DNA of 35,012 nucleotides from Pseudomonadota bacterium (GTDB lineage Bacteria; Bdellovibrionota_B; Oligoflexia; Oligoflexales; CAIYRB01): contig JANOTL010000068.1 in the NCBI GenBank assembly GCA_031416315.1, forward strand, positions 1 through 35,012, given 5' to 3'. A model generated the notes under the pieces. It made no database searches and had not been told where the DNA came from. It saw only the letters and a list, made by a program, of their open reading frames with translations. Within the stretch, counting starts at the first letter, position 1. The number at the start of each line of letters is the position of its first letter. Made by a program: the position numbers and the translations under genes. Positions 1-35,012 of the stretch are shown piece by piece.

Positions 1-1
1 C

Positions 2-586
2 TGGGGGCTCGGCGAGTTGAAGCGCGACGCGGCCGTCACCTCCTGGCTGGCCGACTGGGAGACGCGCGCCCGCGTCGAGCCTTGGCTGCTCTACAATTTC
101 AGCTTGGCGCTCAGGCGCATGGGGCGGCGGGAAGAGGCGGCGCGGGTGAATCTGGCGGGAGCGCTCCACCCGGAAACAGATCACGCGAGCGTCAGTCATT
201 TGCTCTGGACGGCCCTGGAGAAAGGCACGCGCGGCGCAACGGACGAGGCGCGGGTGATGCTCGCGCAGGTCGAGACGAAGCCCGCCGACATGGACGAGCA
301 CGACCGCTTGGTCTTCGAGATGGCGACTGCGGCGCTGGCCTACGGCAGCGGCGGCGCGCGCGGGTATTGGCGCGCGACGCGGGCCCTGCGAAAACTGCGG
401 GGGTGGAAGCGCGGGTTCGCGAAGCTCAGCTTTTACGACCAGGAATTCCGCGCTGCGGTGCGTCGGCTCGGAGTGCGGAGCGGACGGCTGTGCGACTATG
501 ACTCGCGGCTCGAGGGTTACCGGCTCGGGTTGGGAGTGCTTTGGGTGGTGGCGCTCGTCCAGCTCGTGAGCTTTTTGAGCGGCTGA
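2..586 (+). CDS. C-terminal part of a TPR-like helical protein with a C-terminal hydrophobic segment (5'-truncated by the window edge)
   Basis: Frame is open from the window start to TGA at 584-586. Contains a TPR-like 'WLLYNFSLALRRMGRREEA' and a hydrophobic tail 'LGLGVLWVVALVQLVSFL'. Confidence 0.6.
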   Translation, partial: WGLGELKRDAAVTSWLADWETRARVEPWLLYNFSLALRRMGRREEAARVNLAGALHPETDHASVSHLLWTALEKGTRGATDEARVMLAQVETKPADMDEHDRLVFEMATAALAYGSGGARGYWRATRALRKLRGWKRGFAKLSFYDQEFRAAVRRLGVRSGRLCDYDSRLEGYRLGLGVLWVVALVQLVSFLSG

Positions 587-622
587 AGAAGGAAGCTGGC
601 TCCGGGTCCTAATCTGCTCCAC

Positions 623-1540
623 TCAAGGACTGCGAACGTTGACCATTCCGTCGGAAAAACTGAGGTCCGAGCCCGGCTTGTCGACACCCAGCTGACCGTA
701 GGTGTTCGCGCCGTAGCAATCGATGCGTCCGTCACGGCGCAAGGCGCAGGCGTGCTCGTCGCCGACAGCGACGCCGACGTAGTCGTCTCTTTGGCTGACT
801 TGGCGCGCTTTCGCTTTCGTCGCGTCGGGGCCGCCATAGGTCGGAACGAGCTCGCCCCAGCAAAAAAGCGCACCGCTGCGGAGCTCACAGTCGAGATCTT
901 TGTCTGCGGCCTTAGTGGCGATGCCGAAGGTCGCGGCCGTGCCGCCTTCCTTGACGCCGGTGCCGACCGTCTTCACGGCGGACCAGTCGGCCGCTTCGTC
1001 GACCTGCTGCGGCGTGGCGTCGTCGACCTTGCGCTCGGGACCGAGATCGGCCAGGCCCCAACACCAAAGGGTGCGATCGTCGCGGACGGCGCAGGTGGCG
1101 CCGGTGCTGACGGCGACGGAACGGTAGCTGCCTGAGACTTTCACGAAGGTGCCGACGCTTTCGCCCTCGTTCCCGAGCTGGCCGCGGTTATTGCGGCCGA
1201 CGCAGAAGAGGGCGCCGTCGCGCTTCAAGGCGCAAGTGTGGCCGGCGCCGGGAGCGACGTCTTGCACCTCGTCGAGCGGGCCGACCTGCATCGGGTGCAA
1301 TACGCGCAAGCTGCCGCCGAGGCCGAGGGATTGATGCGAGTTGTTGCCCCAGCACCAAAGGGTGCCGTCGATGCGGACGGCGCAAGTGCCGCTAGGGCTG
1401 GCACGGACGGCCGTGAACGGCAGGGCCGGTGCCTCGTCGACCGCCGCTTCGTCCTTCACGACGCCGACGCGCCGGGAGACGCAGGAGCTGGCGGTGATCA
1501 TGATGACGGCCAGGACGATGATTTTCGGGATGAGGCGCAT
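623..1540 (-). CDS. RCC1/BLIP-II repeat lipoprotein
   Basis: Repeated RCC1 motifs 'TCAVRIDGTLWCWGNN', 'HTCALKRDGALFCVGRNNRGQLG' and 'HACALRRDGRIDCYGANTYGQLG'. Signal peptide ends in a lipobox-like ASSC. Confidence 0.85.
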   Translation of the reverse strand: MRLIPKIIVLAVIMITASSCVSRRVGVVKDEAAVDEAPALPFTAVRASPSGTCAVRIDGTLWCWGNNSHQSLGLGGSLRVLHPMQVGPLDEVQDVAPGAGHTCALKRDGALFCVGRNNRGQLGNEGESVGTFVKVSGSYRSVAVSTGATCAVRDDRTLWCWGLADLGPERKVDDATPQQVDEAADWSAVKTVGTGVKEGGTAATFGIATKAADKDLDCELRSGALFCWGELVPTYGGPDATKAKARQVSQRDDYVGVAVGDEHACALRRDGRIDCYGANTYGQLGVDKPGSDLSFSDGMVNVRSP

Positions 1541-1584
1541 GGGAATTCCGCGTAGAGATCAGCTTGGAGAAGGGAACCGAGACC

Positions 1585-2757
1585 TTACTGGCGCTGGATT
1601 TTAACCGAGCGCGCGTCGAGCAGAGCTCCGTCCGCGGCGTAAGCCAGCAAGGTGACGACGCCGCCGTCCTGCGCCGCGAAAACGCTCGAGGAGCGGAAGA
1701 GCGTGCGGCCGTCTTTCGCCGCGCCGCCGCCGAAAGCGACGTCGGCCTTGTTCGAGACGGTGCACGTGGCTTTGTCGCCCAGGCAGATTGCGACGCGGAT
1801 GACATTCGCGCCGGCGCTGATCATGGCGTCGTAGCCGTCACCGCCCTTGTCGGCGCCGAGACCGAGGTAGAGACCGGAGGCATCGCCGGCGCTGGAGAAA
1901 AGGGCGTCGTCGAGGACGGAGGCTTCGGGCTCGGCGCGGTACTGCGGCGTGTGGCCGAACGCTTGCACGGTCTCGCTCTGCGTCTTCTCGACGAACTGGC
2001 GGATCGTCGCGCTCGGCGTCCCTTGCTTCATCTCGGCGAGCACGTTGCGCATGGTGTAAGTGAAGCCGCCGCCCATGCTCGAGCCGAGGTCGGCCGAAGT
2101 CTCGGACTTGCGGGATGCGGAGACGACGAGGAGTTGGTCGTAAAGCTTCGCCGAGGCGTAGCTCTTCGTGCCTTTTTTCGGCGAGAAAGCGTCGAGCATC
2201 GCGTTGGCCTGCGCCGAGGCTTGCGCTTCCGGGCTCGCGGAGGTGAGGCCGATGTTCGTCACTTGCTGCGTACCGTCGACCAAGTTGCCGCTGAAGCATG
2301 AGTCAGACATGACGATGAGACGCTTGATCGGGGTCGAGCGCGCCGCTTTCATGGCGCGGCCCACGTCGTTCCACGGGAGGAGGTTCTGGTCGACCGTGAA
2401 CATCTTGCCGCCGTCCTCGGCGCCGTGGCCGGAGTAATACCAAAAGAGGGTGCCGCTCGCGCCGACGTCGGCCGCGGCCTTGGCGGATTCCGACAGCAGG
2501 GCGGCGGAGGTGGCTTCGGGAATCACGCGCACCTCGAAGCCGAAGTCAAAGGCAGGGCTCTGGAACAGCGTCTTCAGCTCGTCGAGGTCGGTCGCGACGC
2601 CTTCGAGGCCGTTGGACGCGCCGAACATCAAGACGATGTTCTTGCCGGCGCGGTCGGCCGCGAGATCCTTCGTCGACGAGCCGCCTTCACGGACGCGGTC
2701 GCAACCAGTCGCAACGAGCATCGTGGCAAGGGTGCCGATCTTGAGCTTCGAGAGCAT
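1585..2757 (-). CDS. Caspase-family (peptidase C14, metacaspase-like) lipoprotein
   Basis: Catalytic motifs 'FWYYSGHG' and 'SDSCFSG', plus 'VSASRKSETSAD...GGGFT...QTPQ-like HTPQ'. Lipobox VATGC. ATG at 2757 is preceded by GGAG; GTG at 2763 is an alternative start. Confidence 0.85.
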   Translation of the reverse strand: MLSKLKIGTLATMLVATGCDRVREGGSSTKDLAADRAGKNIVLMFGASNGLEGVATDLDELKTLFQSPAFDFGFEVRVIPEATSAALLSESAKAAADVGASGTLFWYYSGHGAEDGGKMFTVDQNLLPWNDVGRAMKAARSTPIKRLIVMSDSCFSGNLVDGTQQVTNIGLTSASPEAQASAQANAMLDAFSPKKGTKSYASAKLYDQLLVVSASRKSETSADLGSSMGGGFTYTMRNVLAEMKQGTPSATIRQFVEKTQSETVQAFGHTPQYRAEPEASVLDDALFSSAGDASGLYLGLGADKGGDGYDAMISAGANVIRVAICLGDKATCTVSNKADVAFGGGAAKDGRTLFRSSSVFAAQDGGVVTLLAYAADGALLDARSVKIQRQ

Positions 2758-2795
2758 GCGCACTCCATCGTTCCGTTCTCTAGTGAGGACGACGT

Positions 2796-2811
2796 TTCAC
2801 GTTCCGTGCCA
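2796..2811 (-). promoter_or_regulatory. Possible sigma54 (-24/-12) promoter for the caspase-RCC1 genes
   Basis: Minus strand reads TGGCACGGAACGTGAA. The -24 box (TGGCACG) is perfect, but GA replaces the consensus GC at -12. Confidence 0.3.
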
Positions 2812-2900
2812 CGGCAACTGCGCCGAATATGCCAGTCTTTTCAGCGGGACAGACGCGCGGGTGGCAAGATCTTCGACACCTTCTGCTATAACGGGCGAGC

Positions 2901-3320
2901 ATGGTTCCGTACCGGAAATCCTTGATCGCGGCGGGCCCGACCGGCGAGGTGGCGCTGTCCAGCTGGTCCGCGGGCGTCTGGTGCGCGCCGCACGACCACG
3001 GCGTCGCGGGAACGCTCGTCTTGATCCTCGAGGGGAGCTTCATCGAGCGTCGCTATGCGTTTCGGGACGGCGCCCTTTGGGAGACGGGGGACCGGCCGCT
3101 GGCGCCGGGGCAAACGACGCGCCTCGCCAGCGGCGAGGTGCACGCGATGCTTGCGACCGAAAGCGGCCGAACGCTCCACCTCTACGCCCCCTACCCCGGT
3201 CCGATGCGAGTCTACGACGCCGCCGGAAAACGCACGCTGACCCTGGCCGAGACGGCGGGCGCCTGGCTGCCGGCCGATCCCGAGCAGGTGCTCGCGGTCG
3301 CTCCCTGGAATATGGGATGA
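2901..3320 (+). CDS. Cysteine dioxygenase-like (thiol dioxygenase family) cupin
   Basis: 'W..G...APHDH......LEG...E..Y', a third His in 'EVHAM', and 'TLHLYAP' matching the CDO 'SLHLYSPP' motif. N-terminal 'YRK' matches the CDO Y-x-R region. Confidence 0.75.
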   Translation: MVPYRKSLIAAGPTGEVALSSWSAGVWCAPHDHGVAGTLVLILEGSFIERRYAFRDGALWETGDRPLAPGQTTRLASGEVHAMLATESGRTLHLYAPYPGPMRVYDAAGKRTLTLAETAGAWLPADPEQVLAVAPWNMG

Positions 3321-3327
3321 TCGTCGG

Positions 3328-4656
3328 ATGAGAGTCATCTGGATCGGCTACACGACGCTTTACCGAGAGGGCGGCCCGAAATTCGCGCGCGCCGCGGAGA
3401 CGATGCGTCGCGCCAAAGAGGCGGAGGTCGCGACGCAGCACCCGAGGCCGGAAGTGCGCTGCGAGAAGATCGAGTCGAAGCTCGAGTTCGTGCAGGCGAT
3501 GGAGCGCATCAAAGCGGAAGGCCACGAGCTCGCCGAGCTGCATTTCATCGGCCACAGCGGCATGTACGGGCCGATGTTCCGCACCACCGCGATGCCGGAG
3601 CAGTTCAGCCCCTACGAGTGGCGAAACCTGGAGCTGCCGTTCGCGAAGGACGGCGAGGCCTTTTTCCATGCGTGCCGCACGGCGCGTTGGTTCGCGCCTT
3701 TTTTCGCGCGCACTTTTAAGGTGCCCACGCGCGGCTTCCACTGGTACACGACGGTCTCTCTCGACCCCGCTCAGTTCAAATGGGAGGGCCCGGGCGCGCC
3801 GCCCGACGCGCCGCTCTACATCATCGGCTGCAAGGGGAGGAAGTCGCACGGGGTGGCGGGCTCGGTGATGAAATACGCCGGGGTGGCGCCGGCCGAGGCG
3901 TTGAAACGCTTCCTGCCGGAGGATCCGCGCGGCGATCCGACATACGACGCGATCGCGCCGCTTTATGCCGAGGTCTTCGAGGACATCGGCGTGCGCGAGG
4001 TCGAATGGGGCTGGCTCTCCCGGCATTTCGACGCGGTGCCGGGAAAGCCACGCGTCTTGGACATCGGCTGCGGCAACGGCGCGCTTTTGCGTAAGCTCGC
4101 CGGCCGCATCACGGCCGGGACCGGCATCGACCTCTCGCCGGTGATGATCGATCTGGCAGCGAAGCGGGCGCAGGCCGAGCATCCGCATCTCCGGTTTCAG
4201 GCGGTTCGGGAGCCGAAGCTACCGTTTCCCGACGCCAGCTTCGACGTCGTCACGTCGCTCCTGTCCTTCCGCTACCTCGACTGGGACCCGATCATGAACG
4301 AAATCCGGCGCGTGCTCGCGCCCGGCGGTCGCATCATGGTCGTCGACATGGTGACGGCGCCCGTGCGCCTGCAGGAGATGCCGCAGTTGGCCGTTTCGAA
4401 GGTGCGCACGGTGATCGGCACGATGAAGCACAAGAGCTTTCATCGCGCCCTGCAGAAGCTGGTGTCCGATCCGCGATGGCAGACGATGCTGCAGTACAAT
4501 CCGATCCGCGCCGAGCACGAGCTGAAGTGGTACCTGGAGAGCCGTTTCCCCGGACGAGCCGTCGAGCGGCTCGACATCGGCGTGCACGCACGCGTCTTGG
4601 CCTTCGACTCGGGGCCCCTCGAGCCGGGGACCGTGCCGCCGCAGAGTTATCCGTGA
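3328..4656 (+). CDS. Two-domain protein: N-terminal caspase-like (clan CD) His/Cys domain + class I SAM-dependent methyltransferase
   Basis: The C-terminal half has 'RVLDIGCGNG', 'LPFPDASFDVV' and 'EIRRVLAPGG'. The N-terminal half has 'LHFIGHSG' (H76) and 'FFHACRT' (C116). Confidence 0.8.
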   Translation: MRVIWIGYTTLYREGGPKFARAAETMRRAKEAEVATQHPRPEVRCEKIESKLEFVQAMERIKAEGHELAELHFIGHSGMYGPMFRTTAMPEQFSPYEWRNLELPFAKDGEAFFHACRTARWFAPFFARTFKVPTRGFHWYTTVSLDPAQFKWEGPGAPPDAPLYIIGCKGRKSHGVAGSVMKYAGVAPAEALKRFLPEDPRGDPTYDAIAPLYAEVFEDIGVREVEWGWLSRHFDAVPGKPRVLDIGCGNGALLRKLAGRITAGTGIDLSPVMIDLAAKRAQAEHPHLRFQAVREPKLPFPDASFDVVTSLLSFRYLDWDPIMNEIRRVLAPGGRIMVVDMVTAPVRLQEMPQLAVSKVRTVIGTMKHKSFHRALQKLVSDPRWQTMLQYNPIRAEHELKWYLESRFPGRAVERLDIGVHARVLAFDSGPLEPGTVPPQSYP

Positions 4657-5417
4657 GGCTCGGGATCCTCGACTGGGGGATCGGGGGCGTCGGGTTTTAC
4701 GCCTTGGCGCGGGCGCGATTGCCTAAACTTTCGGTCGTTTATTGGTCGGACGCCGGGACGGTTCCTTACGGCAAGCAGCCGCCGGACGACCTGGCACGGC
4801 GCATCGTGGCGGTCGCCCGCTGGATGAAGCGCGAAGCCGGGGTCACCCATTTGGCGATCGCGTGCAATGCGGCAAGCTCGGTCTTGCCCACGATCGCGCT
4901 GGACGACGAGACGCTCCCGGAGATCACCGGAGTCATCGAGCACGGCGTGCGCGCCGCACTGCAGCGCACCGCGCCCGGTCAGGTCGTCGGCGTCGTCGGC
5001 GGGCGGCGCACGATCCTCTCCGGCGCGTATCGACGCGGGCTGCACGGGCGCACAGTGCTGCAAAGAGTGGCGCAGCCGATTTCCGCGCGGGTCGAGGCGG
5101 GCGATCTGAGCTCGGAGGGTCTCTTCCGCGAGCTGGACGGAATCATGGCGCCTTTGCGCGGCGTCGATCTGCTCGTCTTGGCTTGCACGCATTATCCGGC
5201 GCTCCGGGCGGCGTTCGCGGAGCGAGCTCCAGCGGCCGCAATCGTTGATCCGGCGGCGGAGCTTCTGGCTTGGGCATTAGAAGCTTGGCAGCTGGAGTCG
5301 GCGCCGGCCCGCGGCGAGCCGGACCGCGTGCTTACAACGGGAAACGTCCTATCGACGACGCGCGGGGCCTACCTGGCCTTCGCGATGGAGCTCGCCCCGG
5401 TATCGATAAGCTTCTGA
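4653..5417 (+). CDS. Glutamate racemase-like (Asp/Glu racemase family) protein with non-canonical motifs
   Basis: 'GILDWGIGG', 'SDAGTVPYGK', 'IACNAAS' and 'LACTHYP' retain both catalytic cysteines. GTG start overlaps the upstream stop (GTGA, 4653-4656). Confidence 0.8.
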   Translation: MRLGILDWGIGGVGFYALARARLPKLSVVYWSDAGTVPYGKQPPDDLARRIVAVARWMKREAGVTHLAIACNAASSVLPTIALDDETLPEITGVIEHGVRAALQRTAPGQVVGVVGGRRTILSGAYRRGLHGRTVLQRVAQPISARVEAGDLSSEGLFRELDGIMAPLRGVDLLVLACTHYPALRAAFAERAPAAAIVDPAAELLAWALEAWQLESAPARGEPDRVLTTGNVLSTTRGAYLAFAMELAPVSISF

Positions 5418-5476
5418 TTTTCCCGGTCGAAACAAAATGGTTCAAGGACTTGCCGGAAAGTGCCGCAAGAGAATCC

Positions 5477-5815
5477 ATGAGTCGACCCCTACCCATCGCG
5501 ATCCTGCTCCTCGCGCAAGCTTGCACGGTCACGCCGACCGATCGAGCGCGGGTGACGGACGTGCCGAAGCCCGCGGCGACCGAGGCGCCTACGGCGCAGA
5601 CCGAAGGACCGGAGCGCGGGGCGAAGACGAGCGTGCATTACATGGGCTCGTCGGCGCTCAGCGGCGGCGGGAGCAACGGCGGCAATGGCGCGGCGATCAG
5701 CGCGGCGGTCGCGGCCACCTTGATCATGGTCGATGCGGTGCTGAGCACTCTCGGCCGCGGCGACGCCGAACAAGGGCGGAAGCAGACGCCTGGGACGCCG
5801 GCGCCGGCAAAGTAG
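5477..5815 (+). CDS. Small hypothetical lipoprotein
   Basis: ATG at 5477 gives the signal 'MSRPLPIAILLLAQAC'. It fills the gap between the racemase and the convergent ilvE. Confidence 0.5.
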   Translation: MSRPLPIAILLLAQACTVTPTDRARVTDVPKPAATEAPTAQTEGPERGAKTSVHYMGSSALSGGGSNGGNGAAISAAVAATLIMVDAVLSTLGRGDAEQGRKQTPGTPAPAK

Positions 5816-5824
5816 CGGGGCGCC

Positions 5825-6742
5825 TCAGACGTACGTGAGCCAGCCCGAATAGCCTTCCGCGGCGCCGCGGGTGCACTTCTCGTACATCTCGGCGAACCGG
5901 CGCGTGATCACGCCCGGTTTGCCCCCGGCGAGCGCGTAGCCGTCGATCTCGGCGATCGGCGTGACCTCGGCCGCGGTGCCGGTGAAGAAAACCTCGTCGG
6001 CGACGTAGAGCTCGTTGCGCGTGATGGGGCGCTCGACGATCGGCAGCTGAAGGCGTTTCGCCATATCGAAAATGCAATCTCGGGTGATGCCTGGGAGGAC
6101 GGCGCCCAAAGGCGGCGTGGCGATCTGGCCGTTGCGGACGACGAAGATGTTCTCGCCGGAGCCCTCGGCGACAAAGCCCTGCTGGTCGAGGAGGATCGCC
6201 TCGTCCTTGCCGTTCAAGGTCGCCTCGCGACGCGCCATGATCGAGTTCAGATAGTTGCCCGAGAGCTTGGCCCAAGGAAGAGAGCTCGCCGGGTCGGGAC
6301 GGCGGAAGCTGGCGATGTGGACCTTGATGCCTTTGCTCAAGGAATCGGCGCCGAGATACTTGCCCCACTTCCAGGTGGCGATGGCGACGCTCATCGCCGG
6401 ATCCGGCGGCAACTTCAGGCCGCGCGTCTCGTTCCCGATGTAGGCGATCGGACGCACGTAGCATTCGTCGAAGTCGTTGCCTTTGATCACCGCGGCGGTG
6501 GCTTTGATCAGGTCCTCGGCGCTGAAACGGATGCGACCGCCGAAGACGGCGGCCGAGCGGAGGAAACGGTCGTAATGCTCGCGGGCCCGAAAAATCGCGG
6601 TGCGACCGTCATGGGTCTTGTAGGCGCGGATGCCCTCGAACGCGGCCGAGCCGTAGTGCAGGCTATGCGACAGCACGTGCACGCTGGCATTTTCGAAGGG
6701 CACGAGCTCGCCGTCCATCCAGATGACTTTGCTGTCGGCCAT
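5825..6742 (-). CDS. ilvE: Branched-chain amino acid aminotransferase (class IV PLP enzyme)
   Basis: 'IWMDGELVP', 'SHSLHYGSAAFEGIRAY', PLP lysine motif 'AKLSGNYLNS', 'EGSGENIF', 'LPGITR' and 'DEVFFTGTAAEVTPI'. Confidence 0.95.
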   Translation of the reverse strand: MADSKVIWMDGELVPFENASVHVLSHSLHYGSAAFEGIRAYKTHDGRTAIFRAREHYDRFLRSAAVFGGRIRFSAEDLIKATAAVIKGNDFDECYVRPIAYIGNETRGLKLPPDPAMSVAIATWKWGKYLGADSLSKGIKVHIASFRRPDPASSLPWAKLSGNYLNSIMARREATLNGKDEAILLDQQGFVAEGSGENIFVVRNGQIATPPLGAVLPGITRDCIFDMAKRLQLPIVERPITRNELYVADEVFFTGTAAEVTPIAEIDGYALAGGKPGVITRRFAEMYEKCTRGAAEGYSGWLTYV

Positions 6743-6745
6743 CGC

Positions 6746-6784
6746 GAGTCTCCCCGACTAGGTTTGGGCCTGTCGGGGAGACTC
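6746..6784 (-). promoter_or_regulatory. 13-bp perfect stem-loop overlapping the ilvE Shine-Dalgarno sequence
   Basis: GAGTCTCCCCGAC (6746-6758) and GTCGGGGAGACTC (6772-6784) are exact reverse complements. On the minus strand the 3' arm contains GGGGAG and ends 3 nt before the ilvE ATG. Confidence 0.65.
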
Positions 6785-6809
6785 TAGCCAAAGGGTCGAG
6801 CGGGCGCCA

Positions 6810-7808
6810 TTACTTCCGGAATTCGGCCGGATCGATCTGATGGCGCGAGCACAATCGGTAGAGATCCGTGCGGAATTTGCCCGCCAAACGGGCCGCTTCC
6901 GAAACGTTGCCCTGTGCGGCCTCCAGCAGCTCGATCAGGTAACGGCGCTCGAAGCGCGCCTTCTCGCTGGCGAAGCTGGCGGCGCCGAGGCGCACCGCGC
7001 GCGGCTCCGCCGGGAAGAAGTCGGCCGCGCCGAGCTGACCGTCAGGGCTGAGCACGACGGCGCGCTCGACCCGGTTCTGCAATTCGCGGACGTTCCCCGG
7101 CCAGTCGTAGCGCGTCAACCGGTCGATCGTGCCGCCGTCGTCCAACGCGAGATCGCGATGGTAGCGCTCCGCCATCTTGGTCACGAACGACTTGACGAGG
7201 AGCGGGATGTCCTCGCGCCGCTCGCGCAAAGGCGGCACGCGGATCTCCACGACGGAGACGCGGAAATAAAGGTCGGCGCGGAAATTCTTGCGCTCCACTT
7301 CGGCCAGGAGGTCCCGGTTGGTGGCCGTGATGATGCGCGCGTCCACCTTGACCGCCTCGCTGGCGCCGAGCGGCACGACGACGCGCTCCTGCAGAACGCG
7401 CAGGATCTTGCCTTGGAGGCCGATCGGAAGCTCGCCGAGCTCGTCGAGGAAGACGGTGCCGTCGCCGGCCAGCGCGAAGAGTCCCTTGCGGTCGGCCTTG
7501 GCGTCGGTGAAGGCGCCGCGCACGTGGCCGAAAAGCTGCGACTCGAGCAGGTGCTCTGGGATCGCCGCGCAGTTGATCGCCTCGAAACGCCGCCCACGCC
7601 GCGGCGAGAGCTCATGGAGCGCGCGGGCGACGAGCTCCTTGCCGACGCCGGACTCGCCGGTGATCATGACCGTCGTGTCGACGTCTTTCAAACGGTCGAT
7701 CTGCTCTGCCAATGAGAGCATCGCGGCGCTCGTCCCGATGAGGCCGGTACCTGCGAGATCAGGACGGGCCGTAGCGCCTTCAAAAGCCTTGTAAGGCAAC
7801 ATGTGCAT
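6810..7808 (-). CDS. Sigma54-dependent Fis-family transcriptional activator (bEBP) lacking an N-terminal sensory domain
   Basis: Walker A 'GESGVGKE', 'GAFTDA', Walker B 'FLDE', 'FRADLYFR', 'WPGNVRELQN' and C-terminal HTH 'GNVSEAARLAG'. Confidence 0.92.
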   Translation of the reverse strand: MHMLPYKAFEGATARPDLAGTGLIGTSAAMLSLAEQIDRLKDVDTTVMITGESGVGKELVARALHELSPRRGRRFEAINCAAIPEHLLESQLFGHVRGAFTDAKADRKGLFALAGDGTVFLDELGELPIGLQGKILRVLQERVVVPLGASEAVKVDARIITATNRDLLAEVERKNFRADLYFRVSVVEIRVPPLRERREDIPLLVKSFVTKMAERYHRDLALDDGGTIDRLTRYDWPGNVRELQNRVERAVVLSPDGQLGAADFFPAEPRAVRLGAASFASEKARFERRYLIELLEAAQGNVSEAARLAGKFRTDLYRLCSRHQIDPAEFRK

Positions 7809-7847
7809 GACGATTCCCCCAGTAAGTGCCGTATCGCTGCGCCTCTT

Positions 7848-7863
7848 TGCACAAGGCTTGCCA
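7848..7863 (-). promoter_or_regulatory. Sigma54 (-24/-12) promoter upstream of the bEBP gene
   Basis: Minus strand TGGCAAGCCTTGTGCA has exact GG-N10-GC spacing and lies 40 nt upstream of the ATG. An AT-rich tract (about 7874-7895) is just upstream. Confidence 0.6.
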
Positions 7864-7947
7864 AGGCCCCGACAAAACTTTATTTGTGTTTTTAACGGGT
7901 TATCGGGTGATCGAATTGAGCTAGGCCGCAGGACTGGAGTTTAACTG

Positions 7948-9192
7948 CTACAGGGTCGTAGCGGTCCGACCCCGCCTCAGGGCAAAGACTAAGCTCAACG
8001 TCACGCCGACCAGCGCCGCGAGTGCCATGCCCTTGATCTCGACGCCGCCGAGATGCACGGCGGCGCCGCTCAGGCCCAGCGCGAAAACGGTCGCGGTGAG
8101 CGTCAGATTGCGCGGGTCGCCGTAGTCGACCTTGCGCTCGACGGCCAAGCGAACGCCCGCGACGGCGATGACGCCGAAGAGGACAAGGCAGACGCCGCCC
8201 ATCACCGCGACCGGGATGCTTTGGATGAGCGCCGCGAGCTTGCCGCAAAACGCGACGAGGATCGCCAACACCGCGGCACCGCCGATCACCCAGACGCTGT
8301 AGACGCGGGTCATCGCCATGACGCCGATGTTCTCGCCGTAAGTGGTGTTCGGCGTGGCGCCGACGGCGCCGCTCAGCACGTTGCTCAGGCCGTCGGCGAA
8401 GAGGGAGCGGCCCAGGCCCGGATCCTTCACGAGATCCTTGCCGACGATCTCGCCGGTCACGACGAGGTGACCGACGTGCTCTGCGAGGACGACGAGCGCC
8501 GCAGGCGCGATCATCAAAATGGCGGTGAGGTCGAAGATCGGCGCCGAGAACGCGGGAAGGCGCAGCCACGGGGCTTCGATGACCTTAGAGAGATCGACGA
8601 GGCCCTGCGCGGCCGCGAGGCCGTAGCCGCAGAAGACGCCGCAGACGATCGGGATGGCGGCGAAAAAGCCGCGGAAAAAGGCGGCGCCGAGCACCGTGGC
8701 GGCGAGCGTGCCGAGGGAGGTGACGAGAATCGCGCGGTGAAGAGCGGGATCCGGCGTTCCGGTGAGCCCCGCCATGCCCGCGGCGACGGGCAGGAGCTCC
8801 AGACCGATGATCGCGACGACGGGCGCCATCGCGGCCGGCGGCAAGGCGATCTCGAGCCAGCGCGTGCCGAAGACGCGCACGACCGCGGCGACGAGCAGGA
8901 AGAAGAGCCCAAAGGCGATGAAGCCGCCTTGCGCGGCCGGGAAGTTGGCGATGGCGGCGACGGGCGCGATGAAGGCGAAGCTCGAGCCGAGGTAGGCGGG
9001 AATTTTGCCGCGGCAGAGCGCGAGGTAAAGAAGCGTGCCGATGCCGTTCATCAAGAGCGCCGTCGACGGGTCGACTTTCAGCAGGAATGGGACGAGGACC
9101 GTGGCGCCGAACATCGCGAGCAGGTGCTGCAGGCTGAGCGGAAGGCCGCGGGCGAGGGAGGGACGCTCGTGGACGTCGAGAATCGGGCGCAT
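7948..9192 (-). CDS. uraA: Uracil/xanthine permease (NCS2 family), UraA-like
   Basis: 'SLQHLLAMFGATVLVP', 'IPAYLGSSFAFIAP', 'EHVGH' and NCS2 signature 'TPNTTYGENIGVMAMTRVYS'. Confidence 0.9.
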   Translation of the reverse strand: MRPILDVHERPSLARGLPLSLQHLLAMFGATVLVPFLLKVDPSTALLMNGIGTLLYLALCRGKIPAYLGSSFAFIAPVAAIANFPAAQGGFIAFGLFFLLVAAVVRVFGTRWLEIALPPAAMAPVVAIIGLELLPVAAGMAGLTGTPDPALHRAILVTSLGTLAATVLGAAFFRGFFAAIPIVCGVFCGYGLAAAQGLVDLSKVIEAPWLRLPAFSAPIFDLTAILMIAPAALVVLAEHVGHLVVTGEIVGKDLVKDPGLGRSLFADGLSNVLSGAVGATPNTTYGENIGVMAMTRVYSVWVIGGAAVLAILVAFCGKLAALIQSIPVAVMGGVCLVLFGVIAVAGVRLAVERKVDYGDPRNLTLTATVFALGLSGAAVHLGGVEIKGMALAALVGVTLSLVFALRRGRTATTL

Positions 9193-9235
9193 GCTGAGTT
9201 TTCCAGAGGCTAGAGGAAGGTTGCTGGCGGAACGG

Positions 9236-9901
9236 CTAGACGTAAGACCCGAGGTCGAGCTCGGTGAGCGAGGTGAGACGCGCGTCGGCCTCGGAGAAAT
9301 CCAGGAATTTCGTCACGGCGTTCGGCACGGCGACGACGCGCATCCCGGCCGCCTTCGCGGCGCGGACGCCATTGAGCGAGTCCTCGCAGACGAGACAGTG
9401 CGCGGCCAGGACGCCCAAGCCCGCGGCGGCGGCGAGATAGACGTCGGGATAGGGCTTGGCGCGCGGAACGTCCTCGCGGCCGCGGATCAGATCGAAGCGC
9501 GAGAGGAGGCCCACACGCTCGAGATGGGAAGTGACCCAGGCGCGCGACGAGCTGGAGGCGACGGCGAGCTTCAGATTCCGGCGGCGCGCCGCGTCTAGGA
9601 GCGGGACGACGCCGGGGAGCGGCGGCTTCGCGTCGCAGATCACTTTTTTGCGGGCGTCCTTGTCCGCGAAGAGGGCGAGGCGATCGAGCGTCGCGGCGCG
9701 GGCGGCGTCGCGGGGCGAGAGCAGCTCGTCGAGATGGGTGACCGGATCGAACGGCGAGTCGGCGGCGCCGACGCAGGCGACCCAGCGCTCGAGGCGGAGC
9801 TCGACGCCGTGCTCGCGGTAGATTGCGGACCAAGCTTCGAAGGCGGGGCCTTCGGTGTCGACGATCAAACCGTCGAAATCGAGGATCAGGGCCGAAAGCA
9901 T
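9236..9901 (-). CDS. HAD-superfamily hydrolase, subfamily IA (beta-phosphoglucomutase/CbbY-like phosphatase)
   Basis: Motif I 'ILDFDGLIVDTE', motif II 'VASSS', 'KPYPDVY' and 'EDSLNGVRAAKAAGM'. Confidence 0.9.
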   Translation of the reverse strand: MLSALILDFDGLIVDTEGPAFEAWSAIYREHGVELRLERWVACVGAADSPFDPVTHLDELLSPRDAARAATLDRLALFADKDARKKVICDAKPPLPGVVPLLDAARRRNLKLAVASSSSRAWVTSHLERVGLLSRFDLIRGREDVPRAKPYPDVYLAAAAGLGVLAAHCLVCEDSLNGVRAAKAAGMRVVAVPNAVTKFLDFSEADARLTSLTELDLGSYV

Positions 9902-10034
9902 GGGCGGGGTCTCCAAAGCCTTCGGAGAGTACCCTGGATCTCCGGGAAGCGCGAGGGAAGGCGGGCACTTGGCGGAAGGGGAAAAGTCTCAAGTTCGTCT
10001 TTTCGAGTCCGATAGATAGGCGGACCGCAAACGC

Positions 10035-10682
10035 ATGGGGTCAGGCTCGGTGGCCAACGGCATCAAATTTCGCAGCACGATCGGGACGGACTTCGACCCG
10101 ATGCAGCCTTCGCGCTCGCATTTCGACTTCGTCAAACCGGACGAGATGCGCTTCCTGAAGAACGCCGACGAGGTGCGCGCTTCCCTGCCGATCGAGTCGA
10201 TGGTCCTATCATGGTTCGACCGCTTCCCCATGCAGCCCGCACTCCCGACGCATCATCGCATGATGGAAGCGGACCACCCGTATTACGACGACCACTCGCT
10301 CTTCGTCTGCAACATGCTGCAAACGGCGGCGGAATACCACCGAATGAACCGGGACAAGGCTCGTGTCGAAGACATCGACGAGCGCTTCTTCGCGCGCTGG
10401 CTCACCGAGTTCAACACGATGCAGGACCACGGCAAGCGCATGGTCGCGGCCGAGTCGATGCGGATCCTGGCGGCGATCAACGTGTCGACCGCGAGGGCCA
10501 TGAACGAGCGCGCCGTAGCGTTTCAAGCGCGCATCGAGCGCGCCGAGGTCCTGGAGGAAGTGCGGCGGCACGTGCACGAGGCGCACGCCGAATCGGCGCA
10601 GAAAGAGCGCGAATTCCGCCACCAGCAGTCGCTGGGAGTGGCGCAAGGGATGAATCAGAACCGGCCTCGGGGGAAGAAGTGA
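10035..10682 (+). CDS. Hypothetical helical protein
   Basis: 215-aa ORF with host-like GC3-rich codons. Its stop overlaps the next start (TGATG). No family recognised. Confidence 0.7.
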   Translation: MGSGSVANGIKFRSTIGTDFDPMQPSRSHFDFVKPDEMRFLKNADEVRASLPIESMVLSWFDRFPMQPALPTHHRMMEADHPYYDDHSLFVCNMLQTAAEYHRMNRDKARVEDIDERFFARWLTEFNTMQDHGKRMVAAESMRILAAINVSTARAMNERAVAFQARIERAEVLEEVRRHVHEAHAESAQKEREFRHQQSLGVAQGMNQNRPRGKK

Positions 10683-11890
10683 TGCAGGGCGTGAACGAGA
10701 TCCGGATGTTCCTCAAGGGCTTCACCCGCAGCCAGCCGATGCCGACCGAGGCGCGCGAGCGCTTGGCCGGCATCATCTCGTGGCGCCGGGTGACGCGGGC
10801 CGACGAGCCGGCGATGTTCGGCGTCGACGCGGCGGCCGGCTGCGAGGTGTGCTGGCAAATTCGCGCGCCCGAGGGCCAAGAGAAGGCGGCGCTGGAAGTG
10901 CGCGGCTTGATCGAGAGAAGCTACGCCGGGACCGGCATCGTGATCGTCGAGGTCGGAACGGGGCGACTGGAGCGGCGCAGTGGCAGCCCGGCGGGCGCCT
11001 CCGAGAAACCGGCCGCGGACGCGGTGAAGGCGACGCCAGCCGTCGGCAGCGCGGCGGGAGTCGAGCCGGAGGCACTAGTGCCGCAACCTGTCCCGGAAGG
11101 CGCGGAAGCGGCCCCGTCCTTGTCGATCGTGCCGCCGATCGTCGTCTCTGCGCCGGAAAGACCGAAAGCGGCCGAGCCCGTGAACTCAGTGGCGGTGATT
11201 CCGCCGCCGCCGGGCGCCTTCGGGACGCCGATTCCGACGGCGGTGCCGGGACCTGCGAATATCGCCGTGCCGCCGCCGCCGCCGCCGCGCCTCAGCGTCG
11301 TGCCGACGTCCGCCGTGGCAAAAGAAATCGTCGCCGCGAAGCAAGCGGCGTATCAACAACGGCTCGACGAAGCCTTCCGCACGCTCCTAGTGCATTGCGA
11401 TCATCCGGAGTTCGACGCGGAGGCGCAACGCCTCCTGGGCTGCTGCTATCACTATCGCGAGACCCCGGATTTCGAGAACGCGGTGCTTTGGTTCCGTAAG
11501 GCGGCCGAAAGTGGCGACGCGGCCGCGATGTTCAACCTCGCGCGGTTGGCCGAGACGGGCCGCGGCATGAAGCAGGACTACGTCGAAGCGCTTCGCTGGT
11601 ACGAAGAGGCCGTGGCGAAGGGCGACTCCGACGCAGCCTATAACCTCGCATTCGCGTTCTTGCAGGGCACGTTCGCGCCTGCGAACAAGCTCAGGGCGAT
11701 CGAGCTGTTCACCAAAGCCGCAATGGCGGGACACGCCTCGGCGCAGTTCAATCTCGGCCTGATGTTCTACAACGGCGACGCGGTCGAGACGGACTACGAA
11801 AAGGCGTCGCTATGGTTGAATCGGGCCGCGGCGCAGGGTCATGCGAAAGCCAAGATCGCGTTGCAGCAGTTGGGGCGGCAAGGGACGTGA
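10682..11890 (+). CDS. Sel1-repeat (SLR/TPR) protein with a proline-rich linker
   Basis: C-terminal SLR motifs 'AVLWFRKAAESGDAAAMFNLA' and 'AQFNLGLMFYNGDAVETDYEKASLWLNRAAAQG'. ATG at 10682 is coupled to the upstream stop. Confidence 0.85.
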   Translation: MQGVNEIRMFLKGFTRSQPMPTEARERLAGIISWRRVTRADEPAMFGVDAAAGCEVCWQIRAPEGQEKAALEVRGLIERSYAGTGIVIVEVGTGRLERRSGSPAGASEKPAADAVKATPAVGSAAGVEPEALVPQPVPEGAEAAPSLSIVPPIVVSAPERPKAAEPVNSVAVIPPPPGAFGTPIPTAVPGPANIAVPPPPPPRLSVVPTSAVAKEIVAAKQAAYQQRLDEAFRTLLVHCDHPEFDAEAQRLLGCCYHYRETPDFENAVLWFRKAAESGDAAAMFNLARLAETGRGMKQDYVEALRWYEEAVAKGDSDAAYNLAFAFLQGTFAPANKLRAIELFTKAAMAGHASAQFNLGLMFYNGDAVETDYEKASLWLNRAAAQGHAKAKIALQQLGRQGT

Positions 11891-11974
11891 ACCGAAATCG
11901 GACCATTACTCGTCGTCGCCGATGATCGCCCACGGCGCTACCGACCAGAGCAGGCGATCCGACGCCTAAGCGCA

Positions 11975-12817
11975 TCAATTGACCGAAAGGAGCAACGGAC
12001 CTTCGGCCGGCAAGAGCGGCCGCGGGTCGACCGCCTTGTTGGCGGTGTTGTGAAACTCCAGATGCAGATGCGGGCCCTTGGCGTTGCCGCTGGTGCCGAT
12101 CTTGCCGATGGTGGCGTGACGCAGGACGCGGTCGCCTTGGCTGACCTCGACGGAGCTGAGGTGAGCGTAGAGCGAGCGCCACTTGCCGTGGCGGATGATG
12201 ACGGTGCGGCCGTAGCCGCGCTTCGAGCCGACGAACTCGACGACGCCGGGGCCGGCGGCGCCGATGGCCTGGCCGTAAGGCGCGCGGATGTCGATCCCTT
12301 CGTGCGCACGGCGGCCGCGGCGCCCGAAGGAGGACGAGATCTGGCCCGCGACCGGCCAGGCGAAAAACGTGGCGGCGGCGCCGTCGTTGCCGTTGAAGAA
12401 GAGGCCCTTCTTCTTGCCGCCGCCGCGATTGGCCGGCGCTTTGGCGGAAGCCTTGCCGTCGTCGGTCGGGATGTCGTCCTCGGTGAAGGTGACGTCGTCC
12501 GCGGGGGAGAGCTTGCCGACGGGCGGCCGCTTAGCGACACGCGGCGCTTTCACGCTGGCCGCCTCCGCGCCGGCGACGAGACCGCCGGGGCCCGGCGCGA
12601 TTCTGAGGATGGTGCCGGGCCGAGTGCCTTCGCCCGGCGCGAGATCGTTCAAGCTCGCGATCTTTTCCCAGGTGGTGTCGTATTTTTGCGCGATGGCGGC
12701 GAGGGTGTCGCCCTTTTCGATACGGATGAGATAGATCGGCGCGCCGCCGCCCGTGGTGGCGCAAGCGGAGACTAGAGTCCAGCACGCAAGCGCGGCGAAC
12801 AAGAGGACGTGCTTCAT
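11975..12817 (-). CDS. LysM + M23 peptidase lipoprotein (NlpD-like)
   Basis: Lipobox VSAC, LysM 'IEKGDTLAAIAQKYDTTWEKIASLN', and M23 motifs 'HEGIDI', 'YAHL', 'GPHLHLE'. Lies downstream of surE with an ATGA overlap. Confidence 0.9.
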   Translation of the reverse strand: MKHVLLFAALACWTLVSACATTGGGAPIYLIRIEKGDTLAAIAQKYDTTWEKIASLNDLAPGEGTRPGTILRIAPGPGGLVAGAEAASVKAPRVAKRPPVGKLSPADDVTFTEDDIPTDDGKASAKAPANRGGGKKKGLFFNGNDGAAATFFAWPVAGQISSSFGRRGRRAHEGIDIRAPYGQAIGAAGPGVVEFVGSKRGYGRTVIIRHGKWRSLYAHLSSVEVSQGDRVLRHATIGKIGTSGNAKGPHLHLEFHNTANKAVDPRPLLPAEGPLLLSVN

Positions 12818-13611
12818 GCGCTGGGCTCCTTCAAAGCTTGATCGAGTCGACTTTCCGAGGGACGCAGCCGGGCGTTGGCCTCGTGGTTCACGTGGTCGGG
12901 CTCAAGTACCGAGACGGTGACGTAGCCTTCCGCGAGGAGATTACAGTCGGAGCCGGGAAGGTCGTCGAAGGCTTCCCCACCGCCGCCGACCCAGTAATAA
13001 GGGCGTCCGCGCGGATCGGTGCCTTTGACGATCTGCTGGTCGTAGATGCGACGGCCGAGCGAGGCGACGCGCACGCCCCGCATCTGCGCGAGCGGTAGAT
13101 CGGGGATGTTGACGTTGATCACGGTCTGGAATCCTGGCGTGCGCAGCACGAGCTCGTGGTCGAGCAGGGTGCGGACGACCTTCACGCAGTCGAGATAGGC
13201 GGCGAGGTCGAAGGCGTTGCGGCGGGCGAAGGAAAAGGCGACCGCGGGCAGGCCGTGGATCGCGCCCTCCATCGCGGCGGCGACGGTGCCGGAGTAGAGC
13301 GTGTCCTGGCCGATGTTGCTGCCGCGGTTGATGCCGGACAGAACCCAGTCCGGCTTTCGGTCGACGAGCTCGTTGACGGCGAAAAGCACGCAGTCGGTCG
13401 GCGTGCCCTCGAGGGCATAGACGTTCGACTCGAGCCGTTCGCAACGCAGGGGCGTAGACAAGGTCAGGGCTTGGCCGGCTCCGGAGCGCTCGACGTGCGG
13501 CGCGACGACGATGACGTCGGCGACCCCTTCGACCGCGAGCCGCAGCGCGCGCAGGCCGGGCGCGTGCACGCCGTCGTCATTTACCAGCAAAAATAATGGC
13601 TTACGGTTCAT
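12814..13611 (-). CDS. surE: 5'/3'-nucleotidase SurE
   Basis: 'LLVNDDGVHAPGL', 'GTPTDCV' and 'SGINRGSNIGQDTLYSGTVAAAMEG'. Confidence 0.95.
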   Translation of the reverse strand: MNRKPLFLLVNDDGVHAPGLRALRLAVEGVADVIVVAPHVERSGAGQALTLSTPLRCERLESNVYALEGTPTDCVLFAVNELVDRKPDWVLSGINRGSNIGQDTLYSGTVAAAMEGAIHGLPAVAFSFARRNAFDLAAYLDCVKVVRTLLDHELVLRTPGFQTVINVNIPDLPLAQMRGVRVASLGRRIYDQQIVKGTDPRGRPYYWVGGGGEAFDDLPGSDCNLLAEGYVTVSVLEPDHVNHEANARLRPSESRLDQALKEPSA

Positions 13612-13630
13612 GCGCCGCCATGAAACGATC

Positions 13631-13654
13631 GCGGCGGGCAAGGACGCCCGCCGC
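13631..13654 (-). terminator. GC-rich stem-loop between gltG-like and surE (terminator or intercistronic hairpin)
   Basis: GCGGCGGGC-AAGGAC-GCCCGCCGC forms a 9-bp perfect stem 15 nt after the gltG-like stop. The U-tract is weak. Confidence 0.45.
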
Positions 13655-13669
13655 TAAACTAGATTGGAT

Positions 13670-15874
13670 TTACAGGGGGTTGAATACGAAGGGATAGTTG
13701 ACGGTGACCGGCGAGCCGCCGCGCGGCTTCGGGAAGCCCCAGCGTTGGATCTTGCCCGTGACGCAGCCGCGCATCTGCGAGTCGGAGATCGAGGAGTCCG
13801 TGACCGAGACCGAGGTGACGCGCCCGTTGGTACCGATGATGAAGAGCGTCGACATCTTCCCGGCCGAGTTCGGCGAGCGCTGGAGGAGCTGCTCGTAGCA
13901 GTGACGGATCTGGTTCAGGTTGGCGCGGATGACGGCCATGATCTCCTGCGAGGTCAAGCCGCCCGAGACCACCGGGTCGCCCGCGGGCAAGGTCACTTCC
14001 GCTTTGCCGTGGCCGCCTTTGCCGCCACCGCCGCCGCCGCCACCGCCGCCAAAGCCGCCGGCGAGGCCGCCGCCGCCCGCGCCGCCGGACCCGCCTTGGC
14101 CGCCGAGAAAGCCGCCGGAGCCGGCGCCGAAATTGTTCACGGCGCCGCCGGAGCCGGCGAGGCCGAGCGATTTACCGCCGCCGACGCCGCCCATGCCGTA
14201 AGTCTTCGAGGCCGAGCCCATGCCGCCGCCGGCGCCGCCGGCGGAGGATTTGAAGTTGGTCGAGATGCCGCCCGACTGGTTCATGATCTTGCCGACGCCC
14301 AGGCCGAGCTTCGACAGGTTCACGCCGGACGCCTTGTTGTTGTTCACGCCCTCGACGCCCTTGAAGTCGGCGGCGCCCTTGCCTTTGATGGGCGCGCCCT
14401 TCTGGTTCATGCCGGAGCCCTGCGGGCCCCCGGATTTACCGAGCACGGGGTTGTTCTGCGGGCCGGAGAGCTTGAAGTCGGGAGACTTCGCGCCCGTGGA
14501 CGGCATGCCGACCGAGAGCTTGGTGAGGGAAGGCGATTTCGGTCCCGCCGATTTGTTCGGATCGGCCGGCGTCGCCGGGCCCGCAGGCTTCGACTCCGAG
14601 GCCTTTTGCGGCGTCGGTGTCGGGACTTTCGGCGGCACCTTCGTCTCAGTCAGGACCTTCGTCGGCTGCGGCTTCTCGATCGGCTTCTTCACCGGCTCGG
14701 GCTGCTTCGGCTTCTCTTTCTCGACGGGCTTCGCCGGCTTGACGGGCTCTTTCTTCGGCGGCGGCGGCGGCTTTTTCGGCGGCGTCTTCTTCTCCGCGAC
14801 CTTGATCGGCGGCTTCTCTTTCTTCTTCTCTTCCGGCTTCTTCTTCTCGTCCTTCTTCGGCACTTCGAGGACGATGGGCTTGTCGTCTTCCGCCGAGTCC
14901 TTCGCGTGCGCCGGCGTCACGACGTTCACGCCGATGATCAAGGCGGAGTAACAGATGAAGAAGAAGATCGTCATCGCCATGAAGATCGGGTCGCGCGGGC
15001 CCGAACGCGGGATGTTGAGGGACGGCGGGCGCACGAACATCAAGAAGTAGCTGACGGCGCCGTATTTCACGTGCGCGATGTCGCGCGACGAGAGCGACGC
15101 GGAGCCGGCGTCCTTCATCTTCTCGACTTTGCCGCCGCGGCGAAGCCGCGCCTGCATGCCGTCGATCAGCTTCAGCTTGAAGCCGTCGCTGCCGATCGTG
15201 GCCAAGGTCATCTTGTCGAAGTGCGCCTTGCCGGCCGCGATCAAATGGGCCTTCGTCGGGTCACCGATGGTGACCGACTCGAAGCCCTTATGCGTCGGGT
15301 GGAAGAGCTCGACCTCGAGGACGGTGTCGCCCCAATACGCGACGCATTCCAGCACGTCGCCTTGCGGCTTCGCGTGACGCGGCGAGAAGAGCATGTCCTT
15401 GCGCTCGGCGACGCCGCCGGCCGCTTTGTTCGCTTCGGCTTGCTGGTGCGCCTCGGCGGGCGAAGCGCCCGCGCGGCGCGCGGCCATCTCGTCCGGCGGC
15501 ACGCGCACGGTGGCGCCGGGGCCGGCGCCGACGGCCTGCGGAATGCCGGGCATCGCCATCGGCGTGGCCGCCGACGCGCCGGAAAGCTGCACGTCGACGA
15601 CGACCGAGCCGACCGTGATGCGGTCGCCTTCCTTGATCCGTTCTTCGACGTCGAGCAACCGGCCGTTGATCTTCACGCCGGTGGCGGAGCCAAGGTCGGT
15701 GATGACGTAGCCGCCCGTCGGGTCTTCCTCGATCAGCGCATGGATCGGGTCGACACCCGGCGCACGCAAAACAATCTGATTCGACAGCAAAGCGCCGATC
15801 TTGAAGGTCTGTTGGTCGATCGGGACGACCCGCTCGACCTGGCCTGGGATAGTGAAGCGTAACTCGAGAGCCAT
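13670..15874 (-). CDS. gltG: GltG/PglI-like protein: FHA-like domain, TM helix, Pro/Lys- and Gly-rich linker, AgmX/PglI TonB-like C-terminal domain
   Basis: FHA-like 'FKIG...HALI...DLGSATGVKING', TM 'IFMAMTIFFFICYSALIIGV', and C-terminus 'GGLTSQEI...IRHCYEQLLQRSP...WGFPKPRGG.PVTVNYPFVF'. Operon context agrees. Confidence 0.85.
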   Translation of the reverse strand: MALELRFTIPGQVERVVPIDQQTFKIGALLSNQIVLRAPGVDPIHALIEEDPTGGYVITDLGSATGVKINGRLLDVEERIKEGDRITVGSVVVDVQLSGASAATPMAMPGIPQAVGAGPGATVRVPPDEMAARRAGASPAEAHQQAEANKAAGGVAERKDMLFSPRHAKPQGDVLECVAYWGDTVLEVELFHPTHKGFESVTIGDPTKAHLIAAGKAHFDKMTLATIGSDGFKLKLIDGMQARLRRGGKVEKMKDAGSASLSSRDIAHVKYGAVSYFLMFVRPPSLNIPRSGPRDPIFMAMTIFFFICYSALIIGVNVVTPAHAKDSAEDDKPIVLEVPKKDEKKKPEEKKKEKPPIKVAEKKTPPKKPPPPPKKEPVKPAKPVEKEKPKQPEPVKKPIEKPQPTKVLTETKVPPKVPTPTPQKASESKPAGPATPADPNKSAGPKSPSLTKLSVGMPSTGAKSPDFKLSGPQNNPVLGKSGGPQGSGMNQKGAPIKGKGAADFKGVEGVNNNKASGVNLSKLGLGVGKIMNQSGGISTNFKSSAGGAGGGMGSASKTYGMGGVGGGKSLGLAGSGGAVNNFGAGSGGFLGGQGGSGGAGGGGLAGGFGGGGGGGGGGKGGHGKAEVTLPAGDPVVSGGLTSQEIMAVIRANLNQIRHCYEQLLQRSPNSAGKMSTLFIIGTNGRVTSVSVTDSSISDSQMRGCVTGKIQRWGFPKPRGGSPVTVNYPFVFNPL

Positions 15875-15957
15875 GGGAATCCTTCTCGCTCGGTCCGTCC
15901 TTGGTACGGGCGATCACACACGTCATGAACCGGAAATCGCGGGGATGCTTAGGACTA

Positions 15958-17013
15958 TTATGCCGATCCGCCGCCGCTACCGCTACCGCCGCCGCTGCCC
16001 TTCTTACCGCCGCCCTTCTCCTGCTGCTCCTGCTTGGCCTTCGCCTGGTCGAGCTCGATCTCGGTCAGCTGGTTCACGATCCGCTCGTCCCAGCTCGACT
16101 CACCGCCCTTGGCGCCCTGCGCGCGCTTCATGTATTCTTTCGCCTTGGCGTAATTCTTCTTGTTTTGCGCTTCGACCAAGCCGCAGTTGAAGAGCGCCGC
16201 CTTATGGCTCTTCTCCTTGCCCAAGACCGCATCGCACAGGCTGTTGGCGCGGTTGGCGTCGCCTTCCATACGCGCGATCGAGATCATCGCGTACTTCACG
16301 AACCAGTCGTTCTGGTAGTCGCCGAGGGCGCTTTTGGCCGTGTTGAGGTCGCCGCCTTTCAGCGCCGTGAAGCCCAAATTGTATTTCGCGGGCTTGTAGT
16401 TGCCGACCGCCTTCAGGGCCTCCCGGAAGAAGCTGACGGCCTCCGGGACGCGACCGTCGTTCAGGGCGACGACGCCCAGCGCGTTGTAGGCGCCGGCCTT
16501 CACCTTGGCGTTCTTCGACTCGGTGAGCGTCTGCAGGTAGAACTCGGCCAGAAAGAAGTTCTTGGCTTGGATGGCGGCGAGCGCGATGTCGAGCTTCACC
16601 ACGTCGTCGACGGCTTTCCCCGGCTGCTTCTGCATCTCGAGGTCGGCGAGCTTCCTCGCCGAGCCCATGACGGCCGAGACGCCCTTTTTCGACAGGCGGT
16701 CGGCCGAGATCTTGCCCTCGAGGTTCTTCTTGTCCTTGCCGCCGCCGAAGCTGTCGGCTTTGTCGCCGTTGATCGAGAGCGAGGTGAGGGAGTTGTTGGA
16801 GAGCGATTGCGCCAGGGTCACGCGGTTGGCCGAGGCCTCGCCACCGCCGCCGCCGCTGTCTTTGGCGCCTTCGCCGCCGCCGCCCGAGGCCTTGACGCCG
16901 TCGTCACCCTCTTTTTCGTCGCCGGAGCAACCGAAGGCGAAGAGCGCGAGGGACGCGGTGAGGCTCGCCGCCAAGAGGCGCGCCACCTTTCTTTCGAGTA
17001 GGTCCAGGATCAT
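15958..17013 (-). CDS. TPR lipoprotein, GltE/AglT-like
   Basis: Lipobox AFGC and TPRs 'AYNALGVVAL', 'AKYNLGFTAL', 'ALFNCGLVE'. Sits between gltD-like and gltG-like. Start is ATG 17013 or GTG 17019. Confidence 0.75.
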   Translation of the reverse strand: MILDLLERKVARLLAASLTASLALFAFGCSGDEKEGDDGVKASGGGGEGAKDSGGGGGEASANRVTLAQSLSNNSLTSLSINGDKADSFGGGKDKKNLEGKISADRLSKKGVSAVMGSARKLADLEMQKQPGKAVDDVVKLDIALAAIQAKNFFLAEFYLQTLTESKNAKVKAGAYNALGVVALNDGRVPEAVSFFREALKAVGNYKPAKYNLGFTALKGGDLNTAKSALGDYQNDWFVKYAMISIARMEGDANRANSLCDAVLGKEKSHKAALFNCGLVEAQNKKNYAKAKEYMKRAQGAKGGESSWDERIVNQLTEIELDQAKAKQEQQEKGGGKKGSGGGSGSGGGSA

Positions 17014-17021
17014 CTTCACCC

Positions 17022-20000
17022 TCAGTCCCCGCCGCCGCCGCCGACCGCCGCCGCGATGTTCTGCGGCACTTCCCCACCGAGGAAGTCCGCTTTCACGATG
17101 AGATCGTCGAAATTGACGTTTTTGCCGTTCATGCGCGCTTGGCCGGACAAGGATTTCGCCGCCCACTCGTTGTAGACCAGGAACTTCTCCACGGCCGCGA
17201 GCGCTTGCCCATAGAACTTGATCGCTTCCTGCTTCGCGCCGTTGGCGTCACCGGACAGCTGCTTGATGACGTCGGCGCGCGGCGCGCCCTTGATGTCGGG
17301 CGGGTTCGAGAGGTCGTTGTAAAGGAGCTCGCGAGCGTAGCCCATGTGGTACAGCGCCGCGACGCCCCAATAAGCGTCCTTCGTGGCGAGAACCTGCTCG
17401 TAGGCTTGCGACACCTTCACCATCACCGCGATCTTCTGCTGGATCGAGCCGGCCAAGGCGTCGACGGTGCCGCCTTTCAGGCGCATGACCTCGAGCTTCT
17501 TGATCTCGCCCGCCACCTGCTTGAAGACCAGGTTGCCGACGGCGCGGAGCGCCTCACCGGAGACGTTGCCGCCGCCTTTTTGGAAGGTCTGCAGGATCTG
17601 GCCGGCCGCGGCGCCGTTGCCCTTTTGGTAGAGCATGTTGTACGCGACGATCCGCTCTTCCGCGGAGAGGTTGAACTTCGACTCGTAGAGGCGCACGAGG
17701 CTTTGGAGCTTGCCCTCGTCGCCGGAAGAGAAGGCGGCGCGCATCATGCGGGCGAAGATGATCTTGCCGCCGGCTGCGTCCGCCGCGGCGAAGGAAAGGC
17801 AAGTGTTGACGGCGCTGGCGGAGTTGAGCGCGGCTTGGATCTCGCAAGCGTGGGCGAGGGAGCCGATGGCCTCCTTTTCCTTCGGGTATTTGCGGGCGAA
17901 GTCGCCGAAGAACTTGGCGGCGTCCTCGAGCTCGAGGCGGTTCTCCTTCAGCTTGGCGACCTCGAGGAGCGCGACCTTCGCGGCCTCGGAGGTGCCGAAC
18001 TGGTTGATCACGATGGTGTAGGACTTGATGCCCTCGGTGATCTTGCCGCACTTGATGTAGTCGACGCCGGCGTTGTTGATGAGGGCGACCGACTCGGTGC
18101 TCTTCGGGTTTTTCTTGTAGAGCTCTTCATACTTTGCCGCGCGTTTACAGGCGTCCTTCTCCGATTGCGCGACCTCGACCTGCGTCCCGAACTCGAGGGC
18201 CTTCAGCTTCTCGCCGATCTTGCCCTTGGTGTAAGCCGGGATCTTGCGCAGCTCGGCTACGGCTTTCGCGAGGGCCTTCTTGTCCTTGCCGTAGAGCGGG
18301 ATCAGCTGCTCGACCGCGGTCTCGCCTTCTTTCCCGCCCGGGTACTTCTTGGCGAGGAGCCAGAGGTACTTCATCGCCATCTTCTTGTCTTGGCTGCGGT
18401 AGTAGACCTCGGTGATGCCCAGGTCACAGAGCTTGATGTCCTTCTTCTCTTGCGGATACCACTTGGCGTAGTAGCCGCAGGCTTTGACGAAGTTCTTGGC
18501 GTTGTCGCTGATCAGGATCGCGCCCTTGTCGAAGTCGGGCTTCTTCTTCAGCAAGACCTTCAGCTCGGGGTCGAACTGCGTCGCGTAGGCGTCGAGCATG
18601 TAGCGGGCCGCGTCCTTGTGGATCGGTTTCCCCTTGCCCGTCTTCGGATCGTAAATCAGCGCCTTCTCTTTGCCGAGGAGACAGATCTCGAGGTAGAGCT
18701 TGCCGCACTGGTTGAACTGCTTTTGGAAGTAGTAGATGTCGGCCATCAGCCACTTCACTTCGGCCACTTCCTTCGACTTGCCGTAGTTCTTCAGGAAGAG
18801 CTCGTAGCCCTTGACCGCCTGCGCGTAGGTCGCCTTGTTGTCGTCTTTCTGGCCGTTCTTGTGCGTGAGCTTGGCGTAATAAAGGATCTGGTCCTTGATC
18901 ATCTGCTGCGCGGCCAGGTAGGCCTCTTTGTTGTCCTTGTTGGCCTCCGCCCAGCGGCTGCCGGGGCCGAAGAGCTTCGGCATGCGCGCGAGCTCGACCC
19001 AGACGACGGAGAGGCGCGAGAGCTCGAAGTTGAGGCTTACGATCTCTTTCTGCGTGTTCGGCGTCTCTTCGTTGGTCGGCGCCTCGGCCTGGAAGCGCTT
19101 CAGGACTTTGATGGCGTCGTTGAAGGCGCCTTGATCGGCCAAGGTCTGCGACAGGAGGATCAAGAACTTGGCGATGAACTTCTGGCCGCCGTTCGCCTTG
19201 TAGTAGGCGATGGCGGGCTCGACCTGCCTGAGCTCGGCGAAGCCGTAGACCATGTCGCGAAGCGCTTCGTCTTTGAGGGCGGAGCCCTTCTTGCCGATTT
19301 TTCCGGCCTCGGAGACGGTCTGCTTCCAGTACGCGACCGAGGTCTGGTATTGGCCCAGGTTGTAGAAGCACCACGCCAGCTTGAACAAGGACCACGAGTA
19401 CGACTTCGCTTGCTTGAAGCGGAGCGCGTTCTTGTAGTTGTTCATCGCGTTGCGGAAGTCGGTCTTGTCGAAGTAGAAGTCGCCCAACGCGAAGTAGGCG
19501 TCACCGGCCTTCTGCGAGTTCGGGAACTTTTGGATCATCTGCGAGAAGACGCGGGCCGCCTCTTTTTCCTGCTTCAGGAAGTTGTAGGCCAAGCCCATGT
19601 TGAACATGGTGTTGTCGGCGTTCTTCGCGCGCGGATACTCGTCGAGGAGGGTCTGCGCATCGCCGGCCAAGGTCTTCCAGGTGCCCTTCGACTTCGAGTC
19701 GTCGAGCTTCGGCTCCTGGCCCTTCCTGCCGCCGCGGTCCCAGGCTTCCCACTTCTTGTCGTAGGTGCGCATCTCGACGTTGGCGTTGTAGACGGCGGCC
19801 TCGAGCCGGAGGTTGAGCAGGCGCTCGCGCATGTCGAGGCGCGAGGTCGACTTCTTCGGCAGGCGGGCGGCGTTCTTCGAGAGGACGCCGATAGCCTTCT
19901 CGATCTCGGAGAGAAGCTTGCCTTCCGTGGCGACGATGAAGGCTTCGCCGCGCGAGGTCCGGTTGGTCGCCACCTCTTTCTGCGACTTCACGCGCTTCTT

Positions 20001-20120
20001 CTGCTCGACGTCGAGCGTCTCCTTGCCGGTCTTCTTCGTCGTGTCGGCGGCGAACGCCCGGAAAGAGCCCCACAGGAGCGCGACGCACAACAGGATATGT
20101 TTATAGCGGGCGTTCATCAT
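17022..20120 (-). CDS. Large secreted TPR protein, GltD/AgmU-like
   Basis: About 1030 aa with a signal peptide and many TPRs ('DAYFALGDFYF', 'LFKLAWCFYNLG', 'WGVAALYHMG'). ATG 20120 overlaps the upstream stop (ATGA). Confidence 0.8.
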   Translation of the reverse strand: MMNARYKHILLCVALLWGSFRAFAADTTKKTGKETLDVEQKKRVKSQKEVATNRTSRGEAFIVATEGKLLSEIEKAIGVLSKNAARLPKKSTSRLDMRERLLNLRLEAAVYNANVEMRTYDKKWEAWDRGGRKGQEPKLDDSKSKGTWKTLAGDAQTLLDEYPRAKNADNTMFNMGLAYNFLKQEKEAARVFSQMIQKFPNSQKAGDAYFALGDFYFDKTDFRNAMNNYKNALRFKQAKSYSWSLFKLAWCFYNLGQYQTSVAYWKQTVSEAGKIGKKGSALKDEALRDMVYGFAELRQVEPAIAYYKANGGQKFIAKFLILLSQTLADQGAFNDAIKVLKRFQAEAPTNEETPNTQKEIVSLNFELSRLSVVWVELARMPKLFGPGSRWAEANKDNKEAYLAAQQMIKDQILYYAKLTHKNGQKDDNKATYAQAVKGYELFLKNYGKSKEVAEVKWLMADIYYFQKQFNQCGKLYLEICLLGKEKALIYDPKTGKGKPIHKDAARYMLDAYATQFDPELKVLLKKKPDFDKGAILISDNAKNFVKACGYYAKWYPQEKKDIKLCDLGITEVYYRSQDKKMAMKYLWLLAKKYPGGKEGETAVEQLIPLYGKDKKALAKAVAELRKIPAYTKGKIGEKLKALEFGTQVEVAQSEKDACKRAAKYEELYKKNPKSTESVALINNAGVDYIKCGKITEGIKSYTIVINQFGTSEAAKVALLEVAKLKENRLELEDAAKFFGDFARKYPKEKEAIGSLAHACEIQAALNSASAVNTCLSFAAADAAGGKIIFARMMRAAFSSGDEGKLQSLVRLYESKFNLSAEERIVAYNMLYQKGNGAAAGQILQTFQKGGGNVSGEALRAVGNLVFKQVAGEIKKLEVMRLKGGTVDALAGSIQQKIAVMVKVSQAYEQVLATKDAYWGVAALYHMGYARELLYNDLSNPPDIKGAPRADVIKQLSGDANGAKQEAIKFYGQALAAVEKFLVYNEWAAKSLSGQARMNGKNVNFDDLIVKADFLGGEVPQNIAAAVGGGGGD

Positions 20121-21652
20121 TTGCCTTTTTTCCCGCCGGCTTTGCAGAGCGACTCGATGTTGTAGACGTAGCCGCCGAGCTCGTCCTCCCAGTACTCGCC
20201 CTCGAAGGGCCAGTATTCGAGGTCCTGTCCGACGTTCAGCGGCTGCAGTCCGCCGATGAAGTTGGCCTTCTTGTCGGCGTTGCCGACCTTCAGCTTGTCG
20301 CGGATGGCGTCGACTCGGCCCAAGGCGATCTCGGAGTTGATCAAGATCGTCTGGTCCGAGAGCTCCTTCAGGTACGCGTAATAGCCCGAGGTCTTTTCGT
20401 AGAGGCGCCGGCCGGCGTCTTTCACGGCGGCGGTCTTTTTGTTGCGGAGGAAGCTCGCCAGCTCCTCGGAAAGGCCGCCGCCGCTCCAACGGCCCTGGTA
20501 GCGCGAGAGGCGACCGAGCTCGTTGTCGGAGAAGCGGATGGTCGAGCCGGCCTCCTTGTAGACGTCGGTCCGGGAGAGCGAGTCGAGGATCGCCCAGGAG
20601 CGCTTGTAGTCGTTCAAGTTGCCGGTCCGATAGTCGTAGACGAGCTTGAAGAAGCCCTTGGAGTTCGAGGAATAGTTGTCGAGCATCTTCTTCAGGTCCT
20701 CGAACACGCCCTTGTAGCGTCCCTTGAACTTGCCGAGGGAGGCCTTTACCTGCTTATAGCGGCAGAGGCGCAGGAAGGTGATCGCCTGGAGGATGTAGCT
20801 CTCCGGGAAAAAGCGGTTCTCGAAGAAGGGGGAGTGCAGGGTGTGGATCGTGCCTAGTGTATTATTGTGCTTCTGCATCATGAAGAAGGTCCAGGCCGCC
20901 TCGAAGAGCGCCTGCAGCCAGTTGTCGGATTCCCGCGGAATCTGCGCGTAATATTCGATGGCGGAGCGGTAACGCTTCACCTCGTAGTTGACGCGGGCGA
21001 TGTTAAGGTTCGCCTGCTCCTTGATCCACTCGCCGGACTCGCTGGAGCCGCCGCCGGAGCGCACGCGCTCGAAGTAGTTGATGGCCTTCGAGTGGGAGCC
21101 GCGCAGGTTGGCGATGACGCCCAGGTGGAAGGCGGCTTTCAGGCCGTAGGCGCCGCCGTTCGGCACCTTGTTGAAGTAGCTCGCCGCCTGCTCGAACTTG
21201 CGGCGGTTGAAGGCCTCGATGCCCAGATAGTAAAAGTAGAAGCCGCGCGCCGAGCCCGGGACTGCGCTCGGGTCGATCCGCGTCTTGAAGAGCTGGACGA
21301 CGTGCGACTGGCCGAGGCTGATCGTGGTGTTGATCTTCCCCAGCTCCTCCATCGCTTGGCGAAAGAAGGGGTTTCTGCCCTTAGGCCCCTTGCGGACGAT
21401 CACCGAGTAGTACTTCGAGGCCGAGTAGTAGAAGCCCAAGCGCTGCAGAGACTGCGCTAAGCCCCACTCGGCCTTCTCTTTCTCGCCCGGTCCTTGCGGC
21501 GAGCTGTAGGCCTGGAAATACGCTGCCGACGCCGAGATGTAATCCCGGCGGGCAAAAAAGGCCGAGGCCGCCCGATAGTTGGCGAACGCGGGCTCGGCTG
21601 CGATCCCGAAGGCGATCGTCAGAACGAGGATGAGCTTCAGCTTTTTCAGCAC
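20117..21652 (-). CDS. Secreted TPR protein, GltC-like
   Basis: Signal peptide from GTG 21652, 'WLQALFEAAWTFF...TLGTIHTLHSPFF...FPESYIL', and C-terminal 'YWPFEGEYWEDELGGY' typical of GltC. Confidence 0.85.
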   Translation of the reverse strand: MLKKLKLILVLTIAFGIAAEPAFANYRAASAFFARRDYISASAAYFQAYSSPQGPGEKEKAEWGLAQSLQRLGFYYSASKYYSVIVRKGPKGRNPFFRQAMEELGKINTTISLGQSHVVQLFKTRIDPSAVPGSARGFYFYYLGIEAFNRRKFEQAASYFNKVPNGGAYGLKAAFHLGVIANLRGSHSKAINYFERVRSGGGSSESGEWIKEQANLNIARVNYEVKRYRSAIEYYAQIPRESDNWLQALFEAAWTFFMMQKHNNTLGTIHTLHSPFFENRFFPESYILQAITFLRLCRYKQVKASLGKFKGRYKGVFEDLKKMLDNYSSNSKGFFKLVYDYRTGNLNDYKRSWAILDSLSRTDVYKEAGSTIRFSDNELGRLSRYQGRWSGGGLSEELASFLRNKKTAAVKDAGRRLYEKTSGYYAYLKELSDQTILINSEIALGRVDAIRDKLKVGNADKKANFIGGLQPLNVGQDLEYWPFEGEYWEDELGGYVYNIESLCKAGGKKGK

Positions 21653-21671
21653 CGTTTCCGCCCTCTCGCCT

Positions 21672-22394
21672 TCAGAAGAACGTCGACGCGCCAAGCTGCA
21701 ACGTCACGTTGTGATGCAGCTCGGTTCCGATCGGCGTTTCCGGGGTACACGTCCCGTCGCCTTTCTCGTAGGAGAAGATGTAGTCGCGCACATCCCAGCG
21801 CAGACCCGAGGTCGTGCTGATGAAGTACTTTTGGCCGAAGCCGATGATGCCCGTCGGGTAGCTCTTGGTCTGCGCAGCAGGCTTCGGCGGCAGCTCGTCG
21901 ACCTTGTCCGCCGGCGGCTCGATGCACTGTTCGTACGTGTACTCGATTCCCGTCATTCCGCCCTGAATGCTGATGAAGGAGTCGAAGTACACGACGCGTC
22001 CGGAGGAGAGCTGCGTCTTTCCGTAAATCGGCGTCCACAAGAGTCCGCCCTGGGCAATGTATTGCGTGCGCAGGATCTGCGTCTTGATGTCGAACTCGTC
22101 GTCGAGGATCCGCTTGTCCTCCTTGTCGATCGAGAAGCCGTAAGAGCCGCCGACCTCAAGCGCGAACATCTCGCTGAAGTGATAGTCGAGGAGGCCCGTC
22201 AGCATGAGCGTGTAGATGAAGGACTGGTTCATGATCAGGGTGCCTTCGGCGCCGATCTCGACCCGCCCGCGCTTCTGCATGTACTTCGGGCGGATGACGC
22301 GGATCTCGTAGTTCGAGAACTGCGCGTACGCCGGCGAGTCGGCCAGGGCCGAGATCCCGAGCGCTCCCAGAAGTAGAAGGCCGACCCTGTTCAT
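21672..22394 (-). CDS. Outer-membrane beta-barrel protein, GltA/GltB-like
   Basis: Signal peptide, 'LLWTPIYGK' motif, amphipathic strands, C-terminal Phe ('GASTFF'), and position in the agl-glt operon. Confidence 0.8.
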   Translation of the reverse strand: MNRVGLLLLGALGISALADSPAYAQFSNYEIRVIRPKYMQKRGRVEIGAEGTLIMNQSFIYTLMLTGLLDYHFSEMFALEVGGSYGFSIDKEDKRILDDEFDIKTQILRTQYIAQGGLLWTPIYGKTQLSSGRVVYFDSFISIQGGMTGIEYTYEQCIEPPADKVDELPPKPAAQTKSYPTGIIGFGQKYFISTTSGLRWDVRDYIFSYEKGDGTCTPETPIGTELHHNVTLQLGASTFF

Positions 22395-22888
22395 GAGTCC
22401 CCTTTGGCGACCATCAGCTTAAAGTTCACGAACTCTGCCTGTTGCGCCGAGAGCATGATGCGCTTCATCAGCTTGAACCGATGATTCGCGTCCATCTCCA
22501 TGGTGATCGTGCCCGCCTTCACTTTGTCGAGGTCGGTCTGGACGCGGCGCATCGCGCGCTTGTTCGCCTCCATCAACTTCTCGAGCTCCTTGAAGACGGG
22601 GAAGATCGCGCCTTGCGCCTGGTCCTTCAGCGGGACGTCGCCGTTCTCGATCACGGTCACGGGCTTGCCGTTGATCTTCAGCTCTTTTTTGGTCACGACG
22701 ATCGCGGGCTCTTCGTCGAGCGCTTGGATGGTGATCGACTCGGGGAGCTCCATGCCGGCGTTGGCGGCGTAGGTCACCGGGTCGGTGGAGAAGCTCATGA
22801 GCAGGAACGTGATCAAGATGCTGAAGATATCCAGCATCGGCATCATGTTTAACTCTACGTCGTCTGATCCACTACTTACGCTAGCCAC
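22391..22888 (-). CDS. ExbD/TolR-family protein (AglS-like)
   Basis: 'ELNMMPMLDIFSILITFLLMSFS' with the conserved TM Asp. Third gene of the TolQ-TolR-TolR triplet. Confidence 0.88.
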   Translation of the reverse strand: MASVSSGSDDVELNMMPMLDIFSILITFLLMSFSTDPVTYAANAGMELPESITIQALDEEPAIVVTKKELKINGKPVTVIENGDVPLKDQAQGAIFPVFKELEKLMEANKRAMRRVQTDLDKVKAGTITMEMDANHRFKLMKRIMLSAQQAEFVNFKLMVAKGDS

Positions 22889-22902
22889 GGGGCCTCCTCA
22901 GA

Positions 22903-23457
22903 TCAAAGAATCACGCTCGCCATCACGACCTTCTTGAACAGGAACTCGCGCGCCTCGGCGATCTGGCCGGGAGAGGCGCCCGCCTTCACGGGGAACTGTT
23001 GGTCCGTGTTGAGCCGGAGCTTCACCGCGTCCAGTGTCTTCGTGATGTTCTTGAGGATGACGTCGTCCTCGGTGAAGAGCTGCACGCTGTTCGCGGTCGG
23101 GTCCATCTTTTTGACCTCGACCATGAACTTGTGCAGATCCTTGTCCCAGGTCTTGACGTTCGTCATGAACTTCTTCTTGTTCTCGTTGATCGGCGGCATG
23201 GTGAACGCCGCCGTCACCTCGACCCAATCCTTCTCCATGTCGACTTTGACGTCGAGCGAGCGCTCCGTATCCTTCTTCTCCGGCGGGGCCGTGGTGAGGA
23301 ACGGGATCTGCACCTCGATGATGCCCAAAGCCGTGAAGACGGCCGTCATCAGCAAGAACGTCGTCAACATCGAGAAAACGTCGATGAAGGGGATGATGTT
23401 CAAGGCGATGTCGGAGTACTTGATCTCTAGCTTCTTCTTTTTTTTCTTGCCGCTCAT
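22903..23457 (-). CDS. ExbD/TolR-family protein (AglQ-like)
   Basis: 'LNIIPFIDVFSMLTTFLLMTAVF' with the conserved TM Asp. Second gene of the triplet. Confidence 0.88.
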   Translation of the reverse strand: MSGKKKKKKLEIKYSDIALNIIPFIDVFSMLTTFLLMTAVFTALGIIEVQIPFLTTAPPEKKDTERSLDVKVDMEKDWVEVTAAFTMPPINENKKKFMTNVKTWDKDLHKFMVEVKKMDPTANSVQLFTEDDVILKNITKTLDAVKLRLNTDQQFPVKAGASPGQIAEAREFLFKKVVMASVIL

Positions 23458-23461
23458 AAAC

Positions 23462-24148
23462 TCACTCGTCGCCCGAGGCGTGGGTGAAGGTGCCGGTTCC
23501 GCCGCCCTTGAGCTTCATCTTCCGGGTGTAGAGAAGGTCGACGAGGCGCGCGACGTTCTTGTTGATGTCGGCGGAGACCGCCTGCTGCTTCAGGGAGAGG
23601 AGGCCGAACGCGAAGAGACACATCAGAGCGGTTCCGAGACCGTAAGAGGTCGCGGTCAAGGCTTCGGCGATACCGGCGGCGAGGGCCGTCTGCTTCGCGG
23701 CGCCGGAGAGCTTCGCGGCGGCGGCGAAGGAGCTCATCAGGCCGAAGATCGTGCCGAGGAGGCCGAGCAGCGTCGCCACGTTAGCGGTCGTGCCGACGAA
23801 AGGAAGAATCCGCGTCAGCTTCGGCAGGGCGGTTAAGGTCGCGGTATCGAGCGCGTGGCCGATCTCCTCGGAGGAGTCGTTGGCGCGCTTCAGGCCCTCG
23901 GAGATCACGTACGGCACGAGCTTCGGGCGGGCCTTTTTACATAAGCGTATGGCGTTCTCTATCGAGTTGTTCATGACCATCTTCTGAATGGCCGCCATGA
24001 ATCCCGAGCTGTTCGCAAGGTCATACTGGAGCCAGTACCGATAGGCCCGCTCCGTGATGATCGCGATGGACACGAAAAGGGTCAGCGTGATCGCCGCCAT
24101 GATCTCGTGGCCGCCTTCCTCGAACTTGTGCGCAATGAAATCCAGCAT
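23462..24148 (-). CDS. MotA/TolQ/ExbB proton-channel protein (AglR-like)
   Basis: 'ANVATLLGLLGTIFGLMSSF' and 'LAAGIAEALTATSYGL'. RBS GGAGG upstream. Confidence 0.92.
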   Translation of the reverse strand: MLDFIAHKFEEGGHEIMAAITLTLFVSIAIITERAYRYWLQYDLANSSGFMAAIQKMVMNNSIENAIRLCKKARPKLVPYVISEGLKRANDSSEEIGHALDTATLTALPKLTRILPFVGTTANVATLLGLLGTIFGLMSSFAAAAKLSGAAKQTALAAGIAEALTATSYGLGTALMCLFAFGLLSLKQQAVSADINKNVARLVDLLYTRKMKLKGGGTGTFTHASGDE

Positions 24149-24277
24149 CCTAAATCCTCCGTTCCTCTCTGTGCGCGGCTTTCGCGGTGGGTCCCGCCGC
24201 TATGCCGCTCCACTAGTGCCGTCCGCCGCTGTCACCCGATCAGCGACGTAGAAGGCTAATGTATGGGTTTTACTAAA

Positions 24278-24307
24278 ATTTTAGGGACCCTCACCCCATG
24301 CTGTCAA
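24278..24307 (-). promoter_or_regulatory. Sigma70-type promoter for the agl-glt operon
   Basis: Minus strand TTGACA (24307-24302), 18-nt spacer, TAAAAT (24283-24278). Confidence 0.7.
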
Positions 24308-24427
24308 CGGGGGGGGGTCATTTTGGTAAATGCGCCCCCTCCTTCCCGGCCGTCCTCACGTCGGCTAGACTGGAAGAGCAATGGCATAATTCGAAGATTT
24401 TTTTCTGCGGCGTAGGAAGCGCTGTCG

Positions 24428-25384
24428 ATGGGCAAGCAAGTCCTATACGTCGACATACCCGGGAGGAAGCCTCTCCCGGAGGCGTCCGTATTGCGCGTCG
24501 CGGGCACGAGCGCCGAGATCATCGGCGTCACCGATCCGCAGTCCGCGATGGCGGTGGTCCGGACGACGCCTGGGATCGACATCCTGGTCTGCAACAGCCC
24601 GGAGCCGGAGATCTTCAGCCTCGCCCGAGAGCTACAGCCCAAGATGCGCACGGTGCTGGTCACCGAGAGCACGATGGAGCAGTACTCGAAGCAGCTCCTC
24701 GGTAAAGAGGACACGCTCATCGACCACGTCGTCGCCAACCGGGTGCCGGCGCACTGGACGATCAACGAGCTGCGCGTCACCGTGCAGAAGATCTTGCGCG
24801 CCGACATCTTCGGGATCAACAAGTACCTGGCCCCGGCGACGCCGATCCAGGAGCTGACGGTGAAGGGCTCGAACGACCGCGAGACCTTCAACACCATGGT
24901 GATGAATTTCGCCGAGGAAAACCGGCTCGGACAGTACATGGCGAAGCTCGTTTTCGGGATCACCGAAGAGCTTTTGATGAACGCGATCTACGACGCGCCG
25001 GTCGCGGGCGGGCATCACCATTATGGCGAGCTGCCGCGCACGACCTCCGTGGAGCTCCGGCCCGACGAGTACTCGAAGCTCAATTTCGGCTGCGATGGCT
25101 CCGTCTTCGGCATCTCGGTCGCGGATCCGTTCGGGGCGCTCACGCGCCAGAAGCTCTTCCAGTACCTGAAAAAGGTGCTGCGCCGCTCAGATTCGACGAA
25201 TTTGATCGACACGAAGAAGGGGGGCGCCGGCCTCGGCCTCTTCAAGATCCTTTACAGCAGCCATTCGCTGATCTGTAATGTGGAGCCGCAGAAGTGCACC
25301 GAGGTCATGGCGTTGATCGATATTCAGCACCAGGTGCGAGATTTTTCGAAGATGGCGCGGTCGGTGCACTACTTCGAAACTTGA
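24428..25384 (+). CDS. Degenerate receiver-like domain + HATPase_c (anti-sigma/Ser kinase-like) domain protein
   Basis: N-box 'EELLMNAIYDA', 'SVADPFG' and G2 box 'GAGLGL'. The N-terminal alpha/beta region is receiver-like ('QVLYVD', 'IDILVCN', 'TVLVT'). Confidence 0.7.
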   Translation: MGKQVLYVDIPGRKPLPEASVLRVAGTSAEIIGVTDPQSAMAVVRTTPGIDILVCNSPEPEIFSLARELQPKMRTVLVTESTMEQYSKQLLGKEDTLIDHVVANRVPAHWTINELRVTVQKILRADIFGINKYLAPATPIQELTVKGSNDRETFNTMVMNFAEENRLGQYMAKLVFGITEELLMNAIYDAPVAGGHHHYGELPRTTSVELRPDEYSKLNFGCDGSVFGISVADPFGALTRQKLFQYLKKVLRRSDSTNLIDTKKGGAGLGLFKILYSSHSLICNVEPQKCTEVMALIDIQHQVRDFSKMARSVHYFET

Positions 25385-25420
25385 CGACGGGCTCGCCTTC
25401 GCTGAACGGCCGGCCGGGCC

Positions 25421-26191
25421 TCATTTAGCCTCGTTCAAGCCCCAGTCGTAGTCGAGATAATCGACGTCCGGCTCCTTCGCCGCATACGCCTTTTTCGCGG
25501 CTTCCGGGCCGTACTTCGTGACGACGGCCTTCACGCCGCCGCCCCAGTCCTCGAAATCCTTCTTGTACCAGTCGAAGAGCTTCGACAGCTCGAGCTCGCC
25601 CTTCGCCGCGTCGTACTTGTTCCGGCTCGGATCGGCGAGCCAGTTCTGCATCTGCTCGTCGAGCTGGAGGTCGAGCCGGGCGCCGACGAAAGCCTCGCGG
25701 CGCAAAGGTGGGCAGGAGATCGAGGCGCAATTCACCGCGGCATGAATGCGGAAGTCTTTGAACTGCGGGCGGAGCCATTCGTGCTCGATCGGGTCGAGCG
25801 CCTTCAAGGCGCCGCCGAAGAGCGAGAAGAACTCGACCGACCAGGGCTTGGTCAGGATGCCGCCGATCTTCTTGATGGAGGCGACTGGGTAATGGTCGAC
25901 GATCAGCTTCACGGTTAGGGCGTTGTAGGCGTTGATGAGAAACGCCATCTTGTCGCCTTTGGACCAGCCCTCCCACTCGGCCTTCGGCACCGCCTGGAGG
26001 GCCGCGAGGTAGGTGTTTAGGGGATGCGCCTTGTCGGCCGCGTCCGCCTTCAGGTCCTTGTAGCGGACCATCCCTTTGTCGGTCTGGTACTTCTTCAGCA
26101 CGCCGTCCCAGCCGGCGTGCGTCTGGTCGAAACCGAATGCCGGCGCGGCCAGCGCCAGCGCGAAGATCACGCTCAAGAGTCTCGTCATCAT
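25421..26191 (-). CDS. DUF547 domain secreted protein
   Basis: Signal peptide, 'AFLINAYNALT', 'IEHEWLR', 'RIHAAVNCASISCPPL', 'LSKLFDWYKKDF' and 'YDWGLN'. Confidence 0.92.
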   Translation of the reverse strand: MMTRLLSVIFALALAAPAFGFDQTHAGWDGVLKKYQTDKGMVRYKDLKADAADKAHPLNTYLAALQAVPKAEWEGWSKGDKMAFLINAYNALTVKLIVDHYPVASIKKIGGILTKPWSVEFFSLFGGALKALDPIEHEWLRPQFKDFRIHAAVNCASISCPPLRREAFVGARLDLQLDEQMQNWLADPSRNKYDAAKGELELSKLFDWYKKDFEDWGGGVKAVVTKYGPEAAKKAYAAKEPDVDYLDYDWGLNEAK

Positions 26192-26207
26192 CCCCTACCC
26201 CCGCGGC

Positions 26208-27677
26208 TCAAAGTTTCGCCGTGCCACTATACACGTAGTTCATCTCGAGCGTCGTCGCCGCCTTGAGAAGCGCGCCCTTCTTGGCCGACGTGGGGCCGCG
26301 GTAGAGGCCGGCAAACTTGGTCGGCACCGTGACCGCCTTGTCGAGGTAGTTCATCTGAAAGTGAAGGTGCGGCCCGGTCGAGACGCCCGAGTTGCCGACC
26401 TGGGCAATCGATTGGCCTTTTTTTACGGCGTCGCCGGCCTTCACCTTGATCGAGCCGTTCTTCACGTGCACGTACCAGCTTTCCACCGTCGCGTGCTTGA
26501 TCCGAACATAATTGGCCTTCGCGGTCATCGAGACGGCGGCACCCGGGGCGTTGTCAGCGTTGCCGTTCACGACCTCGAGCACCGTGCCGCCTTCGACCGC
26601 GACGATCTCGGCGCCGGCGTTGCTGGCGCCGTTGCAGCCGACCAGATCCCAGCTGTAATGATGCTCGAGGCCGTAATGGAAGGACTTCCCGCCCGCGGCT
26701 TGGCCGACGCAGAAAGGCGCCTTCAGCGGCGGGTAGAACTTCGTCGCGTTCTTGTAGGGGCTCGCGACAAAATAACGGCTGACGGCACGGGTCGAGTACT
26801 CCACGACCTTGTCCTGGAGCGGGGACGACATTTGCTTGTCGTAAGCCAGAGCCTCGACCTTGGCGCGGTAAGCTGCGGCGATGGCCACGTCGGCGTCATG
26901 CGTCTTTGCCTTCGAGCTTGCGGTGCGGAACTGCGCCTCCGCCTCGGGGAGCTTGTCCGCTTTCAGCAGCGCGATCCCGTCGGTCAGCGCCTTCTCGGCC
27001 GGATCGCTGGAGTTCGCCTGGGTGCCGACGAGGAGTCCCCTGAACTCAGGGTCGTTCGGGAAAGCCTTGAGGCCCAGCTCGCCATAAAGCTGCGCCGTCG
27101 CCAGGTCACCCGCGGCTTTCAAGGCCTTCACGCCCTCCGTGACGCCGACGCGGAAATTGTCCTTATAGCCGGCTTCGGTCGCCTTCGCCGGGCTCAGGCC
27201 GTACATTTTGTTGAACGCCTCGTAGGCTTCCTTGTGCTTGCCGTTGATGCGCAGCGCGTTGCCGTAAACGCTGAGGTAGCTCGCGTCCTTCGGCGCGACT
27301 TCCGAGGCCTTTTTGTAGTGCGGGAGCGCCTCGGCATACTTCTTCTGGCGGAAGACGAAATCGTTGCCGACGTCGGCCAGACCCGCGGCGTAGTTGCCTT
27401 TCGCCGACTCGTCGGCGGGCGCCACGCTCACCGCTTTCTCGAGGAAGGTCACAGCTTCCAAAGGCCGGCTCAGGTTGCGCAGCGTGAAGCCCATGAAGAT
27501 GTTGAGGGCGGCGTCGTTCGGGTGCTCGCCGAGCCCCTTCTTCAAATGAGTCTCGGCTTCCGCCCATTTCTTCGCGGCCTCGAGCTTCTTGTATTCGACG
27601 CGGTAGGTCGTCGCGTCGACGGCGAATGCGGAAAAGGACACGAACGCCGTAAGCAACGCCACGAGAGTCGAGCGCAT
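26208..27677 (-). CDS. Secreted TPR-repeat + M23 peptidase protein
   Basis: Signal peptide, N-terminal TPRs, and M23 motifs 'HYSWD', 'YVHV', 'VGNSGVSTGPHLHFQ'. Confidence 0.85.
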   Translation of the reverse strand: MRSTLVALLTAFVSFSAFAVDATTYRVEYKKLEAAKKWAEAETHLKKGLGEHPNDAALNIFMGFTLRNLSRPLEAVTFLEKAVSVAPADESAKGNYAAGLADVGNDFVFRQKKYAEALPHYKKASEVAPKDASYLSVYGNALRINGKHKEAYEAFNKMYGLSPAKATEAGYKDNFRVGVTEGVKALKAAGDLATAQLYGELGLKAFPNDPEFRGLLVGTQANSSDPAEKALTDGIALLKADKLPEAEAQFRTASSKAKTHDADVAIAAAYRAKVEALAYDKQMSSPLQDKVVEYSTRAVSRYFVASPYKNATKFYPPLKAPFCVGQAAGGKSFHYGLEHHYSWDLVGCNGASNAGAEIVAVEGGTVLEVVNGNADNAPGAAVSMTAKANYVRIKHATVESWYVHVKNGSIKVKAGDAVKKGQSIAQVGNSGVSTGPHLHFQMNYLDKAVTVPTKFAGLYRGPTSAKKGALLKAATTLEMNYVYSGTAKL

Positions 27678-27805
27678 CGAGAAAACCTCCGAAAAATTCG
27701 TCAGTCGAGCTTACCGAGCTTTCGCCCGAGCGGGAAGAGGCTCAAGCTCAGCTATACCCCAAGCGGAAAATCCGCTAACGTCTCCTGATCACAAAGGAGT
27801 TTCGG

Positions 27806-29032
27806 ATGAAGAAGATCAAGGTCCAGCGTCCCGTCGTCGAGATGGATGGCGATGAGATGACGCGCATCATTTGGGCGAAGATCAAAGAGAAGCTGATCCA
27901 CCCCTACCTCGAGATCGACCTCAAATACTTCGACCTCGGGATGGAGCACAGAGACAAGACCGACGACAAGGTCACGGTCGAGGCGGCCGAGGCGATCAAA
28001 AAATACGACGTCGGCATCAAGTGCGCGACGATCACCCCCGACGAGCAGCGCGTCGAGGAGTTCAAGCTGAAGAAGATGTGGAAGAGCCCGAACGGCACCA
28101 TCCGCAACATCCTCGGCGGCACCGTCTTTCGCGAGCCGATCATCTGCAAGAACGTTCCGCGTCTCGTCAAGAACTGGACGAAGCCGATCGTCGTCGGCCG
28201 CCACGCGCACGCCGACCAATACAAAGCGACCGACGTGCGCATCACCGGCCCGGGCAAGCTCAAGATGGTGTTCGAGCCGAAAGGCGGCGGCGCGCCCACG
28301 ACCTGGGACGTCAACGACTTCGCCGGCCCCGGCATCGGCATGGGCATGTACAACACGATCGAGTCGATCGAAGGCTTCGCGAAGAGCTGCTTCGAGTACG
28401 GCTTGAACCGCGGCTACCCCGTCTATCTCTCGACGAAGAACACGATTCTCAAGGTCTACGACGGCACCTTCAAGGACATTTTCCAGGCGATCTACGAGAA
28501 GGAATATAAGGCAAAATACGAGGCCAAAGGCCTCTCCTACGAGCATCGCCTGATCGACGACATGGTCGCGCAGGTTTTGAAGTGGGAAGGCGGCATCGTC
28601 TGGGCCTGCAAGAACTACGACGGCGACGTCCAGTCCGACACCGTGGCCCAAGGCTTCGGCTCGCTCGGCATGATGACCTCCGTCCTCCTCTGTCCGAACG
28701 GCCGCACGGTGGAGACGGAGGCTGCGCACGGCACGGTCACCCGTCACTACCGCGACCATCAAAAGGGCAAGGAGACGTCGACCAACCCGATCGCGTCCAT
28801 CTACGCTTGGACCAGCGGCCTCGCGCATCGCGGCAAGCTCGACGAGACCCCCGACGTGATCAAGTTCGCGCGCTCGCTCGAGCAGGTCTGCGTCGTGACG
28901 ATCGAAGGCGGCAAGATGACGAAGGACCTCGCGGTCTGCATCCACGGCAACAACCTTCCGGCCGGCTCCTACCTCAACACCAACGCGTTCCTCGACGAGT
29001 TGGCGAAGAACTTGGAGAAGAAACTCGGATGA
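27806..29032 (+). CDS. icd: NADP-dependent isocitrate dehydrogenase (eukaryote-like dimeric type)
   Basis: '[13 protein letters not shown]', 'KCATITPDE', '[10 protein letters not shown]', 'NYDGDVQSD' and '[11 protein letters not shown]'. RBS AAGGAG. Confidence 0.97.
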
Positions 29033-29805
29033 AACACCTCGCGCTCGCCTCGCTTCTCACCCTGCTCACGGTCGTGGCCTGCACGGGCGACGAGGAAAAG
29101 CCGCAGGAGCCGATTGCTCCGACGGCGGATACCAGCGCTTACCCGGAAGATCCGGCGCTGGCTTCGCCGGAGGATCCTCCCGGCATCGGTAGCAACGCGG
29201 AAGGCGCGGCGGGCGGCGACACGTCCGTCAATGCCGAGCCCGGCATCGAGGAGCCCGTGGACAACGACGCGGGCGCGCTCACCGAAGATCCCTTCGGCTC
29301 GCCGAAGAACGTGCCGAAGATGAACGACAAGTCGGACGACTCGCTGAAGGACGTGCCCGAGACCCCGCCGGAGGAGCTGGACATCCCGGTCGGCGAAGGC
29401 ATGGAGGGCGCCTCCCAGCAGGGCCAGGGGCCAGCGGTCAGGCCGACCGGCAAGGTGACGCCGAAGGCGCCGTTCAAAGGCAAAACGGTCAAAAAAAAGT
29501 CGGGAAAGTCCAAAGCGGCGGCGGCTAGTCAGCCGCCCGCCGGCAAGGCAACCCGCTACGTGAAGCCGATCATGCTGAACGTCCGCGCCAAGCCCGACGG
29601 CAAAGCGAAAGTCGTGCGCCGCCTCCTCGGGGGCGCGAAGATTTTCGTCGAGGCGCAGGGCGAATGGTCGAAGCTGAAAGACGACCAGTGGGTGCGGACG
29701 AGCCAGCTCAGCGAAGCGCCGACGAAAAAAGTCAGCGCCGGCGAGGCCGCCAAGGCCTGGAAGGGGCAGGACAAGTGGACGCCGCCCAAGGGGAAGAAAC
29801 CTTAG
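29029..29805 (+). CDS. Lipoprotein with acidic low-complexity linker and C-terminal bacterial SH3-like domain
   Basis: Signal '[18 protein letters not shown]' and SH3b-like 'LNVRAKPD...VVRRL..G......GEWSKL....WV'. ATGA overlap with icd. Confidence 0.8.
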
Positions 29806-29863
29806 TTTCGGTACCTTAACCACTTTCGCTCAATTGCGTGGCGCAGCTTTCCGAAACGGAAGC

Positions 29864-30976
29864 ATGCGCCACTTTGCTTTTATCCCCATCGTCTTCATGC
29901 TCACGGCCTGCGGCTCGACCAGCCTCAGCGGCACGTCTGGTAAGAACGGCGCGGGCGAAAAAAAGGACGCGCCGCCCGAAGGCGGCAGCGACGACGAGCA
30001 GATCGTCGACGCTAAACCCTCGGCGCCGGTCTCCGGGGCCTTCTTGGTGTTTTGCGGTGAGGCTCCGGACGCGGATGGCGCGACGGCGCCGGCAGCCGGC
30101 TCGGTCTGGTACGGATGCGGCGTCTTCGACGCGGCCAAGGCCAAGCTGGACCGCAAGATCGAGACCGTGAGCCTGACGTTCACCGACGGCGTTGCTCATG
30201 ACGCCGCGTTCGTTCCTGCGGCGCCAACGAGCCGCTACTCGACTTTGACCGCCGTGGTGAAGACGCGGATCCAGCTTTTGAGCGCGGTCAGCGTCAAAGT
30301 CGCCGGCGAGCTGGCCGCGACGTCTGCGACCTTGGAGCCGGCGGTCTTGGTCGACGATCCCGTGAAGGAGTTGGAAGTTCCCTGCCCCGTAAGTAGCGTC
30401 CGCAATCTGGATACGCGGAAATGCGAAGACCTCATCCCGATCGAAGACTTCATCCCGATCTATGTTTGGAACCGGATAGAGGCGACCGGAGTGCCGCCCG
30501 GCGAGATCCTCTTTTTCAAGCCCGAAGGTACCGAGGAAATCCGTTTCAAAAGGGTGGACGATCCGGTCTTTTACGCGCTCGCTCCGACGAAATGCGCAGT
30601 TGGAACGCGCGTCCAAGCGTCAGACCAAGTGGACTGCGCGTTGCGCGACGACGGAACCCTGGCGGACGGTACCGTGCCGATCTTCGACATCTTGAAGGAG
30701 CATGACGAAAAACCGACCATTCGCGCCCATACTTCGGGCCCTGACGCCGTGTTTCTCGAAAACGAACCCGCTGAAGTGAGCTGGAGAGTCCATGCACAAC
30801 GTCTTCGCCTCGTCCGGTCGATAGGTGCCGGCGAAGGCAAATGGATCCAGATCCACCCTTGGCACAAGGGGACGATCTTCACATTGGGTACTTCCGAAGC
30901 ACCATTTTATCCCGACAGCGCGGTTGGCTTCAAAATGGGTCGCCCGCTCGGCTACGCCTTCATGCCCGCGCGATAG
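29864..30976 (+). CDS. Hypothetical lipoprotein
   Basis: Signal 'MRHFAFIPIVFMLTAC' in a 370-aa ORF. Its stop TAG (30974-30976) lies inside the left TAGTTA direct repeat. Confidence 0.7.
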   Translation: MRHFAFIPIVFMLTACGSTSLSGTSGKNGAGEKKDAPPEGGSDDEQIVDAKPSAPVSGAFLVFCGEAPDADGATAPAAGSVWYGCGVFDAAKAKLDRKIETVSLTFTDGVAHDAAFVPAAPTSRYSTLTAVVKTRIQLLSAVSVKVAGELAATSATLEPAVLVDDPVKELEVPCPVSSVRNLDTRKCEDLIPIEDFIPIYVWNRIEATGVPPGEILFFKPEGTEEIRFKRVDDPVFYALAPTKCAVGTRVQASDQVDCALRDDGTLADGTVPIFDILKEHDEKPTIRAHTSGPDAVFLENEPAEVSWRVHAQRLRLVRSIGAGEGKWIQIHPWHKGTIFTLGTSEAPFYPDSAVGFKMGRPLGYAFMPAR

Positions 30977-30977
30977 T

Positions 30978-31036
30978 TAGTTTCTGGCGCGGAACGCGCC
31001 AGAAACTATCCTGAGGGCGAAGCCCGAAGGATCTCG
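30978..31036 (+). repeat. Left 59-bp inverted repeat (double hairpin, REP-like)
   Basis: TAGTTTCTGGCGC-GGAAC-GCGCCAGAAACTA followed by TCCTGAGGGCGAAGCCCGAAGGATCTCG. Exact reverse complement of 32905-32963. Confidence 0.95.
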
Positions 31037-31084
31037 CCCGATTGCACCTCCGCTCGCGCCTTTCGGTCCGCCGTGGCGTTTGCT

Positions 31085-32479
31085 CTATGCTGCTTTCGTT
31101 GAGGTATCGCTCTGCTTCTTGATCATCTGTCGCAGGTTGAAGCCAAAGATAGAGCCGTAGCCCGCGGCGAGCGTTGCCGCATCGCTTTTCATTCTGCTGC
31201 GTCCGAGTTGTCCCCCGTGTTTGGCGCGACCGATCAGCGGTTCGATTCCTGCCCGCCGATTTCGGAGGCGCTCTTGGACCTCCGGACTCGGCAAGCCTCG
31301 CCGATTCTTGCTGTTGCCCGGCCGCTGTAGCCCGCTCACGATTCTGCGCGATGCGAGCGCACACTGATTCTTCGCGCTCCAATAACCCTTGTCGGCGCTT
31401 GCCGAAGTGAGCGAGCCATCGCCGAAGATGGTCGCGTGCTCGGCGAGCATCGACACGAACGAATGCTTGTCCTCCATCCGAAGTGAGTTTGACGCCAGGA
31501 TGAAGAGAAAGTTTCCCTTGATGCGACCGAGTTGGAAGACCCTTCCGAACTCGTTCTCTTTGCCGACCTTGCCCTTCCTGATGCAGGCGACGTCCCGAGC
31601 ATGAAAGGCAAGCGCCTTGCCGGCCTTGATCGTATGCGTACGAGTGAAGTGTCCGACGTCGAGTAGGTAACGCCAAGCTTGGGCTCTGATCTGATCGGCA
31701 GCGTGTCGGATGTTCCATGGCAGTCGCCGAAGGCGGCGCTCGTCGAGAGCGTTGCAAACCGCAACGATGGGACGCATCTGCTGCTTGACGAGCCGATGGA
31801 GGTCATTGAATGCCGAACGACGTTTCTCGATGTCGGCGTTCTTCGGCATGAAAAAGTAGGCCCGGGCCTTGGCTTTCACGGTCTTCATGTCGACGGCGAA
31901 GTCCGTTGGCAGCAGGCCCCGAGTCTTCGCCTTCAAGAAGTCGACGACCTTGCGCCCAAGGCCGCTGAGCTTGGTCATGAGGCTTGCATCGGACGGATAC
32001 GCGATGTTCGCCTCCTGCACGGTCGAATCGATATCGACGTCGCTTGGATCGGCGAAGCCCAGCGCCACGGCTACTTTGGCTGTCTCGTTGGCAAGCAGGC
32101 GCTGCGTCTCGGGTGAAAGGCGACTGCGAAACTCTTCGATCTTCGTATGATCGGGCGACCGCCAGCCGGTCACAGTCCCAAAGCCAGAGAACAACTGGTA
32201 GGCAGCGTTGTCTTTTAGGCCGTATTCGACCTGCCGATCGGTCAAGTCGTAGAGCTTCTGAAGGATGTAGGCGGCGAGGTGGACTCGCACGAGGAGTCTT
32301 CTCCCCGTCCACCAACATCCTTTCGCCGTCGTCCGCTTTAGGTCCGGCAGGACCACAGCGATCAGGAATGCCCAGGGCAGGGCATTGGCGAGCTTGATCA
32401 GTGGGTGATCCTTGGTGACCGCGATCGTGATGGCGGCTGGCCCAACGGCGGTGTCGCCGCCAGAGACGTCGAGGCTCAT
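31085..32479 (-). CDS. IS5-family DDE transposase
   Basis: 'HPLIKLANALPW', 'LTDRQVE...NAAYQLFSG', 'IDSTVQEANIAYPSD', 'CIRKGK...EFG', 'ADKGY' and 'RRAGIEPLIGRAK'. Confidence 0.9.
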   Translation of the reverse strand: MSLDVSGGDTAVGPAAITIAVTKDHPLIKLANALPWAFLIAVVLPDLKRTTAKGCWWTGRRLLVRVHLAAYILQKLYDLTDRQVEYGLKDNAAYQLFSGFGTVTGWRSPDHTKIEEFRSRLSPETQRLLANETAKVAVALGFADPSDVDIDSTVQEANIAYPSDASLMTKLSGLGRKVVDFLKAKTRGLLPTDFAVDMKTVKAKARAYFFMPKNADIEKRRSAFNDLHRLVKQQMRPIVAVCNALDERRLRRLPWNIRHAADQIRAQAWRYLLDVGHFTRTHTIKAGKALAFHARDVACIRKGKVGKENEFGRVFQLGRIKGNFLFILASNSLRMEDKHSFVSMLAEHATIFGDGSLTSASADKGYWSAKNQCALASRRIVSGLQRPGNSKNRRGLPSPEVQERLRNRRAGIEPLIGRAKHGGQLGRSRMKSDAATLAAGYGSIFGFNLRQMIKKQSDTSTKAA

Positions 32480-32608
32480 CGTTGTGGCGCCTTCGTTGCA
32501 AGTCGTTGGTCCTTGGGTTGATGGCGCGATTCTACCATCATGTCATTGGACGTCAGCCACTGGCATTGCGAAATTGGACTTCGGCGCAAAGATCCGAGGA
32601 GCATCGCA

Positions 32609-32935
32609 ATGGCATACGGTTACGTATCCATGTTGACGAACGACCGGATAAACGTGCTTTACGTCGGCTCGACGAACGATTTATGCAAGCGCTTGGTGCA
32701 CCATAAGCGCCGCCTGATCCCGGGATTCACGAAAAGGTGTAGCGTCCATCGGCTGGTATACTTCGAACGACTTGCGGATATGGATGCTGCGCGGCGCCGC
32801 GAGCGTCAGCTCAAGGGGCTTAGCCGCGCCAAGAAAGACGCGATCGTCGACCTTGGTAATCATGAGCGTCGTGATTTGTCTGCGGAGGTCGGCGCTGTAA
32901 TCGACGAGATCCTTCGGGCTTCGCCCTCAGGATAG
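32609..32935 (+). CDS. Small stand-alone GIY-YIG nuclease family protein
   Basis: 'YGYVSML....VLYVGSTNDLCKRLVHHK....GFTKR....LVYFE......RRERQLKG.SRAKK'. RBS GAGGA precedes ATG 32609. The stop lies inside the right inverted repeat. Confidence 0.88.
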   Translation: MAYGYVSMLTNDRINVLYVGSTNDLCKRLVHHKRRLIPGFTKRCSVHRLVYFERLADMDAARRRERQLKGLSRAKKDAIVDLGNHERRDLSAEVGAVIDEILRASPSG

Positions 32936-32963
32936 TTTCTGGCGCGTTCCGCGCCAGAAACTA
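32905..32963 (-). repeat. Right 59-bp inverted repeat
   Basis: CGAGATCCTTCGGGCTTCGCCCTCAGGATAGTTTCTGGCGCGTTCCGCGCCAGAAACTA is the exact reverse complement of 30978-31036. Confidence 0.95.
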
Positions 32964-32990
32964 GTTATCTCAGAACGCTAACGGCGCGCC

Positions 32991-33308
32991 TCAGCCGGCG
33001 ACAGCCTGGTCGACGAAGCCCTTCAACTTCTCCAGCCCCTTGAAGCCCGCCAAGCTCGCCGCCATCTTCTTGTCCTTGAACACGAAGAACGCCGGCAAGA
33101 CCTCGGTCTCGGCGATCTCCATCATCTCCGGATGATCGTCGGTGCTGATCTGGCCGAAGACGAGGCCGTGCGCGTTGGCGGCCTCGATCCGCTCCAAGGC
33201 TGGGATCGAGAGCTTGCAGGCGCCACAGCCCTTCTTCCAAAGCTTCAAGAACACGCGATGACCCGCTTCGATCTCGCGCTCGAGGTCGGCGGGCGTCCAG
33301 GCTTGCAT
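32991..33308 (-). CDS. Thioredoxin-family protein
   Basis: 105 aa with CxxC 'KGCGACK' and cis-Pro region 'LPAFFVFKD'. RBS GGAGG precedes ATG 33308. Confidence 0.85.
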   Translation of the reverse strand: MQAWTPADLEREIEAGHRVFLKLWKKGCGACKLSIPALERIEAANAHGLVFGQISTDDHPEMMEIAETEVLPAFFVFKDKKMAASLAGFKGLEKLKGFVDQAVAG

Positions 33309-33536
33309 CAGGTCGCCTCCAATCCGGTCGAAAAAGCTTCGCGCCATGCTCCTCGAAAAGCCGCACTCCGTCCACCATCGACCCGCTAAACCCCCGCCGC
33401 AGTTACCAGTTCCTGCGCCGTATCGACCGGGTGGAACGCTTATTTTGCTGGACTTGCCAGGCTGTGCGAGTACAATCCCGGCGCTTCGGACCCTCGTCAA
33501 AATGCAATCCTCCCCAGCCCCCCGCTAGGAGTCGTC

Positions 33537-34871
33537 ATGTCCCATAAGGCAGTGAAGAGCCTCGTCCGCGCGCTCGTCGCGGTCACCGTGCTCGCAACCC
33601 TCGGTGAAGCCGCCCTCGCGGCCGACAAGATCGTCGTCCTCTCCCCGCATCGCAAGTCGATCCAGGACGAGTTCGTGCCGGCCTTCAAGGAGCACTACAA
33701 GGCGACGTACAAGACCGACGTCGAAGTGGATTGGATCGACCAGGGCGGCACCTCGGACGACATCCGCTTCCTGCGCGCCAAGTTCGAGAAGAATCCGGCC
33801 ACGTCCGGCGTCGACCTCTTCTGGGGCGGCGGCACCTCGACCTTCCTCGAGCTGAACCGCGACAAGCTGCTCGACACCTACACGCTCCCCGACGAGCTTG
33901 CGAAGGACATCCCGGAGACGGCCGCCGGCGCCGCGATGTACGACGCGACCAAGACCTGGTACGCCTCGGCCATGTCGTCTTTCGGCATCTTCTATAACAA
34001 GAAGATCCTGAAGATGGATAAGCTCCCGGAGCCCGCGACCTGGGAAGACCTCGGCAAACCCGAGTACAAGAACCAGATCTCCCTCACCGACCCGCGTAAA
34101 TCCGGCTCGGCCAACACGATGAACACCATCGTCCTGCAGTCCATGGGCTGGGACAAAGGCTGGGAGCTCCTGACCAAGATCGCCGGCAACACCCGCGTCT
34201 TCACGCAGTCTTCGTCCGACCCGATCAAGGCCGTCGTCTCCGGCGACGCCGCCACCGCGATGGCGATCGACTTCTACGCGACCCCGAAGATCGACGAGCT
34301 CGGCAAGGACAACCTCGGCTTCGTGCTCCCCGCGGGCAAGACGGTCGTCGACCCCGATCCGATCGCTCTCGTCCGAGGCGCGCCCTCGAAGCAGGTCGCC
34401 GAGCGCTTCATCGCTTTCGTTCTGTCGGCGCCGGCGCAGAAGCTCCTCATCCTCGCCAAGGGCACGCCGGGCGGCCCGAAGCTCTCGACCCTCGGCCGCA
34501 TGGCCGTAAACAAGACCGCTTACACCGAGACCGAAGGCAAGCGCGTCGGCGACGTCAACCCGTTTACGATCAACAACGCCTTCAAGGTCGACAACGAGAA
34601 GGCCGGCAAGATGCAGCGCGTCTTCAACGACCTCGTCGGCGCCATCCACGTCGACACGCACAACGACCTGAAAGCCGCCTGGGAAGGCATCGTCAAGCGC
34701 GGCTCGAAGTCCGACGACATCGCCTTTTTTTCGAAGTCGCCGGTGACCGAGGCCGAGGCCCTGGCGCTCGCCGACAAGTGGGGCGACGACGTCCTCCGCA
34801 ACAAGACGATCAACGAGTGGGTCGAGTTCGCGAAAGCCAAGTACAAGAAACTCGCCGAAGCGAAGAGCTGA
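33537..34871 (+). CDS. ABC transporter substrate-binding protein (Fe3+/AfuA-FbpA-like family)
   Basis: Signal peptide, 'DLFWGGG', 'FGIFYNK', 'PATWEDL', 'DPRKSGS' and 'DPIALVRGAP'. RBS AGGAG. Confidence 0.88.
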   Translation: MSHKAVKSLVRALVAVTVLATLGEAALAADKIVVLSPHRKSIQDEFVPAFKEHYKATYKTDVEVDWIDQGGTSDDIRFLRAKFEKNPATSGVDLFWGGGTSTFLELNRDKLLDTYTLPDELAKDIPETAAGAAMYDATKTWYASAMSSFGIFYNKKILKMDKLPEPATWEDLGKPEYKNQISLTDPRKSGSANTMNTIVLQSMGWDKGWELLTKIAGNTRVFTQSSSDPIKAVVSGDAATAMAIDFYATPKIDELGKDNLGFVLPAGKTVVDPDPIALVRGAPSKQVAERFIAFVLSAPAQKLLILAKGTPGGPKLSTLGRMAVNKTAYTETEGKRVGDVNPFTINNAFKVDNEKAGKMQRVFNDLVGAIHVDTHNDLKAAWEGIVKRGSKSDDIAFFSKSPVTEAEALALADKWGDDVLRNKTINEWVEFAKAKYKKLAEAKS

Positions 34872-34883
34872 AAGAGCAGATCC

Positions 34884-35012
34884 TTGCAAGTTCGCTTTGA
34901 GAAGATCGTCAAGCGCTACGGCGAAACCTACGCCATTCGCGATCTCACCCTAGAGATCGCGAACGGCGCGCTCCACTTCCTGCTCGGCCCCTCGGGCTGC
35001 GGCAAGACGACG
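34884..35012 (+). CDS. ABC transporter ATP-binding protein, N-terminus (3'-truncated by the window edge)
   Basis: TTG start reading 'QVRFEKIVKRYG...LLGPSGCGKTT' (Walker A). Lies directly after the substrate-binding gene. Confidence 0.85.
   Translation, partial: MQVRFEKIVKRYGETYAIRDLTLEIANGALHFLLGPSGCGKTT

Follow-up and report, generated by a model that had tools for sequence, protein, structure and literature searches.

The window, the 35,012-nt stretch of DNA that was analyzed, contains a unit of two divergently oriented genes, one for an IS5-like DDE transposase and one for a GIY-YIG nuclease of the Ssn type, enclosed by long inverted repeats (Table 1). Positions 30978-31036 are the exact reverse complement of 32905-32963, a perfect inverted repeat of 59 bp, and the inverted repeat of the unit is the longest in the window (65 nt at 97%, the runner-up having 51 nt at 75%). 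An earlier first-pass annotation had pointed out these repeats, the TAGTTA hexamers that flank the unit when its ends are set at 30980 and 32961, an apparently intact IS5-type transposase gene, and a small GIY-YIG nuclease gene, and each of these observations stands. It offered two readings, namely a two-gene element with structured ends and a nuclease, or a repeat-flanked nuclease cassette into which a conventional IS had inserted, and it suspected that the direct repeat was partly coincidental.

Table 1. Features of the two-gene element and its flanks (positions in the window)
Feature	Position	Strand	Remarks
Left target duplication TAGTTA	30974-30979	.	the 380-aa ORF upstream terminates at the TAG of this hexamer
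Whole element, 1,982 bp	30980-32961	.	ends G...C set by non-consensus duplications at copies C202 and C109
Left terminal inverted repeat	30980-30994	+	variant of the family repeat GTCGCTGGCGCGAAA
Mirror copy of left terminal repeat	30995-31006	+	pairs with 30980-30991
Left Ssn-type recognition hairpin (SRM-like)	31007-31036	+	without GTC head; C after stem retained
IS5-like DDE transposase, 464 aa, intact	31085-32479	-	D151/D363/E413
Promoter-like site upstream of transposase	32529-32556	-	CTGACG, 16 nt, TG-TAGAAT; consensus match only
Ssn-type GIY-YIG nuclease gene, 108 aa	32609-32935	+	reads into right repeat
Right Ssn-type hairpin	32905-32934	-	
Mirror copy of right terminal repeat	32935-32946	-	
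Right terminal inverted repeat	32947-32961	-	
Right target duplication TAGTTA	32962-32967	.	

The unit is confirmed as one IS5-like DDE element with a 6-bp target duplication. Because seven of the ten copies in this genome that have both flanks show a 6-bp direct repeat, including pairs of non-consensus hexamers (TAGTTC/TAGTTC at C202 and TATCTA/TATCTA at C109), TAGTTA is a real target duplication and not a by-product of the palindrome, and the suspicion of coincidence can be set aside. The preferred target is TARYTA, found at 43 of the 51 six-letter flanks in this genome. A duplication of 2 or 4 bp, with the TA counted as part of the element, is ruled out by C202. The other three own-genome copies, as well as six of eight short metagenome contigs, have no direct-repeat flanks; collapsed assemblies are a proposed but unproven cause. 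In the one other genome of the same genus (82% complete), there is no element beside thioredoxin, and the adjoining gene differs; no joint skipping the element was present in the contigs of four sequencing runs, contigs being apt to drop rare variants. The first-pass annotation had also found no separate short repeats near the transposase. None are located there, but short repeats do exist: they make up the outer 15 bp of the long ones.

The transposase matches the Pfam model DUF772 and scores 176 bits with the NCBIfam IS5 model NF033578 (cut-off 275) and 122 bits with the ISNCY model NF033593 (cut-off 325). The triad D151, D363, and E413 is invariant in all 22 transposase proteins aligned. 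The best fold match of the structure model (pLDDT 80.9) is the Tn5 transposase (Z 15.5, rmsd 3.8, 258 aligned), Foldseek returned weak integrase matches only (E about 0.08), and a search by sequence with the transposase profile found no solved structures. The nearest named element is IS1478, with 27% identity over 93% of the transposase (E about 1e-13), and literature searches gave no placement of the IS group. On the one hand, much is shared with the IS5 family: the DUF772 N-terminus, the DDE triad with R-x3-E-x6-K spacing, the RNase H fold, short terminal repeats starting with G, a T/A-rich target duplication, and MITE derivatives. On the other hand, the transposase scores under the cut-off of the family model, a mirror arm plus a second hairpin bring the length of the ends to 57 bp, there is a second gene, and the duplication is 6 bp at TARYTA, whereas IS5-group elements make a 4-bp duplication at YTAR.

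The nuclease gene matches the Pfam profile PF01541 and starts best at 32609, where its homologs start; a longer ORF begins at 32540. Homology to Ssn was assessed by tblastn with the NTS-flanked N. gonorrhoeae Ssn homolog as the query and a criterion of E <1e-10 over >75% of SsnA. The window protein aligned with E 3.7e-14 over residues 6-90 of 95, and the protein of C158, the second full element in this genome (79% nucleotide and 81% amino acid identity), with E 1.3e-16. A search for solved structures by sequence gave UPF0213-type matches only. The element proteins share with SsnA (cd10448; Chenal et al. 2025, PMC11893778) the format of a single-domain GIY-YIG protein of ~91 aa and are 40-44% identical to the N. 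gonorrhoeae homolog. The catalytic positions of the Ssn systems (Y6, Y17, and E64) are kept in all 15 intact relatives aligned; L057 has Cys at the Y17 position. In the window copy, where Tyr7 is changed to Ser, Tyr44 to Cys, and Asn45 to Ser, the set is incomplete (the Y6 position is Ser). Because this catalytic tyrosine is missing, the nuclease of the window copy is probably inactive, and it stands beside an intact transposase.

In the trees, from which duplicates and transposase matches of <240 aa were left out, the element-borne nucleases have one origin: all 22 fall inside one 24-row clade (support 99/98). The two rows of this clade that are labeled free are L086/L164, which lies near a contig start with no hairpins, and L098/L165, a decayed remnant. 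The dN/dS values of the nuclease (0.05-0.27 in 13 pairs) indicate purifying selection on the element nucleases; those of the transposase are 0.10-0.15 in 16 pairs, and dS is near saturation. The two genes co-diverge (Mantel r 0.90, 0 of 5,000 permutations, 13 elements).

The two-gene organization is not unique to the window. The same layout is seen in the second full element, in a derivative formed by deletion, and in homologous two-gene elements from other samples, which bears out the first of the two original readings; the nuclease adjoins the transposase at 17 of 21 metagenome loci. The deletion derivative (C82) retains the two ends along with 3' portions of the two genes, matches both ends at 96-98%, and is flanked by TAGCTA/TAGCTA; its joint recurs in a second assembly of the sequencing run from which this DNA may come. 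The element has non-autonomous derivatives. Transposase relatives with no GIY-YIG gene and with short repeats of their own, which the first-pass annotation had listed as grounds for refutation, were found as well, across phyla. However, their 15-bp repeat GTCGCTGGCGCGAAA and TANNTA flanks match the outer ends of the window element, so what these relatives show is the state from which the unit arose, and not an IS nested in it. Since they have the same repeats and target duplications, the nuclease is, judging by these comparisons, accessory to transposition. In a quick tree of the transposase, a 26-row clade (SH-aLRT 88) includes five rows with no nuclease, three of which carry another passenger.

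Each 57-bp end is composed of a terminal repeat of ~15 bp, a hairpin-forming mirror copy of it, and a headless Ssn-type recognition hairpin. A perfect 11-bp mirror is present at 90 of 98 ends, and departures from the ancestral repeat are mirrored in 36 of 42 cases. None of the 98 element hairpins has the GTC head, while the stem and the following C are retained; all 12 hairpins beside five free Ssn relatives have a CGTC head. Nuclease and hairpin are strictly paired in the elements: all 21 nuclease-bearing rows have the hairpin, and none of the 35 nuclease-less rows does (some with short flanks), the five nested ones among them. Next to the C158 gene and two further element genes, nothing matches the published SRM pattern, and looking loosely for free CGTC hairpins in this genome yielded 102 chance-looking matches.

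As in the NTS/SRM systems, the nuclease gene is bracketed by two ATCC..GGATC-type hairpins that face inward. In contrast to those systems, the element hairpins also enclose a DDE transposase and are fused to IS terminal repeats; they have no GTC head and lie outside the published SRM pattern. An IS carrying a passenger, that is, a non-transposase gene, is called a transporter IS (tIS), and the element resembles a tIS in its non-transposase gene and exchangeable passenger slot; it differs in that the passenger's likely recognition site is in both ends and is gone when the passenger is gone. In the IS200/IS605 and IS607 elements with TnpB/IscB, a conserved accessory nuclease, dispensable for transposition chemistry, also rides with the transposase; here, however, there is no guide RNA, and the nuclease is predicted to target a hairpin of the element itself, in single-stranded form, rather than the empty donor site. 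The IS-like layout of NTS-ssnA-NTS has been noted, with no transposase partner reported in the available part of the paper (PMC11893778), and our literature searches, with most subscription papers outside their reach, found no paper on the pairing of an IS with Ssn. The inner hairpin belongs to the CGTC-type repeats, the element MITEs resemble REP doublets, and TIRtrons can have double palindromic ends too (Di Nocera et al. 2013, PMC3733652). However, REPtrons and TIRtrons have HUH tyrosine transposases, whereas here a DDE enzyme and 6-bp duplications go with a headless CGTC derivative; between the element repeats there is DUF772/DDE and GIY-YIG only, with no HUH tyrosine transposase. In that study, CGTC repeats were found with no dedicated transposase (PMC3733652).

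Our preferred reading, held with slightly more confidence than doubt, is that an IS5-like unit is moved by its own transposase and that the carried Ssn nuclease would act on the hairpins in both ends. In the first step, which we regard as very likely, the DDE enzyme would recognize the outer 15 bp and cut and join as in the nuclease-less relatives, derivatives being moved in trans. In a second step, which we regard as probable, the nuclease would bind the inner hairpin while the end is single-stranded. The third step is evenly balanced between acceptance and doubt: a nick about 8 nt upstream of the hairpin might be followed by fold-back repair that copies the terminal repeat into the mirror arm, which would then pair over the cut site and limit further cutting, so that the scar becomes the shield. 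The cut geometry and the single-strand requirement are those of the Neisseria enzyme as given in PMC11893778, and if this geometry holds, the cut is predicted at 30999/31000. The GTC head is the part on which cleavage by the Neisseria enzyme depends most (PMC11893778); since the element hairpins are headless, the element nuclease may bind without cutting. Least certain is the reason for its retention, which may be that it stimulates repair and copying at the element ends and cuts rival hairpin-bearing single-stranded DNA that is incoming. Mirror arms, loop flips, and overruns of the palindrome into the flank are in line with the preferred reading, yet ordinary template switching at palindromes produces them as well, and the three overruns begin at the transposase nick position, away from the expected cut of Ssn.

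It is possible, though clearly less probable, that the same mobile unit carries Ssn as cargo that is idle at the element's own ends and is kept for a benefit to the host or in competition, for example, by cutting incoming single-stranded DNA with related hairpins, the mirror arms being due to template switching. Consistent with this, SsnA limits the integration of transforming DNA in Neisseria (PMC11893778), the element hairpins are headless, and a long mirror arm persists in two nuclease-less members (L059 and L062). Other passengers also fill the slot upstream of the transposase in relatives: an orphan of ~105 aa in L002, L023, L062, and L069, DUF6398 in L045, and a similar protein in L032. 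However, idle cargo fits poorly with a hairpin at both ends, one of them 1.4 kb away from the nuclease gene, and with its absence from every nuclease-less row. Nor does the genome offer a surplus of published SRM motifs as an alternative target (50 versus 69-83 in three shuffles).

We regard as unlikely a third explanation, in which a DDE transposon domesticated a single-strand nuclease to serve as its second enzyme of transposition and moves from single-stranded DNA or by hairpin-primed copy-out. The mirror arm would fold the end into a duplex binding site. With the 3' end released by the transposase and the 5' end by Ssn, the lost tip would be restored by means of the 57-bp repeats. The single-strand folding of five nuclease-type ends is strong (z -4.3 to -6.4, compared with -0.6 for a plain relative), and the nuclease is selected as strongly as the transposase. 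Ssn cuts the forward strand only, upstream of the hairpin (PMC11893778), a position that corresponds on either strand to the 5' end of the element. Loop orientation flips in subfamily B (GAAA in 20 versus TTTC in 16), and at three ends (C178, L157, and L163) the palindrome extends into the flank as a copy of inner sequence. Against such cooperation, relatives with no nuclease or mirror arm make the same 6-bp duplications, derivatives with neither gene have duplications too, in the window copy the transposase is intact and the nuclease probably dead, and the predicted cut would remove the outer repeat. If it were true, the element would combine cut-and-paste with hairpin-based transposition. 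The insertion of an ordinary IS into a free Ssn cassette with long repeats is highly improbable: although free Ssn genes lie beside CGTC hairpins at five loci in the same phylum and the unit C199 has the nuclease alone, the IS repeats occupy the outermost position, outside the nuclease hairpins and with no second pair near the transposase, the layout recurs in 21 elements with co-diverging genes, and C199 is a deletion product because it retains a stub of the transposase 3' end.

Under the preferred reading of a DDE element with an accessory Ssn nuclease, the family is one concrete route for the spread of CGTC/SRM hairpins and ssn genes: along with the nuclease, the DDE element mobilizes nuclease-only cassettes and hairpin MITEs by the dozen, each having a target duplication. 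This route does not explain the first origin of the hairpins, because free Ssn cassettes are the older form. Because an IS and a conserved accessory nuclease unlike TnpB have stayed together here for a long time, a 2-kb system is available for testing why transposons retain nucleases of this kind, and the natural Ssn variants and headless hairpins are candidates for new single-strand cutting specificities. In viral contigs, 30 pattern matches were chance-looking, and none of the 30 had either gene. In the phylum, the hybrid end was found in 20 of 131 genomes; this genome has about 54 hairpin ends, and up to 106 ends occur in one genome.

The first-pass annotation had offered a single mobile unit as one of two readings of the two genes and their long repeats, and the genome bears this reading out. 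The window corresponds to contig C68 in a genome of 226 contigs. Contig C158 of this genome carries a second full element, arranged alike and 79% identical, with a distinct version of the long repeats, and contigs C82 and C199 carry derivatives. On C82, a derivative of 411 bp that matches both ends of the window copy at 96-98% identity retains 3' pieces of both genes with TAGCTA at both flanks; its joint recurs in a second assembly, built from the run from which the window DNA may have come. On C199, the nuclease is intact and the transposase is reduced to a stub. The 59-bp arms of the window element are, as first described, exact reverse complements with TAGTTA on each side, and in a window-wide comparison no other inverted repeat approached them. 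The proposed gene assignments also stand: the transposase is apparently intact and IS5-like (an unbroken 464-aa ORF with Pfam DUF772 and an IS5 model match below threshold), and the divergent gene is GIY-YIG. The element is real, a family and not an accident, and it combines two kinds of system already known. Two pattern scans (52 of 55 rows genuine in one; 54 of 61 in the other, one hairpin being counted twice) located 54 hairpin ends of three subfamilies in this genome.

Features with coordinates in the window and in related loci
Sequence	Position	Strand	Feature
Window	29834-30976	+	380-aa lipoprotein-like ORF; no Pfam or NCBIfam match; two distant paralogues in this genome; not found at the corresponding place in a congener
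Window	30974-30976		Stop codon within target hexamer
Window	30980-32961		Element
Window			End layout: terminal repeat, mirror arm, Ssn-type hairpin
Window	30999/31000		Cut predicted from SsnA geometry
Window	31085-32479	-	Transposase
Window	32609-32935	+	GIY-YIG nuclease; start placed by homology
C200, same genome	1-330		Hybrid of two MITE subfamilies, joint within hairpin
C101, same genome	1-400		MITE truncated by apparent other transposase gene
L022, other locus	2114-2383		Nuclease co-oriented with transposase
L061, other locus	266-535		Nuclease co-oriented with transposase
L166, other locus	1-60		End with repeat GATTTTGCTGAAAAAGG

A genome scan found 33 transposase loci, with a nuclease in 2, and a metagenome scan (four-protein alignment as query) found 21, with a nuclease in 17, two being near-duplicates. 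Relatives that lack the nuclease, found in several phyla, are ordinary IS that carry the repeat GTCGCTGGCGCGAAA and are flanked by TANNTA; in the window element's long ends, this repeat makes up the outer part. A quick tree of 56 transposases places all 21 rows that bear the nuclease in one 26-row clade (SH-aLRT 88); the inner hairpin accompanies 21 of 21 nuclease-bearing rows versus 0 of the 35 others (some with short flanks), i.e., nuclease and hairpin are coupled. Across 131 genomes from the phylum, 20 proved to carry the hybrid end, every one in the host's order, at up to 106 copies in a genome (a reversed control pattern gave one match). The nearest named elements are IS1478-type (27%), the best match of the predicted transposase structure is Tn5 transposase, and D151, D363, and E413 are invariant among 22 transposases. 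Elsewhere, the upstream passenger slot holds a ~105-aa protein (L002, L023, L062, and L069; no Pfam match in the one tested). A DUF6398 protein is the passenger upstream of the transposase in the nuclease-less element L045, and L032 has a similar protein; both have Gammaproteobacteria-type hosts. In L021, L061, and L066, a hairpin-like insertion breaks the transposase at about residue 420-430, near its 3' end.

A Neisseria gonorrhoeae query gene, which shares Y6, Y17, and E64 with SsnA and has eight NTS-like copies around it (accepted with at most two mismatches), matches the window nuclease with an E value of 3.7e-14 over 89%, which places the latter within the similarity criterion of PMC11893778. 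(The 2.17-Mb N. gonorrhoeae record NZ_CP119140.1 is filed as a plasmid; it resembles a whole chromosome.) In a tree of 49 nucleases, 22 element-borne and 2 other sequences form one clade (99/98) that sits within the free nucleases. The nuclease has a dN/dS of 0.05-0.27 and the transposase one of 0.10-0.15, with dS near saturation, and distances of the two proteins correlate (r 0.90, 13 elements). The nuclease was thus captured once and has long been co-inherited with the transposase under selection, being lost or replaced in some members. Co-orientation of the two genes in the subgroup of L022, L061, and L021 indicates that the nuclease gene was inverted within the element. Of 29 columns that are otherwise invariant, the window nuclease departs at 3, the first catalytic tyrosine among them, and judging from these residues it is probably dead; the SsnA Y6A mutant is described in PMC11893778 as binding and not cutting.

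The ends are self-complementary structures: five hybrid ends fold with z of -4.3 to -6.4, a plain relative with -0.6. An 11-bp mirror, of which six positions were set by the search pattern and five were free, is perfect in 90 of 98 ends, and at the free positions 36 of the 42 deviations from the ancestral repeat (21 types) are mirrored. An element may have two unlike ends, each still self-complementary (L022 and L158), the loop flips in subfamily B (GAAA 20, TTTC 16), and at three ends the palindrome has replaced the flank by a copy of inner sequence. We regard these features as signs of fold-back copying. One subfamily (L018 3' end and L166) has a quite different terminal repeat, which is nevertheless mirrored and fused to an Ssn-type hairpin. 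Recombination between IS terminal repeats occurs, according to PMC3004938, and it could homogenise an element's two ends.

The transposase very probably performs the transposition chemistry, and the nuclease probably binds the end hairpins; whether its nicks drive fold-back, building a protective mirror arm, is evenly balanced. SsnA acts on single strands only and cuts 8 nt before the stem (20-nt product, NTS75 oligo), as PMC11893778 reports; carried over to the element, its cut would lie within the paired mirror arm. All 12 hairpins beside five free nucleases have a CGTC head and the same stem, and 7 have stacked head copies upstream instead of the arm; in the free cassettes L087, L088, L090, and L101, the stacked heads are cut short and stand at ~22-nt spacing. 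Against the nick-driven step count the missing GTC head (0 of 98 element hairpins), overruns that begin at the transposase nick site, two nuclease-less members with mirror arms, and the possibility that such arms come from ordinary template switching. That the nuclease is pure cargo is possible, if less likely than not. True cooperation between the two proteins is improbable, and a nested IS is barely credible. The available text of PMC11893778 notes the IS-like layout of NTS-ssnA-NTS and names no transposase partner, in that of PMC3733652 the CGTC repeats lacked a dedicated transposase, and our literature search turned up no published IS that carries Ssn; the family is a concrete, testable route by which Ssn and its hairpins spread.

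TARYTA accounts for 43 of 51 six-letter flanks of hairpin ends in the window's genome. Among 10 copies there with both flanks, 7 have direct repeats, 2 inverted, and 1 differing; the pairs TAGTTC/TAGTTC and TATCTA/TATCTA establish that the duplication is 6 bp and the ends are G...C. Direct repeats flank 8 of 11 units of other genomes (read by eye or script) and only 2 of 8 on short metagenome contigs; we read mismatched flanks as putative collapsed repeats in the assembly. The target hexamer is often a stop codon, as in the window: an ORF of at least 100 codons terminates at 16 of 47 ends, compared with 79 of 474 TARYTA sites elsewhere (Fisher p 0.009), an excess that reflects either target choice or survival bias. 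Family members also insert in each other's target duplication, producing tandem arrays (element ends in L061, L064, L067, L068, and L166), and L068 contains a solitary 27-bp terminal hairpin flanked by two target-like hexamers.
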